A program made the translations under genes and the position numbers. From the NCBI GenBank assembly GCA_964424025.1, contig CAYRHG010000072.1, positions 646-64,645 of the forward strand: a stretch of 64,000 nt of DNA. Direction: 5' to 3'. A model generated the notes under the pieces. It did not search any database and had not been told where the DNA came from. It worked only from the letters and a program-made list of their open reading frames with translations. Numbering within the stretch: position 1 is the first letter of the stretch; each line of letters opens with the position of its first letter. Source of the stretch: an uncultured Dehalococcoidales bacterium. GTDB taxonomy: Bacteria > Chloroflexota > Dehalococcoidia > Lucifugimonadales > Lucifugimonadaceae. Shown piece after piece: positions 1 through 64,000 of the stretch.

Positions 1-1158
1 GGCATGGGAATGAACGAGGGAGAGGTCGTCAAATGGCTCAAAGCCGTCGGCGATCCTGTCGTCAAGGGCGAACCTCTAGTCGAAATCGAATCCACGAAAG
101 TCAGCGCAGAAGTCGAAGCCACTTCCGATGGCACATTGGGCCGGATCATCGTCGAAGAAGGAAAAACTGTTCCGGTCGGCACCGTTCTCGGACTTCTCCT
201 CATGGCCGGCGAGTCCGACAGCGACCTACCCGAACAGCAAGCACCACGAGAACGAGCATCTACCACAACATCATCACGAAGACGCGGTGCCGCCGCACGC
301 TCCCGTGGAAAACTAGTAGTCACCCCACGCGCGCGAAGACTCGCCCGCGAACTCGACGTCGATCTCGACACCATCGAAATCGGAACCGGGCCTAGCGGTC
401 GCGTCACCGAAGACGACGTCCGTGCCGCGGCGGAAGGCGGTTCCGCAACATCCGAAACCGGCATGGAACCGAGCCGCGCTATCCCGCTCACAGGCATACG
501 CGGTACCATCGCCAAACGAATGTCCGAAAGCGCCTCTGCTGCGCTGGTGACTCTCAACACCACTGCCGACGTCACCGAAGCGATCGCTATCCAACGACGC
601 CTCACCCGCGAATGGCGTCGATCCCGCGTCCGTCCTCAATATCAAGACCTAGCGATCGCCGCCACCGTCAAGGCACTCAAAGACCACCCCTTGGCAAACG
701 CCCACATCACCGAAACCGAAGTGCAGCTATTCGAAACCATCAACCTCGGATTCGCACTCGCTGTCCAAGACGGACTCCTAGTGCCGGTGATCCGAGATGC
801 AGGTTCGAAATCGCCGCTGGAGTTGGCGATGGTCGTGCGTGACTTGGTTCGCAAATCCAAATCCAACGAGCTACGTGTCGCCGAACTCTCTGGAAGCACC
901 TTCTCGCTCACCAACCTCTCCGCATACGACATCGAGAGCTTCAACCCTCTCATCAACCCGCCCGAGGTCGGCATCCTCGGCGTTGGACGCGTCGTCCAGC
1001 AACCAACCGTCACCAAAACCGGCGACATCGAAGCACGCTCAATCGGCTACTTCTCCCTAACCTTCGACCATCGAGCATGGGACGGCGCACCCGCAGCCGA
1101 ATTCCTGCAAGCAGTAGTCAAGAACTTGGCGGAGCCGGATTGGATGGCCGAAGGATAG
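1..1158 (+). CDS. 2-oxoacid dehydrogenase complex E2 component (dihydrolipoamide acyltransferase), 5'-partial at window edge
   Basis: ORF 4..1158 is open to base 1. Lipoyl-attachment motif EIESTKV, Ala/Arg/Ser-rich linker, E3-binding-like segment PRARRLARELDVDL, C-terminal catalytic motif DHRAWDG. Confidence 0.85.
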   Translation, partial: GMGMNEGEVVKWLKAVGDPVVKGEPLVEIESTKVSAEVEATSDGTLGRIIVEEGKTVPVGTVLGLLLMAGESDSDLPEQQAPRERASTTTSSRRRGAAARSRGKLVVTPRARRLARELDVDLDTIEIGTGPSGRVTEDDVRAAAEGGSATSETGMEPSRAIPLTGIRGTIAKRMSESASAALVTLNTTADVTEAIAIQRRLTREWRRSRVRPQYQDLAIAATVKALKDHPLANAHITETEVQLFETINLGFALAVQDGLLVPVIRDAGSKSPLELAMVVRDLVRKSKSNELRVAELSGSTFSLTNLSAYDIESFNPLINPPEVGILGVGRVVQQPTVTKTGDIEARSIGYFSLTFDHRAWDGAPAAEFLQAVVKNLAEPDWMAEG

Positions 1159-1165
1159 CGGCAAC

Positions 1166-1714
1166 GTGACCGAACCCGCGACGATCCGCACCCGACGATT
1201 GCTCCTGCGACCATTCGAACTCAAAGACGTCAACGATGTATTCGCATACGCTTCCGACACCGAATGGTCCAAATTTCTGCCGGTCGCGAGTCCATACACG
1301 ATCCGGGACGCGGAAGAATTCGTGGCGCGTCAGATTCGCAAAAATTGGGATGAAAAACCCAGGTTTGCGATTGAATTCGACCGTGCCGTTGTTGGTAGCG
1401 TCAGGTTGACGATCGAGACTGCGAAATCGATCGCCTCGTTACGTTACTCGATTGCCCGTCAGTGCTGGAACCGTGGGTTGATGACAGAGGCCGTACAGGC
1501 CGTTGTGGATTGGGGTTTCGAAGAGTTTGGACTGCAGAAGGTCTATTCTCGTGTCGACGTCGCAAACAAAGCTTCGTGTCGAGTGATGGCAAAAATCGGC
1601 ATGACGCTCGAGGGCACACTTCGTAGCCACGGCGTCAACCGTGGCGTGCGTCACGACTACCACCAATACGACATGCTGCGACACGAATGGGAGCGCCAAT
1701 TCGCGCACGCTTAG
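1166..1714 (+). CDS. GNAT family N-acetyltransferase (RimJ/RimL-like)
   Basis: 182-aa ORF. N-terminal IRTRRLLLRPF..D....AYASD pattern and central/C-terminal GNAT core typical of RimJ/RimL-type acetyltransferases. Confidence 0.75.
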   Translation: MTEPATIRTRRLLLRPFELKDVNDVFAYASDTEWSKFLPVASPYTIRDAEEFVARQIRKNWDEKPRFAIEFDRAVVGSVRLTIETAKSIASLRYSIARQCWNRGLMTEAVQAVVDWGFEEFGLQKVYSRVDVANKASCRVMAKIGMTLEGTLRSHGVNRGVRHDYHQYDMLRHEWERQFAHA

Positions 1715-1716
1715 AA

Positions 1717-2259
1717 ATGAAAACCAACGAAACCATCCGTACCAAACGCCTGATCCTCCGCCCATTCGCGTTCACCGACGTCGAAGACGTCCTAGCCTAC
1801 GCTTCCGATCCCGAATGGTCCCGATTCCTACCTGTGCCGTCGCCGTACACCATCAAGGATGCCGAGGAATTCGTCGCCAGAAACATCCTGCGCCACCACG
1901 ATGAAGAACACGGGTTCGCAATCGAACTGGGCGGTCGCGTCATCGGCGGGATCGGACTGCGACTCGAAGCACCGATCGCCGTTGCATCGTTGCACTACAG
2001 CCTTTCCCGCGACTTGTGGAACCAAGGGCTGACTACTGAAGTAGCGCAAGCAATGCTCGATTGGGGCTTTAGCGAATTCGAACTTGCGAAAATCTACTCG
2101 TGGGCAGATGTCGAAAACATCGGCTCGTGGCGCGTAATGGAAAAGATCGGCATGACCCGCGAAGGCACGTTCCGAAGCCACGGCTTAAACCGAGGAGTTC
2201 GCCAAGACTTCCACTACTACGGCATTCTCCGAGACGAATGGGAACGCCAACAACGATGA
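1717..2259 (+). CDS. GNAT family N-acetyltransferase (tandem paralogue of 1166..1714)
   Basis: ORF 1687..2259. Internal ATG at 1717 (MKTNETIRTKRLILRPF) avoids overlap with the upstream gene and aligns colinearly with the paralogue over its full length. Confidence 0.75.
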   Translation: MKTNETIRTKRLILRPFAFTDVEDVLAYASDPEWSRFLPVPSPYTIKDAEEFVARNILRHHDEEHGFAIELGGRVIGGIGLRLEAPIAVASLHYSLSRDLWNQGLTTEVAQAMLDWGFSEFELAKIYSWADVENIGSWRVMEKIGMTREGTFRSHGLNRGVRQDFHYYGILRDEWERQQR

Positions 2260-2308
2260 TGTAGAGTAAATTCGAACGCGACTTTGAACCACGGAAGAGG
2301 ACGAACAA

Positions 2309-3271
2309 TTGAAAGTTGAAAACATCCGAGAATGGCTGTGCGGACCCATGGTCGCCGTCGCTACTCCATTCAACGAAGACTACTCGCTCGATCTTGACGC
2401 CTTGCAGACCAACATCCGATACATGGTCGAAAACGGTGTCCACACTGGTCAAGGCACGCTATTAGTAGGTGGCGCCGGTGGCGAGCACCCCACGATGAAC
2501 GTGGAAGAACGCAAAGCCGTAATGACCGCCGCGATGGAAGCTGCAGACGGCGAAGCGCCCGTCCTTACCAGCGTCCAGCACACCGACTGGCGAGTCATCA
2601 TCGAATTGGCCAACCATGCTCACGAAGCCGGACTCGGTGGCGTCCAAGTCGGACCTACCTACTATTACGAGCCGACCGAGGGTGACGCGTATCGTCTGTT
2701 CGAACTCGTGGCCCAAGAGTCCGATGCCTCCATCATGATCTACCACACGTGGTGGGAAGGCCTCACGATGAGCCTCGGTCTGCTTGACGATCTCGCAGCC
2801 ATAGATACCGTCCGAGCCCTGAAATGGTCGGCGCCGAACGAATCGCTCTACCGAGACGGTTTGGTGAACTTGGCAGATAGTCTGGTCTGCATCGACAACT
2901 CCGGCCAACAGATCTTCAGCCACATCATGGGCGCGCGGGGCTTCATCACCCACCTCAGCGGTTTCTGGCCCCAATACCCAGCCGAAATCTGGAACCTGCT
3001 CGAGGCACGCGATTACGAAGCCGCGCGGCAACGCCTCGCCGACTTCAAATGGAAGTGGACCCAGTGGCGCGCCAAGGTAGCCGCGAACACCGGCGGTGAA
3101 GGACCTTTCATCAAGTCCGCGATGGAAGCCGTAGGCCTCAAGGCCGGACCCCCGCGCCCGCCCTCGGTCCGAGCCTCCCAATACCTCCTCGACGAGTTGG
3201 AAGTATTCCTCGACGAATGCGGCGTCCCACGCGTCGGCGTGGAACAAGGCCGCGCCATCGCCGCCGGCTGA
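2309..3271 (+). CDS. DapA/N-acetylneuraminate-lyase family class I aldolase (dihydrodipicolinate synthase-like)
   Basis: 320-aa ORF. VAVATPF...LD...L..NIRYMVENGV...GGAGGE...MNVEERK pattern typical of the DHDPS/NAL family. Start uncertain (TTG 2309 or ATG 2348). Confidence 0.7.
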   Translation: MKVENIREWLCGPMVAVATPFNEDYSLDLDALQTNIRYMVENGVHTGQGTLLVGGAGGEHPTMNVEERKAVMTAAMEAADGEAPVLTSVQHTDWRVIIELANHAHEAGLGGVQVGPTYYYEPTEGDAYRLFELVAQESDASIMIYHTWWEGLTMSLGLLDDLAAIDTVRALKWSAPNESLYRDGLVNLADSLVCIDNSGQQIFSHIMGARGFITHLSGFWPQYPAEIWNLLEARDYEAARQRLADFKWKWTQWRAKVAANTGGEGPFIKSAMEAVGLKAGPPRPPSVRASQYLLDELEVFLDECGVPRVGVEQGRAIAAG

Positions 3272-3322
3272 TCGAATTCTCCGAACCTCTTCGCCGCAGA
3301 AATCGGTTCGCAACCCTGTCAT

Positions 3323-3338
3323 CCCGACGAAAGCCGGG
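3323..3338. repeat. short GC hairpin with GAAA loop (cccgacGAAAgccggg), REP-like element
   Basis: Seen directly. It is embedded in 'tgtcatcccgacgaaagccgggttcc', which resembles the widespread extragenic hairpin class that produces spurious '..AFVGMT..' peptides (here in antisense ORF 2462..3373). Confidence 0.4.
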
Positions 3339-3375
3339 TTCCAGTGGCGAAGCGGAAGAAGTGCCGCCGCCAAAC

Positions 3376-3414
3376 GTTAGCACTTAACGCGTATTAACCG
3401 CGTTAAGTGCTAAC
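3376..3414. terminator. perfect 16-bp inverted repeat with 7-nt loop (terminator or operator candidate)
   Basis: gttagcacttaacgcg (3376-3391) / tattaac / cgcgttaagtgctaac (3399-3414), verified base by base. Lies between the dapA-like gene and the first PaREP1-like gene. The downstream tract is only moderately T-rich. Confidence 0.5.
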
Positions 3415-3457
3415 ATTGAATTTGTAGCGCTTTTCATTTCCACGATTTGGATAACCC

Positions 3458-3823
3458 GTGTTAGCAACAGAACATATCGACACCGCGCGGCAATTCCTCG
3501 CCGACGCCGACCGAGAATACGAGGCTGGCGACATCCTCCAAGCCTCCGAAAAGCTATGGGGCGCCGCGTCGCACATCGTCATCGCCGAAATGAAGAAACG
3601 CGGTCTGGCGGCGCGATCACATCGGCAAACCGTAGAAGCGGTAGAAGCTCTCTCGGAAGAGTTTGGTGAGCCATCATTAGCCGACTGGTTCATTGCCGCA
3701 CAAGGACTTCACAAGAATTTTTACAACGGCGATTTAGAAGAAGCCGATTACCTGAATCACCGCATTCGAGTCCATTGGTTCGTGGATCGCATGATCGAGT
3801 TGACGACCGTAGACCGAAATTGA
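3458..3823 (+). CDS. PaREP1/HEPN-like small helical protein (copy 1)
   Basis: 121-aa ORF with GTG start. A..FL..A..EYEAGDILQASEKLWGAASH..IAE.KKRG....SHR pattern recalls the archaeal PaREP1 family. Contains R-x6-H (RGLAARSH), compatible with the HEPN Rx4-6H motif. Confidence 0.55.
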   Translation: MLATEHIDTARQFLADADREYEAGDILQASEKLWGAASHIVIAEMKKRGLAARSHRQTVEAVEALSEEFGEPSLADWFIAAQGLHKNFYNGDLEEADYLNHRIRVHWFVDRMIELTTVDRN

Positions 3824-3826
3824 GTC

Positions 3827-4180
3827 GTGTTAGCAACAGAACATATCGACACCGCCCGGCAATTCCTTCTCGACGCCGACCGAGAATACGAAGCTGGGGA
3901 CATCCTCCAAGCATCCGAGAAGCTCTGGGGCGCCGCGTCGCATGTTGTCATCGCAGAACTCAAAAGACGCGGAATAGAGTCTAGGACTCATCGTTCCCTA
4001 GTTGAGGGCGTCGAGATGCTCGCCGAAGAAAACAACATACCCTCGCTCGCAGATTGGTTCGTCGCCGCCCAAAGGTTACACTCGAACTTCTACAACGGCG
4101 ATCTGGACGACTGGAACTTCGAACTACATCGCGGCCGCGTTCATCAATTCGTCGACCGCATGATCGAACTGAACGGCTAG
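3827..4180 (+). CDS. PaREP1/HEPN-like small helical protein (copy 2, tandem paralogue)
   Basis: 117-aa ORF with the same GTG-TTA-GCA-ACA-GAA-CAT-ATC-GAC start as copy 1. Colinear with copy 1 and has an R-x6-H motif (RGIESRTH). Confidence 0.55.
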   Translation: MLATEHIDTARQFLLDADREYEAGDILQASEKLWGAASHVVIAELKRRGIESRTHRSLVEGVEMLAEENNIPSLADWFVAAQRLHSNFYNGDLDDWNFELHRGRVHQFVDRMIELNG

Positions 4181-4842
4181 GATAGCCGATTTTTCGGTAA
4201 CTTCAAACCGGTGTCGAGCTTGTTGCGAACCTCCCGCTTAACTCGAGACACGAGTTGGTCTTCGTACTCATCGAGGAATTGCGCGACGATTCCAGCATCG
4301 TGAACCACCAATTCTCGAAGTGCCCACGAAAGCGCCTTAACGACCATATCGTCAGGGTCGTCCGCGAGCATTCGACAAACTTTCAAAGTCCTTGCAGCAT
4401 CTCCCGCACCTCCGTGCGATCGCACGTTCAACGCTACTGTGCTAACTAAAGCCGCTCTCCGCCACCAACGATCATCAGATCGTGCCCAACGGAATATCGT
4501 CTCATCGCCGATCAACCCGTCGCGCCAAGCCGGACCGGCCAGAATGCGAGCAAAAGCATCAACCGTATGCCAACTGTCGATGCCTGATCCTAGCTGATCT
4601 ACGACTCGGTCATCGAGTTGAAGATACGCTCCTTCGTGGTTCGCAATAACTTCATACGCAACCCATCGCTGACCGGAATTGCCAATCAGTTCCGATGCCG
4701 CTTCGAACACCAATGAAGGCTGTTCGTTGGACAGAGAGGCCGATAGACGCCTCCGTAATCTCCTGACGGCACCGGTGTTTCGCACCGTGAGCGAATCGAC
4801 CTCAGCCGCGAAATCCGCCGCGATCTGAGAGGCATGGCTCAT
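4177..4842 (-). CDS. DNA alkylation repair protein (AlkD/AlkC-like HEAT-repeat family)
   Basis: 221-aa ORF. RWWRRAALVSTVALN and VVKALSWALRELV motifs are typical of the DNA_alkylation (HEAT-like repeat) family. Confidence 0.7.
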   Translation of the reverse strand: MSHASQIAADFAAEVDSLTVRNTGAVRRLRRRLSASLSNEQPSLVFEAASELIGNSGQRWVAYEVIANHEGAYLQLDDRVVDQLGSGIDSWHTVDAFARILAGPAWRDGLIGDETIFRWARSDDRWWRRAALVSTVALNVRSHGGAGDAARTLKVCRMLADDPDDMVVKALSWALRELVVHDAGIVAQFLDEYEDQLVSRVKREVRNKLDTGLKLPKNRLS

Positions 4843-4857
4843 TTTGGCGGGTGAGCT

Positions 4858-6855
4858 CTAGTCGAGATTCCTAACCTCGACGACATCATCTCCGATGTCA
4901 TCAGCAGCTTCGAAGCCAAGTACCTTTCCGTAGAAGTAAAGCTCGGCCTCTTGCGCTCTGATTATGTTCGCGGCCTGCCTGAATCCATGCTGTTCTCCTG
5001 GGAAACCGATATAGGCGTAAGGCAGCCCCTTCGATTCCAGAGCATCCACCATGATCTCCGCTTGCGACGGCGGAACGATCTCGTCTTCGAGCCCTTGCAA
5101 GATGATCATCGGCGTTGCCAGTTGGTCCATGAAGTTGATGGCAGACCGGTCGTGGTACCGTTGCGCTTCTTCCGGATAGGGCCCGACCAAAGAATCGAGA
5201 TAACGCGATTCGAACTTGTGCGTGTCGCCGATAAACACCATCAGGTCCGCGATGCCGTAGAGCGCGGCTCCAGCGGCAAAGAAGTCCTCGAAGGTCAACG
5301 CGTTGATCGTCGTATAACCACCCGCCGACCCGCCGCGAATTATGACTCGGTCCTTGTCGACTAAGCCTTGATCGATCAGATATTGCGCCGCGGCGATGCA
5401 GTCGTCTGTGTCATAGACACCCCACTTGCCCTTCAGCGCGTCGCGATATTCTTTGCCGTAACCTGATGAGCCTCGGTAGTTCACATCGACGACCGCGAAA
5501 CCGCGGCTTGTCCAGTAATGAGTCGAGAGGTCTAAACCCGTGCCAGATGCGGATGTTGGGCCACCGTGGCAGATAGTGACCAGCGGTGGAAGTTCGTCGT
5601 CGGGCGCAGTGAAGTCTCTGTTGGTCGGTTCGTAGTAGAACGCGTGGGCTTGACCATCGTCCGTGGTTGGGAAGATTATGTGTTTGGGCGAGGACATATA
5701 TCCCGGGTCAATGGCGATGTCGCTAGGGGCGTAGATAGTGGAGCATGTCTCTGTTTCGAGATCTAGGCTGACGATGGCGGGTTCCCGGGTGGGTGATGCT
5801 CCGACAAAGAGGATGGTTGCGCCGTCAGGGCCAGCGGTAATGAAGGAGATTTCGCTGTAGGGCACCGAGATGCTGTGCGGCAGATGGTGCGACTCGCTCT
5901 CCACGATCAAGATCGAGCCGTCGGTCACTCCTCCCTTGCCTAAGGCGACCTTGCCGTCTGACAGATGTGCGTATGACGTGAATCCGAACTGCCAGTCGGG
6001 GCGGCCATAATCCGCCTGTTCATGAAGGAGGTTGATAGGTTCGCCGTCTTTCCAGAGATGGATATTCCACCAGCCGGTCCGGTCGGTTACAAAGTGAAGA
6101 ATGCCATTGTTGCTCCAAGTCGGCTGGACGACGCTCTCGCCAGTGTCGTCGATTAGCTTCGCCGTCGTGCTGACAGTGGCAGCGTTTTGGTCGAAAGAAC
6201 CTGAAACCAGCGAGTTACCGTCCCACGGCATATTGGGGTGGTTCCACTCGGTCCACACGATGCCGTCGTGATTCGCGGCGACTCTCGGTGCGCAATAGAA
6301 GTCGCGGCCGCTGGCTACGACATGCGCATCACCGGTCAACGTGTCGATCGACACGATCTCATTCGTCGCCTCCTCGCCATCATCTGTGTGGGTTTCTCGG
6401 ACGCAGAGCAGGAACTTGCCGTTTGGCGTCAGCGTGAGGTCGGCGTAACGGGCGCCTCTGGGGATTGGAGGAGCGTCCGTCAGCGGTTCGATCGCACCGT
6501 CGGGATCCTGCCTGTAAATCCGCTGGTCCACCCAGTTCGTCAAAAAGATCGTCCCGTTCCTTACCGTGTACGATCCGCCGCCGTACTCATGCACGGCGTT
6601 GCGAACGTTGAAACCCGGCGGCGTGAGCGTGTCCACCCGACCCTCGGCGTTCCGGCGCATCACGACGATCCGCCCGCCCTCGGCAGGCCTCGCGTCGAGC
6701 CAGTAGATGTCGCTGCCGTCAACCTTGATTTCGTTCAGTCGTCGCTTACCGCCGCTAATCAGCATTGCGGCAGATATCGGCGATTTCCATGATCCATAAG
6801 GTGCTACATTTGGCATGGCTAAAAGATCTCTCTGAGATTGAACGGGCTGAACCAA
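4858..6855 (-). CDS. S9 family serine peptidase (prolyl oligopeptidase / acylaminoacyl-peptidase-like)
   Basis: 665-aa ORF. N-terminal beta-propeller-like region; C-terminal alpha/beta-hydrolase domain with nucleophile elbow GGSAGGY and downstream D and H positions. Confidence 0.85.
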   Translation of the reverse strand: MVQPVQSQRDLLAMPNVAPYGSWKSPISAAMLISGGKRRLNEIKVDGSDIYWLDARPAEGGRIVVMRRNAEGRVDTLTPPGFNVRNAVHEYGGGSYTVRNGTIFLTNWVDQRIYRQDPDGAIEPLTDAPPIPRGARYADLTLTPNGKFLLCVRETHTDDGEEATNEIVSIDTLTGDAHVVASGRDFYCAPRVAANHDGIVWTEWNHPNMPWDGNSLVSGSFDQNAATVSTTAKLIDDTGESVVQPTWSNNGILHFVTDRTGWWNIHLWKDGEPINLLHEQADYGRPDWQFGFTSYAHLSDGKVALGKGGVTDGSILIVESESHHLPHSISVPYSEISFITAGPDGATILFVGASPTREPAIVSLDLETETCSTIYAPSDIAIDPGYMSSPKHIIFPTTDDGQAHAFYYEPTNRDFTAPDDELPPLVTICHGGPTSASGTGLDLSTHYWTSRGFAVVDVNYRGSSGYGKEYRDALKGKWGVYDTDDCIAAAQYLIDQGLVDKDRVIIRGGSAGGYTTINALTFEDFFAAGAALYGIADLMVFIGDTHKFESRYLDSLVGPYPEEAQRYHDRSAINFMDQLATPMIILQGLEDEIVPPSQAEIMVDALESKGLPYAYIGFPGEQHGFRQAANIIRAQEAELYFYGKVLGFEAADDIGDDVVEVRNLD

Positions 6856-6907
6856 TTTTCGCTGGTTCAGTCAAGGATAACCCCGAAAAGGTTTCGTCCT
6901 TATGGCG

Positions 6908-8650
6908 TTATGCAGCGCGCTCGACGTTCACCGTCACGACGTCGACGCCGTGATACTTCTGGTGCCTCACTGAACTGGCGTAGTGGCGCAACAACCGGAA
7001 CGAAATCTCTCGGTCGTCCGCAATATCCGGCGTTTCGCCCAAATAAGACAACTGATCTTCGATGTTGTCCCCTTCAGAGGCAGCAACGAACTCGAGCTCG
7101 ATTTCACGTCCCACCGCGTGCGCTGCCACTATCAAACGCCTTGATCCTTGACTTTCCGTCTCGTCAATCGGCCCCGACAAGAGAGTGTTCAATGTCTCCT
7201 CCCCCACTAATGCGATGCGATTCTGTCCGGCTTCGTTCCAACCAGATGACGAAGCGAACCCCCGCAAGAACTCACTGAGTTCGGGCAAGGCACCTTCGTT
7301 CAAGTCCGACCTCAATCGTTTACGCCTCGGGGCGGTGATCTCCATGAACAACATCGCGATGATGGCGACCACCGCGCCGGACGTCATACCGTTGCCGAGC
7401 AAGACACCCACGAAGCCGTCGCCCAGAAGTTCCGGGAAGATCCATTGGTTTTGGAAACCTACGCCGACCCAGAACGAAAGGCCTACGACAAACGCCTTTC
7501 GGTAATCGAGGCCGTCTTGAATGACGATCCTCATGCCCTGCAGGAACAATAGCGCTATGAGCACCAGAATGTATGCCGCGGCCACCGGCGCAGGAATGGC
7601 GATGATGAGCGCGGTGACCTTTGGCAAAAAGGCAAGTGCGAGGAAGACGATACCGATGACGACGCCAACTCGCCGCGCGGCGACGCCGGTAACTTCGGCC
7701 AGGGAGATGCTAGTGGAGTAAGTAGTGTGCGGCAGCGTACCCAAGATGCCTGAGAGGAGGTTCCCAACACCGTCTGTGTTTAGTGCGCCTTGGACAACCC
7801 GAAAATCAGTCGCTTTGGGTTGGCGTCGTGAAACCCTTTGGATCGCGACACCGTCTCCGATAGTCTCGATTGCTCCGATGATGGTGACGATAATGAACGC
7901 CGGCAGCAACGCCCAGAACTCGACGCCTGGCGTGACGTCCAACCCGGGCCAGGAACTGAACGGCGCGCCGATCCAATCTGCGTCTCCTACACCGTTGATG
8001 TCGTAGAGACCGAACGGTGCCCCCACGATACATCCCACCACCACGCCTATTGCAGGTGACCACAGGCGCAGCCATGAGGGTCCCCTGAGCACCAAAACGC
8101 CCACCGTAATGAGTGTTGCGAGAACTGCGGCGGGAGCAGCAAAGTCGTCGGTGCCGTCCGGCACATCCTTAAACGAGTCGAAAAGTATTTGCACCACGGT
8201 CGCGGCTATGAGCATGATGACGGTACCGGCAACCGTCGGTGTGAAAATCCGACGTAGCCATGAGAGCCGATAGGCAAGTAAGAACTGGAAGAGAGAGGAG
8301 ATGACGATGAGGCTCGCCATAGTCGCGGGTCCGCCTTCGACTAATGCGGCGACGCACACCGCGATGAAGGCGGCCGACGTACCCATCACTAGTACGTAAC
8401 CAGATCCGATCCGACCGAATCGGACAGCTTGCAAGACCGTTGTCAACCCGCTGACGATCAGCGCCGCGAACACGCCCCATGTCAAATACGACTCCGGCTG
8501 ATCGGCAATGCGAGCCACGATGACAACCGTCAAAACGATCGGCGTCACGATCAAAGCCGCAGCTTGAAGCCCTGAACCTACAGCAATTGCAGCCGGCGGG
8601 TTCTCCTCCGGTTCATAACGAACCGATTCATTGACAGGTGATTGGGCCAA
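6908..8650 (-). CDS. nucleobase:cation symporter-2 (xanthine/uracil permease) family transporter with ~150-aa C-terminal soluble extension
   Basis: 580-aa ORF with many predicted TM helices. The TYSTSISLAEVTGVAARRVG segment resembles the NCS2 signature region. The last ~150 aa are hydrophilic. Confidence 0.7.
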   Translation of the reverse strand: MAQSPVNESVRYEPEENPPAAIAVGSGLQAAALIVTPIVLTVVIVARIADQPESYLTWGVFAALIVSGLTTVLQAVRFGRIGSGYVLVMGTSAAFIAVCVAALVEGGPATMASLIVISSLFQFLLAYRLSWLRRIFTPTVAGTVIMLIAATVVQILFDSFKDVPDGTDDFAAPAAVLATLITVGVLVLRGPSWLRLWSPAIGVVVGCIVGAPFGLYDINGVGDADWIGAPFSSWPGLDVTPGVEFWALLPAFIIVTIIGAIETIGDGVAIQRVSRRQPKATDFRVVQGALNTDGVGNLLSGILGTLPHTTYSTSISLAEVTGVAARRVGVVIGIVFLALAFLPKVTALIIAIPAPVAAAYILVLIALLFLQGMRIVIQDGLDYRKAFVVGLSFWVGVGFQNQWIFPELLGDGFVGVLLGNGMTSGAVVAIIAMLFMEITAPRRKRLRSDLNEGALPELSEFLRGFASSSGWNEAGQNRIALVGEETLNTLLSGPIDETESQGSRRLIVAAHAVGREIELEFVAASEGDNIEDQLSYLGETPDIADDREISFRLLRHYASSVRHQKYHGVDVVTVNVERAA

Positions 8651-8836
8651 TCCGATTACCTCGCAATTCGGCGACGACTACGATCATTTGAGACAGCGTA
8701 TTGAATCCACCTTATCAATCTGGTGACCAACTACAGAGCGCGAACTAAGTAACCAATCCACTTTCGCGGGTTAATCCCGACGCGCGGACAATTCATGCAA
8801 CAGCAGGGGGTCGCATTTTCCCAGAATGCGGCTGCG

Positions 8837-10537
8837 TTATGGAATTATCGGCAATACGACCCGAGAGGCCATGGGTTCCGAGTGGAACACAGTTTGGTGC
8901 GCGACCCTTAATTCGCTGTCCGACCAATAGTCCCTGCCGGTGTTGTGATTGCGATCAAAGTTCGGGAAATCCGAACTCGATATGTACAGACGGATGCGTT
9001 GGCCTGTTTTGAACCTGCAACCGACCGGGTTCAGCTTTATTTCGTATTCATACGGCTCGCCTGGTCTGTTGTAAGCGACTTTGTCGAAACCTTCGCGGTA
9101 GCGCGTGCGGATGATCCCATAGGTCAGATTTACACATAGACCGTCTTCGTGCACGATAGCTAGTTTGGCAGCAAAATCAGTTTCGGGCGCGTCGGTGGAT
9201 GCCCAAAGTTTGACCCGCACCGGTCCAATGACATCGAGATCTTCGCTCATCGGCTCCGTGTCGTACACCAGAATGTCTTGCCGGTGGTCATTTGGCGCCT
9301 GATCTATCGGGATCGATTGGGAGTTTTGATGCATCAACGACATCACGGGATCGCGCGGGTCGTAGTCAAACTCGTCTGATGTCGCCCCTTGTGGCTTGTC
9401 GAAGCTGAGTTTGCCGTCTCCGTGAACCGAATTGGCACTACCGCCGGACCTGAGATAAAGATCGGTGTACTGAGTATCCGGCAACGGCCACGCGTCGGCA
9501 CCAATCCACTCGTTCCGGTTCAGCACGAAAAGTTGGACTGGCTTCTCTTCCGCCATACCATCGTCGTTGCCCTTGAGTACAAAGTCGTACCATCGGACGA
9601 TCAGATCCGGATAGGTGGCATCGGCTTGTGGACCGTAGTCGATCGGGCCGATATTCCGCGTGTAGTCAGTGGCATCGTGCCCCCAAGGACCTACGATCAA
9701 TCGATGCTGATTGCTTAGATCGGGGTCACCTTCCGTGATGAGCCCTTCGTAGTTGTCGATCGTTCCTATGAGCCGGTCCCACCATCCCGTGATCTGCATT
9801 ACCGGTACATCGACCTCCGGATGCACCTCGTTGAATCGCATGTATTCTCGGTTCGTGTTCCTCAAAAACGTCTGATACTGTTCGGTAAGCCCAGCAAACA
9901 CATGCTCGGGGATATCCTCGAGCGGCAACCACCAGATGTATTTGGATCGCTCAACGGCATTCCAACGATAGGTGGCATCTTCTGGTGTGATCGGGCCGTC
10001 ATCGCGACCCTCGCGTCGCCTGACATCGGCAGCCATCATGTACGTCCATTCCAGACGGCGGCCAGTCTCCCACACGCCGAAAGTGATGTCCAACATGTTC
10101 ATCGAGATGCCAGATGCGAGCGCCGCCGTCAGACTAGGCGGTTGCGAATGCAGCATCACCCAAATCGCCCACGACGCGTTGGAATGCCCCCAAGTGCCCA
10201 CTCTACCGTCGGATTGCGGAAGTTTTGCCGCCCATTCAATCGTGTCGTACCCATCTTGAACATCAAAAGTCTCGTGTTTGTCTATCCACATCCACCGGTA
10301 CTCTCCATCCGACGCATATCGCCCCCGCATGTCCTGCACGACTACCGTGTAACCCCCGTTCGCGATCTCGGTGGCATGCTCCTGATATCGAGATTGCAAC
10401 TTGTTGTACGGAGTACGGCAGACGAGGACCGGTTGCGGATCTGATCCCGTTTGGTAGTAAACGTCGCCGCGAAGAATCGTGCCGTCACGAGTGACGCACT
10501 CTTGGTCGCGTTCGATAGTGATTTTGGGCTTGGACAT
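8837..10537 (-). CDS. CocE/NonD family hydrolase (X-Pro dipeptidyl-peptidase S15-like)
   Basis: ORF 8837..10723. Probable start is ATG 10537 (MSKPKITIE..). RTPYNK...QDMRGRYASDGEY motif and large C-terminal beta-sandwich region are typical of CocE/NonD. Confidence 0.8.
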   Translation of the reverse strand: MSKPKITIERDQECVTRDGTILRGDVYYQTGSDPQPVLVCRTPYNKLQSRYQEHATEIANGGYTVVVQDMRGRYASDGEYRWMWIDKHETFDVQDGYDTIEWAAKLPQSDGRVGTWGHSNASWAIWVMLHSQPPSLTAALASGISMNMLDITFGVWETGRRLEWTYMMAADVRRREGRDDGPITPEDATYRWNAVERSKYIWWLPLEDIPEHVFAGLTEQYQTFLRNTNREYMRFNEVHPEVDVPVMQITGWWDRLIGTIDNYEGLITEGDPDLSNQHRLIVGPWGHDATDYTRNIGPIDYGPQADATYPDLIVRWYDFVLKGNDDGMAEEKPVQLFVLNRNEWIGADAWPLPDTQYTDLYLRSGGSANSVHGDGKLSFDKPQGATSDEFDYDPRDPVMSLMHQNSQSIPIDQAPNDHRQDILVYDTEPMSEDLDVIGPVRVKLWASTDAPETDFAAKLAIVHEDGLCVNLTYGIIRTRYREGFDKVAYNRPGEPYEYEIKLNPVGCRFKTGQRIRLYISSSDFPNFDRNHNTGRDYWSDSELRVAHQTVFHSEPMASRVVLPIIP

Positions 10538-10740
10538 GGAGAGGATGATACGAACAATCCCGACAATTGACGCCCACGAATCGCGTCGATTTGACGCGCA
10601 TGTTGATCGATGCGTACACTTGTTGACCAAATCCTTCGATGATTTAAAGGCAACGAACGGGATGAGTAAGTTCGTTTCTCGCCATCTACAGAGAGCCGGT
10701 ACGACCCGCTGAAAGTCCGGCATGGCGCAACGAAACTGAA

Positions 10741-10925
10741 TTGGTCCTGGAAGCTGTTTCGGGGAAACGCCCTTAGGGCGGAGTATCTGAAACCGGAGTT
10801 GGATCCGTTAAAAATCCTGAATCAAGTTGCGGCGTGAAACCGCGCCGAAACAGGGTGGCACCGCGGGCCACGCCCGTCCCTGTCCCAAAAACCAAAAAAG
10901 TTGGGGCGGGGATTTTCTTTTTGGA
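10741..10925 (+). promoter_or_regulatory. T-box riboswitch leader (probable Trp specifier) upstream of trpS
   Basis: T-box sequence aaacAGGGTGGCACCGCGgg at 10848-10866, preceded by a short Stem III-like hairpin (ggcg..cgcc). Stem I region has a GAGUA element and UGG followed by A at 10800-10803 on the 3' side. Terminator hairpin plus T-run follows. Confidence 0.7.
10873..10922 (+). terminator. intrinsic terminator of the T-box leader
   Basis: cccgtccc (10873-10880) pairs with ggggcggg (10903-10910), 8 bp including one G-U. Followed by gattttcttttt. The stem's 5' arm is C-rich and so can compete for the G-rich T-box sequence (antiterminator logic). Confidence 0.65.
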
Positions 10926-10957
10926 AATTCCGAACCTCGAAAAGAGACAGCGAAACG

Positions 10958-12022
10958 ATGACCGCGACAACCACTGAAACCACCAACCGAAAGCACTTCG
11001 ACGTTAAACCCGGCGCCAAACCCCGCATCTTGACAGGCATCAGACCTACCGGCGCGCTTCACCTCGGGCACTACGTCGGAGCTCTCAAGAACTGGTTGGC
11101 ATTGCAAGACGAGTACGAGTGCTACTTCCTGATCGCCGATTATCAAGCTCTCGGCGACCACTTCCACGACATCGACCTGATCAGGGAGTCCGTCATCGAC
11201 GTCACCCTCGACTGGCTCGCTGTCGGCCTGGACCCCGAAAAATCATCGTTTGTGGTCCAAAGCTACGTGCCAGAACATGCCGAGCTGACGATGTTGCTCT
11301 CATTCATCACTCAGCTTGGAATGTTGGAGCGAAACCCGACGCTCAAATCCGAGATCGACAGCTTGCCAGTCGAACGCAGAACTGTTGGCTTCTACAACTA
11401 CCCCATGAGCCAAGTCGCCGACATCTTGCTCCCCCGCGCGCACCTCGTTCCGGTCGGCGAGGATCAAGCTCCCCACATCGAGATGACGCGCGAGGTCGCC
11501 CGCAAGTTCAACCGCATGTTCGGCCGCGTCTTCCCCGAACCGGGCACCCTGATTGGAGACGTCGGCAGATTGGTGGGTGTCGACGGCGACTCCAAGATGA
11601 GCAAGTCAAAGGGCAACGCGATCATGCTCAGCGATCCCACTGATGAAGTGAACAAAAAAGTCCGAAGCATGTTCACCGACCCGAATCGCATCAGAGCCGA
11701 CATTCCGGGTCGCGTCGAAGGAAACCCAGTCTTCGAATATCACGACGCCTTCAATCCCGATGAAGCGCAGATCAACGACTTCAAAGATCGCTATCGCAAG
11801 GGCAAAGTCGGTGATGTTGAGGTGAAGGTAGCGCTGGCAGAGGCTTTAAACGATTTCCTCGATCCGGTCCGCGAACGCCGGGCGCATTTCCAAAAAAACA
11901 TGCCTTTCGTTGAAGACGTACTGATGCAGGGCGTTCGGCGAGGCAGGGCGATCGCCAAAGAGACGATGCAGAGAGTGCGCGACGCAATGCGTATTAGTTC
12001 ATACACGTCGTCTTGGTCGTAG
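10958..12022 (+). CDS. trpS: tryptophan--tRNA ligase
   Basis: ORF 10901..12022. ATG 10958 lies just after the leader terminator. Class I motifs GALHLGHY (HIGH) and KMSKSKGN (KMSKS), with TrpRS-like overall pattern. Confidence 0.9.
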   Translation: MTATTTETTNRKHFDVKPGAKPRILTGIRPTGALHLGHYVGALKNWLALQDEYECYFLIADYQALGDHFHDIDLIRESVIDVTLDWLAVGLDPEKSSFVVQSYVPEHAELTMLLSFITQLGMLERNPTLKSEIDSLPVERRTVGFYNYPMSQVADILLPRAHLVPVGEDQAPHIEMTREVARKFNRMFGRVFPEPGTLIGDVGRLVGVDGDSKMSKSKGNAIMLSDPTDEVNKKVRSMFTDPNRIRADIPGRVEGNPVFEYHDAFNPDEAQINDFKDRYRKGKVGDVEVKVALAEALNDFLDPVRERRAHFQKNMPFVEDVLMQGVRRGRAIAKETMQRVRDAMRISSYTSSWS

Positions 12023-12076
12023 CCGCAGCCGCATAACCGGCGGTTTCGGCACAGTCTGATCGCACAACACGTTCCG

Positions 12077-12095
12077 ATCTCCCGCGTAGGGAGAT
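12077..12095 (+). other. 7-bp hairpin in the trpS-trpE spacer
   Basis: atctccc / gcgta / gggagat seen directly. No T-run follows. Confidence 0.3.
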
Positions 12096-12117
12096 TCCAC
12101 ACCGAAAGCACAATCCA

Positions 12118-13701
12118 ATGACGAACACATACGCATACACGCCTGACTTGCCGTCCTTCGAACGGTTGGCGGGCGAAGGATACAACCTGATTCCCATCTT
12201 TCGCGAGATCGCGGCCGACCTCGAAACACCAGTTTCCGCGTTCATCAAGATCGCCCGTGGTTCGAACTCGTTCCTATTCGAGAGCGTTGAAGGCGGTGAG
12301 CACGTCGCCCGTTACTCATTCCTGGGCACCGAACCATCCGACGTTATTCGGACCGGAGACGCAACGCCAATCGGTAACGTCGACCCGCTGTCCGTACTCA
12401 AGGAAAGGCTCGAAAACTATCGTTACCCATCCGTCGATGGACTACCGAAATTCGACGGCGGCGCCGTAGGTTACGTGGCGTACGACGCCATCAAATACTT
12501 CGAACCTCGTGTCCCTGAAATATCCGACGAATCATTGGGCATGGGGGTTCCCGAAGCGGTGTTCATGCTCACCGATTCGATGTTGATATTCGACCACGTC
12601 CGCCAGAGCATCGTAGTCGTCGCCCACGCAACGATCGAAGCTGAAACCGACCCGAAAGAGGCTTATGAAAGCGCGACCGACCGCATAGAGGCATTGATTG
12701 GCCGGCTCAATCAACCACTGCCAAGCTCGGCGATGAGGCGCTCGGGCGCGCCCGCACACACGTTGACGAGAGCGGACGACGCTGACATCGACTACGCGTT
12801 TGTAGGATCTGCGGCTTCTATGCCAGCGGGTTGGTACACCGATGGTGCCGACGAGGCGATCGGACATCGATACGTCCCCAACATGTCGCGCGAGAACTAC
12901 CGCAAGATGGTCGAAGCATGCAAGAAGGCCATCTACGATGGCGAGATCATCCAAGTGGTCGTGTCGCAAAGGTTGACGCGCCGCACCGCGGTTGAACCGT
13001 TCGACTTGTATAGGTCGCTCCGGGCGATCAATCCGTCGCCTTACATGTTCTATCTAGATCTGGACGGCTTCCAAATCATCGGCGCTTCGCCCGAACTGCT
13101 CGTCCAATCGGTTGATGGTCAGGTTGCTGTCCACCCCATTGCAGGTTCACGCCCACGCGGCCTGACGCCCGAAGAGGATGACGCACTCGCCGAAGAACTG
13201 CTCTCCGATGAAAAAGAGATTGCCGAACACGTCATGCTTCTCGACCTCGGTCGCAACGACGTCGGCCGTATTAGCAGACCGGGCACCGTGCGGGTAACTC
13301 AACAGCTAGAGATCGAACGCTACTCGCACATCATGCACATCGTCTCGCACGTCGAAGGCACGCTCGACGAAGGCTACGACGTATACGACGTGCTGCGCGC
13401 CGGTTTTCCAGCTGGCACCGTCTCAGGCGCTCCTAAGATTCGCGCCATGGAGATCATCGCCGAGTACGAACCCGACAAGCGCGGCCCCTACTCCGGAGCC
13501 GTCGGCTACTTCTCCTACTCCGGAAACATGGACACCGCAATCTCGTTGCGCACGATGACACTGCGTGACGGCGTCGCCTATCTCCAAGCCGGAGGCGGTA
13601 TCGTCGCCGATTCCGACCCGAAAACCGAATACGAAGAGACCCTGCACAAGATGGGCGCATTGATGCACGCCATCGACCACGCCGAGTCTTTGATGGAGTG
13701 A
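12118..13701 (+). CDS. trpE: anthranilate synthase component I
   Basis: 527-aa ORF. LFESVEGGE N-terminal motif and chorismate-binding C-terminal domain (GAPKIRAMEII, GGGIVADSDP). Confidence 0.95.
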   Translation: MTNTYAYTPDLPSFERLAGEGYNLIPIFREIAADLETPVSAFIKIARGSNSFLFESVEGGEHVARYSFLGTEPSDVIRTGDATPIGNVDPLSVLKERLENYRYPSVDGLPKFDGGAVGYVAYDAIKYFEPRVPEISDESLGMGVPEAVFMLTDSMLIFDHVRQSIVVVAHATIEAETDPKEAYESATDRIEALIGRLNQPLPSSAMRRSGAPAHTLTRADDADIDYAFVGSAASMPAGWYTDGADEAIGHRYVPNMSRENYRKMVEACKKAIYDGEIIQVVVSQRLTRRTAVEPFDLYRSLRAINPSPYMFYLDLDGFQIIGASPELLVQSVDGQVAVHPIAGSRPRGLTPEEDDALAEELLSDEKEIAEHVMLLDLGRNDVGRISRPGTVRVTQQLEIERYSHIMHIVSHVEGTLDEGYDVYDVLRAGFPAGTVSGAPKIRAMEIIAEYEPDKRGPYSGAVGYFSYSGNMDTAISLRTMTLRDGVAYLQAGGGIVADSDPKTEYEETLHKMGALMHAIDHAESLME

Positions 13702-13707
13702 TTAGAG

Positions 13708-14280
13708 ATGCTGCTACTCATAGACAACTACGACAGCTTCACCTACAACCTCTTCCAGTACCTATCCGAACTCGGCGAGGATGTGGAGGTCGTGCGCAAC
13801 GACAAGGCCACCGTCCGAGAATTGGCCGACATGCAACCCGAACGCCTCGTCGTTTCACCGGGACCCTCACATCCGCGCAACGCCGGCATCTCGATCGAAG
13901 CCATCCAACACTTCGCCGGCAAGATACCCGTCCTGGGCGTCTGCCTAGGTCACCAAGCGATCGGAGAAGCGTTCGGTGGCATCGTCGACCACGCAGGCGA
14001 GTTGAAACACGGCAAAACCTCGATGATCGAACACGACAACAAAGGCGTATTCAAAGACCTACCCAACCCGTTCGAAGCCGTCCGTTACCACTCGCTGGCC
14101 GTCCAGCCCGACGCCGTACCGCCCGGCTTCGAAGTCTCCGCCCGATCCGCCGAAAGCGGCGTAATCATGGGAATGCGCCATCCCGAAATGCCCATCGAAG
14201 GCGTCCAATTCCATCCCGAGTCGATACTGACACGGCCGGGGAAGGATCTGTTGCGGAACTTTTTGGAGATGAGGGTGTGA
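13708..14280 (+). CDS. trpG: anthranilate synthase component II (glutamine amidotransferase)
   Basis: 190-aa ORF. LLIDNYDSFTYNL start, catalytic GVCLGHQ, and HPES near the C-terminus. Confidence 0.9.
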   Translation: MLLLIDNYDSFTYNLFQYLSELGEDVEVVRNDKATVRELADMQPERLVVSPGPSHPRNAGISIEAIQHFAGKIPVLGVCLGHQAIGEAFGGIVDHAGELKHGKTSMIEHDNKGVFKDLPNPFEAVRYHSLAVQPDAVPPGFEVSARSAESGVIMGMRHPEMPIEGVQFHPESILTRPGKDLLRNFLEMRV

Positions 14281-14312
14281 GCTGCGTCGGTTGTTATCAA
14301 TAAGCAGATACC

Positions 14313-14654
14313 ATGACGAAACTGCCGAATGCACACCGGGCAGAAGTCGCGAAGACGAAAGTCGTTGACTATCTGCTGTCCATTTGGCATCCAAGAGGTC
14401 GAGCCAAGGCGAGGTTCTTTCTCGGTTTTGGTTTCGATCCTGACGGATGGGCTGATTTCGCCAACGCTTTGGTTCAACACGCGGCAGCTGGTGAGGTTAC
14501 GAGCACTGTAGAGACTGCACACGGTATATGCTATCGAGTAAACGGAGTTATCGAGACGCCAGACGGACGCAATCCGCAGATCAGCACAGTGTGGCAAATC
14601 GACTGGGGGCATGAAAACCCAAGAATCGTAACTGCATACCCGCTAAACAGGTGA
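14313..14654 (+). CDS. DUF6883-like protein
   Basis: 113-aa ORF. KLPNA......K..DYLLS..HPRGR.KARFF..FGF pattern matches my recollection of DUF6883-domain proteins. Confidence 0.6.
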   Translation: MTKLPNAHRAEVAKTKVVDYLLSIWHPRGRAKARFFLGFGFDPDGWADFANALVQHAAAGEVTSTVETAHGICYRVNGVIETPDGRNPQISTVWQIDWGHENPRIVTAYPLNR

Positions 14655-14657
14655 GAC

Positions 14658-14906
14658 ATGTTTGAAGAACACAAGCTGGTTGTGCTAACGGATCATGTCA
14701 AGGGCCACGAGAACGAGGAGTTAAGCCCTGGCGATGTCGGAACCGTTGTGTATATACATAATGGTGGCGAGGCTTATATTGTCGAATTCATGTCGTTGGA
14801 AGGTGAAACGGTGGCTCTTGCCACAGTCCGCCATTCCCAAGCCCGTGCCGTAGCAAGAGACGACATCTCCCACGCTAGAACGATGGCTCCTTCGGTTGCG
14901 GCGTGA
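14658..14906 (+). CDS. DUF4926-like protein
   Basis: 82-aa ORF starting 3 nt after the upstream stop. VVLT.........L.PGDVGTVVYIH.GGEAYIVEF....GETVA pattern matches my recollection of DUF4926 proteins, the usual DUF6883 partner. Confidence 0.6.
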   Translation: MFEEHKLVVLTDHVKGHENEELSPGDVGTVVYIHNGGEAYIVEFMSLEGETVALATVRHSQARAVARDDISHARTMAPSVAA

Positions 14907-15199
14907 ACTACGTCGATTTGTTTCGATGCTTGGCTATTGATTCTTTTCCCGCATCGAAATTGACATCACTCAACCAAGATTTCTGATAGGTTTGCTCGAC
15001 CCTTGTCGCCTAGGTGAACCTGCAGACAAAAATGACCCCCCTGACTACTCCGCCTCTAAGGAGAGAACACCCTTGGCATTCTTGTCATCAGGGGGGAACC
15101 TTTAGTTAAACGATAGCACGTCGAAGTGAACAGGTACCGGTGCGCGCGTAGTTCGTTACCATATCGTGCAGCCAACCGACAAGTTACGACGAACTAACC

Positions 15200-16246
15200 A
15201 TGAACATCCAACAAGGCATCCAAGCAGCCGTCGACGGCATCGACCTCTCGCAATCCGAAGCCGCCGATGTCATGGCGCAGATTATGGGCGGCGAGGCCAC
15301 CGAAGCTCAGTTCGGCTCGTTCGTGACCGCGCTCCGCATGAAAGGCGAAACACCTGAAGAGATCGCCGGCATGGCCTCGGTGATGCGAGATGTGTCGCTG
15401 CACGTAAACAGCGGCGTCGAGACCGTCGACACCTGCGGCACCGGCGGCGACGCTAAAGGTTGGTTCAACATCTCCACGGCCGCCGGATTCGTCGTCGCAG
15501 GCGCCGGTGTGCACGTCGCCAAACACGGTAACAGGGCGATGTCCGGATCAACAGGCAGTGCGGACGTTCTCGAAGCTCTCGGGGTCAACATCCTGCTCGG
15601 ACCAGAGGGAGTATTTCGCTGCATCAACGAAGCCGGCATCGGATTCATGTTCGCTCAGGCTTTTCATCCCGCCATGCGGTTTGCAGGACCGCTCCGACCA
15701 CAGATCGGCATCCGTACCGTGTTCAACATCCTCGGACCGCTAACCAATCCAGCAGGTGCGACACGTCAAGTCTTGGGCGTCGCCGACCGCGCGACCGCCG
15801 AGAAGATCGCAAAGGCGCTTCAGCTGCTCGGAACGGATTACGCATTGGTGGTGCACGGTGAGTCAGGTGCCGACGAAGTCGACATCGAGGGGCACACCCT
15901 GATGTTCCAAGTAACACCCGACATCTTAAAGCGACGCCGGACCCGCCCCGCCGACTTCGGTCTGCCCGAAGGCGATCGCGAGCATCTGGTCGCAGAGTCG
16001 GTAGAACACAGCGCTGAGATCATCCGAACCGTCCTCTCGGGCGCGGGTGGCGAACACAACGCTCCGCCAAGCCCCGAACGCTCCCGATACAACGTAGTCG
16101 CGATAAACGCCGCTGTCGCACTTCTTGCCGCAGGCAAAGCAGAAAGCTTCAACGACGCCGCCCTAATGGCCAAAGACAGCATCGACAGCGGTGCCGCCGC
16201 CGCGAAACTCGCTGCCTTGGCCAAAGTCAGCAGCGGCTTAAGTTGA
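15200..16246 (+). CDS. trpD: anthranilate phosphoribosyltransferase
   Basis: 348-aa ORF. CGTGGD, HGNRA.S and NILGPLTNPA motifs. Confidence 0.95.
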   Translation: MNIQQGIQAAVDGIDLSQSEAADVMAQIMGGEATEAQFGSFVTALRMKGETPEEIAGMASVMRDVSLHVNSGVETVDTCGTGGDAKGWFNISTAAGFVVAGAGVHVAKHGNRAMSGSTGSADVLEALGVNILLGPEGVFRCINEAGIGFMFAQAFHPAMRFAGPLRPQIGIRTVFNILGPLTNPAGATRQVLGVADRATAEKIAKALQLLGTDYALVVHGESGADEVDIEGHTLMFQVTPDILKRRRTRPADFGLPEGDREHLVAESVEHSAEIIRTVLSGAGGEHNAPPSPERSRYNVVAINAAVALLAAGKAESFNDAALMAKDSIDSGAAAAKLAALAKVSSGLS

Positions 16247-16386
16247 ACGGGATTGGATATGTTTCCGCATCAACGGATCGAGAATACCCCGCCGAGGCGA
16301 CGAAGTTTTCGACGGTGTAACATGTCGTAAGCCCACTTCGGGTGCTCGGTAGCGTCCATCCGCGCGGTATCATTCCGAGCGGATTC

Positions 16387-17649
16387 ATGATCTCGACGAA
16401 AGTAAAACCCACACTCGACCGATACGGTAACTCCTTGCGTTACCGCGATTTCCGATGGGTGATGCTCGGCAGCTTGGGCGGTCAATCCGCCTATTGGGCA
16501 TTGATCATCGCGCGCGGGGTGCTGGTGTTGGAGATGACGAATTCGTCTGCGTGGGTGGGGGTAGCCACGTTCGCTGCGATGGTTCCGCGGTTCTTGATGC
16601 CGCCAGTCGCCGGCTATCTCGCCGATCGGTTCGACCGCCGCAATGTGCTCGTGATCGCATACGTGCTCCAGTTCTTCAACGTACTGGCTCTGGCAGGGTT
16701 GGCTTTCGCGGACATGTTGACGATAGGGATATTGGTCGCGTTGTCATTGCTTAACGGTAGTTTCAGGGCCTTCCAGATGACGGCGACCCAGGCTTTGGTG
16801 CCGAATCTTGTCCCGCAGCGCGACTTGTTGAACGCGATCGCTCTCAACCAGATGTCGCTGCAAGGCTCGCGACTGGTCGGGCCCGCGCTGATCGCTCCGG
16901 CGTTGCTGACTAGCGGCACGAGCGCCGCGTTCCTCGCCTGTGCAGCCTTGTACGTGGTCAGCATCGTGTCGGTCGTGGCGATACAGACCCGGTCGAGCGG
17001 CGCGCTGACGAAAGGCGCGGGGATGATCCAGAGCTTGGTCGAAGCCGGATCATACGCTTGGGCCGATACCCAGTTGAGATTCCTGTTCATCCTGATCGCC
17101 TTGCACTGCGCGATGACGATGTCCTTCGAGACGGTGTTGCCGGTCCTTTCAAAAGAAGTGTTGGACAATCCCGAAAACGCCAACACCCTGATGATGGCCG
17201 TAGGAGGAGGTGCATTAATCGGCGTGTTTGCCATCAGCGGGACGCGAGGAGCAACCAGTCGCGGCATGATCATGCTCGTCACCGCCGCCCTCAGCGGCGC
17301 GGCTATGTTGATTCTGGCCTTTGCGACTGATCTTCCTACCGCCATGCTGGGCGCAGCGGCAATGGGCGCCACTCAGGCAGCATTCATGGCGATCGCCGGA
17401 GCCATGGTCCAGTCGCTAGCCCCAGACGAAATGCGAGGCCGGATCACAGGTTTCAGTCACATCATCATCGGAGGCACGATGGCAGTATTGAATCTCGTCA
17501 ACGGCTTCGCAGCAGACATGTTCGGCGTCTCAGCCGTCCTCTTCGTAATGGGTCTCGGCTTCACCGCGATCGTCCTCGCAAGCCTAGCCGTAGGTCCCCT
17601 CCGGAACATCTACCGCGGCATAGCCGCAGCTCCCGCCCCGGCCGGGTAG
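16387..17649 (+). CDS. MFS transporter
   Basis: ORF 16342..17649; probable start ATG 16387. About 12 predicted TM helices and a G.LADRFDRR loop motif between TM2 and TM3. Confidence 0.75.
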   Translation: MISTKVKPTLDRYGNSLRYRDFRWVMLGSLGGQSAYWALIIARGVLVLEMTNSSAWVGVATFAAMVPRFLMPPVAGYLADRFDRRNVLVIAYVLQFFNVLALAGLAFADMLTIGILVALSLLNGSFRAFQMTATQALVPNLVPQRDLLNAIALNQMSLQGSRLVGPALIAPALLTSGTSAAFLACAALYVVSIVSVVAIQTRSSGALTKGAGMIQSLVEAGSYAWADTQLRFLFILIALHCAMTMSFETVLPVLSKEVLDNPENANTLMMAVGGGALIGVFAISGTRGATSRGMIMLVTAALSGAAMLILAFATDLPTAMLGAAAMGATQAAFMAIAGAMVQSLAPDEMRGRITGFSHIIIGGTMAVLNLVNGFAADMFGVSAVLFVMGLGFTAIVLASLAVGPLRNIYRGIAAAPAPAG

Positions 17650-17724
17650 ATTCCGTGCCACGTCTGAAGCCTCTTTGCACAAACATAGGGGCAACCATCG
17701 TGGTCGCTCTACCAGCCACTTATG

Positions 17725-17806
17725 CCCCTTTCGTGGGACGAAAGGGGCGCGAGCGCAGCGAGCGGGGTATGCAGGGGGAAGGGAAGGGTCCTGCCAACCA
17801 AACAAC
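17725..17806 (+). repeat. repeat unit A: 9-bp hairpin + G-rich tract + CCTGCCAACCAAACAAC
   Basis: cccctttcg/tggga/cgaaagggg (17725-17747), then a G-rich tract, then cctgccaaccaaacaac (17790-17806). Same architecture and 16/17-identical tail as unit B. Confidence 0.6.
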
Positions 17807-17819
17807 GGCCAACCCACAC

Positions 17820-17850
17820 TTGACTTACTTGATACATATGTATTAATATC
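17820..17850 (+). promoter_or_regulatory. promoter-like AT island (-35 TTGACT, AT-rich -10 region) containing the 12-bp palindrome ATACATATGTAT
   Basis: TTGACT at 17820-17825, 17-nt spacer, TTAATA at 17843-17848 (alternatives TATTAA and TAATAT). Stands out against GC-rich flanks, with no ORF downstream for ~830 nt. Confidence 0.4.
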
Positions 17851-17854
17851 AACA

Positions 17855-18467
17855 CCGAGGCACCCAAGCCTGCATTTAATCGCCGGCCAGGGCGCCCAAC
17901 GAAAAACGAAACATCGCCGCGTCGTGACGGGTCAGCGCAACCCTTCGAAGACGCAGCAAACACAATTGAATGCAATGGTCGCGGGCGGGGCTACACGGAG
18001 CCGCCAACACACGGCTCCCCGACGGTGCCCGCCAAAAACCCAGTAAGACGGGCCAAACGCGACCGGAAACCCGGTTACGAAGGCGGTTGTAGCTGTAGCG
18101 CTCGGAATGCGGAGACTTACTGCTGACTCCGACTACACAAGCGAGCCAGACGGACACTCCTTCCCCACAATTGGGGGCCTTAGATCCTCCCTCCTTCAGG
18201 AGGGGGCTAGGGGGAGGTCACGTTCAAGGGCCGAGCGAACGAGTCCTTCTATCCGGCAGACATCTACCCGCATCGTCGGGCGGGGGAGGCTACAGCGCTA
18301 GCGAGGGGGAACGAACCGAGCGATGACGGGGGCAGTCTTACAGATGCTCCCCGGAGGTCCGACGGACTGGCGACGTCGGGGGTGCTGGATCCTAAAGTGA
18401 AATCCAAGAAACCTATCGCACGCGATCCCAACGACGCGGCGATGATTCGATAAACCATCCTGTAATC
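17855..18467 (+). other. ORF-free, hairpin-rich G-rich segment (candidate structured RNA or long trpC leader)
   Basis: Only short, compositionally odd ORFs on either strand. Many local stem-loops (for example ggagccg/ccaacaca/cggctcc nested in gcgggc...gcccgc at ~17979-18045, and ccgacg/gactggcga/cgtcgg at ~18358-18378). No RNase P, tmRNA, SRP or tRNA signatures recognised. Confidence 0.3.
18187..18217 (+). repeat. GC hairpin + CTAGGGGGAGG tail (REP-like element)
   Basis: ctccctcc/ttca/ggaggggg (8 bp including one G-U) followed by ctagggggagg. Same hairpin-plus-CTAGGGKGAGG architecture as 18468-18504. Confidence 0.5.
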
Positions 18468-18535
18468 CCCTCTCCCTCGATGGGAGAGGGCTAGGGTGAG
18501 GGTGCGCCTTGTGGTCGCCCTACCAACCAAACAAC
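18468..18535 (+). repeat. repeat unit B: 9-bp hairpin + CTAGGGTGAGGGTG + CCTACCAACCAAACAAC
   Basis: ccctctccc/tcgat/gggagaggg (18468-18490), ctagggtgagggtg (18491-18504), cctaccaaccaaacaac (18519-18535). Confidence 0.6.
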
Positions 18536-18680
18536 CGGGGACCAAATCCCCCGATTAAACGCGCCTGAACAACAACCCAACATCCCCATCCATCCTGTCC
18601 ATCCATGCGAGTCCCCCGCCAGGCGAACTTCGTGATGTTTAAGATTAGGATTACCCTCCCCCTATGTTCTGGCGCCCCTC

Positions 18681-19511
18681 GTGACTCTCGATAACGGAAA
18701 AATGTCCATCCTCGATCGCATCGTCGCGGCGAAGCGGAATCGAATCGAGGACGACAAAGCAACAACGTCGTTGAGTGCGATGATCGGTGCGGCGGAAAAC
18801 GCTACTCACGAAGAGCCGGCGTTGCGGTTCGACGAGGCGATAGGCGCGCCTCGGTCGGTTGCGGTGATCGCAGAGATGAAAAGATCATCGCCATCTGCAG
18901 GTGTGATGGATGCCGATCTCGACCCAGGAGAGCGTGCCGAAGTTTATAGCCGCGCCGGTGCTGCGGCGATATCAGTGTTGACCGAGCAGGACTTTTTTCT
19001 AGGTTCGATTTTCGATCTTGAGACTACATCTCACATCGCACATCAACACGGAGTCGCCGTGCTGGAAAAGGACTTTGTAGTCAATGAATACCAGATCTAC
19101 CAAGCAAGAGCGCACGGTGCGGATACCGTACTTCTGATCATCGCGATTCTGGATCCCGTGCAGTACTACGACCTTTACGAGATCGCTACCGGCCTCGGCA
19201 TGGAGCCATTGGTGGAGGTTTTCGACGAACCAGAGCTGGAAATTGCACTAACGCAAGCTGAACCTCGGATCGTGGGCGTCAACAATCGAAACCTGAAGAC
19301 ATTGACCACATCCTTAGACGTATTCCCAAGGCTCGCGAAGCGCATTCCCGACGACGTGATCAAAGTTGCAGAGAGCGGCATGAAGAACGCTGACGACGTG
19401 AAACGTATGGTCGACGCGGGAGCGAAAGCGGTCCTCGTCGGGGAATCCCTCATGACGTCTGATGGCGATCCGTCCGACCTCATCGCACAGATGGCCGAGA
19501 TTACGGTATGA
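18681..19511 (+). CDS. trpC: indole-3-glycerol phosphate synthase
   Basis: 276-aa ORF (GTG 18681; alternative ATG 18702, MSILDRIVAAKR). IAEMKRSSPS and NNRNL motifs. Confidence 0.9.
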   Translation: MTLDNGKMSILDRIVAAKRNRIEDDKATTSLSAMIGAAENATHEEPALRFDEAIGAPRSVAVIAEMKRSSPSAGVMDADLDPGERAEVYSRAGAAAISVLTEQDFFLGSIFDLETTSHIAHQHGVAVLEKDFVVNEYQIYQARAHGADTVLLIIAILDPVQYYDLYEIATGLGMEPLVEVFDEPELEIALTQAEPRIVGVNNRNLKTLTTSLDVFPRLAKRIPDDVIKVAESGMKNADDVKRMVDAGAKAVLVGESLMTSDGDPSDLIAQMAEITV

Positions 19512-20182
19512 ACCATCAACCCAAGATCAAGATCTGTGGTGTTCGGGATGGCGATGCCGCGTTCGTGGCGGCAAGTTCCGGTGCCGACTTCTTCGGAGTC
19601 GTACTTGTCGAAGGCGTCCGCCGACAACTCACCCCTTTCCGGGCACAAGAGGTCGTTAGAGACTTCCGCATCCGAGCCCGAGATCACCGAGTCAAACGAC
19701 TCCGCCAAAAAGCGACGCAAGTTGTCGGACTGTTCCGAAACCAAGACGCCCGGTGGGTCAATAAAACTGCTCGACAGGTCGACGTCGACTACGTCCAACT
19801 CAACGGAGAAGAAGACGAAGCCTACATGCGCGCCATGTGGAAACCCGTGATCCGACAGGTCCGAATCAAAACCGAATGGTCGCGCGAGGAATTGAGCGAC
19901 TTGGTCGACCACCACCTCTCTCAAGATCGCATCGTGTTGTTGGATCGATACGACGAAGATCAGCCGGGCGGGACCGGAAAGATGTTCGATTGGAGCATTG
20001 CTGAAGGCATCGCGAACCGCGAAGGGGTATTGCTAGCGGGCGGATTGCACCCCGGAAACGTCGACAGCGCATTGCAGGAGTTGAATCCGTGGGGAGTAGA
20101 CGTGTCTACAGGCGTGGAAACCGACGGAATCAAGGACCATTCCAAGATCCGAACGTTCATCGAGACTGCCAAATCGGCGTAA
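19508..20182 (+). CDS. trpF: phosphoribosylanthranilate isomerase
   Basis: 224-aa ORF overlapping the trpC stop by 4 nt. KICGV, ADF.G.V and LAGGL.P.NV motifs. Carries an internal insertion relative to typical ~200-aa TrpF. Confidence 0.85.
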   Translation: MNHQPKIKICGVRDGDAAFVAASSGADFFGVVLVEGVRRQLTPFRAQEVVRDFRIRARDHRVKRLRQKATQVVGLFRNQDARWVNKTARQVDVDYVQLNGEEDEAYMRAMWKPVIRQVRIKTEWSREELSDLVDHHLSQDRIVLLDRYDEDQPGGTGKMFDWSIAEGIANREGVLLAGGLHPGNVDSALQELNPWGVDVSTGVETDGIKDHSKIRTFIETAKSA

Positions 20183-20280
20183 GTGCCCAGGCGTCCGTCG
20201 ATTCGCGATCCCCATTCAACCCGTCTATACTTTCCAAGCACTGAATCCGAGAAACGGCGCTTGGCGCGCGGAGGTAGGTC

Positions 20281-21279
20281 TTGAAGGTAGCTCAGATCGG
20301 AACCAAACATGGCCACGCAGCAGGCGTTTACCAAGTGATGCTCGAGCATCCGGGCGTCGAAGTCGTCGGTTGCTTCGAACCTGATAAGGATCGACAAGCC
20401 TACTGCATCGATTCGGGCGCATGGGACGATGCGGTATGGCTGGATTCCGTCGATGAAATCCTCGAAAACCCCGAGATCGTGGCGGTGGCCTCCGAGGGCG
20501 CTAATCGCGAAAGTTTGGGACACACCGAGGCGATCGTCCGTGCCGGAAAGCACTGTTTCTACGACAAACCGGCCGGCGACAACTTCCATCGCTTCATGCG
20601 TGTCATCGAAGATGCCAAGGCGCAGAATCTCGAAGTCACGCTCGGCTACATGTTCCGAAAGCACGACGGCTTCGAGCGTATGGCCAACTGGATAAGATCC
20701 GGTTTCCTCGGTCACATCTTCCAAATACGCGCCCACATGTCCACCTGGCTGCCAGAAGAATCTGAGGGTGGACAGCACACCGATAGGCGAGGGCTTTCGT
20801 ACCACCGCGGCGGCGTGCTGTACGACCTCGGCGGACACATGCTGGACCAGATCGTCTGGATGATGGGGCGGCCCGAACGTGTGACCCCCTTTCTGCAAAA
20901 CGCGACATCGACGACGCGCGACTTCATGGATAACACGCTCGCCGTACTGGAGTACTCCAACGCCATAGTCACCGTTGACATCGCGGCGATGGAGCCGCAA
21001 CCGACCGCTCGCCGCTTCGAGGTCTACGGCACCGAAGGCTCAGCCATCATGGAGCCATTCGAGCCAGCGGATCAGTTGCGACTGTGCCTCACCGAAGCCA
21101 AAGGCGGCTATGATGAAGGCGTAACGATGATCGATCTCGAAGATCGCCGCCGATACGTCGATACGTTCGCGGCCTTCGTCGACACCATCGAAAACGGCAC
21201 ACCGCCGCTTCGCAGTCTGGAGCACGAACTGCTTGTCCAGGAGACGCTCATGCGGTGCACTGGTGGTTTGGCTAGTTGA
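20281..21279 (+). CDS. Gfo/Idh/MocA family oxidoreductase
   Basis: 332-aa ORF with an N-terminal Rossmann segment (KVAQIGTKHGHA) and a C-terminal alpha/beta domain typical of the family. Confidence 0.8.
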   Translation: MKVAQIGTKHGHAAGVYQVMLEHPGVEVVGCFEPDKDRQAYCIDSGAWDDAVWLDSVDEILENPEIVAVASEGANRESLGHTEAIVRAGKHCFYDKPAGDNFHRFMRVIEDAKAQNLEVTLGYMFRKHDGFERMANWIRSGFLGHIFQIRAHMSTWLPEESEGGQHTDRRGLSYHRGGVLYDLGGHMLDQIVWMMGRPERVTPFLQNATSTTRDFMDNTLAVLEYSNAIVTVDIAAMEPQPTARRFEVYGTEGSAIMEPFEPADQLRLCLTEAKGGYDEGVTMIDLEDRRRYVDTFAAFVDTIENGTPPLRSLEHELLVQETLMRCTGGLAS

Positions 21280-21421
21280 TGTGGTTTGAGAAATTGATCC
21301 AGATGTTTCGAGGTATTAAGTCGCCGTAGCGAGCCTGAATCCAAAAGGTACACAGACACGTTCGTTTGGAGCTGGCATTCGTGAGAACCACGATGCTAGC
21401 GCGTACTACGCTCGTCAATTG

Positions 21422-22231
21422 ATGCCAATCGGCGTTGACGCTGATCTCGATCCCAAACCTCGTCCCGATAACTCGTTGCCGGAACATGCTCGCAACCGGT
21501 TTTTCTGCAAGAGCAGCGAAAATATGGGGGATCTGCCGGACCGTTGTGTGCAACTAATGGTTACGTCGCCCCCGTATAACGTGGGCAAGGATTATGACGA
21601 CGATCTGTCAATGGTCCAGCATCTGGAATTGATACGTAGTGTCATGAGCGAAACATTCCGCGTACTTGTGGACGGTGGAAGGGCCTGCGTAAACGTCGCC
21701 AACATCGGACGTCGACCCTACATCCCGCTTCATGCATACGTCATACAAATCGCCGCCGCGACCGGGTTTTTCATGCGCGGAGAAATCATCTGGGACAAGG
21801 GAATGAGCGGTTCTTCAACCGCGTGGGGCAGTTGGATGTCGCCTGGGAACCCGACGCTTCGCGACACGCACGAGTACATCCTCGTCTTTCAGAAACCGCC
21901 ATTTGGCAGGAAACGTCCTGATGGACGCAGCGCGACGATCTCGCGGGACGATTTTCTCGAATACACGAAAAGTCGATGGACGATGGCTCCGACATCGGCG
22001 AAGCGCGCGATGCACCCGGCACCGTTCCCAGTCGAATTGCCACGAAGATTGATCGACCTATATACGTTTTCGGGTGAAGTAGTGTTGGATCCTTTCATGG
22101 GGACAGGAGCTACAGCGATCGCTGCGAATGAACTCGGACGAGTTTTCGTCGGTTATGAGATATCGGATGCATACGTTGATATCGCTTCCGATCGACTAGC
22201 CGATACGTCGTCGAAACCTGCAACCGAGTGA
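21422..22231 (+). CDS. site-specific DNA methyltransferase, beta-class N4/N6 family (SPPY motif suggests N4-cytosine)
   Basis: ORF 21419..22231. Motif IV TSPPY comes before motif I DPFMGTGAT (beta-class order). No restriction endonuclease gene is adjacent. Confidence 0.85.
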   Translation: MPIGVDADLDPKPRPDNSLPEHARNRFFCKSSENMGDLPDRCVQLMVTSPPYNVGKDYDDDLSMVQHLELIRSVMSETFRVLVDGGRACVNVANIGRRPYIPLHAYVIQIAAATGFFMRGEIIWDKGMSGSSTAWGSWMSPGNPTLRDTHEYILVFQKPPFGRKRPDGRSATISRDDFLEYTKSRWTMAPTSAKRAMHPAPFPVELPRRLIDLYTFSGEVVLDPFMGTGATAIAANELGRVFVGYEISDAYVDIASDRLADTSSKPATE

Positions 22232-22836
22232 TGTCCGACGAAATAGTAGCGGCCATTGCGTCCGCCGTCGCTTCCTATCTCCTCGGTTCCCTGCCCTTCG
22301 CCGTATTGATAGCTCGCACCGCCGGAGTCGACATCTTTCAAGTGGGCACCGCGAATCCAGGAGCGTCGAATGTCTTTCGAAAAGTTGGGCGAGTGTACGG
22401 CGCCGCGGTCTTCGCGTTAGACATACTGAAAGGGGTTGTGGCGGTCTTGGTCGGGATGTTGCTGGGTTGCCCTGACTTTCTATTGCCTGTTGCAGGTTCG
22501 TTCGCCATCGTAGGTCATTGGTTGCCCATCTTCATGCGGTTCAAGGGTGGAGCTGGGTTGGCTACCGGTTTGGGCGTCGGGGTCGCGTTGCTCGGTTGGT
22601 GGGGGCTGATACCCACAATTGCGGGCCTCGCCGCTCTACCGTTCATAAAAGATGGACCCCGATCAGCCGCGGTTACGTTTGCGGTTGCTGTCGTAATTGG
22701 GTTCGCTACTGGACCACAATGGGTCGCGTTAGGCGGCATGGTTTTGATCTTGGCGCTGTTGTTGGGACGACTGTTCCTGGTCGAATTCCCCCGAGATCGA
22801 CGGGGCGAACGTCCAGAACCTCACGTGCGTAGTTGA
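22228..22836 (+). CDS. plsY: glycerol-3-phosphate acyltransferase PlsY
   Basis: 202-aa membrane ORF. GSLPFA and GT.NPGASNV motifs. The start (GTG 22228 or ATG 22231) overlaps the methyltransferase stop. Confidence 0.85.
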   Translation: MMSDEIVAAIASAVASYLLGSLPFAVLIARTAGVDIFQVGTANPGASNVFRKVGRVYGAAVFALDILKGVVAVLVGMLLGCPDFLLPVAGSFAIVGHWLPIFMRFKGGAGLATGLGVGVALLGWWGLIPTIAGLAALPFIKDGPRSAAVTFAVAVVIGFATGPQWVALGGMVLILALLLGRLFLVEFPRDRRGERPEPHVRS

Positions 22837-22923
22837 AGCACTCTGGCGCGCCTATTAGCGAAGCGCGTCGTTGTATATTGAATTGGTGTCGCAGAATGCG
22901 GCCAAGCGAAGCCTGGAGATCGA

Positions 22924-24135
22924 GTGATGCCAACGAGTCAGGAATACAAGGATCTAGAAGCCAAGTACTACATGCAAGTGGTGCGAAGGTTCCCGCCGGT
23001 GCTCGTCAGGGGCGAAGGCTCGCGAGTGTTCGATAACGACGGCAAGTCCTACCTCGACTTCACCGCTGGATGGGCGGTGTTGAACATGGGCCATTCGCAT
23101 CCCGCGGTCACCGCCGCCATAAGTGAGCAGGCCGGAGCGATTATGCAGATGTCCAACCTGTTCTACACGACGCCGCAGCTACCTCTGGCCCAGTTCATCG
23201 TCGAAAACTCGGACGTCGACCGTGTGTTTTTCTGCAATTCGGGCGCGGAAGCCAATGAAGGTGCGTGCAAACTGGCTCGCAAGTATGGGCGGCAGAACTT
23301 GGACGGCGCGTACGAGATAATCACGGCGCTGGATTCATTCCACGGTCGAACTCAAGCGATGATGGCGGCGACGGGGCAACCTCATTACCAGGACAACTGG
23401 ACGCCTCTGATGCCCGGGTTCGTGAACGTGCCCTACAACGACTTCGATGCCATCGCCGGGGCATACGTTGAGGGGCGTACCTGCGCAGTGTTGCTAGAAC
23501 CCGTCCAAGGCGAAGGCGGAGTCAATGTCCCCGACGAAGACTACTTGATAAAGGTCCAAGACTTCTGCAAAGAAAAGAACATTCTTTTCATGTTGGACGA
23601 AGTGCAGACCGGCATGGGTCGGCTAGGCACGGTGTTCGGTTACCAAAGATTCGAGGGCGTCGAACCCGACGTCATGACGCTTGGCAAGGCATTAGGCTCA
23701 GGCGCGCCGCTCGGAGCATTTGCGTGCAAGGAGTTTTGCTCGGTATTGGAGCCTGGTGATCACGGATCTACGTTCGGAGGCAACGCTCTGACAACGGCTG
23801 CCGGCGGTGCTGGCGCGAAGGCTTTGCTGGATGAAGACGGCCCGGGTCAGGCGATGCGCAACGGCGAATACCTGACGGGCAAATTGAACGCTCTACGGGA
23901 AGATCACGAGGTGATCACAGAAGTCCGAGGCATGGGCATGTTGATTGGTGTTGAGATGAAGGAAGAGTTGTCCGCAGCCATAGTGGCGGACTGTGCGGCG
24001 AACGGATTATTGCTGAACGCGGTCCGTCCGAACATGCTCAGATTCATGCCTCCTCTCAACGCGAGCACCGAGGAGATCGATGAAGCGATCGGAATCTTGG
24101 ATTCTGCGCTTGCGAAATCTACCGGCCGCAGTTGA
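22924..24135 (+). CDS. argD: acetylornithine aminotransferase (class III PLP aminotransferase)
   Basis: 403-aa ORF. DEVQTGMGRLG and TLGKALG (PLP lysine) motifs. Other arg genes lie nearby. Confidence 0.85.
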   Translation: MMPTSQEYKDLEAKYYMQVVRRFPPVLVRGEGSRVFDNDGKSYLDFTAGWAVLNMGHSHPAVTAAISEQAGAIMQMSNLFYTTPQLPLAQFIVENSDVDRVFFCNSGAEANEGACKLARKYGRQNLDGAYEIITALDSFHGRTQAMMAATGQPHYQDNWTPLMPGFVNVPYNDFDAIAGAYVEGRTCAVLLEPVQGEGGVNVPDEDYLIKVQDFCKEKNILFMLDEVQTGMGRLGTVFGYQRFEGVEPDVMTLGKALGSGAPLGAFACKEFCSVLEPGDHGSTFGGNALTTAAGGAGAKALLDEDGPGQAMRNGEYLTGKLNALREDHEVITEVRGMGMLIGVEMKEELSAAIVADCAANGLLLNAVRPNMLRFMPPLNASTEEIDEAIGILDSALAKSTGRS

Positions 24136-24327
24136 GCGGACTTAACTTGGCGACCGATTCAGTCGATCGACGTATGTAAATTCCCGGAGCCGCTCTGTGA
24201 ATTGCGTTTAGCCCTTAATGGTTAGAACGACTACGAGTTACGTTGCGAACAGTTGATTGTCAACGGTCGCGTATTGGCGGCGGAGCATACCGTCATGCGC
24301 CCCAGGAAATGCGTCATTCACTCCAAA

Positions 24328-24795
24328 TCAGTCAAATCGGGGGTGCCTGCGCCCGGCGTTCTCCTTGACCCGCGGGTGATGTTCGCGCAGGGCGTAGAAA
24401 CCTCGCCGGTGTGGACGTACAAACCTCTTGTCGCGGTTCATAATCGCGTTGAGCGCAGCTTCGGGTGACTTTTCCGGGAGGTGGCCGCCACGTTGCACGA
24501 CTTCATGGGCAAGAAGTTTGTAATGCATCTCCTCGCCGTTCTTTTCCCTGAGGATCTCGATCGCGACGTCGCGGGGATCGATCGTGTACCGTGGAGCGCT
24601 GTTCGGTACGTCAATGGGTTGACCATCGTCGATCGCGAGCAGAGACCTCAACGCAACGACTTCAGCATTGATCTGAGACCGTTCCAATTCGAGATCTTTG
24701 ATATTTTCGTCCGCAACCTTCAACCGAGATTCCAATTCACCCAATTGGCGCTCAGCCTCTTGTCGAAACCCTGCTTCCAAGTGGTGTTTGTTCAT
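24328..24795 (-). CDS. coiled-coil protein with C-terminal HARE-HTH-like winged-helix domain
   Basis: 155-aa ORF. N-terminal ~55 aa is heptad-like (LGELESRLKVADENIKDLELERSQINAEV). The C-terminal segment DVAIEILREKNGEEMHYKLLAHEVVQRGGHL..KSPEAALNAIMNRDKRFVRPHRRGFYALRE resembles the HARE-HTH / RpoE-delta N-terminal fold pattern. Confidence 0.6.
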   Translation of the reverse strand: MNKHHLEAGFRQEAERQLGELESRLKVADENIKDLELERSQINAEVVALRSLLAIDDGQPIDVPNSAPRYTIDPRDVAIEILREKNGEEMHYKLLAHEVVQRGGHLPEKSPEAALNAIMNRDKRFVRPHRRGFYALREHHPRVKENAGRRHPRFD

Positions 24796-24839
24796 ATGCG
24801 ATTCCTTTCCCGGACCACTAAACCTACATAACGATCAAA

Positions 24840-24868
24840 ATATTACATTCAATATAGAGTCCTGTCAA
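24840..24868 (-). promoter_or_regulatory. near-consensus sigma70-type promoter for the HARE-HTH gene
   Basis: On the minus strand: TTGACA (24868-24863), exactly 17 nt, TAATAT (24845-24840). About 45 nt upstream of the ATG, with GGAAAGGA just before the start. Confidence 0.55.
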
Positions 24869-24910
24869 GGACAATGCGCGATGACAGTAATGTGCGATTA
24901 ACTCGCAAGA

Positions 24911-27628
24911 TTAAGGATGACTTGTCTCCCTTGTCCAATGGCCACAATCGGTGGATACAAATCCGACATCAGATTCAGTTAATGTAACCTCGATCCGCCC
25001 TCTACCTCCACCGCTTGCGGTCACTTCTCGCTGATCATGGCTAAAGCCAGTTACTTTCCACCACTTGCACTTGGGCACAGGGTAACCATCTATGAACGGT
25101 TCTATTGACACATTTGATGCGTACGTGCCCGCTACAATGTCTGCACCGACGCGACGGACGCCATCTTCGAAATCCGAATACGGCCCGATTTTCAAGGCGA
25201 TCTCAATGTTGCGCCATAATCCGCAACCGTGTGTCACGAAGCCGACGTCGTCCGCTTCGATCGTCACGATCCATCGGTCGTCGGATTCGCCTTCCGCTAT
25301 GGTTTCATCCGAATCTCCCGAGAATCCAGAAACGCGACGCCAACGACATCCGCCACCTCGACGGGGTACCGAATAGTAGGTTCCAGGTTCGATGTGAACA
25401 CCCACTACGTACGATCCGCCGCTGAACCGCGAAGGTGGCGGTTCGACCGGTCCAGATCCTTCCGCAACGAATACGTTCCATTCACCACAACCGTATGTCG
25501 CGAATCCGACATCGGTATCACGAATAGTGACGATCTTCTGACCACTTGCCTTGGTTTCCACGATCGTGCCTGAAGTCCAAGTGAAGTCCGAAAGTCGCCG
25601 CCATTTGCACGTCGAACGTTGAGCATCCGACACGATGTACGTGCCCGGATCGATGTCAACGCCGACTTCGTACGTGCCGTCAGAAAACGCCGGCATCATT
25701 CGCGTACTCTCGCGTAAGGGATTCCATTCACCACATCCGAAAGACCGAAAACCCGCGTCGGAAGGAAGGATCGTAGCGATCGCCTGACCTTCGCTGGCGT
25801 AGATGTTCAATCGTTTGAAGGGATCGCCATCGAATCCAGTGAGTCGGCTCCAAAAGCAGATTTCTCCCTCAATAACGGAAGAGACGTAGGTTCCGGGCGC
25901 AATGTCACGACCTACGATATACACGCCGTCGTCGAATTTAGTATTTCGCGCGACGTTTTTGAAATCCGAAACATTTGGCACGAGTTTCCAATCTCCGCAA
26001 CCGTCTGAATAAAATCCAACGTCAAAAGATTGCACAGTTGTGATCGAGCGACCTACAGCTAATTCACTCGTCACAAAAGCGGATGGTTCACCATCAAAAC
26101 CGGATAAACGACTCCAAAAGCAAGTGCTACCTTCTGGCACGTCGGCGAAGTACGTACCGGCCGGAATTTCCGATTCAACGGCCCATGTACCTCGACCAAA
26201 CATCTCCCTTAGATCACGGTCTTTAACGGGATCGAATACTTCCCAATCCCCGCAACCAAAGCTTTCGAACACCGCGTCGTGGGGTGTGATTTGGGTGATG
26301 TTTCGGCCAACCGGGTTTCTAACCGCTAATTGCGCCGCGTCGGATCCATCGAAATCCGAGAGGCGTCGCCACCAACACCGGCCTTGTTCATCCCCAGGGG
26401 AAACGTAGGTCCCGGGCGCTACGTGGACGTTGACGATATGCTCGCCTTCGCCGAAAGTCTTGTGCGCCTCCAGATTTGTTGCATTTGACAATGATGTCCA
26501 CGAGCCGCAGTCCACCGAGCGAAAACCAACTGTCTCAGGCGTCAATTCCACGATGCCGCGGACGACTCCTGTGCCCGATGCTATTATGTCGGCGGGTCTA
26601 CCGGCGAAACCGCGGAGAGTGAACCACCGGCAATACCGATTTTCGGCAGCATCTGCAAAATAAACGCCGGGGTTCACATCCGAGCCAACGATCAACGTCC
26701 CCACGCCGATTACACCGTCGGGTACGGCATCAACGTTCGCAGGTTCCAACGGTCTCCAAATGCCGCATCCATCGCTGTGAAAGCCGGTATCACTCGCAAA
26801 AATCGTGGCGACCTGCCGCCCTTTCGAGACATAACCTCCGCTGTTGTCAGGCGACGTATCTCCAAACGGTGCGGTTCTGAACCAATCACAAAATCCGTTG
26901 CCCGCATCGGCAATGTAGGTTCCGGGTGCGATGTCGATGCCGACCAGGTACGATCCATCGCCGAAATGCGTCAACGGTTCCTCGGCAAATCCAGCGTCGC
27001 GTCGATTCCAAGTGCCGCATCTGATTGAGTAGAAACCCGCGCTATCCGGTTTGATCTCCGCGATCGGTTCGCCGGTTTTCCACCATGTGATCAGATTGCT
27101 CGACGCTGGTTGATGCATGAAATCATCTACCGTGAACCAAACGCATCGGCCGTCGTTGCTGGTCGAAGTGTAGATTCCAGGTCTGATATCGACACCGACT
27201 TCATGCATACCCTCTTCGAACCGGATTGAAGGCGGCTCCGAGACCCGATCGAACCGTGGTTTCCAAATCCCACAACTCGATGTTTCGACGACGTTGTCCG
27301 AACTAGTGATGGTGACGATGGCTCTTCCGATAAACGTTGGGTTTCGGGTCTCTTCGTCGATGTCGGTAATACCGACGGAACAAATTCCGCTTTCGATTTC
27401 GGCGACATAGGTTCCTGGAGCGATATCGATACCGACGCGATGTGTGCCGTCGGCGAAGTCGCTAGGGCCGATCGCTGCGTCGGCCTCGGATGCGAATCCG
27501 GCGATGCCGCCGAGTAGGACAAAAGCGATCAATGCAAAGCGAATGATGTGACCCCCGCCTCGTCGCGGTAGTCCAACGGTTCGAATGTGTGACTGTGGGA
27601 ACAAAACAGATACGCGCCGTTCATCCAT
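24911..27628 (-). CDS. secreted protein composed of ten tandem ~72-80-aa two-cysteine repeat modules (family unknown)
   Basis: ORF 24911..27676; probable start ATG 27628. Signal-anchor-like IIRFALIAFVLLGGIAGFASEADA is followed by 10 repeats with consensus F.DG.Y.VG.DI.PGTY...(5-9)C.W.RL.GF.G...(10-20)I.TI...D.GF.S.GCG.W. Confidence 0.7.
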   Translation of the reverse strand: MDERRVSVLFPQSHIRTVGLPRRGGGHIIRFALIAFVLLGGIAGFASEADAAIGPSDFADGTHRVGIDIAPGTYVAEIESGICSVGITDIDEETRNPTFIGRAIVTITSSDNVVETSSCGIWKPRFDRVSEPPSIRFEEGMHEVGVDIRPGIYTSTSNDGRCVWFTVDDFMHQPASSNLITWWKTGEPIAEIKPDSAGFYSIRCGTWNRRDAGFAEEPLTHFGDGSYLVGIDIAPGTYIADAGNGFCDWFRTAPFGDTSPDNSGGYVSKGRQVATIFASDTGFHSDGCGIWRPLEPANVDAVPDGVIGVGTLIVGSDVNPGVYFADAAENRYCRWFTLRGFAGRPADIIASGTGVVRGIVELTPETVGFRSVDCGSWTSLSNATNLEAHKTFGEGEHIVNVHVAPGTYVSPGDEQGRCWWRRLSDFDGSDAAQLAVRNPVGRNITQITPHDAVFESFGCGDWEVFDPVKDRDLREMFGRGTWAVESEIPAGTYFADVPEGSTCFWSRLSGFDGEPSAFVTSELAVGRSITTVQSFDVGFYSDGCGDWKLVPNVSDFKNVARNTKFDDGVYIVGRDIAPGTYVSSVIEGEICFWSRLTGFDGDPFKRLNIYASEGQAIATILPSDAGFRSFGCGEWNPLRESTRMMPAFSDGTYEVGVDIDPGTYIVSDAQRSTCKWRRLSDFTWTSGTIVETKASGQKIVTIRDTDVGFATYGCGEWNVFVAEGSGPVEPPPSRFSGGSYVVGVHIEPGTYYSVPRRGGGCRWRRVSGFSGDSDETIAEGESDDRWIVTIEADDVGFVTHGCGLWRNIEIALKIGPYSDFEDGVRRVGADIVAGTYASNVSIEPFIDGYPVPKCKWWKVTGFSHDQREVTASGGGRGRIEVTLTESDVGFVSTDCGHWTRETSHP

Positions 27629-27965
27629 GAACACGTGCGGTTGGTCGAAAAAAAGGATTCTGTTGCGCCAGCGCACTGAAGCGCCACGTAATCGGATATC
27701 GTATTCGATCTCGATCGCTCCGGCGATTCAGTCATCTACATGCGGCTAATCCTGATGCCGGAAACACAGGGATGCAGGTGAGATTAAATCGAGAAACCTA
27801 GTGTCCCGCCGATATCCGAACAATTCGTCCAATTGGCGATCTGCGAAGATCGAGTCGCTCAATTGCGACTACGACGTGTCGGTGAGCCAAAACTTCGACA
27901 CCGAGCGATCGTGTATGCCCCGGTGAGGGCGTCCGGCGATCCGATCCCATCAATCGATTTCGGAA

Positions 27966-29189
27966 TCAACGCGCGTCGCGCATCGTTTGGCGTTTCATCT
28001 GTGTCCGCGCAGGGAGACTGTAGATGTCGATGAAACCAACAGCGGCTGCGTGATCGAATTCATCCTCTGTGGAGTAGGTCGCCAGTTCGAAATCGTAGAG
28101 CGAATAGGGCGAGCGCCTGCCGGTGACGGTGGAAGAACCTTTGAAAAACTTCACGCGCACATCGCCCGACGTATATCGCATCACCGAAGAGACGAATGCG
28201 TCAAGGTTTTCACGCAATGCGGTATACCAACGCCCGTCATAGACGAGATCCGCATAAAGCAGCGCCAGTTGGGCTTTGACGCGCTGCTGGTCCCGTGAGA
28301 GCGTAGCGGTTTCGAGGGCAGACAGCGCTTGGTAAAGCACGACGGCTGCCGGCGTCTCGTACACCTCTCTAGATTTGATGCCGACGAGACGGTTTTCCAG
28401 GTGGTCCACCCTGCCAACACCGTGGGAACCGGCAAGGAGATTAAGTTGCTCGATGAGGTCGACCAGCTCCAATTTTTCGCCGTTGAGCGCCACCGGAACG
28501 CCTTCTTCGAAGCCGATCTCCACCTCTTCCGGTTGATCAGGAGTCTGATCAGCGGGTTGCGTCCATGAGAACGCATCTTCGGGCGGCGCGAACCACGTGT
28601 CTTCGAGGTCTTCGCCTTCGATCGCGAGTCCCCACATGTTGCGGTCGATCGAATAGACGCGTTGATCATCGCCCACTTCGCGCAGCTCAAGGCCGGCTCG
28701 GTTCGCGAACTCTTTCTCTTCGTCGCGCGTCATGTCCCACTCGCGAGCGGGCGCGATAATGCGTAGTGGTTCGCCGTGTGCTGCCAGTGTCTTGATGCCA
28801 GCGTCGAATCGAACCTGATCATTGCCCTTCCCAGTACACCCATGCGCTACAGCAACGGCGCCCACTTGACGTGCGGCTTCGACGAGTTTTTTCGCCATCA
28901 ACGGTCGTCCAAACGCGGTTGAGAGCGCGTACGCCGATTCGTACATTGCGCCAGCTTTTAAGCCTGGCATGATGAAGTCGCGGGCAAACTCATCCTTCAC
29001 ATCCCAAACGAGGGAATCAACCGCACCAGCCGACGCTGCTCGTTCGCGAACTCCTTCGAGTTCGGGCCCGCCGCCTATGTCGACGGTCAGCGTGACGACG
29101 TCGAGGCCATAGTTTTCACGGATCCAAACGATGGAGATGGTCGAGTCCATCCCGCCGCTGTAAGCAAGTACGCACTTATCCCTAGCCAT
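27966..29189 (-). CDS. argG: argininosuccinate synthase
   Basis: 407-aa ORF. AYSGGMDST N-terminal ATP-PPase motif, colinear ArgG pattern throughout. Confidence 0.95.
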   Translation of the reverse strand: MARDKCVLAYSGGMDSTISIVWIRENYGLDVVTLTVDIGGGPELEGVRERAASAGAVDSLVWDVKDEFARDFIMPGLKAGAMYESAYALSTAFGRPLMAKKLVEAARQVGAVAVAHGCTGKGNDQVRFDAGIKTLAAHGEPLRIIAPAREWDMTRDEEKEFANRAGLELREVGDDQRVYSIDRNMWGLAIEGEDLEDTWFAPPEDAFSWTQPADQTPDQPEEVEIGFEEGVPVALNGEKLELVDLIEQLNLLAGSHGVGRVDHLENRLVGIKSREVYETPAAVVLYQALSALETATLSRDQQRVKAQLALLYADLVYDGRWYTALRENLDAFVSSVMRYTSGDVRVKFFKGSSTVTGRRSPYSLYDFELATYSTEDEFDHAAAVGFIDIYSLPARTQMKRQTMRDAR

Positions 29190-29302
29190 GGGTTGATCGA
29201 TTCCTTAGGTGTGGTGTTGCGCCAAAAAAAGACGAACGATTGGGCAAGCGCCCATTACGTCAATCGTAAAACGATGGCAGATTTCCACCGAGATCGACGA
29301 CT

Positions 29303-30628
29303 CTATCGCATTGCCATACGCCTGATACGCGCGTGCGCGGTGCGACGGACTTTAGCTGCCACGCGAGTCGGCGACTCGAGCGACAGCATCAACGGGATCG
29401 CAGGCAAGAGCGCCAGCGTCAAAAAGATGTACGCCGGACGGTACGAATCGGTGAGTTCGAACATGAATCCAACAAATAATAGGCCGATTGTCACCCAAAC
29501 CGAACTGATGGAGCTCGTGACGCCGACGAGCGTGCCATAGCTACGTCGCCCAAAATACTCGGCAAGGATGGAAAGTCGGAGGGGTATGGATGAGCCAAAA
29601 CCGAATCCGGAACAGAAGACGAAGAGAGGAAGGGGTATCAACCCCCAAGATATGCCCAACAGGTTTGAGTGGGTGAGTGCGAGCGAGGCGACGCCAATTG
29701 TTTGAAGAGAGAGTGCGCCCGCGAGTAGGAATTTGACGTTGAACCGATCGCCAATCGCGCCAACTGTGATTCGCCCGAGGACATCGCCTATCGCGACTGA
29801 GCCAGCTGCGATCGAAGCCAGCCATAGGTCGATTTTGTATTCAAGTAACGTTGGCAGGTGGAACAGGTTGGTCATGGCCACGAGTTCGCCGATACTAACC
29901 GCGATGGCGATCTGCCAAAACGCTCGAAGCCGGACCGCGTCGCGCATGCCAACGGCGACCTCACGCGGTTGACGGATAAACGGCCGCGTAGGATTAACGG
30001 GCGTTGACGTCCGATCATCGCCGCCATCTGGCCGCATCCCGTAGTCCTCGGGTCGGCGGCGGAGTAGGAACACAACCGGCGTCCCGACTACCCAAAATCC
30101 GATCCCGACGCAGAGCAAGATCGTTCGCCACCCAAAGTGTTCGATTGACCAGACGAGCAGCGGCAACACAACCGCGCCCATGGCTGAAAAGGTCATAACC
30201 GTAGCCAGTGCTCGTGCCCTCAGGCGTACGAACCAGTTGACCACGGTGGTGACGAACACGATGAATTCACCGAAGGACAATCCGAGCCCGAGGACGAGCA
30301 TGGCGGCGTAAAAGTGCCATAGCGCCTGCATCTGACTCATGAGAATGAATCCCCATCCAGTAACGAAGATCCCGAAAATCAGCACTGCGCGAGGTCCAAA
30401 CCGATTTATCGCAGCACCTACGAATGGAGTGAAGAACGCGCTTTCAGCGCGTTGCAGAGCCATCGCCGTTGCGAATACGCCAGATCCCCATCCGGTGAAC
30501 GATCTAAGTACCGGATCGACAAATGCTTGGAAGCCGCGCCAAAAAACGGCAGACGTGTAGAACTGGACCGTCCCGCTACCGATGACGATCCACCAACCGT
30601 AGAAGATCTTAGGCTTGCGCCCTTTCAA
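29303..30628 (-). CDS. MFS transporter
   Basis: 441-aa ORF with ~12 predicted TM helices. Confidence 0.75.
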   Translation of the reverse strand: MKGRKPKIFYGWWIVIGSGTVQFYTSAVFWRGFQAFVDPVLRSFTGWGSGVFATAMALQRAESAFFTPFVGAAINRFGPRAVLIFGIFVTGWGFILMSQMQALWHFYAAMLVLGLGLSFGEFIVFVTTVVNWFVRLRARALATVMTFSAMGAVVLPLLVWSIEHFGWRTILLCVGIGFWVVGTPVVFLLRRRPEDYGMRPDGGDDRTSTPVNPTRPFIRQPREVAVGMRDAVRLRAFWQIAIAVSIGELVAMTNLFHLPTLLEYKIDLWLASIAAGSVAIGDVLGRITVGAIGDRFNVKFLLAGALSLQTIGVASLALTHSNLLGISWGLIPLPLFVFCSGFGFGSSIPLRLSILAEYFGRRSYGTLVGVTSSISSVWVTIGLLFVGFMFELTDSYRPAYIFLTLALLPAIPLMLSLESPTRVAAKVRRTAHARIRRMAMR

Positions 30629-31577
30629 CGTCGTGATCCCTCAGGACGTCTTTTTGCAGCACATATCGATCGAGAAATGGAGCGACTGCACGGATGAAGC
30701 CGATCGGATTGTCGCCCGGGACGCGGTGGCTCGCATTGGGAACGTAGGTGGCGGAACTGCCGGGCACGGTTTCCACCATGCGCCGAACTACATCGCTCGT
30801 CACAAGTTTGGAGTTTCGGCCAAGGACGAAGAGAGCGGGTGTGGTGACTTTGCTCAATGCGGCCCAAAAATCATCGGCCGTGTAGCTACGACTGTGGTGG
30901 TCTAAAAGTCGCGAATCGTGTTTCCACTCCCATGTGCCATCGCCGTGTGCCCGCGTGGCGCGCAGGAGCGAGCCACGTACTGCGTCGCGGGTGCGCAAAG
31001 GGCTCATCTTGGCGACTTTGTCAACAAGCTCTTCAAATGTCCCTTCTCTAGGGAGTGCTGTGATGAATCGGTTGACGCCGCGGCTGGCTTGACGGTTAGT
31101 TTCGGGTGCGACATCCACCACTACGATGGCATCGACGATGTCCGGGTTTTCCGAGGCGTAGACGTACGAGAGCTGACCACCGAGTGACAGACCGACTAGC
31201 GCGAAACGTCCGACATTCATTTCAGCCCTGAAATGATTGACGAACCGGCGGAGATCGGACAAGTAGAAGTGGGTGTTGTAGTCGGGTTCGACGGGGCGCC
31301 CGCTGTCGCCGTGGCCGCGGAGGTCAAGCGAGATGCATCTGAAACGAGAGCGCAACGCAAGACAAGTGAAGTCCCATGTTCGTGCTTGTTGCAAAAATCC
31401 ATGGATGAAGATGACGGCGGGTATTCCGTCGCCATCGTCACCCCAATCAACAAAATTGAGGTGGTGCCCATCGGGGTGTTGAATCTGTGCTGAACTTGGA
31501 GTCGAATCGTCGTCGAACCGCACGCCTGCGCGCCGCGCCGCATCGAGGGTCGCTTGAAATGAGGCTTCCATGGTCAT
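30609..31577 (-). CDS. alpha/beta hydrolase
   Basis: 322-aa ORF. HGF oxyanion region and GLSLGG nucleophile elbow. Confidence 0.8.
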   Translation of the reverse strand: MTMEASFQATLDAARRAGVRFDDDSTPSSAQIQHPDGHHLNFVDWGDDGDGIPAVIFIHGFLQQARTWDFTCLALRSRFRCISLDLRGHGDSGRPVEPDYNTHFYLSDLRRFVNHFRAEMNVGRFALVGLSLGGQLSYVYASENPDIVDAIVVVDVAPETNRQASRGVNRFITALPREGTFEELVDKVAKMSPLRTRDAVRGSLLRATRAHGDGTWEWKHDSRLLDHHSRSYTADDFWAALSKVTTPALFVLGRNSKLVTSDVVRRMVETVPGSSATYVPNASHRVPGDNPIGFIRAVAPFLDRYVLQKDVLRDHDVERAQA

Positions 31578-31759
31578 TTCGTTAGATTACAAGTTTCCAG
31601 TGGGCGATAATTGTGGTTTCGGAGCACGTCTTGACACAGCGCTTCGTAAAGTGGACTGCGCACAGATATGCGGCGCGGTCGGGTTCGTATCGTTAGACAC
31701 GGTCCACAGCAAATGTGAAGTTAGGACGTTTTGGAAGCGGCAATCCGAGGCCTTTCAAC

Positions 31760-32890
31760 ATGCGCATCGGCGAACTCTTTGACATACCGATCCGGGTCCA
31801 CTGGTCGTGGCTCATCGGCTTCGCGTTGCTTACTTGGTTGATCGCGTCTGGCGGCCTACCGTTCATTTCGGTGAGGTTGACCGCGACGCAAGAAGTGATA
31901 ATCGCGGTCATCGTCACGATTTGCCTGTTTCTTTCGGTTTTGGCGCATGAGTTAGCGCATTCACTCACGGCCAAACGCCTAGGTTATTCCGTGTTGTCGA
32001 TTACGCTCTTGATCTTTGGCGGCGTGAGCGTGATCGCAGAGACGAGATCACGATCATCGCACGATTTCATGATTGCGGCTGCGGGCCCGGGCATGTCGCT
32101 GCTTCTCGGAGTTGTGGCTTCGATTCTTTACTTCGTGTATCGCGACCCATTCGCAACTGGAAGCGCGGCCATGTTGCAAGGGATCCTCTTCTACATTGGG
32201 CTGCAGAACATAGCCTTGGCGATTTTTAACATGTTGCCCGGCTTGCCGCTCGACGGTGGCAGAGTCCTTCAATCGGCGATTTGGGGTTTGACGGGAAACC
32301 GACGATTTGCAGCGAGATTCGCCGGCAGAGCTGGCCAGATGCTCGCAGTAGCGATGATGGTTGCGGCTGCGTTCATGGTGTTCGCCCGTCAAGATCTTTC
32401 GGGCGGTTTGTGGCTTTTCTTGATCGCTTCCTTCATACTGCCCGCGTCGACCGCCGAAACGAGGCGCGCTAGCCGCGGAAGTCGTGTTTCCCGAGTGGCG
32501 GGCATACCGATACGGTCCGTTATGTCTTCGGTGCCTACGGCGTTGAACTCGGAAACGCCTCTCGATGCGGCGGTCAGGAACGTAATCTCGTTGCATCCTG
32601 AAGTTGTCATACCCGTCCTTAGCAACGGTAGAGTGACGGGAACCGTGTCGATGGCAGACGTGACGTCGCTCGGGTTGGGTCAGAATCAAGGTGCCGGATT
32701 GACGGTTTCCGACGCCGCTCAACCAGTTTCAACGTTCGCGATCGATCCGAACGCGGACATCTCCCAAGCGGAAGAACTGTTGGAAAAGCGATCGATCGAT
32801 CTGCTGTTGGTTTTCGACAACGGGTATTTGATCGGCACGATCTCAAAAGACGATGTCGATCGCGTTATGTCGCGAGGAGCGGACGACTAA
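31760..32890 (+). CDS. site-2 protease family (M50) metalloprotease with C-terminal CBS pair
   Basis: ORF 31715..32890; probable start ATG 31760. HELAHS zinc motif, NMLPGLPLDGGR motif, and C-terminal CBS-like repeats. Confidence 0.8.
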   Translation: MRIGELFDIPIRVHWSWLIGFALLTWLIASGGLPFISVRLTATQEVIIAVIVTICLFLSVLAHELAHSLTAKRLGYSVLSITLLIFGGVSVIAETRSRSSHDFMIAAAGPGMSLLLGVVASILYFVYRDPFATGSAAMLQGILFYIGLQNIALAIFNMLPGLPLDGGRVLQSAIWGLTGNRRFAARFAGRAGQMLAVAMMVAAAFMVFARQDLSGGLWLFLIASFILPASTAETRRASRGSRVSRVAGIPIRSVMSSVPTALNSETPLDAAVRNVISLHPEVVIPVLSNGRVTGTVSMADVTSLGLGQNQGAGLTVSDAAQPVSTFAIDPNADISQAEELLEKRSIDLLLVFDNGYLIGTISKDDVDRVMSRGADD

Positions 32891-33261
32891 GGAAACAGTG
32901 CCGCACGGCGATGGGTACCGATACCGATGAGACGATTAGCGTCCATGTCGTGGGCTTCGACGTGAAATCGAAAACGGGTGCCGTTCACCTCGAGCAGCTC
33001 CGCGGTAGTTTTGATCCGGGCACCCAAAGGCGCTGGAGCGACGTGTTTAATGTCCACGTGAAATCCAACGGTGAATCCGCCGTCCGGCAATCTAGGGTCA
33101 AGACCCAGCATCGCAGTGGTCTCCAACTCGTTGATCATCGAAGGGCTTGACAGCGTCGCGCGTGCCGGGTCACCGCCTGGCGAATACAGCATCGATTCGG
33201 TTACGACCCACTCTCGTTCGTGCCGCCAGCCGGATTCGATTGTTTCGTTGAGATCGAGCAT
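32887..33261 (-). CDS. hotdog-fold thioesterase (fluoroacetyl-CoA thioesterase-like family)
   Basis: 124-aa ORF with TVG..V.I.H.AP.P.G..I and G.GTH.R patterns. Confidence 0.65.
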   Translation of the reverse strand: MLDLNETIESGWRHEREWVVTESMLYSPGGDPARATLSSPSMINELETTAMLGLDPRLPDGGFTVGFHVDIKHVAPAPLGARIKTTAELLEVNGTRFRFHVEAHDMDANRLIGIGTHRRAALFP

Positions 33262-33274
33262 CGGTGTTGGGACT

Positions 33275-33988
33275 CTACTCGGCCAACAGGTGGTCTGCCA
33301 TAACGGTGAAGTCGGGAACGGTCAGATCAGGTTCGTATAGACGATCGGTATCTTCGTACGGCAGGTTGTAACGATTTACATAGATGCCGCGGAGGCCGCA
33401 AGTACGAGCGCCGAGGACATCGTACGAATTCGCGGAAACCATGATGAGTTCACCAGGTTCCATTTCCAGGCGCCGTGCCGTATTGCGATAAACCCCCGGA
33501 TGTGGTTTGAACGCGCCGACATCCTCAACTGAGATTACATCGTCGAAATCGTATTTGATACGTTGTGTCACCAAATGATCTAGAAACCAAGGATTGCCGT
33601 TGGAAAACGCTACGAGCTTGTACTCGTGGGCCATGCGGTGCAAAGCGGGTAGGCAATCTGCGAACGGTGAGAGTTCCTGCCAACCTTGCATGAACGCCTC
33701 TACCTCGTTTTCGCTTGGGTCTAGATCGTGCAATCTCGCAATGTAGACGAAAGCTTTTTGTGCGGTTTCGAGGTATCCGGTGTGCCCAAGTTCGAACAGA
33801 GAGTCTTGGTACTGCTCTATACGTTGGCGGTGCCGCAAATCGGCCCAGAAATCGGCCGCGGTGACTGCTTGATCCGCACCGCGACCACGAATGAAGTCAT
33901 CCAAGAACGGCGTCAAACTACCACCCAAGTCGAGCACGGTGCCGAAAAGATCGAAAGTGAGTGCTTTGCATTTCGTTAAATCGACCAT
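33275..33988 (-). CDS. haloacid dehalogenase type II / HAD-family hydrolase
   Basis: ORF 33275..34096; probable start ATG 33988 (MVDLTKCKALTFDLFGTVLD). DxFGT motif I, SNG motif, and a late D motif. Confidence 0.8.
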   Translation of the reverse strand: MVDLTKCKALTFDLFGTVLDLGGSLTPFLDDFIRGRGADQAVTAADFWADLRHRQRIEQYQDSLFELGHTGYLETAQKAFVYIARLHDLDPSENEVEAFMQGWQELSPFADCLPALHRMAHEYKLVAFSNGNPWFLDHLVTQRIKYDFDDVISVEDVGAFKPHPGVYRNTARRLEMEPGELIMVSANSYDVLGARTCGLRGIYVNRYNLPYEDTDRLYEPDLTVPDFTVMADHLLAE

Positions 33989-33995
33989 ACGGGTA

Positions 33996-34469
33996 TCACT
34001 CCTGCGCGAACTGTGAACTCGTGCATCTGAGCATAACCATCGGTGCGACGTCCGATTCGTTTTCGCTGAACATGTCGCAGATAGCCGTCGGTTCACCGGG
34101 CGTCACACCTTCGAGGATCGGATAGAGATGCCAGTGGCGCCCGTCAGTAATCGCAAAGATCGCTACGCCGCTTTTGATACATCGCTCCAAGTGAAACTCG
34201 ATGCCATCTACGATGTCAGCGCCAAGCGCCCTAGTTTCCACCACCGCCAGAGTCCGATCAGGTGCCGCGTCGGAGTGCAGGGAATGGACCATTCGCGCGT
34301 CACCATCGTCCAACGACGACGGTATGAACCAAAACTCAGGATGTCTCACCCTCCAACCAAGTAGATTGAGAACCGGGGCCACCAAGATCACGAACGTCCT
34401 CGAAACGCTTCGATGAATCCCCAGCAGATTGAACTGGTCAGTCCGCGCCGATTTAACCTCGGCGATCAA
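33996..34469 (-). CDS. hypothetical protein, possible PD-(D/E)xK nuclease fold (HsdR-N-like)
   Basis: 157-aa ORF. PDRTLAVVETR......IEFHLERC......IFAITDGRHWHLY loosely matches the D...E.K...Q...Y....TNG..W pattern of HsdR N-terminal-like proteins, with K replaced by R. Confidence 0.35.
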   Translation of the reverse strand: MIAEVKSARTDQFNLLGIHRSVSRTFVILVAPVLNLLGWRVRHPEFWFIPSSLDDGDARMVHSLHSDAAPDRTLAVVETRALGADIVDGIEFHLERCIKSGVAIFAITDGRHWHLYPILEGVTPGEPTAICDMFSENESDVAPMVMLRCTSSQFAQE

Positions 34470-34493
34470 TTTGCGTTGAAGTGCGGACGAAAC

Positions 34494-34793
34494 TTAGTCC
34501 ACCGACTTGATGAGTTTGATGTCGCGGTGTGCCAAATGACCGCGCACCAGCGGCATGTTCTCTTCCCACCACTCAGAGCCGTAGAAAGCCGCCTCTTTCT
34601 CTTCCAGCTCCTCGATGGTATCCCCGTACGAACGGATCCATATGAACTGCGACTCTTCGTCATTGACCCAAACAGTCTCAGCCTTCATTCCGAAACCGTC
34701 CATCACGTCGATGAGAGTTTCGTCGAAGAGTTTGAGCCAGGAATCCATCATTCCCTTGTTGATCGTGTAAGTCCTAAGGTGCGCAACGGTCAT
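34494..34793 (-). CDS. NIPSNAP-like dimeric alpha/beta-barrel protein
   Basis: 99-aa ORF with LRTYTI..G....W..LF pattern. Confidence 0.6.
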   Translation of the reverse strand: MTVAHLRTYTINKGMMDSWLKLFDETLIDVMDGFGMKAETVWVNDEESQFIWIRSYGDTIEELEEKEAAFYGSEWWEENMPLVRGHLAHRDIKLIKSVD

Positions 34794-34874
34794 CGCGTTT
34801 GATCTCCTTTTTTCGACGGCGTAATCAGTCTCGCTGCCATCAAAACATTATCTATTTCCAGCTTGCATGTCGGA

Positions 34875-35780
34875 TCAGATGCGGTAATAACGTTCCGCGT
34901 TGGTTTCAAACAGTTTTGCACGATCCGAATCCGAAAAATCGGATGTAATCTCGTCGTACGCGTTCCAGATCGCCGCGTACGAGGAAAACAGCATGTCAAC
35001 CGGGTAATTCGAAGCGAACATGCATCGATCAACGCCGAATATGTCGATCGTGTCGAGAACGAATTGGCGTATTCGATCTGCGCTGAACTCGCCGGAAAAC
35101 ATGCCTAGGGCCGAGATTTTCACTGAGACGTTGTCGGCGGTGGCCAATGCGGACATCCCTTTACGCCACAGATCAATGCCAGCGCCATCCCAGTCGCGTG
35201 GCATTCCGGTGTGATCAAGCACGATCAGCACGTTGGGCACTCGATGCGCCAACGCTGCGGCATCTTCAAGTTGCCAAGGCCATACCTGCAGATCGAACGA
35301 ACCGTCGTGATCGGCAAGCGCTCTGTACCCGCGAAGCCAGCCCGTGTCGGTCATGAGGTCGTTGCGATCAGTGAATTGCCACTTCGGGTCTTCCGCCCAG
35401 TTGAGCATGTGCCGGATACCGCGCCAATTTGGATGCTCAGCATGGCGCGCGATCATTTCCGGCGCGTCGGGTTGTGACAGATCGGCAAATCCGATGATGG
35501 CGTGCGGCATGCCGCGCGAATTTTCAGAATCCGCGACGCTCTGCAGCCACGCCGTTTCGCCCACTGGATCGGCTTCGTGGTCCCATTCGGCTTGCACGTG
35601 GACCGATTTAGCGAGCGGCAGACCTTCCGCATCCTGATGAAGGTGTGAAATGAGGTAAGTGCGACGGAAAATAGAGTAGTCGCCGACGAAGTGGTCGATG
35701 CCCTCTGTGAGCCACGGATAAGGATTGTTCTCTAGGTCCCAAAGATGGTGGTGTGTATCGATGAACTTTGGTACAGCCAT
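34875..35780 (-). CDS. amidohydrolase family protein (Amidohydro_2-type metal-dependent hydrolase)
   Basis: 301-aa ORF. FIDTHHHLWD N-terminal metal motif and LDHTGMP motif. Confidence 0.8.
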   Translation of the reverse strand: MAVPKFIDTHHHLWDLENNPYPWLTEGIDHFVGDYSIFRRTYLISHLHQDAEGLPLAKSVHVQAEWDHEADPVGETAWLQSVADSENSRGMPHAIIGFADLSQPDAPEMIARHAEHPNWRGIRHMLNWAEDPKWQFTDRNDLMTDTGWLRGYRALADHDGSFDLQVWPWQLEDAAALAHRVPNVLIVLDHTGMPRDWDGAGIDLWRKGMSALATADNVSVKISALGMFSGEFSADRIRQFVLDTIDIFGVDRCMFASNYPVDMLFSSYAAIWNAYDEITSDFSDSDRAKLFETNAERYYRI

Positions 35781-35829
35781 GACCGTTCTCCTGTTGTGCG
35801 GCGATTCTTCGGCCGGCGCTAAGCCCGAC

Positions 35830-36159
35830 TCAATCTGTATGGAACACTTCGGTAAGCACGACCATGTTTTGGTCAGGATGCGAACCCTCAGGGATCTCGA
35901 AGTACGGCGCCATAAAGTCTTGCCAACGATCGTTCACTTCCTCGTCTGCCATTCCTTCAAGGGCTTTTTCGAACGATTCCGGCACCTCGGCATAACCGAA
36001 TAGCGTGCCGTCGTCGCGTGCGAAGATGCTGTAGTTGCGCCACCCGTGTCGGCGCAAAGCATCGAGCATATCGGGCCAAACGTTGGCGTGATGCTCAGCG
36101 TATTCATCGATAACGTCCGATTTGATTTTCATCAGAAACCCGACACGTTTCATTTTCAT
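35830..36159 (-). CDS. L-rhamnose mutarotase family protein
   Basis: 109-aa ORF. KRVGFLMKIK....EY.EHHANVWPDMLDAL...GWRNYSIF pattern. Confidence 0.8.
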   Translation of the reverse strand: MKMKRVGFLMKIKSDVIDEYAEHHANVWPDMLDALRRHGWRNYSIFARDDGTLFGYAEVPESFEKALEGMADEEVNDRWQDFMAPYFEIPEGSHPDQNMVVLTEVFHTD

Positions 36160-36303
36160 GCTCCTCGGAGCTGGTGAGATGACGTTCGATTACGACAAAC
36201 ATGACTATATCCGAAACGGGGCGGACATCAGCGTCGAATGAATGGTGGCGGATGAAACTGAGCGGCGTGGAATCGAAGTATGGGAAATCGTTAACCTTTA
36301 AGG

Positions 36304-38058
36304 ATGCTCGCGCCGGACAACAGCCGCGAATTGATTCGCCGCGTCGCGCTTTTTGCGACGGTCGCGTTGTTGAGCGCCGCGTTCGCAGCCGCGATTGCTT
36401 GCACTGATAAGGCGGACGTGGAGGTTGCTACCATCGAGCCAACCGCAGCGCCTCCTGGCGAAGTGGTCAAGAGAGACCTCGTACCTCCAACCGAGCGGCC
36501 TCCAACGTTTACTCGCACCCCTACGTTCACCGTCACCAGCACATTTACCCCCACCGCTACGAGCACGGCACCGCCGACTAGCACACCTACGCCTTCTCCT
36601 ACTCCCACATTTACGCCGGTCCCTACGCCCACGCCGACCTCGACTCCAGTACCCACCGCTACGCCCACTCCTACACCAACACCTACCGCCACGCCTACTC
36701 CGTCACCGACAAATACCCCGATACCGACAGAGGTACCGCCCAACACGCCGACACCAGAACCGACTGCGACACCGACGCCGGAACCGACTGCGACACCGAC
36801 GCCGGAACCGACCGCGACGCCGACGCCGGAACCGACCGCGACGCCACTTCCGACATCCACTCCAACCATCACGCCTACACCTTCGCCGGTACCAGCAACT
36901 GACCTGACCATTCGTTGGGTGTTCGAAACTAAATCCACGGGAACAGGACCAATCCGGGCCATAGTGCCAGATGTTACAGTTCGCGATGGGGTAGTCTACG
37001 TTGGTTCGAAAGACAACACCTTCTACGCGTTAGACGCATTGTCCGGTAATGAGATTTGGTCGCGCAACGTTCATTCCGATGTCACGACTGGAGCGGTTTT
37101 GAGCGAAGACGGATCCACCGTCTTTTTCGGCACGGCGAGTGAGGGCATCTACGCCCTGAACACCGAAAACGGTAGCAAGCTGTGGGACTACAACAACGAC
37201 AATGTCGGGAGCTTCGATGTCCGACCTACTGTTCACGGCCACGTATTAATTGCACCATCGTCTGACGGCCGCATTTACGCCTTTGACGCGGATCCGGAAA
37301 GCGAAAACGTCGGTCAGCGTTTATGGACTTTCCCCGCAGAACGATCGAAGGAATTGAATCAGTTCAGAGAATCGGGAGTAGCGCATCGGGACATTTTTTA
37401 CATCGGTAATGACGATGGCACCATGCACGCTGTGACTATCAGTACCGGATTCCGTAACTCAGCGGATCATCGAGGCAACCAGATGCCCTATTACGATCCG
37501 GGTGGAGACGCGGAACCGGAGGCACTTAAATCTGCGGTCGTCCGATCCGGAAATGACATCTACTTTGCAAACGACGCCAATGAAATCATCCAGTACACAG
37601 GGAATAGGATCAGGTGGGTTTACACAGCGCGTCGACCGGTCAGGGGAGAAATCGCAGCCACCGAGGACATAGTGGTTGCCGCCGATCGATCTGGGGCGAT
37701 CTACGCCTTGAACCCAGACCTCATGGAAGCCGAAAAGAAGCGGGAACGCGATCTATACGTTTCGCCTGAACTGCTTTGGAGGGAGTTCACGGAAACGCAA
37801 GAAGGTGTGGACGCAATCGTCATCGGAGGGCCAGTAATAGCTGGTGATTACGTTTTCGTGATAGATCATTTCGGCGTCCTTTACATGATCGATCTCGATC
37901 GCGGCAAGGCGAGATACACGCTTGATCTATGGCATGGGCCCTCTCCTTGTCGGTTGTGCAAATCTACCCCTGCTATTGAGGGCGATATGCTGTTCGCAGG
38001 AACTCAAGACGGCACCATCGTTGGGATTCAACTTCCCGAGTACGTCGGCGACGAATAG
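36304..38058 (+). CDS. PQQ-like beta-propeller repeat protein with N-terminal anchor and ~170-aa Pro/Thr-rich linker
   Basis: 584-aa ORF. Hydrophobic N-terminus, PT-rich low-complexity region (aa ~45-210), then repeated VY.GS.D..FYALD / IYA.. blade-like motifs. Confidence 0.75.
36748..36843 (+). repeat. 4 x 24-bp tandem repeat encoding (PTPEPTAT)4 inside the PT linker
   Basis: ccgacVccRgaaccgacYgcgacR repeated four times head to tail, seen directly. Confidence 0.9.
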
Positions 38059-38164
38059 TTTCCGCCGCTAATCAACGGCGCGATGTTAAACTGCGCTACT
38101 GAATCGCCGTTCCCCGAGGACGGCGTGTTCATCAGCATTGTTCAACCCTTCAGTTGGAAACGCC

Positions 38165-38509
38165 ATGAAATCATTCGCACAAGCACTAGACCTCAAGAAC
38201 GATCCGAAAGTCATTGCGGAATATGAAGAGTACCACCGCGACGTCTGGCCGGAGGTGTTAGAAGCACTGAAGGGAATCGGCATCGAACGCATGGAGATAT
38301 TCCGCATCGGGAACCACCTCTTCATGTACTGCACGGCTCCTGACGACTTCGATCCCAGCCGCGATTTCCAGAACTACACATCGACCAAACGCGCTGAAGA
38401 GTGGAACGATCTGATGATGACATACCAGCAGAAAGTCCCCGAGGCCGGCCCCGATGATTGGTGGGCTCCGATGTCACTCGCGTTCGACTCTGAGTGGTTT
38501 GAAGATTGA
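38165..38509 (+). CDS. L-rhamnose mutarotase family protein (second paralogue)
   Basis: ORF 38138..38509; probable start ATG 38165 (MKSFAQALDLK). EYEEYHRDVWPEVLEALKGIGIERMEIF pattern. Confidence 0.75.
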   Translation: MKSFAQALDLKNDPKVIAEYEEYHRDVWPEVLEALKGIGIERMEIFRIGNHLFMYCTAPDDFDPSRDFQNYTSTKRAEEWNDLMMTYQQKVPEAGPDDWWAPMSLAFDSEWFED

Positions 38510-38551
38510 GAACCGCACCTCTAGGTTCGTACCCATCGGCGGACCCAAGTA

Positions 38552-38875
38552 GTGTCTAGAGACGAACCGGATACCGCGGAAGAGTTCACCGAAGCAATCT
38601 CTGAAGCGATCCAAACGGCCGAGGAACTTGCTCTGACATCGGTCGCCCGCGGCGATTACACGCATTCAGACCTAATTTCAGAGCGTTTAACGCCCTGTCT
38701 GATGCAAGCGAAGACGTACGCGGAGATTGGCATGACTTCTGCTCCAGAGATTCGGAGTGGCATCACAGAAGCGACAGTCGTCGTGGCCGAATTGGCTGAC
38801 ATCGACGCCAGGTTTTCGCCACTGCTTAGCACGTTGAGACGTCTGCGCGAAGCTGTATCGCGAAATATCGTCTAG
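38552..38875 (+). CDS. hypothetical protein
   Basis: 107-aa acidic, helical-looking ORF immediately upstream of ybeY. No recognisable motif. Confidence 0.3.
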   Translation: MSRDEPDTAEEFTEAISEAIQTAEELALTSVARGDYTHSDLISERLTPCLMQAKTYAEIGMTSAPEIRSGITEATVVVAELADIDARFSPLLSTLRRLREAVSRNIV

Positions 38876-38890
38876 CTTGGATTTGCCTCG

Positions 38891-39373
38891 ATGAACCGCA
38901 TCGATGTCGAGATAGATGAGGTAGCCATCACAGCTTCCAACGCCGAAGTGCAAATCGTCGAAATTGCAATCGACACGATCCTGAAACGAGAAGGATATTC
39001 TGCCGATCGGTTTGCTGAGATCACTGTTCTACTCACCAGCGATGCCAGATTAAGGCAATTGAACCGCGACTTCGCTGGCGAAGACCATGTAACTGACGTG
39101 CTTTCATTCGGTGCGAGCACCGCAACGGACTTCCCCGACCAAGAAGGCGACGGCATTCATCGCGTTCGCTTGGGAGACATCGCGATTTCAGTGCCGCAGA
39201 CGACACGACAGGCGATTGACAAAGACGTGACCTTTGAGCGGGAGCTAGCGATGCTGGCTATCCATGGCACCTTGCATCTACTTGGGTATGATCACACGGA
39301 GCCGGATGACGAGCTCGTAATGTTTGGAAAAACCGACGACGCGTTGGACGAAGTTTTCGCTTCTGTTGACTGA
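38891..39373 (+). CDS. ybeY: rRNA maturation endoribonuclease YbeY
   Basis: 160-aa ORF with zinc motif HGTLHLLGYDH. Confidence 0.9.
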   Translation: MNRIDVEIDEVAITASNAEVQIVEIAIDTILKREGYSADRFAEITVLLTSDARLRQLNRDFAGEDHVTDVLSFGASTATDFPDQEGDGIHRVRLGDIAISVPQTTRQAIDKDVTFERELAMLAIHGTLHLLGYDHTEPDDELVMFGKTDDALDEVFASVD

Positions 39374-39407
39374 GCTGCCGAGCGTGCGACTCGGTCGCTT
39401 CTTTGCC

Positions 39408-40949
39408 TTAACGGCTGTTTAGGAAGAGCGGGGCGAGTAGCTGATCGACGGGGACATAGTTATCGGTCAGCATTATCGGATCTTCGCGGTGAAACCAACG
39501 GTATGAGAACTCTTCGGGCATGAATTTCGACACCGGTTCATGCCATCCAGATGCTTTGTTGGCTTCGACCAGGTCGTCATAAGTGATCTGGTATGAAGAT
39601 CCGACCACTACGTGGGTTACGTTCGGGCGTTCGTCGTTCTCCCAGATTTCGTCTTCGCGTAGGACATACACGTAGTCGAAAGTCTGTCGCAACGTGTTGA
39701 CGTATGCGCGAAGGAAGTTGCCGATCTCGAGATTGTCGACGATATTGACGATGTAGATGCCGTCGGGTTTCAGTAGCTCTTTGACGCGCTGATTGAATTC
39801 GTGCGTAGTCAACTGGTACGGCACTGAGAAATCGTTGAATGCGTCGCCTACAACCATGTCGTACTGACCGTCAGGTAAGTCGTTGGCCTTCATGCGAGCA
39901 TCTACGTTGTAGGTGGTAATAGTGGTGTTTCTTGGTAGCGCGAAGTAGGCGTGGGCAACCTCGGTGACCTCTGGGTCGATTTCGATCACTTCCACGTCCC
40001 AGTGCGGATACCGGACCTCGATGAGGCGGGGCATCGTGTAGCCACCGCCGCCAATGAACATCACTTTGGGTTTCTCGCTGCGCTGATCCTGCAAGGACAC
40101 AAAATCGGCGGTGACCTTCTCGTAGCCGTAGACGAGAAATGTTGGGTCGTCGAGTGCGACGTAGCTGTGAAGCAGTTGATCAAGCGTCAGAGTACGGACA
40201 CGGTGGCCCTCGATCTCTCGTTCGCGCACTTTGATGCAGAAGTAGCTGCTTTCTTCGTCGCAACCGGAATCGAACCAGTCGTACCTAATCGTCAAAACAC
40301 CTGAGACTGCGATGATCGCTATGGCAATGACCGCGAGGAACTTGTAACGGACTTTCCACAAATCTCCAAACAATAGTGCCATTGCGAAAAGGACGATCGC
40401 GACCGCTAACACAATGGGTCGCGTACCGATCCACTGGATGAGTACGAAGCCCGTCAAGAAGACGCCGAGGATGGAACCTGCGGTCGAAATCGCGTAGAAC
40501 CTACCCACAATGTCGCCGGTTCTGGATAAATCTCGCAGTTCTAGCTTGATGACGATCGGCGTGACCATCCCAAGGATGACACTGACTGGCAAGAAGAGCG
40601 CCCCAGTCAACGCCACGATCCTAGGCAGCAACGGTAGTCCCCCGACCAATTCTCCGACTACCGAGATAAGTGGCAGGATGATCACGGTGAAGACGCCGGA
40701 AATCAACAGGATGATGCCGAGTGTGAGACGGGCTGGGAACTTGTCGGCGATGAGCCCTCCAGCGTAGTTTCCCGCGCTGATTCCCGCCAAAACCACGCCA
40801 ATGATGCTGGTCCACGTGTACAGCGACACTCCGATGACAGGTGCGAGGATACGACCTGCGACGATCTCCAGGATCAGCGTGCACGCGCTCGCGGAGAAGA
40901 CGATGAGATACGGGACTACAAAGCCTATCGGTGCTAGTCGTTCTCTCAT
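39408..40949 (-). CDS. fused membrane domain / spermidine synthase-like aminopropyltransferase
   Basis: 513-aa ORF. About 7 N-terminal TM helices, then a class I methyltransferase-like fold (FIGGGGYTMPR, VGDAFND) typical of fused MFS/spermidine synthase proteins. Confidence 0.75.
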   Translation of the reverse strand: MRERLAPIGFVVPYLIVFSASACTLILEIVAGRILAPVIGVSLYTWTSIIGVVLAGISAGNYAGGLIADKFPARLTLGIILLISGVFTVIILPLISVVGELVGGLPLLPRIVALTGALFLPVSVILGMVTPIVIKLELRDLSRTGDIVGRFYAISTAGSILGVFLTGFVLIQWIGTRPIVLAVAIVLFAMALLFGDLWKVRYKFLAVIAIAIIAVSGVLTIRYDWFDSGCDEESSYFCIKVREREIEGHRVRTLTLDQLLHSYVALDDPTFLVYGYEKVTADFVSLQDQRSEKPKVMFIGGGGYTMPRLIEVRYPHWDVEVIEIDPEVTEVAHAYFALPRNTTITTYNVDARMKANDLPDGQYDMVVGDAFNDFSVPYQLTTHEFNQRVKELLKPDGIYIVNIVDNLEIGNFLRAYVNTLRQTFDYVYVLREDEIWENDERPNVTHVVVGSSYQITYDDLVEANKASGWHEPVSKFMPEEFSYRWFHREDPIMLTDNYVPVDQLLAPLFLNSR

Positions 40950-41108
40950 GTTCCGCTCAATCTATCCAAAACGGGCGACGCTTTAAGTCGTCGATCGTTA
41001 AGGCGCGTTCCGCGCATTAGCAGAAATAAGGATACTTGCGAATGAGGCGTTGCGACAACACCAAAGCCGGTGTGCGCCGCTGTTCGGCTGTTTCTTTTGG
41101 CGTTGCCG

Positions 41109-41936
41109 TCAGGAAACGGAAGAAAAAAAGCGGAGGACGCGGTCGACGAACCGTTCTGGGAATGAGTTGTGCATGCCATGTCCAGAATCGTCCCATTTTT
41201 CGTATTCCGCGACGGGCAATAGTTCCATGGCCTCCACAGCGTCTTCGTCGTAGAGCGCGGAGCCCAAGTTCGGTTCCGCCTGCAATAACAGACTCGGCGA
41301 ATGGGCTTTTCGGAGCAGGTCTTCCGAGCGCCAATTCGCCCGGGCGCGTCCGCTGAGGGTAGACCTAAAAACCTCGGGGTCCATCTGCAAGTACTTCGCG
41401 GCGCGTTCCCGACATCGTTCGTCGTCGTACTCGGGATTGGTTTCCCTGACGTGTGCAATCAGCGTGTGCAGATCGGGTTTCGTGTCAAGAACTTCGAGGG
41501 TCGCCGCAAACGCGGAGCGGAAGTGGTTGGCCTCCCAACGACGATGAGTGAACAATGGCGGGTCCTCGTAAACCGCGGCTCGGACCAGATCCGAACGTAA
41601 GGCATTCATTCCCAAGGCTGTGACGCCACCGAGCGAATGGCCAACAACGTGCGCGGGTTCACCAATCACGCGTTCGAGGAATTCAACCTGATCTTCTGAG
41701 TACAAGCGCCAATGGTAGCCTTCAGACGTCCAAGTAGACTTTCCGTGACCGCGCAGATCCACAGCGTAAACTTGCCAATCGGCAGAGAACGCCTCTGAAA
41801 CGTTGCTCCAATCCTGCCACCGACCACTGATACCATGTATCAACAGCAACGGCGGCCCGTTTTCAGGGCCTTTCGCATAGTTGATCTGGCGTCCGTCTAA
41901 TTCGAAACGCGATTCGGTCAGGATGTCCGTTTCCAT
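41109..41936 (-). CDS. alpha/beta hydrolase
   Basis: ORF 41109..41987; ATG 41936 removes the overlap with the upstream gene. HGISG and GHSLGG motifs. Confidence 0.8.
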   Translation of the reverse strand: METDILTESRFELDGRQINYAKGPENGPPLLLIHGISGRWQDWSNVSEAFSADWQVYAVDLRGHGKSTWTSEGYHWRLYSEDQVEFLERVIGEPAHVVGHSLGGVTALGMNALRSDLVRAAVYEDPPLFTHRRWEANHFRSAFAATLEVLDTKPDLHTLIAHVRETNPEYDDERCRERAAKYLQMDPEVFRSTLSGRARANWRSEDLLRKAHSPSLLLQAEPNLGSALYDEDAVEAMELLPVAEYEKWDDSGHGMHNSFPERFVDRVLRFFSSVS

Positions 41937-41959
41937 TGGCTTTGAGAGTTCTCCCGTTT

Positions 41960-43108
41960 TCAATATTGCTTGAAGAGTTCGCCCCAAGGGGTTTTCAACG
42001 CTTCCGAGACACGTTTACGACCGATAAATCGAAGCCAGAACTCGTTGTGGTACAGGTTTGATGCGACAAATGCCCACGGGGTGATGGGCGACCTCAGGAG
42101 GACGTTTTCCAATGGCTTTAGAGGTCCCCAATAGATCAGCTTCTGTCCGCGGGAGGCGAATGTGTTTTCGTTCGGGGAAAAATCCCAGTTGACGCCCGCA
42201 ACGTCGTCGCCTTTAATCTCGATTTCGGTGGGATTACCTACGCCCAAGCCCATTTCGTGAGCGATACGGATCTTTGGGATCGACATTGGATCGAAACCCA
42301 TCATTTTGGCCGCGATCGCATCGATTGCTACTTGGTCCGCGGAAGCCAAGATGACGTTTTTCGTGTGAATGCGCATGGCGCGCGGTCCGGGTCCGTCTCC
42401 CGCGAACGTACCGTCCATCACCGCGAAGATACCGCTATGAATCTCCTTCTGTATCTGAAGCAGATCTACCAGGGTCTCGTGGATCTGGGCGTGCGTCCAA
42501 TGGCGGTAGCGATGCAACAATCCCCCGAAGGCGTTCTTCATCGCGCCCGTCATCTGAGTAAATACATGAGTCTTGACCGTCGGCAGTTGGATGATGTTGG
42601 TGCCCAGCAACATCTCTGGAATATAGATGCCGTCCTTGTAGATGTCGGAAAGTACGAGCATCTCAGACGAAGGCACGTACCGCACCCAACCAATTTCGGG
42701 AGTGTCCAATATTGTGTGAGGAATGCCTAGCCGATCCTCGACGGCGGCGTGCTTGTTTTTGATGCGGCCCTCTATCGGATCGACGACGACAGTTCCGTTG
42801 TGGGCCGCGTTCAGGTCGTCGAAACCGTCGGCGCGCAGCTTATTGGCAACGCCCTCGATCTGCCACGGCGCAGTTGAACAGGCGGGGTAGTAGTGCTGCC
42901 AGGAGATATTGACTTTGAGCAGCGTTTGAACGTCGGGTGTCAGCGCTTCGCGATAACCTGCGAGGTCCATCAGTTCCGCATAGTCTTCGATAACCGTTTC
43001 GGGTTTCGTGTAAAGAACGGCCACGGTGCCCAGTTTCGGTCGGGCGTGCGGAATGTCTGGCGCGGAGACCAGACGTTCTTCTGAGGTCGTGGTTATCGGC
43101 GCTCTCAT
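41960..43108 (-). CDS. DUF362 domain protein
   Basis: 382-aa ORF. LKVN.SW, VKTH....TGAMKN.FG, DGT.AGDGPGP and SADQVAIDA patterns match my recollection of DUF362. Confidence 0.6.
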   Translation of the reverse strand: MRAPITTTSEERLVSAPDIPHARPKLGTVAVLYTKPETVIEDYAELMDLAGYREALTPDVQTLLKVNISWQHYYPACSTAPWQIEGVANKLRADGFDDLNAAHNGTVVVDPIEGRIKNKHAAVEDRLGIPHTILDTPEIGWVRYVPSSEMLVLSDIYKDGIYIPEMLLGTNIIQLPTVKTHVFTQMTGAMKNAFGGLLHRYRHWTHAQIHETLVDLLQIQKEIHSGIFAVMDGTFAGDGPGPRAMRIHTKNVILASADQVAIDAIAAKMMGFDPMSIPKIRIAHEMGLGVGNPTEIEIKGDDVAGVNWDFSPNENTFASRGQKLIYWGPLKPLENVLLRSPITPWAFVASNLYHNEFWLRFIGRKRVSEALKTPWGELFKQY

Positions 43109-43138
43109 TGCGGCGCACCAATCAGAAGCTTTGAGACT

Positions 43139-44191
43139 CTAGGCGGCCTCGTAGTGGTGCTCGCCGGCGAGAACGTAGCCGTAGGCCGAAAGGGCTGCTA
43201 TGGCGCCTTGGGATGCGGCGGTTACCGTCTGCTTGAGCGATGTGCCGTCGGTGAGGTCGCCTGCGGCGTAGATGCCGGGCACGCTGGTGCGCTGACCGCG
43301 GTCGACGTGGACTTCGCCGGTCTCGTCGTTGAGGTCGAGTCCGAGCATGTTGGGTATTTCGAGCCTGGGGTCGGCGCCAGCTTCGATGAAGATGCCATCG
43401 AGGTCGATGACGTCCTTGCCGTGGTCGTCTTCGCGGGACTTGTTCATCGGCTCGGTCTGGTCGGGATGGATGTTGACGGTCTCGTTGTCGTCCATCGGGC
43501 GTGAGATTCGGATTGAGGTAAGTCCGGCGAGGTCGGTACCGATGAGTTCGGTGACGGTTGTGTTTAGGAGAACGCGGACGTTGGGAATCTGGGATAGGAC
43601 TTTGAGCTGGATGGGCTCGGGTCGCCAGAGTTCGTCGCCGCGGTAGATGAGGTAGACGTGTTTGGCGTATCGGGCGAGGAGGATCGCGCCTTCGGTTGCG
43701 GCGTTGCCGCCGCCGACAACTGCTGCCGCCTCTTTGTTGCGGTACAGCGGTGCGTCGCAGGTGGAGCAGTAGGAGACGCCTTTACCGGTCCACTCTTCTT
43801 CGTTGGGTAGGCCTAGAGTGCGCCGTTCGCGTCCGACGCAGAGGATGACGGAGCCGGCGTCTACGATGTCGCCGCCGCCGAGGGTGCAGATGAAGCGACC
43901 ATCGTCGCTGGCTTCTACGGCTTCGAGGTTGCGAGAGATTGTGGGGACTTCGAGCTTGTCGACTTGCTCTTTGAATTTGAGCATGAGGTCGAACCCGTCG
44001 ATATCTGGAGTGCCGGGATAGTTTTCGATCAAACCGCCGATCGCGGTTTCGCCTCCAAATGATTCGGAAACGATGATGGTGTTCAGTTGGTAACGGGCGG
44101 AATATAAAGCGGCCGCGAACGCGGCAGCGCCTTGCCCAGCAACTAGAACGTCAGTTTTGTGAGTTTCAAGCATTTCAGCGATTCCAGCCAA
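43139..44191 (-). CDS. thioredoxin-disulfide reductase-like FAD/NAD(P) oxidoreductase
   Basis: 350-aa ORF. GQGAAA FAD motif, redox CSTCD (CxxC), GGGNAA NADPH motif, C-terminal GD..D. Carries a ~35-aa acidic insertion. Confidence 0.75.
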   Translation of the reverse strand: MAGIAEMLETHKTDVLVAGQGAAAFAAALYSARYQLNTIIVSESFGGETAIGGLIENYPGTPDIDGFDLMLKFKEQVDKLEVPTISRNLEAVEASDDGRFICTLGGGDIVDAGSVILCVGRERRTLGLPNEEEWTGKGVSYCSTCDAPLYRNKEAAAVVGGGNAATEGAILLARYAKHVYLIYRGDELWRPEPIQLKVLSQIPNVRVLLNTTVTELIGTDLAGLTSIRISRPMDDNETVNIHPDQTEPMNKSREDDHGKDVIDLDGIFIEAGADPRLEIPNMLGLDLNDETGEVHVDRGQRTSVPGIYAAGDLTDGTSLKQTVTAASQGAIAALSAYGYVLAGEHHYEAA

Positions 44192-44320
44192 ATGTATTGG
44201 GGCTGTTCAGAGAGTTGGGAGTGCTTTATATAAAGTCTATTGCATGGGTGTTCGAGCCCTTCTCGCGGTAACTATCACATGGTCGGTTAAGGACATCCCG
44301 GACGGACCGAGATACGAAAA

Positions 44321-45562
44321 ATGTCTAACGATGCAGAGTTGACGATTGTCGACGGCGGCGGGGTCGCGTCGGCTGAAGGGTTCCAAGCCGGAGGGGTGTT
44401 CGCCGGCATCAAAACTCCGGGCGAAGACAAGTACGACCTGGGTTTGCTTTATTCGGAGCGAGATTGCACGGTTGCTGGTACTTTCACACGCAACAGCATA
44501 ATGTCGCCTTCGGTGACGGTATCCAAGCGCGTAGTCGAGCGAGGAAAAGCGCGTGCGGTGATCGGCAACAGCGGATGCGCGAATTGTTCCGTTGGCGAGC
44601 AGGGTTTGATCGACGCTCAGGACGTGGCAGCTATCGCCGCGAACGAGCTCGGAGTCGACGCTTCCGAAGTTTTGGTTGCCTCGACCGGCGTGATCGGCGT
44701 CGAACTCCCGATGAACCTGATACGTGATTACGCTCCACGAATCAATGTCCGAGGCGGAGACGACAGCGCAGCGGCGGGTCTCGAGTTTGCCAAAGCGATC
44801 ATGACAACTGACACGCATCCCAAGCAAGTAGCAGTCCAATACGAGGCAAGCGATGGGCGCACGGTAACGGTCGGTGGTTGCGCCAAAGGCGCGGGGATGA
44901 TTCACCCGAACATGGCGACAATGCTCTGCTTCATCTCGACTGATGCCGATGTCGATGGCGCGTTTCTTCAGTCCGTACTCTCCGAGGCGGTCACGCTGAG
45001 CTTCAACCAGATAGACATCGACGGCGACCAAAGCACTAACGACACCGTGGCGCTTCTCGCAAACGGTGCCTCCGGCAGCACGCGCGTCGCCGGTGGTGAC
45101 GAAGATTCCGTCAAGTTCGCTCAAGCAGTCGAGTTTGTGAACCGCCATTTGGCTATCGAACTCGCGCGCGATGGCGAAGGGGCACGTCATCTGATTTCCG
45201 CTGTGGTAGAAGGTGCTTACTCCGACGAGGATGCCCGGAAAGCGGCGCGATCGATCGCCGCTTCGTTGCTCGTCAGAACCGCGGTTTATGGCCGCGACCC
45301 GAACTGGGGCCGGATCATGATGGCCGTGGGCAAGACCGGTATACCGCTCGTGGAATCTGAGATCGAAATATTCGTCAACGGTATACAGATTGTGGCCGAC
45401 GGCAAGGCGATCGCTTACAACGTCCAGAGCGTCATCGCCGCGCTCGACCACCCGGAGGTTGAACTGAAGGTCAACCTAAATTGCGGTGAAGGATTCGGCG
45501 AGGCCTGGGGATGCGATCTCACCGAGGAGTACGTGGTCTTCAATTCGGCGTACACCACCTAG
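44321..45562 (+). CDS. argJ: bifunctional ornithine acetyltransferase / N-acetylglutamate synthase
   Basis: 413-aa ORF. KGAGMIHPNMATMLCFISTDA contains the autoprocessing A|TML site. Confidence 0.9.
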   Translation: MSNDAELTIVDGGGVASAEGFQAGGVFAGIKTPGEDKYDLGLLYSERDCTVAGTFTRNSIMSPSVTVSKRVVERGKARAVIGNSGCANCSVGEQGLIDAQDVAAIAANELGVDASEVLVASTGVIGVELPMNLIRDYAPRINVRGGDDSAAAGLEFAKAIMTTDTHPKQVAVQYEASDGRTVTVGGCAKGAGMIHPNMATMLCFISTDADVDGAFLQSVLSEAVTLSFNQIDIDGDQSTNDTVALLANGASGSTRVAGGDEDSVKFAQAVEFVNRHLAIELARDGEGARHLISAVVEGAYSDEDARKAARSIAASLLVRTAVYGRDPNWGRIMMAVGKTGIPLVESEIEIFVNGIQIVADGKAIAYNVQSVIAALDHPEVELKVNLNCGEGFGEAWGCDLTEEYVVFNSAYTT

Positions 45563-45629
45563 TTCGCCCGAGGCAGGCTAGCGCCGACACCGTCGATCCG
45601 GAATTCTGGGTTGACGTGAGATCCTGTTA

Positions 45630-46412
45630 ATGCCAAATTCAGATTCCATCGTTGTTAAAATCGGCGGTTCCACTCTGGGCGAGGGGGATTCGACTATTGA
45701 CGACGTCGTGGAGCTGTGGAAGCGAGGACTTCGGCCAGTGGTCGTGCATGGTGGCGGGAAAACGATCTCGGATTGGGTCGCCAAACAGGGAGTCAGGTCC
45801 AACTTCGTGAGAGGTTTGCGCGTAACTGATGCGGCAACTTTGGAGGTAGCCGTGGCCGTCCTCACCGGTTTGGTGAACTCCAACCTCGTCGCAGAGATCA
45901 CACGCGCCGGTGCACCTGCCGTCAGCGTATCCGGTGTATCGGATGGCATGTTCAGCGCCGTCATCCAAGACCCTGAACTAGGTTACGTCGGGCGCGTTGT
46001 GAAGACCAACGCTGGTCCGGTCAATTCGATAGTGGATTCCGGTCGCGTTCCGGTCGTCGGCCCTGCCGCATTGAACCTAGAGGCAACTTCGCTGGAGGAC
46101 CAGATCCTCAATATCAATGCCGACACTGCGGCTGGTCACTTGGCACGCGCTCTAGAGGCTAACTCGCTCGTGTTTCAGACGGACGTTGAGGGCGTACTGG
46201 ATATGCGGGGTCGGGTGATCCCGCAGATGACCAAACGTCAGGCGGTGGATTTGATAAACAGCGGCGTAGCGGGCGGAGGCATGATCCCGAAGCTCGAAGC
46301 TTGCATCGAGTCGCTAGAAGGCACGAATTCGGCGCATATCATCGACGGGCGCGTCGCGGGAGCACTTGTCAGATGTGCAGAAGGTCAACCGATCGGCACG
46401 CGGATAGTGTGA
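45630..46412 (+). CDS. argB: acetylglutamate kinase
   Basis: 260-aa ORF. VVKIGGS, VVHGGG, INAD.AA and GGMIPK motifs. Confidence 0.9.
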   Translation: MPNSDSIVVKIGGSTLGEGDSTIDDVVELWKRGLRPVVVHGGGKTISDWVAKQGVRSNFVRGLRVTDAATLEVAVAVLTGLVNSNLVAEITRAGAPAVSVSGVSDGMFSAVIQDPELGYVGRVVKTNAGPVNSIVDSGRVPVVGPAALNLEATSLEDQILNINADTAAGHLARALEANSLVFQTDVEGVLDMRGRVIPQMTKRQAVDLINSGVAGGGMIPKLEACIESLEGTNSAHIIDGRVAGALVRCAEGQPIGTRIV

Positions 46413-46446
46413 TCCGAATCGGTTTGGCGTTACTGAGCTTGACGTA

Positions 46447-47217
46447 TCAACGCCATTCGGCCCCGTCTTGCGGGACGTATCCGACCAGATTGGTTGTGTG
46501 TTCCAAGTCGCGGAATCGCGTGCGATTGTCGGAGACGCCGTACACGATGTCGTAACGTACATCGGCAGGAGCCTCGACGCAACGCCACACTATCTGAGCC
46601 GCGTCGCGGTGGCTGAGGTAGACGGCGGCGCTGCGGGCGTCGTTTGGCTTGTTTTCGGCTGTGACGCGTCCCAATTTGATGCAGATCACCGACATACCAT
46701 GAGTTTCTGAGTAGTACCGGCCCATCACCTCACCTGCGACTTTTGCTACGCCGTACATCCTGTCGGGACGGGCGGGAGAATCGTGATAGACGCGTCCTGG
46801 TGGATCGGGTATGTCGTCATAACGGGCTTCGACCATTGACAAAACGGGTTCCTCACGTTCGTAGCCCATTTGTGTCGCGCCCGAACTGCCGAACACGAAA
46901 CGTTTTACACCCGCATCTTTGGCCGCTTCGAACACGTTGTACGTGCCTTCGATGTTTACGGAAAGCTGCGATGCGTCAGATGGGCCTAGATACGCCGCCA
47001 TATGGACCACGCAGTCAATCCCTTCGAATGCGGGTCGGATCGCTTCGAGATCGGCGATGTCGGCCCGCGTCGTCGGGTATCCCGGGACGTCCTGACGGTT
47101 CAGCGCGGAGACCTGATAACCACGGCTCGCGAGTTCACGGCCAGCGAGGCCGCCGATCAGACCGCTCATGCCAGTGACAAGTATGGTGGAGATTGGGATT
47201 GCTGCTTCGTTGCTCAT
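46447..47217 (-). CDS. NAD-dependent epimerase/dehydratase family protein
   Basis: ORF 46447..47376; probable start ATG 47217 (MSNEAAIPISTILVTGMSGLIGG). YGVAK catalytic YxxxK motif. Confidence 0.75.
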   Translation of the reverse strand: MSNEAAIPISTILVTGMSGLIGGLAGRELASRGYQVSALNRQDVPGYPTTRADIADLEAIRPAFEGIDCVVHMAAYLGPSDASQLSVNIEGTYNVFEAAKDAGVKRFVFGSSGATQMGYEREEPVLSMVEARYDDIPDPPGRVYHDSPARPDRMYGVAKVAGEVMGRYYSETHGMSVICIKLGRVTAENKPNDARSAAVYLSHRDAAQIVWRCVEAPADVRYDIVYGVSDNRTRFRDLEHTTNLVGYVPQDGAEWR

Positions 47218-47354
47218 GTGCCCATGATACGCCGTTCGAGATTCGCCGTACCCGTGCGCGAATAGCGCAGATTTATACTTGCAATCTAAGCCCAAATCGT
47301 ATCGGATTCGGGAATGAAATCGGACGCAATTACAACGCAACGAGAGGGGCGCTG

Positions 47355-48359
47355 ATGTCAGGTACAGCACATGCATCGGCGCAGGAGTTGGAGCGCACGG
47401 CCATCGAAGCGCTTGATGCGATTAAATCCGAATCCGAGCTTGAAGAATGGCGAGTCGCTTACCTCGGACGTAGGGGTGAAGTCTCCGCCAGACTGCGCAA
47501 CGTTGGTTCTTTGCCGGGCGAAGAACGGCGCGAAGCTGGCGCAAATCTCAACCAGCTCAAATCCAAGCTGACGAACGCGTTCAGTGAAGCATCGCACAGG
47601 ATTGCTGACGCGCCGCGTGGTGCCGGTGCGGCGGACGAAATCGACATCACGTTGCCGGGCCGAAGGTCGAATCTCGGTGGCCTGCACCCCTCTGAGATGA
47701 TGATGCGCGAGATCCTCGAGGTCTTCAACGACATGGGGTTCCAAACCGTCGAAGGTCCGATCGTGGAGTTGGAAAAATACAACTTCGACATGTTGAACGT
47801 GCCCGCCGATCACCCGGCTCGGGATCTTCAGGACACGCTGTGGATAGACCGCGAGTCAGAAAACCCTGTGTTGCTGCGAACCCAGACATCACCGATGCAG
47901 ATCCGGACGATGGAGAAGCAGCAACCTCCGGTGCGGATCGTTTCGCCGGGGCTGTGTTTCCGCCACGAAGCGACCGACGCGACCCACGAGTGGCAATTCC
48001 ACCAGATCGAAGGGCTCGCAGTTGACGAGGGTGTGACGATGTCGGATCTAAAGGGCACGCTGTATGAGTTCACTCGTCGGATCTTCGGCACCGAGCGCAA
48101 GATCCGGTTCCGTTGCGACTACTTCCCTTTCGTTGAGCCTGGGGTCGACGTGTCGGTCGATTGGGATGGTCGCTGGGTAGAAATCATGGGCGCGGGCATG
48201 GTGCATCCCAAAGTGCTCGAAGGTGTCGGATACGACACATCGAAATACACCGGTTTCGCTTTCGGAATGGGCCCTGAGCGGATCGCAATGCTGCGATACA
48301 ACATCGAAGATATCCGGCATTTCTTTTCGAACGATCTGCGCTTTCTGAGCCAGTTCTAG
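47355..48359 (+). CDS. pheS: phenylalanine--tRNA ligase alpha subunit
   Basis: ORF 47193..48359; ATG 47355 fits the PheS N-terminal coiled coil. Class II motifs (FRHE..D.TH, GAGMVHP) present. Confidence 0.95.
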   Translation: MSGTAHASAQELERTAIEALDAIKSESELEEWRVAYLGRRGEVSARLRNVGSLPGEERREAGANLNQLKSKLTNAFSEASHRIADAPRGAGAADEIDITLPGRRSNLGGLHPSEMMMREILEVFNDMGFQTVEGPIVELEKYNFDMLNVPADHPARDLQDTLWIDRESENPVLLRTQTSPMQIRTMEKQQPPVRIVSPGLCFRHEATDATHEWQFHQIEGLAVDEGVTMSDLKGTLYEFTRRIFGTERKIRFRCDYFPFVEPGVDVSVDWDGRWVEIMGAGMVHPKVLEGVGYDTSKYTGFAFGMGPERIAMLRYNIEDIRHFFSNDLRFLSQF

Positions 48360-48382
48360 TCAACTCCGATCGGATCCGACTC

Positions 48383-50878
48383 ATGAAAGTTCCGTTGTCA
48401 TGGCTCCGCGAGTACGTAGATGTCAACATCGATGTCGACGAACTCGCCCACAAACTCACGATGGCCGGCAACGAAGTCGAATCCATCGAGCGTTTCGGCC
48501 ACATCGACAACGTCGTAGTCGGAAATGTGTTGGAGGTCAAGCCGCATCCAAACGCCGATCGCTTGACTTTGGTCACGGTCAACGATGGATCGACCGTCCA
48601 TGAGGTCGTCTGTGGTGCTCCGAACGTCGCCGCAGGCCAGATGATCGCGTATGCATCGATCGGTGCGCATCTCTTCGATCCGTACAGCGATGAACCCGGT
48701 AAAACCCGCAGATTAAGAAAGTCCAAAATCAGAGGCGTCGAGTCTTCAGGCATGGTGTGTTCCGAAAAAGAGCTCGGCATCGGCGAAGACCACGATGGGA
48801 TTCTGGTGTTGCCCAAAGAATCAACAATCGGTACCCCTATCGGCGATGTCTTGGGCGACGCGGTTTTGGATTTAGAGTTGACGCCGAATCGGCCTGACTG
48901 CTTAGGGATTGTCGGCGTCGCCCGCGATGTTGCCGCGCTGACTGGTGAAACATTGCGGATGCCGGCGTTGGATTACGAAACCACCGGACCTGATGCCGCG
49001 GACCTCGCCAAAGTGACGGTCGTCGACGGCGACCTTTCTCCTCGCTACGTGGGTGCCGTTATCCGAAACGTCAATATCGGTCCATCGCCATCTTGGCTGC
49101 AAGAGCGATTGATGGCGATCGGCGAGCGACCCATCAACAATGTGGTTGACGCGACCAACTTCGTAATGTTCGAGTTGGGGCAACCGCTTCACGCGTTCGA
49201 CTACGACAAGGTTACCGACCGACACGTGATCGTCCGCCGCGCCGAGCAGGGCGAAAAACTGACGACGTTAGACGGTGTCGAACGTGAACTTGACAGCGAA
49301 TCGCTACTGATCGCGGACCCGGATGGCGGAATAGGTCTCGCCGGAATAATGGGCGGTGAAAACACCGAAATCTCGGAAACGACGACCAACATTTTCCTTG
49401 AGTCTGCGAATTTCAATCCCCAAAACAACCGTCGCACCGCAGGTAGGTTAGGAATGCGTAGCGAAGCGACGCTGCGGTTCGAAAAAGGTTTGCGAGCCGG
49501 TTTGACTGAAGTGGCAATTAAGCGCTGCCTGCGCATTATCCAAATCGTCGCCGGTGGTGAATCGGCACCGGGATTGATCGATGAGTGGCCTGGTAAGGGC
49601 AACGAGCAGACCGTCGTAGACCTGACCAAGTCCCAAATCGCACGTGTGATGGGTGTGGATTACCCTGACAAACTCGTCGAAGACACCTTGCGATCGCTAG
49701 GTTTCGAGTTCGAATTGCTTGTCGATACAACGTCGCATCTGAAAGAATCCACGCAATCCACGGATATTTCAGGATGGCGAGTAACCATCCCATACTGGCG
49801 ATCCGACATCAGCATTCCCGAAGATTTAGTCGAAGAGTTGGCCCGCATCATCGGGTACGACGACCTACCGGCGACTCGACTCTCAGGGGAGGTGCCGCGC
49901 TGGGAACCGGGCGCCAAACATCTGTTCCGCCAACGGGTCGTTGACGCTCTGACCGGATACGGTTTACGGCAGACGATCACCTACGCGGCGGTCTCGGACG
50001 AATTGCAACAGAGGGCGCCAACGCCGTTGAGCTCTTTAGATTCCGACGATGATATCGCGGGTTTGACGTTAGAAAATCCCGTATCTGGTCAGCATGCCGC
50101 TTTGAGGCGTTCACTACGCGCGCCGACGCTAGAAGTGGCAGCCAGAAACACGCGGACGTGGCGAGGCCCGGTGGCGTTGTTCGAAACGGGTCTTATTTTC
50201 CGCCCAAGCGCAGACAATGATGATCCACTGCCACAACAAGTCGAAAAATTAACTGGTGTGTTAACAGGTCCCAGGAATCAATCCGCGTGGGGACGCGACG
50301 ACGCAGAGTTCGACTTTTTCGATGGCAAAGGGGCGGTTGAGCACGTCTTGGAAGCGTTGGGTATCGATCCCGAGTTCATTACGCACGAAGACCCGACTTA
50401 CGCCCAAGGCAAGGCCGCTGAGATATTGACATCAGGCCGCAACGGTGTGGCGATTGGAACGGTGGGCGTTGTGAATGAAGCTGTTTGGGATCGTTTCGAT
50501 CCGGAGACCAGCAGCGCCATTATGTTCGAGCTTGATATGGAGGTGCTAAGGTCATTGATAGGGGATGAGACGAGAGCCGACGGCTACCTTCCGTTTCCTA
50601 GATATCCAGATGCGCCTCGCGACTTGGCGTTGGTGGCCGACAGCGGGATCAAGGTCGGCGACGCCCTTCGAATATGTCGACAAAATCGGCTCGTCAAATC
50701 AGCGATGGTCTTCGACGTTTACGAAGGTGGCGTCGTGGGTAGAGGCAAGAAATCGATTGGTATCCGTGTGATTTACCAATCCGACACACAAACGTTGACG
50801 TCTGAGCAAGTCTCTAAAGCCGAAGAGCAAATTCTGCGACGGCTCGAACGTGAGTTAGGTGTAACGCTACGCGGTTAA
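48383..50878 (+). CDS. pheT: phenylalanine--tRNA ligase beta subunit
   Basis: 831-aa ORF. MKVPLSWLREYV start, with tRNA-binding, B3/4, B5 and FDX-ACB domain order. Confidence 0.95.
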   Translation: MKVPLSWLREYVDVNIDVDELAHKLTMAGNEVESIERFGHIDNVVVGNVLEVKPHPNADRLTLVTVNDGSTVHEVVCGAPNVAAGQMIAYASIGAHLFDPYSDEPGKTRRLRKSKIRGVESSGMVCSEKELGIGEDHDGILVLPKESTIGTPIGDVLGDAVLDLELTPNRPDCLGIVGVARDVAALTGETLRMPALDYETTGPDAADLAKVTVVDGDLSPRYVGAVIRNVNIGPSPSWLQERLMAIGERPINNVVDATNFVMFELGQPLHAFDYDKVTDRHVIVRRAEQGEKLTTLDGVERELDSESLLIADPDGGIGLAGIMGGENTEISETTTNIFLESANFNPQNNRRTAGRLGMRSEATLRFEKGLRAGLTEVAIKRCLRIIQIVAGGESAPGLIDEWPGKGNEQTVVDLTKSQIARVMGVDYPDKLVEDTLRSLGFEFELLVDTTSHLKESTQSTDISGWRVTIPYWRSDISIPEDLVEELARIIGYDDLPATRLSGEVPRWEPGAKHLFRQRVVDALTGYGLRQTITYAAVSDELQQRAPTPLSSLDSDDDIAGLTLENPVSGQHAALRRSLRAPTLEVAARNTRTWRGPVALFETGLIFRPSADNDDPLPQQVEKLTGVLTGPRNQSAWGRDDAEFDFFDGKGAVEHVLEALGIDPEFITHEDPTYAQGKAAEILTSGRNGVAIGTVGVVNEAVWDRFDPETSSAIMFELDMEVLRSLIGDETRADGYLPFPRYPDAPRDLALVADSGIKVGDALRICRQNRLVKSAMVFDVYEGGVVGRGKKSIGIRVIYQSDTQTLTSEQVSKAEEQILRRLERELGVTLRG

Positions 50879-50922
50879 ATCACGCGGATTGTGGTTTTGG
50901 ATAGAGATGCATTGAATTCATC

Positions 50923-52287
50923 GTGAACCAGACACACCACCATCACAATCACGAGCGACCACATAGGCATCACTATGATGCGGAGATGTTGAGCGTTGAA
51001 GATGCCCGCGAACGCATTCTTTCGTACTTCGATCCGCTGACGACCATCGAAGTGCCGCTGTTGGACGGCCTCGGCTTGACATTGGCAGAGGATCTGACGT
51101 CGGAGTTCGACATCCCACCTTTGGCCAATTCCGCCATGGATGGATATGCGGTGCGGAGTTCAGATGTCACGGCGGCTACAAACTCCGAACCGGTTTTTCT
51201 GCCGGTTGAAGGTTACGTTGCCGCAGGATACGTACCGGATAGACCATTGGCGGAGGGGTCCGCCATGAGAATTATGACCGGCGCACCTGTCCCCGACGGT
51301 GCCGATTCCGTAGTTCCCTTTGAAGACACGGATGAGGACACTCGGGATCCGCGCGCCGATGAGATAACTGAGATCGGGATCAGATTGAACGCCGAACCGG
51401 GCGAGAACATCAGGCCAGCCGGCGAAGACATCCAACGCGGTGCCACAGTGGTTAGCAGAGGTTCTGAGCTAACACCAGGGGTTATTGGCGTCGCTGCTTC
51501 GTTGGGCCGAACTTCGGTGAGGGTCATTCGCCGGCCCGTGGTCGCGATCGTCTCGACAGGCGATGAGTTAGTTGAACCCGGAGAAAAGCTTGGACCGGGG
51601 AAAATCTACAACTCAAACGCCTACAGCGTGGCATCGATGGCCGAAAAGCACGGCGCTATCGCCAAGGTCGTGGGTACAGCACGCGACAGTATCGAGTCAT
51701 TGGAAACCCTTCTCGCTGAGGCGGTGAACTACGACATGGTCGTCACGTCCGCAGGGGTTTCAAAAGGCGACTACGACGTCGTGAAAGACGTCTTAGCCAA
51801 AGGCGGCGAAATCGCCTTGTGGTCGGTGCGAATGCGGCCCGCGAAACCTTTGGCATTCGGTGCTCTGCGCGCGAAAGATGGTCGAATGGTGCCCCATCTC
51901 GGGCTACCCGGCAATCCAGTGAGCGCAATGGTGGCGTTCGAGCAGTTCGGGAGACCGGCCATAAGGGTCATGATGGGCAAACAACCGTTGCCGAAACCTG
52001 CAATCATTGCAACACTCGACGATCCCGTTCACAATTACGACGGCCGACGTGTTTACGCCCGGGTCGAGGTTTATCGAGACGACGACGGAAATTATCGAGC
52101 ACGTTCAACCGGCACTCAGAGTTCTGGAGCATTGCACTCGATGGCCCATGCTCAAGGATTGGCCATATGTCCTGATGACGTTGCGACGGTTCCCGCCGGA
52201 GCGGAAATAAAGGTTGAGATGTTGGAATGGCCGGACGACCATTTGCTCAGCCGAGAGATTAACGTAAATCCTAGCTTTGAAAACTAA
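50923..52287 (+). CDS. moeA: molybdopterin molybdenumtransferase MoeA
   Basis: 454-aa ORF. NSAMDGYAV, TGDE and GLPGNPVSA motifs. Start ambiguous (GTG 50923 gives a His-rich extension; ATG 50986 gives MLSVEDARE). Confidence 0.85.
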   Translation: MNQTHHHHNHERPHRHHYDAEMLSVEDARERILSYFDPLTTIEVPLLDGLGLTLAEDLTSEFDIPPLANSAMDGYAVRSSDVTAATNSEPVFLPVEGYVAAGYVPDRPLAEGSAMRIMTGAPVPDGADSVVPFEDTDEDTRDPRADEITEIGIRLNAEPGENIRPAGEDIQRGATVVSRGSELTPGVIGVAASLGRTSVRVIRRPVVAIVSTGDELVEPGEKLGPGKIYNSNAYSVASMAEKHGAIAKVVGTARDSIESLETLLAEAVNYDMVVTSAGVSKGDYDVVKDVLAKGGEIALWSVRMRPAKPLAFGALRAKDGRMVPHLGLPGNPVSAMVAFEQFGRPAIRVMMGKQPLPKPAIIATLDDPVHNYDGRRVYARVEVYRDDDGNYRARSTGTQSSGALHSMAHAQGLAICPDDVATVPAGAEIKVEMLEWPDDHLLSREINVNPSFEN

Positions 52288-52340
52288 TTCACTGTTACAT
52301 CGCTATGTATATTAGTTGAAGCGGCGACTCGTTAACTGGG

Positions 52341-52802
52341 ATGAAGCAAATGAACACAGAGGGTGAAAACGGGCATTCCCCGGATATTGAACAAGCATCG
52401 TTTGACGTTGAATACGCGATCGATGAAACGGCATACGAATTCGCCGGAGAATCTTATTTGTTCAAAGTCTGGCAACGGCTGTGCTGGTCCGGCGAGTGTC
52501 GACTGTGCCGGAGGTTTCCCACTGGCAAACCGATAGTGCCCGGAAGGACAACCAAAAGCAGCATTTACAATGCTGCGAAAATCTGTCCCTCCAAAGTCCA
52601 ATTTGTCACGCCAGGGATGTCCTTGCTGGAAGCGGTGTTTCGCGGTCTGGTTGCCAATGGCAATCGACCCATGCGATTCGACGAGATCGTCAAGTTCCTA
52701 CAGGATAGTTGGGGTACTGAGTTTGCGCAACGGATCGAGTCGGTCGAGTCTCTGCAACGCATATTGGACGGACCGAACGAATACCGGATCAGCCGAGTGT
52801 AG
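52341..52802 (+). CDS. hypothetical protein (Cys cluster + possible winged-helix C-terminus)
   Basis: 153-aa ORF in a visibly lower-GC stretch. CWSGECRLC cluster. The C-terminal LLEAVFRGLVANGNRPMRFDEIVKFL segment is weakly wHTH-like. Confidence 0.35.
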   Translation: MKQMNTEGENGHSPDIEQASFDVEYAIDETAYEFAGESYLFKVWQRLCWSGECRLCRRFPTGKPIVPGRTTKSSIYNAAKICPSKVQFVTPGMSLLEAVFRGLVANGNRPMRFDEIVKFLQDSWGTEFAQRIESVESLQRILDGPNEYRISRV

Positions 52803-52872
52803 ACTGCGAGGTCGCGGGTTATCATCGTGAATCTGAAACTTAACCCATAGATTCTGCGATGACTACCGTGAC

Positions 52873-55002
52873 ATGTTTGAAGTAGCGGGCCGCGCCGATT
52901 TCTGGAACATCGGTTACCCGCTGTTGGGGGCTATCGTCTATCTGATAGCGCCCATTTCGATCGCATTCATCGCCTATGGGCTCTACCGACGTGTGAGATT
53001 TTGGCGCGTCGGGGCAGAATATGACGAGTTAGGTCGACACTCGGACCGGATTCTAGAATTCTTTCGTGCCGGAGCGTTCGGGTTCGGTGGCCACGGGAAG
53101 TTTCATCCGCGCCGCGAGAGATACGCGAGCATCATGCACTTCGCCATCTTTTGGGGTTTCGCCGTTCTGTTCGTCGCGACCACGTTCGCGGCGATCGAAT
53201 TCAATTTCGAGGAGTACCTCGGGCTGACTTTCCCGACAGCGTACTTCCGGTTGCAGACCGGTTTGATCTGGGACGTTTTTGGCGGTGTTTTGGCGTTGAT
53301 CGGCATCGGCATGGCATATTGGCGCCGGTATTTCACGAAACCCGAGCGATTGAACACATTCGCCGATGATTCGTTCATATTGGCGTATCTGCTCCTGTTG
53401 GTGCTAACAGGTTTTGCTTTGGAAGGTCTACGGATTGGAGCCACCGAACTAAATGCCAGATCGGAGCTTTACGCTCCGCACGAAGCGATTTGGTCTCCAG
53501 TTGGTTGGGTTTTTGCCGGTGCATTCGCAATAGCAGGAATGTCAACGGACGCAATGGTGTCCATCCACAAAGCTCTTTGGTGGGTTCATGCCGCAATATT
53601 CGCCGTGGGCCTAGCGTATGCCGCAATCAGTTTCAGCAAGCTTTCTCACATCATTGTTTCCAGCCTGAACATCTACTTGCAGCCGATGAGGCCGCGCGGC
53701 GCGCTGAAACCCATGGGCGATTTCGAATCGCTCGAATCGTTTGGCGCATCCGACCTGAAGGATTTGACGTGGCAACAGCTCCTGAGCTACGACGCTTGCA
53801 CGAACTGTGGACGATGCCAGGACAACTGCCCGGCTTGGGCGTCAGGCAAGCCTCTTTCGCCGCGCAAGGTCATACAGGACATGCGTGGTTACATGGAACG
53901 CCGTGCTCCGGAAATAATCGGTGCCCAAGCAGTTGAAGAACCCACACCCCAAGCGTCGATTTCAATGGTGAGCGATGCCGTCGGTGAGGAAGTGCTTTGG
54001 TCTTGTACGACCTGCGCGGCGTGCGTGGAGGCCTGCCCTGTGGGCATCTCGCACATCGATTCGATAGTGGACATGCGTCGCTATCTCATGCTCGAGCAAG
54101 CTTCGGCACCAGATACGGCATTATCCGCTCTACAGTCGATGGAGCAACGGGGCCACCCATGGAGCGGGACGACACTTACGCGAGATTCGTGGCTCGAGGG
54201 CGTAGATGGCATTCCAACAATCGACGAAAACCCGAATCCCGATGTTCTCTTTTGGGTCGGATGCACCGGAGCGTTGGTCGAACGCGGCATCAGCGTTACT
54301 CAATCCATGGCATCGGTTCTAAAGAAAGCCAACGTCAATTTCGCCGTGCTGGCATCTCAAGAGACCTGTACCGGAGATCCTGCACGACGGATGGGTAACG
54401 AGTACCTGTTTCAGATCCTGGCAGGGCAGAACATAGAAACCATCAACGGCCACGATATCAAGACGATCCTTACGACGTGTCCACACTGCTTCAACACGAT
54501 GCGGAACGAATACGGCCAAGTGGCCAACACCTTTGATTCAACATGGGATGTCGAAGTCCTGCATTACACCGAATTCGTCGATCGACTGATCGCTGAGGGA
54601 CGCTTAACGATGGCTGTTTCACAGTTGAAGGATCAGGGATCGAGCGCCGGTTCCAGCAACGTGACCTATCACGATTCCTGCTACTTGGGTAGGCACAACA
54701 ATATCTACGATCAGCCAAGGGCCATCGCGGACGCCGTACCGGGTGTCGAGTTGCGTGAAATGTCGCAGTGCCGTTCCCGCGGCTTTTGCTGTGGTGCCGG
54801 CGGAGGGCGAATGTGGATGGAAGAAAGCGGTACCAGAGTTAACCACATTCGCACGGATCACTTCCTCGAAACCGACTCTGATACAGTCGCGGTCTCGTGC
54901 CCGTTCTGCCTCCAGATGTTCGAGGAGGGCATTTCAGCCAAAGGTCAACAGGACGCGAAGCGCGCAAAAGATTTGATCGAGTTGGTTGACGAAGTGACCT
55001 GA
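52873..55002 (+). CDS. membrane-anchored (Fe-S)-binding reductase: NarI/DsrM-like TM domain fused to HdrD/DsrK-like domain
   Basis: 709-aa ORF. About 5-6 N-terminal TM helices, two 4Fe-4S motifs (CTNCGRCQDNCP, CTTCAACVEACP), and two CCG-type Cys-rich regions (CPHCFNT; CCGAGGG...CPFCLQM). Confidence 0.75.
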   Translation: MFEVAGRADFWNIGYPLLGAIVYLIAPISIAFIAYGLYRRVRFWRVGAEYDELGRHSDRILEFFRAGAFGFGGHGKFHPRRERYASIMHFAIFWGFAVLFVATTFAAIEFNFEEYLGLTFPTAYFRLQTGLIWDVFGGVLALIGIGMAYWRRYFTKPERLNTFADDSFILAYLLLLVLTGFALEGLRIGATELNARSELYAPHEAIWSPVGWVFAGAFAIAGMSTDAMVSIHKALWWVHAAIFAVGLAYAAISFSKLSHIIVSSLNIYLQPMRPRGALKPMGDFESLESFGASDLKDLTWQQLLSYDACTNCGRCQDNCPAWASGKPLSPRKVIQDMRGYMERRAPEIIGAQAVEEPTPQASISMVSDAVGEEVLWSCTTCAACVEACPVGISHIDSIVDMRRYLMLEQASAPDTALSALQSMEQRGHPWSGTTLTRDSWLEGVDGIPTIDENPNPDVLFWVGCTGALVERGISVTQSMASVLKKANVNFAVLASQETCTGDPARRMGNEYLFQILAGQNIETINGHDIKTILTTCPHCFNTMRNEYGQVANTFDSTWDVEVLHYTEFVDRLIAEGRLTMAVSQLKDQGSSAGSSNVTYHDSCYLGRHNNIYDQPRAIADAVPGVELREMSQCRSRGFCCGAGGGRMWMEESGTRVNHIRTDHFLETDSDTVAVSCPFCLQMFEEGISAKGQQDAKRAKDLIELVDEVT

Positions 55003-55095
55003 TCCCAATCAGGTGACGCCGTTGGTGGCCGATTTAGTATCATTTCGGTTCGCTGAACTTGAGCAAAACGCCAAGCAAGGATTGAGAGTTAACCC

Positions 55096-55488
55096 ATGCC
55101 CTATCTGGTCAACCACATTCACGTTAAGTCAAAAGACCCCAAGAAGACCGCCGATTGGTTTGTCGAGGCGTTCAATGTGCAAATCATATCCGACACAGTT
55201 CGCGACTTCGGTGACCACTTCATAGTTACACAGACCGAAGGCGGCCTGGCGATCAACATCTCCAATGAACGCACTGGCGAGACTCTTGGTCCAGGCGACG
55301 CGAAGCCCCACTTCGGCCTAGAACACTTCGGTTTCGACACCGACGACATGGATGCGGATTTGGCTCGTCTGACGGCGTTGGGCGCCGAGGTTCAGGAAGG
55401 TCCAATCGACCTGCCGGACGGCCGCAAAATCGGCTTCATCGCCGCGCCAGGCGATATCCGGATTGAACTGATCCAACAGGTGAGTTAG
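55096..55488 (+). CDS. VOC (glyoxalase/bleomycin-resistance/dioxygenase) family protein
   Basis: 130-aa ORF. HIHVKS..P..T..WF and GLEHFGF motifs. Confidence 0.7.
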   Translation: MPYLVNHIHVKSKDPKKTADWFVEAFNVQIISDTVRDFGDHFIVTQTEGGLAINISNERTGETLGPGDAKPHFGLEHFGFDTDDMDADLARLTALGAEVQEGPIDLPDGRKIGFIAAPGDIRIELIQQVS

Positions 55489-55557
55489 GCGCATCGGCGA
55501 CGGTCAAACATCGGTTCAATTGGTCGGCAGGACCGCTGGCGACCGATTGAATTGCCA

Positions 55558-56040
55558 TCACACCAACTCCAACTTCGCGGTCACATCGATGCTCCCCGAG
55601 ATGCTCTTGTAGACCGGGCACGAGTTGGGGTGCACCCTCATCACCCGTTCGATCGCATCCCGTTTCTCTTCCAACATCGCTGAGTCGACTTTCAGTTTGT
55701 AGGTGATGTGGATGCGCTTGATCACCAATACGTTCCGTTCTTTCTCGATTTCGCCGACCGCATCAGATTCTAGGTAGCCCTCACCTGCCGGAACACCGCG
55801 CGCCTCAAGGGCGCCGCCAAAAGTCCCGGTCATTCAGCCGCTGGTCGCCGCCACGATGTAATCGAGCGTCGTCGCGTGCGGTTCCGAGATGTCTGGACTG
55901 ACACCATAATGTTCGGCGACTTCGGAATGAACGCCGAACTTGACCGGGCCATCGATCGGCAGATGCGCGATCCGGTACGGACCCTTGATCCGCTGCAAGT
56001 TGATCAGCGAGCGATACGCTACCGGGTCTTCAGTGGACAT
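55558..56040 (-). CDS. OsmC-like protein interrupted by a single in-frame TGA at the predicted catalytic Cys position (candidate selenoprotein; alternatively pseudogene)
   Basis: ORFs 55834..56154 and 55558..55833 share a frame and are separated only by TGA (55834-55836). The joined product from ATG 56040 is ~160 aa: ..TLDYIVAATSG[TGA]MTGTFGGALEARG......HPNSCPVYKS.. The second OsmC Cys is present. Confidence 0.55.
55788..55829 (-). promoter_or_regulatory. candidate bacterial SECIS-like hairpin downstream of the in-frame UGA
   Basis: On the mRNA, +8..+49 after the UGA: a lower helix CCGGGAC / GUUCCGG (7 bp including a G-U), an internal loop, an upper helix GCGCC / GGCGC, and apical loop CUUGA. 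Folded by hand. Confidence 0.35.
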
Positions 56041-56132
56041 TGCATACCTTTCGTGAAATGTTGAACGACTGGATTGGACTAGAATATCGCAACGCGGCAT
56101 CGCTCCGCACATGATCCGAATCGTCGACTTCG

Positions 56133-56582
56133 ATGAACTTCTTTCGTATTCCACCCGTTCCGCCGACGATCTTCACCGTTGTTGCGGCGTTGATACACAA
56201 CACGCTTTGGCCTATCGAGCCATTGAATGAGCCTTGGCACCTCATCAGCGGAGGGATCATCATCACCATCGCGGTCATAATGTTCGGATCGTCGCTCGCT
56301 GCTTTCCGTCGTAATCGAGAGAGTTTCGATATCCGTAAACCTACTGAAAACCTGGTTACCGACGGGATCTACGCGACGTCTCGAAACCCAGCCTATCTGG
56401 CGATGATTATCGGGATATTCGGAATAGGATGCGCGACAAACTCATTAGCGATCATGTTGGCCACGATCCCTTCATTCATCGTGTTCAACTGGTACACGAT
56501 CCCGTGGGAAGAGCGCCGTCTGCGCCGAACTCTAGGTTTCAAGTACGACGAGTACGCCAAGCGGGTCAGGAGATGGCTCTGA
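56133..56582 (+). CDS. isoprenylcysteine carboxyl methyltransferase (ICMT) / phospholipid methyltransferase family membrane protein
   Basis: 149-aa ORF. GIYATSRNPAYL and EERRL....G..Y.EY..RV.RW motifs. Confidence 0.7.
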   Translation: MNFFRIPPVPPTIFTVVAALIHNTLWPIEPLNEPWHLISGGIIITIAVIMFGSSLAAFRRNRESFDIRKPTENLVTDGIYATSRNPAYLAMIIGIFGIGCATNSLAIMLATIPSFIVFNWYTIPWEERRLRRTLGFKYDEYAKRVRRWL

Positions 56583-56591
56583 GCAGTCCCT

Positions 56592-57434
56592 CTAATGCGT
56601 CTCGGAAGCCACCGGATACGACCCAAGCACTTTGACAACTGGGGCTAATTCGCGCAGCCCTTCCAATGTCTCCGAGATTTCTGGGTCGGTGCGGTGACCG
56701 ATGAAATCGAGCAGAAAGACGTAGTTGCCGAGTTCGTCGCCCGTGGGACGAGATTCGATCTTGGTGAGGTTGATGTTCCGCCTCGCGAAGGGTTCCAAAG
56801 CCATGTACAGCTGGCCGGGCGTATCGCGGTTCATGAAACTGAACGCAATGCTGGTTTTATCGGAACCGGTCGGTTCGTGATCGGTGTCAGACAGTATCAC
56901 GAAACGCGTGACGTTGTTTTGCCGATCTTGGATACTTGAGCGGATCACGGGTAAGCCGACAAGATCCGCAGCTCTCTGGGGCCCCACAGCGGCAACTTCC
57001 CGCGGTCCAGTCCTGACGCCGTAAGCCGCCTCCACAGTGCTCGCAGTCCCGACCCTCACGGCATCGGGTAGATGAGTGTCGAGGAACATTCGACACTGAG
57101 ACAGCGCTTCAGGTTTGGATCTAACGATTTTGATTTCGGAAAGGTCGACCCCCGCGTGAGCGATGAGACACTGTTCGATGCTCAGCAGCAGCTCGCCCTT
57201 GATTTGAACATTTGATGACCGGACCAGAAAATCCGCGATGTCGATGACTGCGCCGCCCACGCTGTTTTCGATTGGCGCTATCGCCTCATCAACTTCGCCA
57301 TCTTCGAGCGCACCCAACACTCGGTGCATTTCGGGGAAGCCGACGCGCTCCCAGTCATCAGGCGCGTAGACATGGCAAGCCTGGTCAGTGAAGGTGCCCT
57401 CTGGTCCGAGGTATGAGATCCGTTTAGATGACAA
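56592..57434 (-). CDS. pheA: prephenate dehydratase
   Basis: 280-aa ORF. YLGPEGTFT start, TRF and ESRP motifs, and a C-terminal ACT domain. Confidence 0.85.
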   Translation of the reverse strand: MSSKRISYLGPEGTFTDQACHVYAPDDWERVGFPEMHRVLGALEDGEVDEAIAPIENSVGGAVIDIADFLVRSSNVQIKGELLLSIEQCLIAHAGVDLSEIKIVRSKPEALSQCRMFLDTHLPDAVRVGTASTVEAAYGVRTGPREVAAVGPQRAADLVGLPVIRSSIQDRQNNVTRFVILSDTDHEPTGSDKTSIAFSFMNRDTPGQLYMALEPFARRNINLTKIESRPTGDELGNYVFLLDFIGHRTDPEISETLEGLRELAPVVKVLGSYPVASETH

Positions 57435-58107
57435 AGGAAGAGAATCTCTGGCCCGTCAACACGTACGCTAGTTCGTCCAATGCTTCTACTGGGCACGAAG
57501 CGATCACTTCTTCGCCCCCGAGTATGACGGTATCTTCGTTCGGGACGAATGGGGAGCCGACGTTGGAGACTATGAGACTGATGATTATCCCGTAAGGTAG
57601 GGCCAGATCTCGGAATCGATTCCCGACCGACCGTGCGTTTTGCGGGATCTTCATCGAAACTAGCTTTTCGTTGCGATCATTCAACGTCATCAGTTCCACC
57701 ATCGGGTGGTCTAGCAACGTCCCGGCGAGATTGGCCAAAATGATGTCCGTCCGGCTCACGATGTTGTCCACGCCGGCGGCGAGGAACAGATTCGTATCCG
57801 TGCTTTCGTTGACGATCGCGATGACGGTCTCGACGTTAAACGTGAATTTCGCGAGCTGGCAAGAAGCTAAATTCACCGCATCGTCACCAGTCGTGGCGAG
57901 AAACGCATCGCAACGGTTTATGCCTGCACTGGAGAGTGTGAACTCCTCCGTGGCATCCCCCAGCATACCGACGTTGCCCAGGCTTTTCTGAACCTTGGCA
58001 ATGCGCGCCTCATCGGTATCGAGCAACAAAACTTCGTGACCTGCATGTAGCTGCGAATATGCGCTTCGAGTGCCCAGCGCGCCGGCGCCGACGATCATGA
58101 CGTACAT
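57424..58107 (-). CDS. TrkA/KtrA-type RCK protein (TrkA-N + TrkA-C)
   Basis: 227-aa ORF with Rossmann motif VGAGALG and a C-terminal TrkA-C-like region. Confidence 0.75.
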   Translation of the reverse strand: MYVMIVGAGALGTRSAYSQLHAGHEVLLLDTDEARIAKVQKSLGNVGMLGDATEEFTLSSAGINRCDAFLATTGDDAVNLASCQLAKFTFNVETVIAIVNESTDTNLFLAAGVDNIVSRTDIILANLAGTLLDHPMVELMTLNDRNEKLVSMKIPQNARSVGNRFRDLALPYGIIISLIVSNVGSPFVPNEDTVILGGEEVIASCPVEALDELAYVLTGQRFSSFVI

Positions 58108-58132
58108 TTCGGGTGGTCCTGGGTCGTAGCGA

Positions 58133-58603
58133 CTATCGATTCTGCACTGAGGCGATGGCTTGCTCGGCCGCCAACACGCCGATGTCGGATGTGTCGATCC
58201 CCATAGCGTCGCGCAGATTAGACAGAGCTAGCGTATACGGGTTGATGGCGTGGATGCCGAATCGCTCGTAAATCTTGCCCAACGCTTCGTTGGTGACAAC
58301 GGCGACTACATTTTCGACGCCGTACGTCAACTTCGCTTTTAAGGCCGCGAGACCATTATCAGCCGGGGTTCGGAGCGCCGCTATAAACATGTCGGCTCCG
58401 CGAATGTCCATGGCTATCATCGTCTCATCCAGGGTAGGTTGGGCTTCAAGCACATCAACGTTGGGCCGGGCTACTAGATGGCTCGGGAATGAGCGCAAGC
58501 GTCGGCCTTCAGCTTCAACGATCAATACCTCGTGTCCTGATTCGCTGAGGATATTTGCCATCACGATGCCCAAACGATCGTGACCTGCGATTACGACTCT
58601 CAT
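58133..58603 (-). CDS. TrkA-N-like domain protein with degenerate dinucleotide-binding motif
   Basis: 156-aa ORF. MRVVIAGHDRLG replaces the GxGxxG motif. No TrkA-C domain. Confidence 0.55.
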   Translation of the reverse strand: MRVVIAGHDRLGIVMANILSESGHEVLIVEAEGRRLRSFPSHLVARPNVDVLEAQPTLDETMIAMDIRGADMFIAALRTPADNGLAALKAKLTYGVENVVAVVTNEALGKIYERFGIHAINPYTLALSNLRDAMGIDTSDIGVLAAEQAIASVQNR

Positions 58604-58666
58604 CTGTTCAATTGTCGTTTGACGTAGCTAGTCCGACGGGATCTTGTTTTTCACATTATCGGCGAA

Positions 58667-59152
58667 TCAAATCATGTGCGCTACGCCATGAGGAGCACGT
58701 GAGTTCGCCCGGTCGTCTTCAGTGTCGAAACCAAGTACGCTGGTGCGGTGCAAAACAACCGCACATGGCGCGTTCGCCAACAGGTATTCCGAGTCTGGGT
58801 CGATCATTTTCGAGCCGAACGACGTCAGCACTCTTACGCCGGCTACTATGGCTTCCGCTCCGTAATCCAAAGCTTCGCGTATAAGCACGGGAGCGATCGA
58901 GCGCGACTGTAAGATCACGCCGCGAGATTCGCCGCGGATCCCGGCCGTTTGTTCGGCGTTCCGTAACACGCGCTCCGCCTCCCTGTGCACTTGCTGATCT
59001 GCTTCGTCAATAGCGTGGCTCCTCTCGACCACGATAACGTAGACAAACCGGATGCTACGGTGGTTTCCTGTTAGTTGGCTGACCGCGGTGCGGATCACTT
59101 CCTCGTCCGTCTCATCGCCACGGACCAGACACATTACGCGTGAATACGTCAT
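58667..59152 (-). CDS. universal stress protein (UspA) family
   Basis: 161-aa ORF. Usp-like alpha/beta pattern with a C-terminal G....S....LL..A.C.V.V segment. Confidence 0.7.
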   Translation of the reverse strand: MTYSRVMCLVRGDETDEEVIRTAVSQLTGNHRSIRFVYVIVVERSHAIDEADQQVHREAERVLRNAEQTAGIRGESRGVILQSRSIAPVLIREALDYGAEAIVAGVRVLTSFGSKMIDPDSEYLLANAPCAVVLHRTSVLGFDTEDDRANSRAPHGVAHMI

Positions 59153-59808
59153 CCAGCCAGGTCATCCACTAGATCTTTATCGCCGGCGATGATGATCTCG
59201 TCGGAATCTCGAACTCGTTCGTCGAGGCTAGGAATCAATCGTGCGGTCTCGTTGCGGATTAGAGCGAGAACGGAAAGATGGTTCTGATCGGCAAACTCGG
59301 TGAAACCTGCTTCACGCAGCGTCTTGTCGTGAAACCTTTCGGGCAAAGCGACTCTGCTGATGCCTTGCGCACCACCCAGCGAGATGTATTCCGCGACGTT
59401 GGGTGTGAACAGCGATTGAGCCAATCTCTTCCCGGCCTCTTCCTCTGCGTTTATGATCTTGTCGCAACCGATGCGTTGCAACGTCTCTTCGTGCAGACGG
59501 TTACGGGCGCGTGCCACGACCATCGGGATGTTGAGGGATCTCAGCAACACCGCTGTCATGATGCTGGATTCCACGTTGCGCCCGATCGCGACGATCGCGA
59601 CGTCAAAGTTCTCCACACCTAAATCCCGCATCAAAACTTCGTCGGTGACGTCGCCTGCAACCGAATAGGTTACGCGTCCGATCAAATCTTGTATTCGAGC
59701 CTGATCGCGGTCGATCGCCAACACATCGTGACCAAGTTGAAACAATGATGTGGCGACTTGCGAGCCGAAACGTCCGACGCCAGCTACAACTATGTTTTGA
59801 CCTGCCAT
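59149..59808 (-). CDS. trkA: potassium uptake protein TrkA/KtrA
   Basis: 219-aa ORF. VAGVGRFG Rossmann motif and TrkA-C domain. Its stop overlaps the usp start by 4 nt. Confidence 0.85.
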   Translation of the reverse strand: MAGQNIVVAGVGRFGSQVATSLFQLGHDVLAIDRDQARIQDLIGRVTYSVAGDVTDEVLMRDLGVENFDVAIVAIGRNVESSIMTAVLLRSLNIPMVVARARNRLHEETLQRIGCDKIINAEEEAGKRLAQSLFTPNVAEYISLGGAQGISRVALPERFHDKTLREAGFTEFADQNHLSVLALIRNETARLIPSLDERVRDSDEIIIAGDKDLVDDLAG

Positions 59809-59854
59809 ATGTTGTCCGCCCCAGATCAGGAGCGATCGTTAGATCCATCCAGCG

Positions 59855-61318
59855 TCAACCGATTCTAACCTCTTCGGTCGGAAGGGCGAATCGGTCGTTG
59901 GTCTGACGGCCCGCCATCAGCAGCGCGAGTGACAACGGCCCGAACCTGCCAAGGAACATCGAAACAATCACGATGACCTGCGTGGGAGCGTTTAGATCCG
60001 GCGTGATACCTGTGGACAGCCCTACCGTGGCTGCGGCTGAAACCACTTCGAAAAAGACATCTCGAAACTGCAAGTCTGATTGCGTCTGCAATGCCAAATA
60101 CGCTACGAACACGACGATCGAGGCAGCGATTGCCGCGACTACCAACGCCCGTTGAACCGTAAACGGCGGAATCTGGCTCCGAAAAATGTTGGTCGCTGAT
60201 CGACCTGTCATCGTCGCAAACGTCGCGAACACGATCACCATAAAGGTATTCACCTTTATTCCACCTCCGGTGGTGCCCGACACTCCCCCGATGAACATCA
60301 ACACTTCGGTTGAAAAATCGGTCGAGCTAGAGACCTCGCCATAATCGATCACCGAGAATCCTGATGATCGGGTCGTGACTGAGTGGAACGTCGCATCCGC
60401 GACCTTTTGGATCAGATTCTCGCCACCGGAAGTCGCCACGTTTCCCCACTCACCAAATGCGTACGTCGCGAAACCAAGCAAAAACAGGAATACCGAACCG
60501 ATTAGCACGAGTTTGCTGTCGAGTCGCAATAACGCGAATCGTTTCTTGCGCCATACATCGCTCCAAAAGACGTAGCCTGTGCTTCCCGCAAAAATCAGGA
60601 CTGCGAAGACAAATAGCGTGAAATAATCGGCACCGAAACCGATTAGACTTCCGCCGCCGACAACATCATCGGGCAAAATTTCGATGCCAGCGTTGTTGAA
60701 CGCAGATATACCGTGAAAAAGACCTAACCACAGCGACTTCCAAAACCCGAATCCTTCCCAGACGTTTCGCACAAAAGTCCAGTACAGCCACAAAACGATG
60801 AAGCCGACAAATTGCAGTGCGACGGCAAAGACGACGATGTTCCTGACCAAAACGGTTATGCCACCCAATTGACCTTCACCCAGACCCTCCCGCACTATCA
60901 ATCTGTTCTGCAACCCCAGTTCTTGGCCTACCAAAATAATCAGAAAAGCCGCGCCGGTCATGAATCCGAGACCGCCTATGAAGATCAAGGACAATATCAC
61001 CGCCTGGCCGAATAACGTCCAGTGGTCCAGAGTGTCAACCGTCACCAGGCCGGTAACGGTGACTGCCGTAGAAGCGGTGAAAAGGCAGGTGAGGAAGTCA
61101 GCCACTCCCGGTCCCTCGCTCGAGATTGGCAGCATCAGCAAGCCAGTTCCGATCGCGTTGATGATCAAGAATCCGTAAATCAGCGACATCGGCGACGTGA
61201 GTCCGCGCACCGAGATTGTTCGGGGCGCTACAGGGATGTCGGTGGGGGAAGTCTCTGCCGAGCGAGGGACTCGAACCGCCTGATCGCCAATTCGTTCTCG
61301 CGAGTCCTGGGCAGCCAT
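59855..61318 (-). CDS. trkH: potassium transporter TrkH/KtrB
   Basis: 487-aa multi-TM ORF with repeated M1-P-M2-like units and the selectivity-filter-type glycine motifs of the TrkH/KtrB family. Start uncertain (alternative ATG 61189). Confidence 0.85.
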   Translation of the reverse strand: MAAQDSRERIGDQAVRVPRSAETSPTDIPVAPRTISVRGLTSPMSLIYGFLIINAIGTGLLMLPISSEGPGVADFLTCLFTASTAVTVTGLVTVDTLDHWTLFGQAVILSLIFIGGLGFMTGAAFLIILVGQELGLQNRLIVREGLGEGQLGGITVLVRNIVVFAVALQFVGFIVLWLYWTFVRNVWEGFGFWKSLWLGLFHGISAFNNAGIEILPDDVVGGGSLIGFGADYFTLFVFAVLIFAGSTGYVFWSDVWRKKRFALLRLDSKLVLIGSVFLFLLGFATYAFGEWGNVATSGGENLIQKVADATFHSVTTRSSGFSVIDYGEVSSSTDFSTEVLMFIGGVSGTTGGGIKVNTFMVIVFATFATMTGRSATNIFRSQIPPFTVQRALVVAAIAASIVVFVAYLALQTQSDLQFRDVFFEVVSAAATVGLSTGITPDLNAPTQVIVIVSMFLGRFGPLSLALLMAGRQTNDRFALPTEEVRIG

Positions 61319-61404
61319 TTCGATAGTTTCAGTTACGGTTTTGGCGGTAACTTAGCCAACATTCTAGGGTAAGCACCGCTCGAAACGGTGAGTAACGCCG
61401 ATCG

Positions 61405-62205
61405 CTAATCCGCTACCCGGATCGCACGCTCGGCCGACCTCAAGACCGTCGTGTGATCGTAAGCGTCGAGATGCTTCTGCAAAGCTTTCTTGTCAACTTG
61501 CAACGCCATCGTTTCGGCAAGGTTCACCATTTTAGGCACGGCGCGAACCACATTGTCGACGATGGTGATCGAAGCGTCGCGCGAAGTCCGGGAAAGTGGG
61601 TTGAGGTCGACTGTGATAACCGATTTGCCAGTCGCGCGTAGTGCGCCGCAACGATCGCCGTCCTCCAATGGGACGAACACCACATCCGCGATCGCGATAC
61701 CGTCAGGATTGATATAGCGGCGTGCGCTACTCATTCCCTCAATCATGGTTTCAGGGCTCGGTTGCAACACATCTCCGCTGCCAAACCGTTTCAAGTGATC
61801 TGAGATCGCGTGTATCCGCGATTCACTGTGGTGGAATATGTTTATCTCGAGCGGGGCCCCCACGACACTGGACAATTTCACCAACTCGCCAGGCACCAAC
61901 GCGGCCGCGTTTCCGTTGACCGAAATGACTGGCCGATCCGCCAACAACAACGCCGCGACAGATGCTTTGATCGCGGTTTCAGCGAAACATCGGGTGCGTT
62001 CTCCGATCAGGTAGTCATATGCCTCTCCGCGTCCATGCGCGATCAAGCCATGCTGCGAAGTGACGCCGATCCGTACGCCTTCCACCAAACGTTCACGAAT
62101 ATTGAGCGACTCTGCCCTTGGGTGGGATGGTGGGACCTGTTCCGCAGTCGCACCTCCCTGGCTGTGTTCTTCGTCTTCAAAAGATCGCATTCGGACCCGA
62201 TCCAA
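61405..62205 (-). CDS. archaeal-type phosphopantothenate synthetase-like protein (4-phosphopantoate--beta-alanine ligase family, COG1701/DUF137)
   Basis: 266-aa ORF. HPRAESL..RE.LVEG......QHGLIAHGRGEAYDYLIGE.T and PVISVNGNAAALVP...V.L......PLEINIFH motifs match my recollection of the archaeal PPS family. Needs an HMM check. Confidence 0.55.
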   Translation of the reverse strand: MDRVRMRSFEDEEHSQGGATAEQVPPSHPRAESLNIRERLVEGVRIGVTSQHGLIAHGRGEAYDYLIGERTRCFAETAIKASVAALLLADRPVISVNGNAAALVPGELVKLSSVVGAPLEINIFHHSESRIHAISDHLKRFGSGDVLQPSPETMIEGMSSARRYINPDGIAIADVVFVPLEDGDRCGALRATGKSVITVDLNPLSRTSRDASITIVDNVVRAVPKMVNLAETMALQVDKKALQKHLDAYDHTTVLRSAERAIRVAD

Positions 62206-62340
62206 ACTCGTCGGAGGTCGCGGAGTAGCGGTTGAGCATACCAGATACTGTCGCGACGATCGGTGTTCGCCTGAGCGAAAAGGAGGCGCCGGAGGTTCGC
62301 GCGACGCGTGACTACCGCACGAACGAGCGTGGGTTACGGC

Positions 62341-62802
62341 TCAGACCTCTTTAGTGTAGACCGTGAAATGCGCGTTGGAGAAACCGTTGCGCGCCAAAAA
62401 CGCGGCGTCGCGTTCGTCCTCGTCCAACAAAACCGAAAACATCGTTTCGATACCGTCCGCTTTGGCCTTCTGCGTGAGAGCTTTGACGAGACGCGAACCT
62501 ATGCCCATGCGACGGTAGTCAGGGTGAACCGCCATCGCGACGATTCGCACCCCCGGAGGCAAACCGTACGTTGAAGACTGCCGTTCTGACATCAGGAACG
62601 CCACGATATCGCGGTCGCTTTCCTGGTCAACTGCCACGAAGCAACCCCATGGCGCGTACTCGAGCGAATCGAGGGCGATTATCTCCAGAACGCGCCCGAC
62701 GTATTGATCCCAGGTCAGGGAACGGTCTGGACCACGGATTTCTTGATCCAGCAATATGACGCTCTCAGCGTCTCCTTGCTGCAACTCGCGGATCTCAATC
62801 AT
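62341..62802 (-). CDS. GNAT family N-acetyltransferase
   Basis: 153-aa ORF with the acetyl-CoA motif V.P.YRRMGIGSRLV. Confidence 0.75.
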   Translation of the reverse strand: MIEIRELQQGDAESVILLDQEIRGPDRSLTWDQYVGRVLEIIALDSLEYAPWGCFVAVDQESDRDIVAFLMSERQSSTYGLPPGVRIVAMAVHPDYRRMGIGSRLVKALTQKAKADGIETMFSVLLDEDERDAAFLARNGFSNAHFTVYTKEV

Positions 62803-62803
62803 T

Positions 62804-63775
62804 TCAGTTCACGATGTTTTGGGGCGTTCCCCGCAGGAAAGCCAGCGTGTTCTCGACAACGCCTTGGTTAAGCAGATCCAATCCTTCCGGCGTCATATCC
62901 GCGATGTGGGGTGTGAGAATCACTTGCTCGCATTGCGTAATCGCGCTGCCGGGCGGCAACGGCTCGTTCTCGAAAACGTCCAACGCGGCTCCAGACAGAT
63001 GACCAGAATTGAGAGCTTCAACAAGCGCTTCTTCGTCGACGATCGGACCGCGCGCCACGTTCACCAAGATCGCCTCGGGCTTCATCAGCGCGATCTCACG
63101 CGCCCCGATCATCTTCTCCGAATCGGGTGTCAGTTTGGTGTGAATCGTGACCACATCCGATCGCGCCAGCAGTTCGTCGAGTTCAAGGTATCGGACTCCC
63201 AGCTTTTCGGCTCTTTCATCTGACGGATTGAAGGTGTAAGCAACTACGTTCATGCCGAATGCGTTGCACATCCGCGCCATTTCGGCACCGATGTTTCCAG
63301 TTCCGATGATCCCGACTGTCTTGTCGCTGAGGAAGACACCGTCCTGCTTGACCCACTCTCCTTGCCGAGTCATCTCTGTGTACCACGCCGCTCGCTTTGC
63401 CGCGGCGAACATAAGGCCAAACGCATGTTCGGCTACTACAGGTGCAGTCTTCCCGGGAATATTCGAGACCGTTATCCCGCGATCCCGTGCCGCGTCAAGG
63501 TCTATCGAGTCGGTGCCGATACCGCAAACGGAGATGAAACGCAGTTCTGGCAGAAGTTCGAACGAGTCCTCTCGCCACTCGAGATAGCTGCGGGAGTTGA
63601 TGATTGCAGTCGCGCCTTGGGCGCGCTCGACCTGCAGATCAAAGCTGTCCGCTCTGGTTGGGAATATTTTCAGATCCGCAACAGCCTCAAGCTCCGCCAT
63701 GCGCGGAGAACCTTGGCATTGCGCAGGATCATCAGATGGCACGACGACGAGTGGTCGGTCTTGGTTAGGCATCAC
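62804..63775 (-). CDS. D-isomer-specific 2-hydroxyacid dehydrogenase family protein
   Basis: 323-aa ORF. GIIGTGNIG NAD motif, R and E, and H catalytic positions (ILTPHIA). Its stop lies 1 nt from the GNAT start. Confidence 0.85.
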   Translation of the reverse strand: MMPNQDRPLVVVPSDDPAQCQGSPRMAELEAVADLKIFPTRADSFDLQVERAQGATAIINSRSYLEWREDSFELLPELRFISVCGIGTDSIDLDAARDRGITVSNIPGKTAPVVAEHAFGLMFAAAKRAAWYTEMTRQGEWVKQDGVFLSDKTVGIIGTGNIGAEMARMCNAFGMNVVAYTFNPSDERAEKLGVRYLELDELLARSDVVTIHTKLTPDSEKMIGAREIALMKPEAILVNVARGPIVDEEALVEALNSGHLSGAALDVFENEPLPPGSAITQCEQVILTPHIADMTPEGLDLLNQGVVENTLAFLRGTPQNIVN

Positions 63776-64000
63776 TCAGAATTCCCGATGATAGGAGGTT
63801 GGGCACCCGCCGATTGATTCCTTGGAACACGGTGATCGGGCGCCTAAGTTGTGAGCGTGTTTATGCTTAGACGCGTTGTTCGTCTTCAGCTTCTGGCGCT
63901 GACTCGAATTCGGCCATTACGGGAACGCCATCGTCGTCCGACGCGTTCCTGCCGACTCGTTGCCGCAACGAAGAAGCGACGCTCGCGGCATCGGCCCGAA

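Follow-up and report, generated by a model that had tools for sequence, protein, structure and literature searches.

Bacterial RNAs with large, complex folds are rare, and each of the known classes (RNase P, group I and II introns, OLE, GOLLD, ROOL and HEARO/omega-RNA) has led to new biochemistry. Ornate RNAs such as OLE, ROOL and GOLLD are typically single-copy or phage-borne. Other structured or repetitive sequences travel with mobile DNA: ORF-less group II introns are mobilised in trans, promoter-carrying MITEs and REP repeats such as Correia and ERIC are dispersed between genes, and the RNAs of IS110 (bridge RNA), IS200/IS605 (omega-RNA) and HEARO/IscB have known non-autonomous, RNA-only derivatives. 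The kissing loops of ROOL and GOLLD, which covariation had first revealed, turned out to bridge separate molecules within RNA-only cages (PMC12286853).

Here we describe an element from an uncultured soil member of the Dehalococcoidia that resembles each of these systems in part. It shares with OLE, ROOL, GOLLD, HEARO and raiA a length of about 0.6 kb, many helices set inside long-range pairings, invariant unpaired loops, a covarying loop–loop interaction, a predicted transcription unit of its own and, as was true of them at discovery, no assigned function. Unlike them, it matches none of their Rfam models, belongs to the phylum Chloroflexota, is flanked by repeats, reaches at least five copies in a genome and was not found in the phage and viral collections searched. 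Like non-autonomous mobile RNAs, ORF-less group II introns among them, it is highly structured, multi-copy and 0.5–0.8 kb long, and its variable stem accepts insertions much as domain IV does. In contrast to them, it has no domain V, matches neither the Intron_gpII nor the group-II-D1D4 models and, on direct reading, has no GUGYG at its 5' end; it also carries a promoter of its own, pairs its two ends in a closing helix, and lies between genes without interrupting them.

The comparison with promoter-carrying MITEs and REP repeats is similarly divided. The element is non-coding, dispersed, intergenic, present in near-identical copies as expected of a MITE or non-autonomous IS, accompanied by REP-like hairpins and apparently promoter-bringing; it is nevertheless four to five times longer and shows compensatory changes, a kissing loop and invariant loops that would be unexpected for a MITE. 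As with the structured RNAs of mobile elements, its RNA would form part of a mobile unit, and the C/A-rich direct repeats at both ends recall site-specific insertion beside a recognised motif. It differs in the length of its RNA, which exceeds theirs two- to threefold, and in that HEARO is not matched and no recombinase, TnpB or IscB gene adjoins any of the 13 copies that we located. A hypervariable loop (approximately positions 40–75 of the core in the relative L001) was considered as a target guide and rejected, as its variants do not track the insertion locus: the copy at trpC in L042 and that at another locus in L165 share the same variant.

Within the window, by which we mean the whole 64,000-nucleotide stretch analysed, the element lies between an MFS-type gene and trpC (Table 1). 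The gap between these genes (17650–18680; 1,031 nt) is the longest non-coding stretch in the window, where a crude gene call gives a median intergenic distance of 52 nt and no other real gap beyond about 420 nt. The original prediction, made from the letters alone, had singled out this kilobase as unusually long and free of credible ORFs, and on both points we agree: the only ORFs in it are short (≤123 amino acids), Arg/Gly/Pro-rich and without a Pfam match. It had also taken the kilobase as one object, which it is not. The gap is a composite, a repeat island in which an RNA gene is flanked by REP-like hairpin repeats and a C/A-rich tail.

Table 1 Features of the element and its surroundings, in window coordinates.
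Feature	Position	Strand	Remarks
MFS-type gene	16342-17649		Pfam-confirmed
REP-type dispersed repeat A	17715-17815	+	5' flank of the RNA gene
Repeat A hairpin, CCCCTTTCG-TGGGA-CGAAAGGGG	17725-17747	+	Followed by GC-rich tail GCGAGCGCAGCGAGCGGGGTATGC and CCAACCAAACAAC
Element core, discrete	17816-18455	+	
Sigma-70-type promoter of the element (predicted)	17820-17849	+	-35 TTGACT 17820-17825; 18-nt spacer; -10 TAATAT 17844-17849
Predicted structured RNA body, ~600 nt	17856-18452	+	P0, P1, 5' domain, variable stem, 3' core
P0, 5' hairpin	~17860-17899	+	
P1 5' strand, CGAAACATCGCCGCGTCGT	17907-17925	+	19-bp closing helix; pairs with 18431-18449
5' domain	17970-18086	+	Match of model R2
P4, GGCGGG / CCCGCC	17984-17989 / 18028-18033	+	gcgggc/gcccgc of the original prediction
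Hairpin ggagccg/cggctcc	17997-18003 / 18012-18018	+	Specific to the window lineage
Hk1, CCC / GGG	18039-18041 / 18050-18052	+	Hairpin of the 5' domain
Kissing-loop strand 1, GTAAGAC	18043-18049	+	In Hk1 loop; pairs with 18335-18341
Local hairpin ACCGG / CCGGT	18062-18066 / 18071-18075	+	5' domain
Variable stem	18150-18219	+	Tip hairpin 18163-18176 and inserted REP-like hairpin 18185-18219
cccca/tgggg	18163-18167 / 18172-18176	+	Tip of the variable stem
REP-like hairpin CCTCCCTCC-TTCA-GGAGGGGG and CTAGGGGGAGG	18185-18219	+	Resembles the whalefall-1 motif
3' core	18251-18395	+	Common to all types
Ha	18267-18271 / 18280-18284	+	3' core
TACAGCGCTAGCGAGGGGGAACGAACCGAGCGATGACGG	18291-18329	+	Most conserved block; 3' core
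Hb	18296-18299 / 18319-18322	+	3' core
Hc	18327-18334 / 18345-18353	+	3' core; gggggca/tgctcccc of the original prediction
Kissing-loop strand 2, GTCTTAC	18335-18341	+	In Hc loop; pairs with 18043-18049
Hd	18359-18364 / 18374-18379	+	3' core; invariant loop CTGGCGA; ccgacg/cgtcgg of the original prediction
GCTGGA	18385-18390	+	3' core
P1 3' strand, ACGACGCGGCGATGATTCG	18431-18449	+	Pairs with 17907-17925
REP-type repeat B, hairpin CCCCTCTCCC-TCGAT-GGGAGAGGG then CTAGGGTGAGGGTG	18467-18504	+	
C/A-rich, G-poor tail	18505-18635	+	GC skew -0.25 to -0.29
GGTCGCCCTACCAACCAAACAACC within the tail	18513-18536	+	Direct repeat of 17700-17718 and 17790-17806, upstream of the promoter
TGTTTAAGATTAGG	18636-18649	+	Native trpC-proximal motif, promoter-like or operator-like; outside the element
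trpC (IGPS)	18681-19511		Pfam-confirmed

Searches against described families returned nothing that fits. Rfam 15 (4,227 models, including RNase P, tmRNA, SRP, 6S, OLE, GOLLD, ROOL, HEARO, raiA and riboswitches) gave no match to the element at threshold, and the sole above-threshold match in the window was a T-box at 10644–10884. Relaxing the cut-off to E = 10 over 17300–19000 produced only chance-level matches, the copies in L001, L002, L170 and L171 gave nothing at E up to 1, and ARAGORN found no tRNA or tmRNA. The original prediction, which had recognised no RNase P, tmRNA, SRP, 6S-like, T-box or tRNA signature here by eye and had proposed an Rfam/Infernal scan, is upheld by that scan. A blastn search in distant mode against phage and plasmid records found no match. 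Among viral contigs, the gapped pattern ACAGCGC..CTGGCGAC..GCTGG occurred 76 times, none confirmed by the covariance model of the 3' core (R1), and the 18-mer CGACGCGGCGATGATTCG from the 3' strand of P1 occurred once; both results were attributed to chance, as were the metagenome-wide matches to the 18-mer, none of which, among the matches listed, was element-like beyond the 18-mer itself. A limited literature search found no such RNA described in Chloroflexi or Dehalococcoidia, and no large structured RNA described for the latter group.

Relatives do carry the element. Searches for homologous regions, as the original prediction had suggested, identified 12 further copies conserved in sequence and structure, giving 13 in total in at least eight different gene neighbourhoods; the homologous unit defined by nhmmer spans 17816–18544. 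One chromosome (OZ241984.1; 2.99 Mb) has at least five distinct copies, of which the three aligned are 95–97% identical. Copies of the element lie upstream of genes as unrelated as an acetyltransferase with a GFO oxidoreductase, three PhyH genes, an MR_MLE enolase-family gene and rpsP, and two face a convergent gene. Between the window and L001, the element is approximately 70% identical with exact blocks of 13–27 nt, whereas identity at four-fold degenerate sites in the genes on either side is only 52%, which indicates that the element is under constraint.

Judged from its sequence, the element is an independent gene with its own promoter, predicted to encode a structured RNA some 600 nt long; it is not a trp leader. 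TTGACT-N18-TAATAT is the only sigma-70-like site in 17400–18900 (0.4 expected), and transcription would start near 17856. The window, L001, L042 and L169 share the promoter block ACATATGTATTAATATCAACACC exactly, and L165–L168, L170 and L172 have it with little change; the diverged type-2 copies retain TTGAC(T/A) together with a similar -10 block, CATCTGTTGTAATATAAACAAC, while the L171 copy has no convincing -10 element. The promoter is kept across both types of copy and ranks among the most conserved blocks of the unit. A promoter-like AT island had been predicted at the start of the gap; the island is real but sits 170 nt further in. Delivery of this promoter to neighbouring genes was considered as a function and rejected, as the element and the gene downstream of it point the same way at 6 of 8 scorable loci, a proportion indistinguishable from chance.

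The folding energy, the substitution pattern and the promoter all favour the + strand as the direction in which the RNA is encoded. The + strand folds better than shuffled controls (minimum free energy -288 kcal/mol, z = -4.9; z = -2.2 for the - strand), and among helix cells there are 24 G-U against 7 A-C combinations, an excess that fits the + strand as the transcribed one. We scored helices on model-based alignments (R1 for the 3' core, R2 for the 5' domain) supplemented by explicit loop tests. RNAalifold on plain MAFFT alignments was tried and discarded, as the near-identical L001 family dominated and co-varying helices fell out of register.

The covariation analysis that had been proposed for the candidate RNA revealed compensatory substitutions. 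Across the 13 copies, 94.3% of cells in the 3' core are paired and 14 of 27 pairs have changed on both sides, counts that draw on approximately 5–7 independent lineages and on alignments fitted to the model, a fitting that favours the proposed structure. On the same model-fitted alignments, the covariation score was 0.293 compared with 0.128 for shuffles, 0 of 500 of which reached the observed value, and slid-register controls were 32–50% paired. Ha, for example, is swapped from CCGCG/CGCGG to CUCCUG/CAGGAG. In cmsearch, R1 scored 113 bits (E ~1e-36) and R2 69.7 bits (E = 2.4e-19). Within type-1 copies, 98.6% of cells in the 5' domain are paired, with four pairs changed on both sides, while slid registers gave 28–45%. 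R2 found no match in type-2 copies or in L171; we thus propose no common 5' architecture for type 2, and the part shared by the whole family appears to be the 3' core alone, approximately 150 nt.

Two long-range contacts would hold the RNA together. The arms of the closing helix P1 form inverted repeat I1 (95% complementary, 505 nt apart) and are both conserved in every type-1 copy, although the innermost pair, U-A in the window, is A-U in L001. In type 2, the helix that closes the RNA at the equivalent position is unrelated in sequence (L002 4848–4859 / 5422–5433). The kissing loop comprises 7 contiguous Watson–Crick pairs in the window (P ~0.0009 against shuffled loops), 9 in L001 (P ~0.0001) and 9 in L172. 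Both sides have changed at four positions between the window and L001, and the window loop forms only 2 pairs with the L001 partner, so that complementarity does not cross lineages. Each type-1 lineage examined has its own loop sequences, and in each the two loops complement one another (P ~1e-3 to 1e-4). An alternative pairing (CGCGGGCG / CGCACGCG) and a helix P3 (GGUCCGCG / CGCGACC) were left outside the model, since they compete with other helices and are invariant or ambiguous. All of the stems that the original prediction had listed exist where it placed them, most of them (P4, Hc and Hd among others) as conserved helices, and its candidate large structured RNA has become a discrete, promoter-bearing unit of approximately 600 nt, with co-varying helices and a predicted kissing-loop contact.

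Repeats occur both inside the RNA and around it. The variable stem is retained with unrelated sequences in relatives (GGATCGATGT / ACATCGATCC in L001; GCACC / GGTGC in L042), and other small repeats are inserted at the same site in L169, L172, L171 and L002. Both REP-like hairpins of the window (18185–18219 and 18467–18504) resemble whalefall-1 (RF01762) in having a CUCUCC...GGAGAG hairpin followed by AGGGUGAGG, but the match falls below threshold (18.8 bits, the gathering score being 37; E = 0.09) and involves only the small repeat that flanks the 600-nt RNA or is inserted in it, and not that RNA itself. By blastn, the region 17723–17778 of repeat A is 84–88% identical to several places in L002, L042, L004, L010 and L013, in both orientations. 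Repeat B is identical in the copies of the L001 family and absent from L169, and occurs alone, in either orientation, in L005, L010, L011 and L014.

Repeat B may form the 3' end of the transcript or serve in its processing. It was rejected as an intrinsic terminator because no U tract follows the hairpin. Direct repeats in the tail (D2 and D4) link it to the 5' side of the element, D4 being shared between the repeat A region and 18519–18535. The equivalent region of the L001 family has C/A-rich motifs of 32–39 nt, partly arranged as tandem units of about 94 nt. These motifs lie on both sides of the element, always on its strand, and include direct repeats ending CAGTTCA(G/A)A on either side. 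The tail could conceivably act as a Rho-loading or recombination site.

On balance, we consider it probable that the element, housed in an intergenic repeat island, represents a family of large structured RNAs that has not been described before, is probably mobile and is dispersed within one clade of uncultured Dehalococcoidia. It is neither coding nor a trp leader. In this model, the sigma-70-type promoter would drive + strand transcription from about 17856, yielding an RNA of approximately 600 nt folded as two domains inside the 19-bp P1 helix. The 5' domain and the 3' core would be tied to each other, or to a second molecule, by the 7–9-bp kissing loop, and the invariant purine-rich loops of the 3' core (UACAGCGCUA..GAG..GAAG, CUGGCGAC and GCUGGA) would be the likely functional surface. 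Either the REP-like hairpin or the C-rich, G-poor tail beyond it probably contains the end of the transcript. As a non-autonomous mobile, or at least duplicative, element, it would have its RNA fold as the selected feature and its mover encoded elsewhere; no partner enzyme was found. No target-site duplications were found, and the available empty sites (L004, L005 and L011) are too diverged to define the junctions. As the element would be mobile or duplicative, its position in the trp cluster would be incidental, with read-through into trpC-trpF possible.

A bolder version of this model, which we regard as unlikely, is a self-propagating, protein-less RNA element whose fold is the machinery, or the recognised substrate, of its own spread. 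The RNA might then be a ribozyme, a recruiter of a host reverse transcriptase or recombinase, or a kissing-loop RNA-only multimer as in ROOL and GOLLD.

Similarly doubtful, in our judgement, is that the copies form a paralogous family of genes for a host-serving, trans-acting large non-coding RNA that works in an RNP or an RNA-only assembly and is homogenised by gene conversion rather than moved, much like multi-copy sRNAs or the ornate RNAs OLE, ROOL and GOLLD. The strong, conserved promoter would suit such a gene, as would the maintenance of structure where flanking synonymous sites have diverged so far and the precedent of RNA-only cages. Further support comes from the trpC locus, since the three closest relatives by TrpC identity (the window itself, L001 and L002) have a copy there in the same orientation, as expected of vertical inheritance, and from variants combined in mosaic fashion among copies, which point to gene conversion. 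The same locus also provides counter-evidence. L002 carries a type-2 copy where its close relatives carry type 1, a difference too large for vertical divergence; most relatives with the same synteny have no element near trpC; and two assemblies break at the element, their contigs ending just upstream of trpC. Moreover, the near-identical copies of a single genome sit in unrelated contexts with the same flanking repeats.

Could the element be a repeat at the DNA level only, a MITE-like sequence or the remnant of a REP cluster whose pairings reflect single-stranded DNA intermediates and which yields no functional RNA? A multi-copy, ORF-less unit amid REP-like hairpins and C/A-rich direct repeats, with other small repeats inserted in its variable stem, invites the comparison, and G-T wobbles are tolerated in DNA hairpins too. 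We nevertheless find it improbable. We detected no terminal inverted repeats: the sole long inverted repeat of the unit, P1, is internal, and homology among copies continues for approximately 90 nt past each arm, reaching the conserved promoter at one end and the REP hairpin at the other. A multi-helix fold that includes a loop–loop contact and invariant unpaired loops is not known from transposon ends, the promoter is one of the best conserved blocks of the unit and is kept between types, and the excess of G-U over A-C matches the transcribed strand.

The original prediction had offered an unusually long trpC leader as its second option, and a cis-regulatory leader or riboswitch of trpC-trpF is an explanation that we now regard as very improbable. 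The element does lie directly upstream of trpC-trpF and co-oriented with it in the window, L001, L042, L167 and L002, and the operon has RNA-based regulation elsewhere, in the form of the T-box. Yet the same element precedes unrelated genes or faces convergent ones, and has its own promoter. Of the relatives that share the trpD-MFS-trpC-trpF synteny, most have just 60–150 nt between the MFS gene and trpC, and presence of the element varies among species with this synteny. The motif TGTTTAAGATTAGG is found approximately 30–45 nt upstream of trpC with or without the insertion (L001, L002, L004–L007, L009, L011, L012, L041 and L043); in the window it persists downstream of the element, where it would mark the downstream boundary of the inserted material. 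The RNA is set apart from trpC by about 230 nt that comprise the REP hairpin and the C-rich tail, its position relative to a gene is not constant, no terminator-like site was found on the + strand and no Rfam riboswitch or leader model matches. For these reasons, the leader reading is not supported.

That the gap holds a degraded protein-coding gene or an unrecognised small protein is scarcely credible: gene callers do place ORFs of 49–270 amino acids inside copies, and L003 has a real PLD-like gene at the same site, but no reading frame is conserved between lineages (a conserved one being what, according to the original prediction, would have overturned it), the core (17850–18455) has 4–7 stop codons in each of its six frames, of the 17 indels that distinguish the window from L001 only 3 have a length divisible by 3, Pfam matches none of the called ORFs, which have only 7–9 relatives among billions of proteins (those traced to DNA are other copies of the element, and a few others are weak matches), and the substitution pattern is that of paired RNA.

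These findings bear on the genomes of this group in several ways. The element accounts for spurious ORFs and assembly breaks in them, and in the window it separates trpC-trpF from the T-box-controlled genes upstream by what appears to be a foreign transcription unit. It combines the complexity of ornate RNAs, including structural covariation that extends to a loop–loop contact, with the behaviour of a mobile repeat, bringing together several near-identical copies per genome, a predicted promoter of its own and no protein. If the self-propagating reading were true, Chloroflexota would harbour mobile genetic elements of a new, RNA-centred kind.

The 1031-nt gap between the MFS transporter gene and trpC contains only short, Arg/Gly/Pro-rich ORFs, none of which had a Pfam match, and its central 606 nt carry 4–7 stops in each frame. 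This bears out the original prediction of about 1 kb without credible ORFs, as well as its remark that other gaps are much smaller: the median intergenic gap in the window is ~52 nt, and the remaining real gaps reach at most ~420 nt. The promoter-like AT island noted there corresponds to TTGACT-N18-TAATAT, the sole sigma-70-type site within 17400–18900. Folding of the + strand is much more stable than that of shuffled controls (z = −4.9; − strand, z = −2.2), and all the local stems described earlier are present at the coordinates given for them. An Rfam scan, proposed with the original prediction, returned nothing credible for the gap and ARAGORN found nothing, in agreement with the first reading, which had recognized no known RNA.

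We compared 18 relatives sharing trpD-MFS-trpC-trpF-GFO synteny. In most of them MFS and trpC lie 60–150 nt apart; the gap of relative L001 measures 1.55 kb and is homologous to that of the window. In L003, a PLD-like-domain gene takes the place of the RNA element, and the site is therefore an insertion hotspot. A motif, TGTTTAAGATTAGG, lies ~30–45 nt 5′ of trpC whether or not a relative carries the insertion; its general form, TGTTTAA(G/C)ATT(A/G)GG, is kept in L001, L002, L004–L007, L009, L011, L012, L041 and L043 and is probably the −10 region of the native trpC promoter or an operator. In the window it lies 3′ of all inserted material and, given the short gaps in relatives, the additional ~1 kb therefore represents inserted DNA that separates MFS from the native control region of trpC. 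The same spacing and motif position argue against the long trpC leader that had been offered as one of two options, while the other, a large structured RNA, gains support from the folding score and from co-varying helices.

The contigs of L041 and L043, from two independent metagenome assemblies, end ~460 and ~370 nt 5′ of trpC, respectively. Both ends fall inside REP (small dispersed hairpin) or C/A-rich repeats, consistent with repeat-caused assembly breaks; because L041 begins with the sequence following the REP hairpin of the element, a copy is probably present there too. The L002 locus has a tRNA gene (68 bits) and a xanthine/uracil-permease-family gene 5′ of a repeat island and a diverged (type-2) element preceding trpC; within the part of this locus that was retrieved, an MFS gene was not detected.

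Using nhmmer and an alignment of the window with L001 and L042, we delimited a discrete unit in which the promoter block ACATATGTATTAATATCAACACC is identical and exact islands of 13–27 nt stand between diverged stretches. Only 3 of the 17 indels between the window and L001 are multiples of three. At four-fold degenerate sites of the flanking genes these two share only 52% identity, against ~70% for the element, which together with the perfectly kept blocks indicates constraint, with the caveat that a mobile element can be of more recent origin than the lineages carrying it. REP-like hairpins and C/A-rich tail sequences also occur separately in relatives. The C/A-rich motifs (32–39 nt, almost G-free, for example CCCATCATTCCAATCCCGCCCATCCCAGTTCA; partly in ~94-nt tandem units) are found on both sides of the element, always on its strand, with one version kept even beside the L171 copy, which is very diverged; they may serve as recombination or Rho-loading sites. 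In the L002 and L171 copies, the variable stem harbours a small repeat with GAGTAACTACGGCTACGAC between GC-rich hairpin arms. That of the window and L169 holds a different REP-like hairpin, and small repeats appear to insert preferentially into this stem.

Scanning public DNA collections for more copies was unproductive, and searches of phage, plasmid and viral collections yielded no member of the family. Further copies were instead recovered through protein databases, using a spurious ORF inside a copy as query and then a profile of its matches. These searches returned a handful of proteins among billions, and those traceable to DNA all lie inside further copies; the ‘hypothetical proteins’ of 49–270 aa called inside the element are gene-caller artefacts. 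Two copies (L165, L166) on the L001 chromosome, OZ241984.1, lie upstream of acetyltransferase and GFO oxidoreductase genes and of three PhyH genes, respectively. Others precede trpC (L167), an MR_MLE gene (L168) or rpsP (L170), two (L171, L172) each face a convergent gene, and L169 holds another; no protein gene consistently adjoins the element among these neighbourhoods. A cluster look-up identified five distinct ORF variants on the 2.99-Mb OZ241984.1, so at least five copies reside there, and the three aligned are 95–97% identical over ~760–800 nt. The copies behind the spurious-ORF proteins (P0122, P0126, P0135, P0142 and P0145, all from OZ241984.1, and P0134–P0144) are mosaics of a few alternative sequence blocks. 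This indicates recombination among copies, perhaps as gene conversion or as exchange between two subfamilies.

The closing helix, P1 (19 bp), is kept in window-like (type-1) copies, its innermost pair changing from U-A in the window to A-U in L001, and type 2 has an unrelated helix in the same place. With counts from alignments fitted to the model and only ~5–7 independent lineages, 94.3% of cells in the 3′ core were paired across 13 copies (slid registers, 32–50%), 14 of 27 pairs were changed on both sides (26 cells), and the covariation score of 0.293 (shuffles, 0.128) was reached by 0 of 500 shuffles. In the 5′ domain, 98.6% of cells were paired and four pairs changed on both sides; two double changes distinguish sister copies L170 and L172 (CGUGGGC/GCUCACG versus CGCAGGC/GCCUGCG). 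Several alternative pairings compete, and the choice among them is ambiguous in the alignments. The helices contain 24 G-U versus 7 A-C cells, an excess that points to pairing in RNA of the + strand, the direction in which the promoter also reads.

The loop of the 5′-domain hairpin Hk1 is complementary to that of the 3′-core stem Hc in every type-1 lineage examined, with sequences that differ by lineage. The longest Watson-Crick runs, with P values against shuffled loops, are 7 in the window (GUAAGAC/GUCUUAC; P ~0.0009), 9 in L001 (GAUAGGUU/AACCUAUC; P ~0.0001), 9 in L172 (AGGUUUUU/AAAAACCU; P ~0.0004) and 6 in L170 (AGGUUU/AAACCU; P ~0.02). Pairing the window loop with the L001 partner yields only 2 pairs; four pairs are changed on both sides between the two.

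A search with R1, the covariance model built on the 3′ core, retrieved all eleven type-1 copies (113–182 bits) and two much more diverged ones, in L002 (30 bits), at the same locus and orientation as in the window, and in L010 (24 bits). Type 2 has a recognizably similar promoter and shares the invariant loops UACAG.GC, GGUCUGGCGAC, GCUGGA and AGCGAGCCAG with type 1. Its closing helix, GUGCUGCGCAGA/UCUGCGCAGCAU, is entirely different in sequence, and the Ha stem of the 3′ core is fully swapped (CUCCUG/CAGGAG versus CCGCG/CGCGG). The 5′-domain model, R2, matches type-1 copies only, so what the whole family shares is the ~150-nt 3′ core.

Features of the trp cluster, the inserted unit and its relatives
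Feature	Record	Position	Strand	Remark
T-box leader	window	10644–10884	+	RF00230, 97.9 bits, full-length
trpS	window	10901–12022		first gene after T-box leader
trpE	window			between trpS and trpG
trpG	window	13708–14280		
DUF6883 gene	window	14313–14654	+	between trpG and trpD
DUF4926 gene	window	14658–14906	+	adjoins DUF6883 gene
trpD	window	15200–16246		
MFS transporter gene	window	16342–17649		
REP-like hairpin repeat	window	17715–17815		5′ flank of unit
Discrete unit	window	17816–18544		
Sigma-70-type site	window	17820–17849		
P1	window	17907–17925/18431–18449		
REP-like hairpin repeat	window	18185–18219		inside element
REP-like hairpin repeat	window	18467–18504		beyond 3′ end of RNA body
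C/A-rich, G-poor tail	window	18505–18635		3′ side
trpC-proximal motif	window	18636–18649		
trpC	window	18681–19511		3′ of gap
trpF, GFO/IDH/MocA oxidoreductase, DNA methylase, plsY	window			in order 3′ of trpC
N6/N4 DNA methylase	window	21419–22231		270 aa
N6/N4 DNA methylase	L043	3028–3930		300 aa
N6/N4 DNA methylase	L041; L167	3187–4755; 5759–7348		522–529 aa
PLD-like-domain gene	L003	4771–5883		370 aa
C/A-rich motifs	L001	4885–4974, 5820–5851		
C/A-rich motifs	L041; L171	100–323; 6522–6560		
C/A-rich motifs	L042, L166, L167, L168			flanks
GAGTAACTACGGCTACGAC repeat	L002	~5120–5200		
GAGTAACTACGGCTACGAC repeat	L171	5968–6050, 6408–6490		second further downstream
tRNA gene	L002	4128–4201	+	
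Type-2 TTGACT; TAATAT	L002	4796–4801; 4818–4823		
Type-2 closing helix	L002	4848–4859/5422–5433		
Type-2 copy	L002	5236–5399		upstream of trpC
Type-2 copy	L010	587–422	opposite	upstream of MFS

The host is a Dehalococcoidia bacterium (Chloroflexota) whose nearest public TrpC relatives are from uncultured Dehalococcoidia MAGs (66–87% identity). The T-box lies directly upstream of trpS and trpE-trpG-trpD, so tRNA-Trp sensing probably controls this part of the cluster. Unlike these T-box-led genes, trpC-trpF are preceded by the inserted element and by a proximal motif of their own. The DUF6883/DUF4926 pair may be a toxin–antitoxin-type accessory module; together with the MFS gene and the RNA element, it thus makes up several foreign insertions that the trp cluster has taken in. 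Among close relatives, the N6/N4 DNA methylase gene 3′ of the GFO oxidoreductase differs strongly in length.

The simplest reading of the element is an independent transcription unit for a two-domain, ~600-nt structured RNA, matching no family in Rfam 15. We infer a non-autonomous mobile or duplicative element rather than a fixed host gene, because aligned copies within a genome are near-identical, gene contexts vary and presence differs among syntenic species, the flanking C/A-rich direct repeats are always on its strand, and a type-2 copy occupies a site at which close relatives have type 1. These observations weigh against the main rival, in which the same RNA forms a host-serving multi-gene family. 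A purely DNA-level repeat is unlikely, as the inverted repeat lies within the unit instead of at its ends, the promoter ranks with the best-conserved blocks, and invariant loops and a loop–loop contact are part of the fold. The evidence effectively excludes both a trp leader and a coding gene.

In ROOL and GOLLD, kissing loops identified through covariation turned out to bridge separate molecules in cages made of RNA alone (PMC12286853); by analogy, the loop–loop pairing of the element could equally be intermolecular. Membership tests placed the element in none of the named families. Its size and complexity are most like those of the large ‘ornate’ RNAs, and its genomic behaviour is most like that of ORF-less mobile RNAs or MITEs. 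A truly new class, whether of RNA-centred mobile element or of RNA assembly, is a tentative and rather unlikely proposition; the element's pairing of ornate-RNA-like complexity with mobile-repeat-like behaviour is an unusual combination.

Follow-up and report, generated by a model that had tools for sequence, protein, structure and literature searches.

The gene considered here lies between argG and argD in a window of 64,000 nucleotides (the whole stretch of DNA that was analysed). It is read on the minus strand and its product consists of a putative export signal followed by ten small modules in tandem. The features of the locus are the following.

22924..24135 (+): argD (acetylornithine aminotransferase), conserved convergent neighbour
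24328..24795 (-): 155-aa HARE-HTH protein, downstream on the same strand, in 13 of 32 related loci
24911..27628 (-): coding sequence for the ten-module product (905 aa, start ATG at 27628)
27966..29189 (-): argG (argininosuccinate synthase), conserved upstream neighbour on the same strand as the ten-module gene
27476..27628 (-): predicted N-terminal export signal, residues 1-51 (from sequence, orthologue N-termini and AF2 helix)
27260..27469 (-): module 1, residues 54-123
27005..27232 (-): module 2, residues 133-208
26753..26977 (-): module 3, residues 218-292
26495..26722 (-): module 4, residues 303-378
26240..26467 (-): module 5, residues 388-463
25985..26212 (-): module 6, residues 473-548
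25721..25948 (-): module 7, residues 561-636, modelled alone
25700..25720 (-): linker between modules 7 and 8, residues 637-643
25475..25699 (-): module 8, residues 644-718, best NCBIfam profile match
25211..25438 (-): module 9, residues 731-806
24932..25183 (-): module 10, residues 816-899, with an 8-9-aa insertion before the first Cys

Gene, locus and module array

An alternative GTG start at 27676, used in the database copy of the protein (P0001), would extend the ORF to 24911..27676 (-), that is to 921 aa. Assuming cleavage at the predicted site, the computed mature form has about 854 aa, a mass of 92.7 kDa and an acidic pI of 4.65. The array of ten tandem two-cysteine modules reported in the preliminary description is recovered over residues 54-899. 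Each module is 70-84 aa long and carries a (P/A)G(T/I/V)Y motif and exactly two cysteines (10 of 10), which gives 20 cysteines in the protein and none outside the modules. No catalytic domain accompanies them. Linker lengths are fixed among orthologues except between modules 7 and 8, where they range from 6 to 45 aa; as the sole linker with widely varying length, this one is probably a hinge.

The order argG, then the ten-module gene, facing argD, is the same in 32 Dehalococcoidia/SAR202 genomes, including at least one documented sponge symbiont, and the gene is single-copy at this locus in every related genome scanned. Distant multi-module paralogues are found in unrelated gene contexts. The gene had been thought to interrupt an arginine-related context. 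However, argG and argD are on opposite strands and their arrangement is kept in the 32 genomes, so that no operon is interrupted. The lower GC content noted at the same time is real but slight, 0.543 against a window mean of 0.561 (9th percentile among 2.7-kb windows). Horizontal acquisition or insertion was considered and set aside, the GC content being 1.8 points below the window mean and synteny being conserved in the 32 genomes. A search for co-occurring genes returned argG and argD as conserved companions but no pathway clue, the orthologue neighbourhoods being made of housekeeping genes (argG, argD, plsY). We take argG, argD and the HARE-HTH gene as context only; a functional link with argG finds no support here. 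Around the gene, an Rfam scan at E <= 0.1 over positions 24000-28200 gave no regulatory RNA in the flanks, and a promoter and terminator scan of the flanks remained at background level.

The ten-module ORF is a real gene under purifying selection. Its dN/dS against orthologues is 0.15-0.17, compared with 0.016-0.029 for argG and argD. This contrast indicates an evolution faster than that of the housekeeping neighbours, yet constrained, as is typical of surface proteins. A survey of distribution and copy number showed that all full-length orthologues (41 of 41, down to 41% identity) have exactly ten modules. Moreover, the best match in other species is the module of the same index for 410 of 410 modules, and all 20 cysteines are invariant in 39 orthologues.

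Within the protein, the modules are 25-44% identical to one another (mean 35%), corresponding to 38-53% at the DNA level, and Tandem Repeats Finder detected no DNA-level repeat in the gene. Such values point to an old and diverged array rather than to an artefact; the earlier claim to that effect is borne out, also by the positional orthology and by the invariance of the cysteines. A module HMM run against the six-frame translation of the window found no match elsewhere. Across 86 diverse modules, G11, G22, C34 and C75 are the sole invariant positions. Columns 35-60 hold residues whose conservation is specific to each module index. One disulfide bond per module is probable, the support being the invariance of the cysteines. 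An internal duplication within the module, each half being a hairpin followed by C-x-W, was also envisaged; hhalign of the half-profiles gave a probability of 3% and the idea was rejected.

Predicted export signal, family and fold

The N-terminal segment shows a basic n-region (RR..H..R), an h-region FALIAFVLLGGIAGFA, a c-region SEADA and a predicted signal peptidase I site between ADA and the following A. Every orthologue N-terminus likewise has a hydrophobic segment with a small-x-small site after it (A/S/V-x-A equivalents), and the AF2 full-length model places a helix at residues 27-43, flanked by regions of low pLDDT. The segment had first been read as signal-anchor-like. By its look, with n-, h- and c-regions and A/S/V-x-A sites in the orthologues, it would rather be a cleavable Sec signal peptide. 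The claim of a secreted protein holds as a prediction, since the features of an export signal are present and their anatomy is kept in orthologues. Export by the Tat route was considered; the RR of the n-region is followed by no Tat consensus and is not kept in orthologues, which makes Sec likelier. A search of the ten-module protein for anchors gave no SLH, CWB2 or LPXTG motif and no C-terminal TM segment, and the tail after module 10, RETSHP, carries no anchor motif. It may therefore be released instead of being retained at the surface.

The modules had been presented as belonging to no family that could be named. In fact, all ten match the Rv1352 domain. The NCBIfam profile NF053833.1 ('Rv1352/Rv1906c domain') matches the protein in 10 stretches with 487.3 bits (cutoff 25, E = 9e-150), and Pfam PF27111 'Rv1352' (PF27111.1) is precomputed on the identical database protein and on all 53 homologues. 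The family motif G-x-(Y/F)-x-V-G-x-D-I-x-P-G-x-Y, C-x-W, C-G-x-W, with its two cysteines, occurs in 10 of 10 modules of about 75 aa. By its sequence, the ten-module protein is a further member of a family that comprises 8,186 clusters at 50% identity. Profile searches have supplied a name (NF053833, PF27111) but not a function; the domain is a catalogued Pfam entry, but the family is functionally uncharacterised. The earlier remark that no characterised adhesin, lectin or enzyme domain could be recognised still applies, because the scan of a Pfam copy without PF27111 gave only a sub-threshold match to X25_BaPul_like. A relation to this starch-binding domain (PF22058) was not retained: the match reaches 25.9 bits against a gathering threshold of 27 and spans a module boundary, and none of 86 single modules matches X25 at E <= 1.

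Elsewhere in the family, the module is found fused to various partners. One such architecture (P0121) consists of a Ser/Thr kinase, a TM segment and modules, in this order, and a zinc ribbon may similarly precede a TM segment and modules; other fusions involve Trypsin_2, DUF4352, PKD, RTX, SLH, CWB2, Big_2, fn3 and SH3_3. Judging by these architectures, the Rv1352 module is extracytoplasmic across the family, where it adjoins parts that serve catalysis, sensing or anchoring. Ligand-recognition modules typically show such a distribution, which counts in favour of a role in binding.

Structure prediction and a Foldseek search, as had been proposed, were carried out. The AF2 model of module 7 alone is a seven-strand all-beta domain (pLDDT 88.5). 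The full-length model, built from a 39-sequence alignment, has a pLDDT of 84 and a pTM of 0.61; this last value is high for a ten-domain chain and may be suggestive of a defined inter-module packing, with which it is consistent. PDB searches by sequence returned no match, either with the single protein or with a profile of 86 modules at E <= 10. Foldseek against the PDB gave no usable match for the single-module model (best E 0.09, TM <= 0.46) nor for the full-length model (TM <= 0.11), and no X25 or CBM structure appeared at a useful score among the PDB matches. The best PDB matches were cupin-like; with E >= 0.09, TM <= 0.46 and rmsd of 5-12 A, assignment to a cupin or jelly-roll beta-sandwich was rejected. 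The module would be a beta-sandwich for which neither sequence search nor Foldseek against the PDB finds a solved structural relative.

Possible functions at the cell surface

Genes for the synthesis of peptidoglycan are missing from the genomes of sponge-associated SAR202 (PMC6306507). In cells of this kind, surface proteins would form much of the outer face of the envelope. In our preferred explanation, in which we have moderate confidence, the ten-module protein is a non-catalytic, disulfide-stabilised, adhesin-like extracellular protein acting in binding or as a scaffold. An acidic protein, exported by the Sec route, would fold into ten small domains of seven beta-strands, in each of which a disulfide is probable. 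With fixed short linkers and one variable hinge, it would form a two-segment rod, with modules 1-7 on one side and modules 8-10 on the other. Peptidoglycan-less SAR202/Dehalococcoidia cells, at least some of which dwell in sponges, would carry this rod on their surface or release it. Each module may then offer its own conserved surface, centred on the region from strand 3 to strand 5, to a polymeric or multi-site partner, perhaps the envelope of the cell itself or the matrix around it. We infer disulfide formation, rod-like rigidity and the binding function itself.

Several features of the protein may also be accommodated by a structural role, which we find unlikely. In this case, the protein would self-assemble into an S-layer-like coat or sheath replacing the cell wall, and the position-specific conservation would reflect lattice or inter-module contacts. 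The lack of peptidoglycan genes in the SAR202 sponge symbionts (PMC6306507) would be in keeping with such a coat. So would an acidic (pI 4.65), all-beta protein of about 93 kDa with predicted export, as for many S-layer proteins, present once, at the same locus, in all related genomes scanned, with fixed module number and, outside the module 7-8 linker, fixed linker lengths, and with a relatively high pTM (0.61). However, S-layer proteins usually have few or no cysteines, and the ten-module protein has 20. It also has no SLH, CWB2 or other anchoring domain. Furthermore, the module is carried elsewhere as cargo on SLH- or CWB2-anchored proteins, where it is not the lattice-forming part, and its position as a kinase ectodomain fits sensing or binding better than a lattice.

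A binding protein could alternatively serve nutrition. As a multivalent array for carbohydrates or organic matter, similar to SusE/F or to a CBM, the ten modules would concentrate polymeric dissolved organic matter on the cell for uptake. We consider this quite improbable. The modules are rich in aromatic residues (W 3.0%, F 5.6%, with conserved Y and W), but these conserved aromatics may simply be core residues. The weak sub-threshold X25 match disappears when single modules are searched (0 of 86), and no CBM is retrieved by Foldseek at a useful score. Sponge Chloroflexi are proposed as degraders of dissolved organic matter in one study (PMC6306507), and MFS transporters are encoded nearby; however, neither a glycoside hydrolase nor a binding-protein-dependent transporter is conserved beside the gene. 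Finally, it is very improbable that the modules themselves have an enzymatic or toxin-like activity: Asp and Arg are conserved in every module (GxDIxPG, CxWxR, DxGF) and a fold with no solved relative leaves room for an unexpected activity, but invariance across diverse modules is limited to G, G, C and C, hence there is neither an invariant polar residue nor a catalytic constellation. Furthermore, enzymes are not typically built as ten repeats of a 75-aa module, and catalysis in the fusions is supplied by the partners (kinase, trypsin-like protease).

The adhesin-like binding or scaffold protein that we favour would be a candidate surface determinant of an abundant uncultivated lineage which includes sponge symbionts. 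Its ten diverged copies, kept in fixed order throughout the clade, provide a built-in comparative set for separating fold-determining from specificity residues. The structure of one module with its ligand would annotate thousands of proteins, in a family that spans starvation-induced secreted antigens of M. tuberculosis, Ser/Thr kinase ectodomains, surface-anchored proteins of the Firmicutes type and prophage accessory genes. The domain is already catalogued, and current understanding is not overturned.

Comparison with known systems

Rv1352 and Rv1906c of Mycobacterium tuberculosis belong to the same HMM family as the ten-module protein and share with it two cysteines per module and export by the Sec route, predicted in the case of the ten-module protein. 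Export of Rv1352 is experimentally documented: it occurs in culture filtrate, SignalP scores it as SPI-positive, and it bears O-glycosylation (PMC7053730). Its mature N-terminal peptide, verified by MS, is ETGEQFPGDGVFLVGTDIAPGTYR and carries the motif of the modules, F-x-G-D-G-x-F-x-V-G-x-D-I-x-P-G-T-Y (PMC2483986). Rv1352 is induced about 1200-fold in starvation, and Rv1906c figures as a hypothetical protein in a list of cholesterol-growth genes. The differences lie first in size, as the Rv1352 ORF, 312 bp as cloned (PMC9521936), fits a single module, compared with ten in fixed order. Second, the mycobacterial proteins have been described solely as uncharacterised antigens or predicted outer-membrane proteins. 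Third, the ten-module protein comes from another phylum, Chloroflexota.

The module is also shared with small membrane proteins and lipoproteins of actinophages (phrog_14498 and phrog_17706, 'membrane protein, moron'; PHROG matches to E = 1e-30). Gp46 of Mycobacterium phage Sparky is 41% identical to modules 8-9, with PGxY, CxW and the two cysteines, and the predicted module fold superimposes on BFVD models with TM 0.66-0.81 and rmsd of 1.9-3.8 A. From its position between the genes for integrase and immunity repressor, gp46 is probably a lysogen-expressed accessory gene. In the phage versions, a TM or lipoprotein anchor precedes a single module, whereas the ten-module gene is chromosomal and core to its clade.

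Considering these relatives together, it is tempting to imagine that the Rv1352 module represents an unrecognised class of envelope- or matrix-binding fold, used at the cell surface by monoderm bacteria and phages. SAR202 would have frozen ten specialised copies into a rigid fibre, either a main coat or an adhesin, for instance to the sponge matrix. An envelope target of this kind would also be that of the single-module versions, namely Rv1352 in starved M. tuberculosis and the membrane-anchored accessory proteins of temperate actinophages (acting for instance in a superinfection block). We regard this extension as speculative and improbable.

Beyond the family, the ten-module protein resembles the repeat adhesins built from beta-sandwich domains (Big/Ig-like, 'extender') in having a signal peptide (here predicted), a string of small beta-domains, short linkers and no catalytic domain. 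A repeat of a large adhesion protein (6xi3) is among the weak Foldseek matches of the full-length model. These adhesins are nevertheless not homologous (TM <= 0.11 for the full-length model and <= 0.46 for the single module, no Ig or Big Pfam match). Their repeats are usually near-identical and variable in number, whereas those described here are 25-44% identical, individually conserved and fixed at ten, and the LPXTG/sortase motif of repeat adhesins is absent.

Last, the PASTA, SH3b and LysM domains, which monoderm bacteria use for extracellular sensing and targeting, are unrelated to the Rv1352 module in sequence and predicted fold, and a muropeptide ligand would be unlikely in SAR202 because the hosts lack peptidoglycan genes. 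These domains may nonetheless offer a functional analogy: like the Rv1352 module, they are used as stand-alone secreted proteins, in tandem arrays, as ectodomains of TM Ser/Thr kinases and as appendages of secreted proteases and of wall-anchored proteins.

A ten-module array fixed in number

The repeat gene is a single long minus-strand ORF (24911..27676) encoding 921 amino acids from a GTG start codon, whereas the ATG at 27628, chosen in the preliminary description, gives 905. The start codon is ambiguous within 27629-27676: the identical database copy uses the GTG (27676), and no obvious Shine-Dalgarno sequence is found at either codon. Among orthologues, the residues ahead of the first module vary from 20 to 75. 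The N-terminus has the features of an export signal, with a basic PRRGGGHIIR stretch, a 16-residue hydrophobic segment, FALIAFVLLGGIAGFA, and then SEADA|A. The mature protein is computed at about 854 residues, 92.7 kDa and pI 4.65.

The ten tandem two-cysteine modules of the preliminary description are borne out by the ORF, the module boundaries and the cysteine count. Each module has exactly two cysteines, giving 20 in the protein and none outside modules.

Modules of the repeat protein (residues of the 905-aa form)
Module 1, residues 54-123, minus strand
Module 2, residues 133-208, minus strand
Module 3, residues 218-292, minus strand
Module 4, residues 303-378, minus strand
Module 5, residues 388-463, minus strand
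Module 6, residues 473-548, minus strand
Module 7, residues 561-636, minus strand
Module 8, residues 644-718, minus strand
Module 9, residues 731-806, minus strand
Module 10, residues 816-899, minus strand

All ten share the skeleton F-x-(D/E)-G-x-(Y/H/W)-x-V-G-x-D-I-x-P-G-T-Y ... C-x-W ... D-x-G-F-x-S-x-G-C-G-x-W. Pairwise module identities are 25-44% (mean 35%) in protein and 38-53% in DNA, and Tandem Repeats Finder detects no DNA-level repeat in the gene, in agreement with the earlier view that the repeats have diverged. The module HMM matches nothing in the window besides the repeat gene.

The array is fixed. In the protein database, each of the 41 full-length orthologues, the most distant at 41% identity, carries ten modules, no more and no fewer, together with 20 or more cysteines; shorter entries have fewer modules. 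All 20 cysteines are invariant in a 39-sequence alignment. The best cross-species match of a module is the module of same index in 410 of 410 cases, with mean same-index identities of 50-65% against 33-39% between different indices. Every index has its own conserved residues, concentrated from strand 3 to strand 5, for instance WFRTAPFG..PDNSGGY in module 3, AVRNPVGRNIAEI in module 5 and DFTWTSG in module 8. Linker lengths are nearly fixed (9, 9, 10, 9, 9 and 12 before module 7; 12 and 9 after module 8). The only length-variable linker joins modules 7 and 8 (25700-25720; 6-45 residues among orthologues), and its long versions are acidic and polar. This suggests a hinge splitting the chain into seven-module and three-module parts.

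The repeat gene is genuine and subject to purifying selection. It evolves several-fold faster than its housekeeping neighbours, with Nei-Gojobori dN/dS of 0.166-0.174 (against three orthologues with unsaturated dS) versus 0.016-0.029 for the flanking argG and argD.

Host range and locus

With one genome taken per GTDB species, an alignment-seeded scan returned 33 loci, comprising 32 full-length relatives, each from a Dehalococcoidia / SAR202 / Chloroflexi MAG and 40-79% identical, and one partial match in an Acidimicrobiia MAG (CAYFYE010000057.1; locus L035, 108-581; 33% identity). The 32 include SAR202 bin127 (MPNN01), which lives in the sponge Aplysina aerophoba as a symbiont and has a genome of 3.3 Mb at 56.35% GC (PMC5649159).

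Neighbours of the repeat gene
21419-22231, plus strand, N6/N4 DNA methyltransferase beside plsY, without adjacent restriction enzyme
22924-24135, plus strand, argD
24328-24795, minus strand, 155-aa HARE-HTH protein, next gene downstream and co-directional with the repeat gene
27966-29189, minus strand, argG

In related loci the order is argG, the repeat gene and, in 13 of 32, HARE-HTH, facing argD, plsY, the DNA methyltransferase and a GFO/IDH oxidoreductase. Since HARE-HTH is detectable at just those 13 loci, it is not an obligatory partner. There are two exceptions to the order: L023, where no argG was detected, and L030 (CBDATG010000003.1; 40% identity, match of 3009 bp), the most divergent orthologue locus, where argG lies farther off in inverted orientation. 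Conserved synteny thus breaks down at the clade edge. The methyltransferase is detected at 31 of the 32 related loci (67-83% identity), although the L006 match is just 26% and on the opposite strand, and L020 stops short of the region. At this site L001, from the same genome as L003, has an additional inserted cassette that encodes a restriction enzyme of the CfrBI type along with two further methyltransferases. In L002 (same genome as L008), a 183-aa ORF without Pfam match (7387-7938) separates argG from the repeat gene, where the window has a 337-bp non-coding gap.

The remaining window is ordinary chromosome (trpE/trpF, pheT, moeA, peptidases, transporters). The gene is indeed lower in GC than the window (0.543 versus 56.1%), but at the 9th percentile of 2.7-kb windows it is no outlier. 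Given this value, the ordinary surroundings and the conserved locus, the idea of the gene as an intruder lacks support.

Membership and context of the Rv1352 family

The module is already catalogued, yet uncharacterised. NCBIfam NF053833.1 ('Rv1352/Rv1906c domain-containing protein') matches ten stretches (E = 9e-150, 487 bits, cutoff 25). Pfam PF27111.1, named 'PF27111:Rv1352' in the contig look-up, is precomputed on the identical database protein and on every homologue. The preliminary description could name no family, and this central claim of novelty therefore fails. The sole match in the local Pfam copy is sub-threshold, to X25_BaPul_like (25.9 bits versus 27). HMM and motif both place the protein in the Rv1352 family; the defining features of X25/CBM, SLH/CWB2, LPXTG/Ig-repeat and cupin families were looked for and not found.

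Rv1352 is an uncharacterised antigen, predicted to be outer-membrane or secreted (PMC9521936), and nutrient starvation of M. tuberculosis induces it about 1200-fold (PMC3670895). It occurs in culture filtrate, has a Sec/SPI signal and is O-glycosylated (PMC7053730). Its MS-verified mature N-terminus, ETGEQFPGDGVFLVGTDIAPGTYR (PMC2483986), has the same motif as the start of every window module. Rv1906c appears merely as a hypothetical protein within a cholesterol-growth gene set, and in a computational host-mimicry prediction.

A confident AF2 model of module 7 (86-module alignment; pLDDT 88.5, pTM 0.78) is a seven-strand all-beta domain. Foldseek against the PDB gave nothing useful for it (best E = 0.09, TM <= 0.46, loosely cupin-like), and PDB sequence searches with the whole protein and the module profile gave zero matches. 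Among predicted viral structures it resembles small actinophage proteins (TM 0.66-0.81, rmsd 1.9-3.8 A), several annotated as lipoproteins. The full-length model (pLDDT 84.3) has meaningless PDB matches (TM <= 0.11); its pTM of 0.61, high for ten domains, is consistent with defined inter-module packing.

At E <= 1e-3, a profile search over 1.84 billion representative proteins yielded 8,186 clusters; at E <= 1e-10 it yielded 4,077. In the 150 top-ranked of the 8,186, proteins have 2 to 11 modules. Single- or double-module proteins of 100-160 residues are common, and one protein (P0048) has 13.

Architectures of family members
Ser/Thr kinase, TM segment (345-372) and four modules (P0121)
Trypsin-like proteases with modules, DUF4352 present or absent
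Module with PKD, RTX, AMIN
Module with SLH, CWB2 x3, Big_2, fn3, SH3_3
Zinc ribbon, then TM segment, then modules
RCC1-type repeats with modules (P0053)

P0053 is a distant relative of 1053 residues with five modules, RCC1/beta-propeller repeats and 38 cysteines. Another, P0075 (961 aa; L036, 8039-10924), carries 11 modules; its gene is surrounded by large ORFs without Pfam match, a LysM protein and CarboxypepD_reg-like proteins. The two may lie on one shared contig (66,231 bp is the longest for both).

In all architectures examined, the module is joined to parts that lie outside the cell, anchor at the surface or span the membrane, and in fusions catalysis or anchoring comes from these other domains. 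Such a pattern is the mark of a module for recognition or binding. Taken together, the Acidimicrobiia, mycobacterial, actinophage, SLH and CWB2 members suggest a family concentrated in monoderm-type lineages.

PHROGs matches include phrog_14498 (E = 1e-30) and phrog_17706, a 'membrane protein' of the moron category. Mycobacterium phage Sparky gp46 (NC_026597.1, gene 46 region; L039, 3722-4222, plus strand) is 41% identical to modules 8-9. Its gene lies between integrase and immunity repressor, on the repressor's strand; this interval is a usual site of lysogen-expressed accessory or defence genes. The annotated product is a 93-aa hypothetical protein (start VSPQT...). An upstream in-frame ATG opens a 166-aa ORF whose product starts with a TM helix, IALVGVAAIAVAVGVAVGFAIA, and continues through a Thr-rich linker into a single Rv1352 module, and the annotated start is probably too short.

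A putative surface binding protein

The repeat protein is probably, if far from certainly, exported by Sec, stabilised by disulfides and non-catalytic, with a binding or scaffold role. It is unlikely that it forms instead a self-assembling surface coat. Its size, acidity and core-gene status would fit such a coat, as would the absence of a wall in hosts that lack peptidoglycan synthesis genes (Bayer et al., PMC6306507); however, it has 20 cysteines and no anchor, and the module acts elsewhere as cargo on SLH- and CWB2-anchored proteins. Still less probable is an array capturing carbohydrate or dissolved organic matter: the modules are rich in aromatic residues, but the hint of X25 is lost when modules are scanned singly, and the gene is linked to neither a CAZyme nor an uptake system. 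Enzymatic or toxin activity is very improbable, with zero invariant polar residues across the family.

As a binding or scaffold protein, it would consist of two stiff segments, modules 1-7 and 8-10, with a hinge between them. Each of the ten modules, specialised in its own way, would contact a partner that is polymeric or offers several sites, at the surface of cells that lack peptidoglycan synthesis genes according to Bayer et al. The family is large and uncharacterised in both structure and function; it extends to antigens of tuberculosis, to accessory genes of phages and to a lineage that is uncultivated and includes sponge symbionts. In outline, the protein would work like the tandem beta-sandwich adhesins; its modules differ from theirs in being diverged, position-specific and fixed in number.
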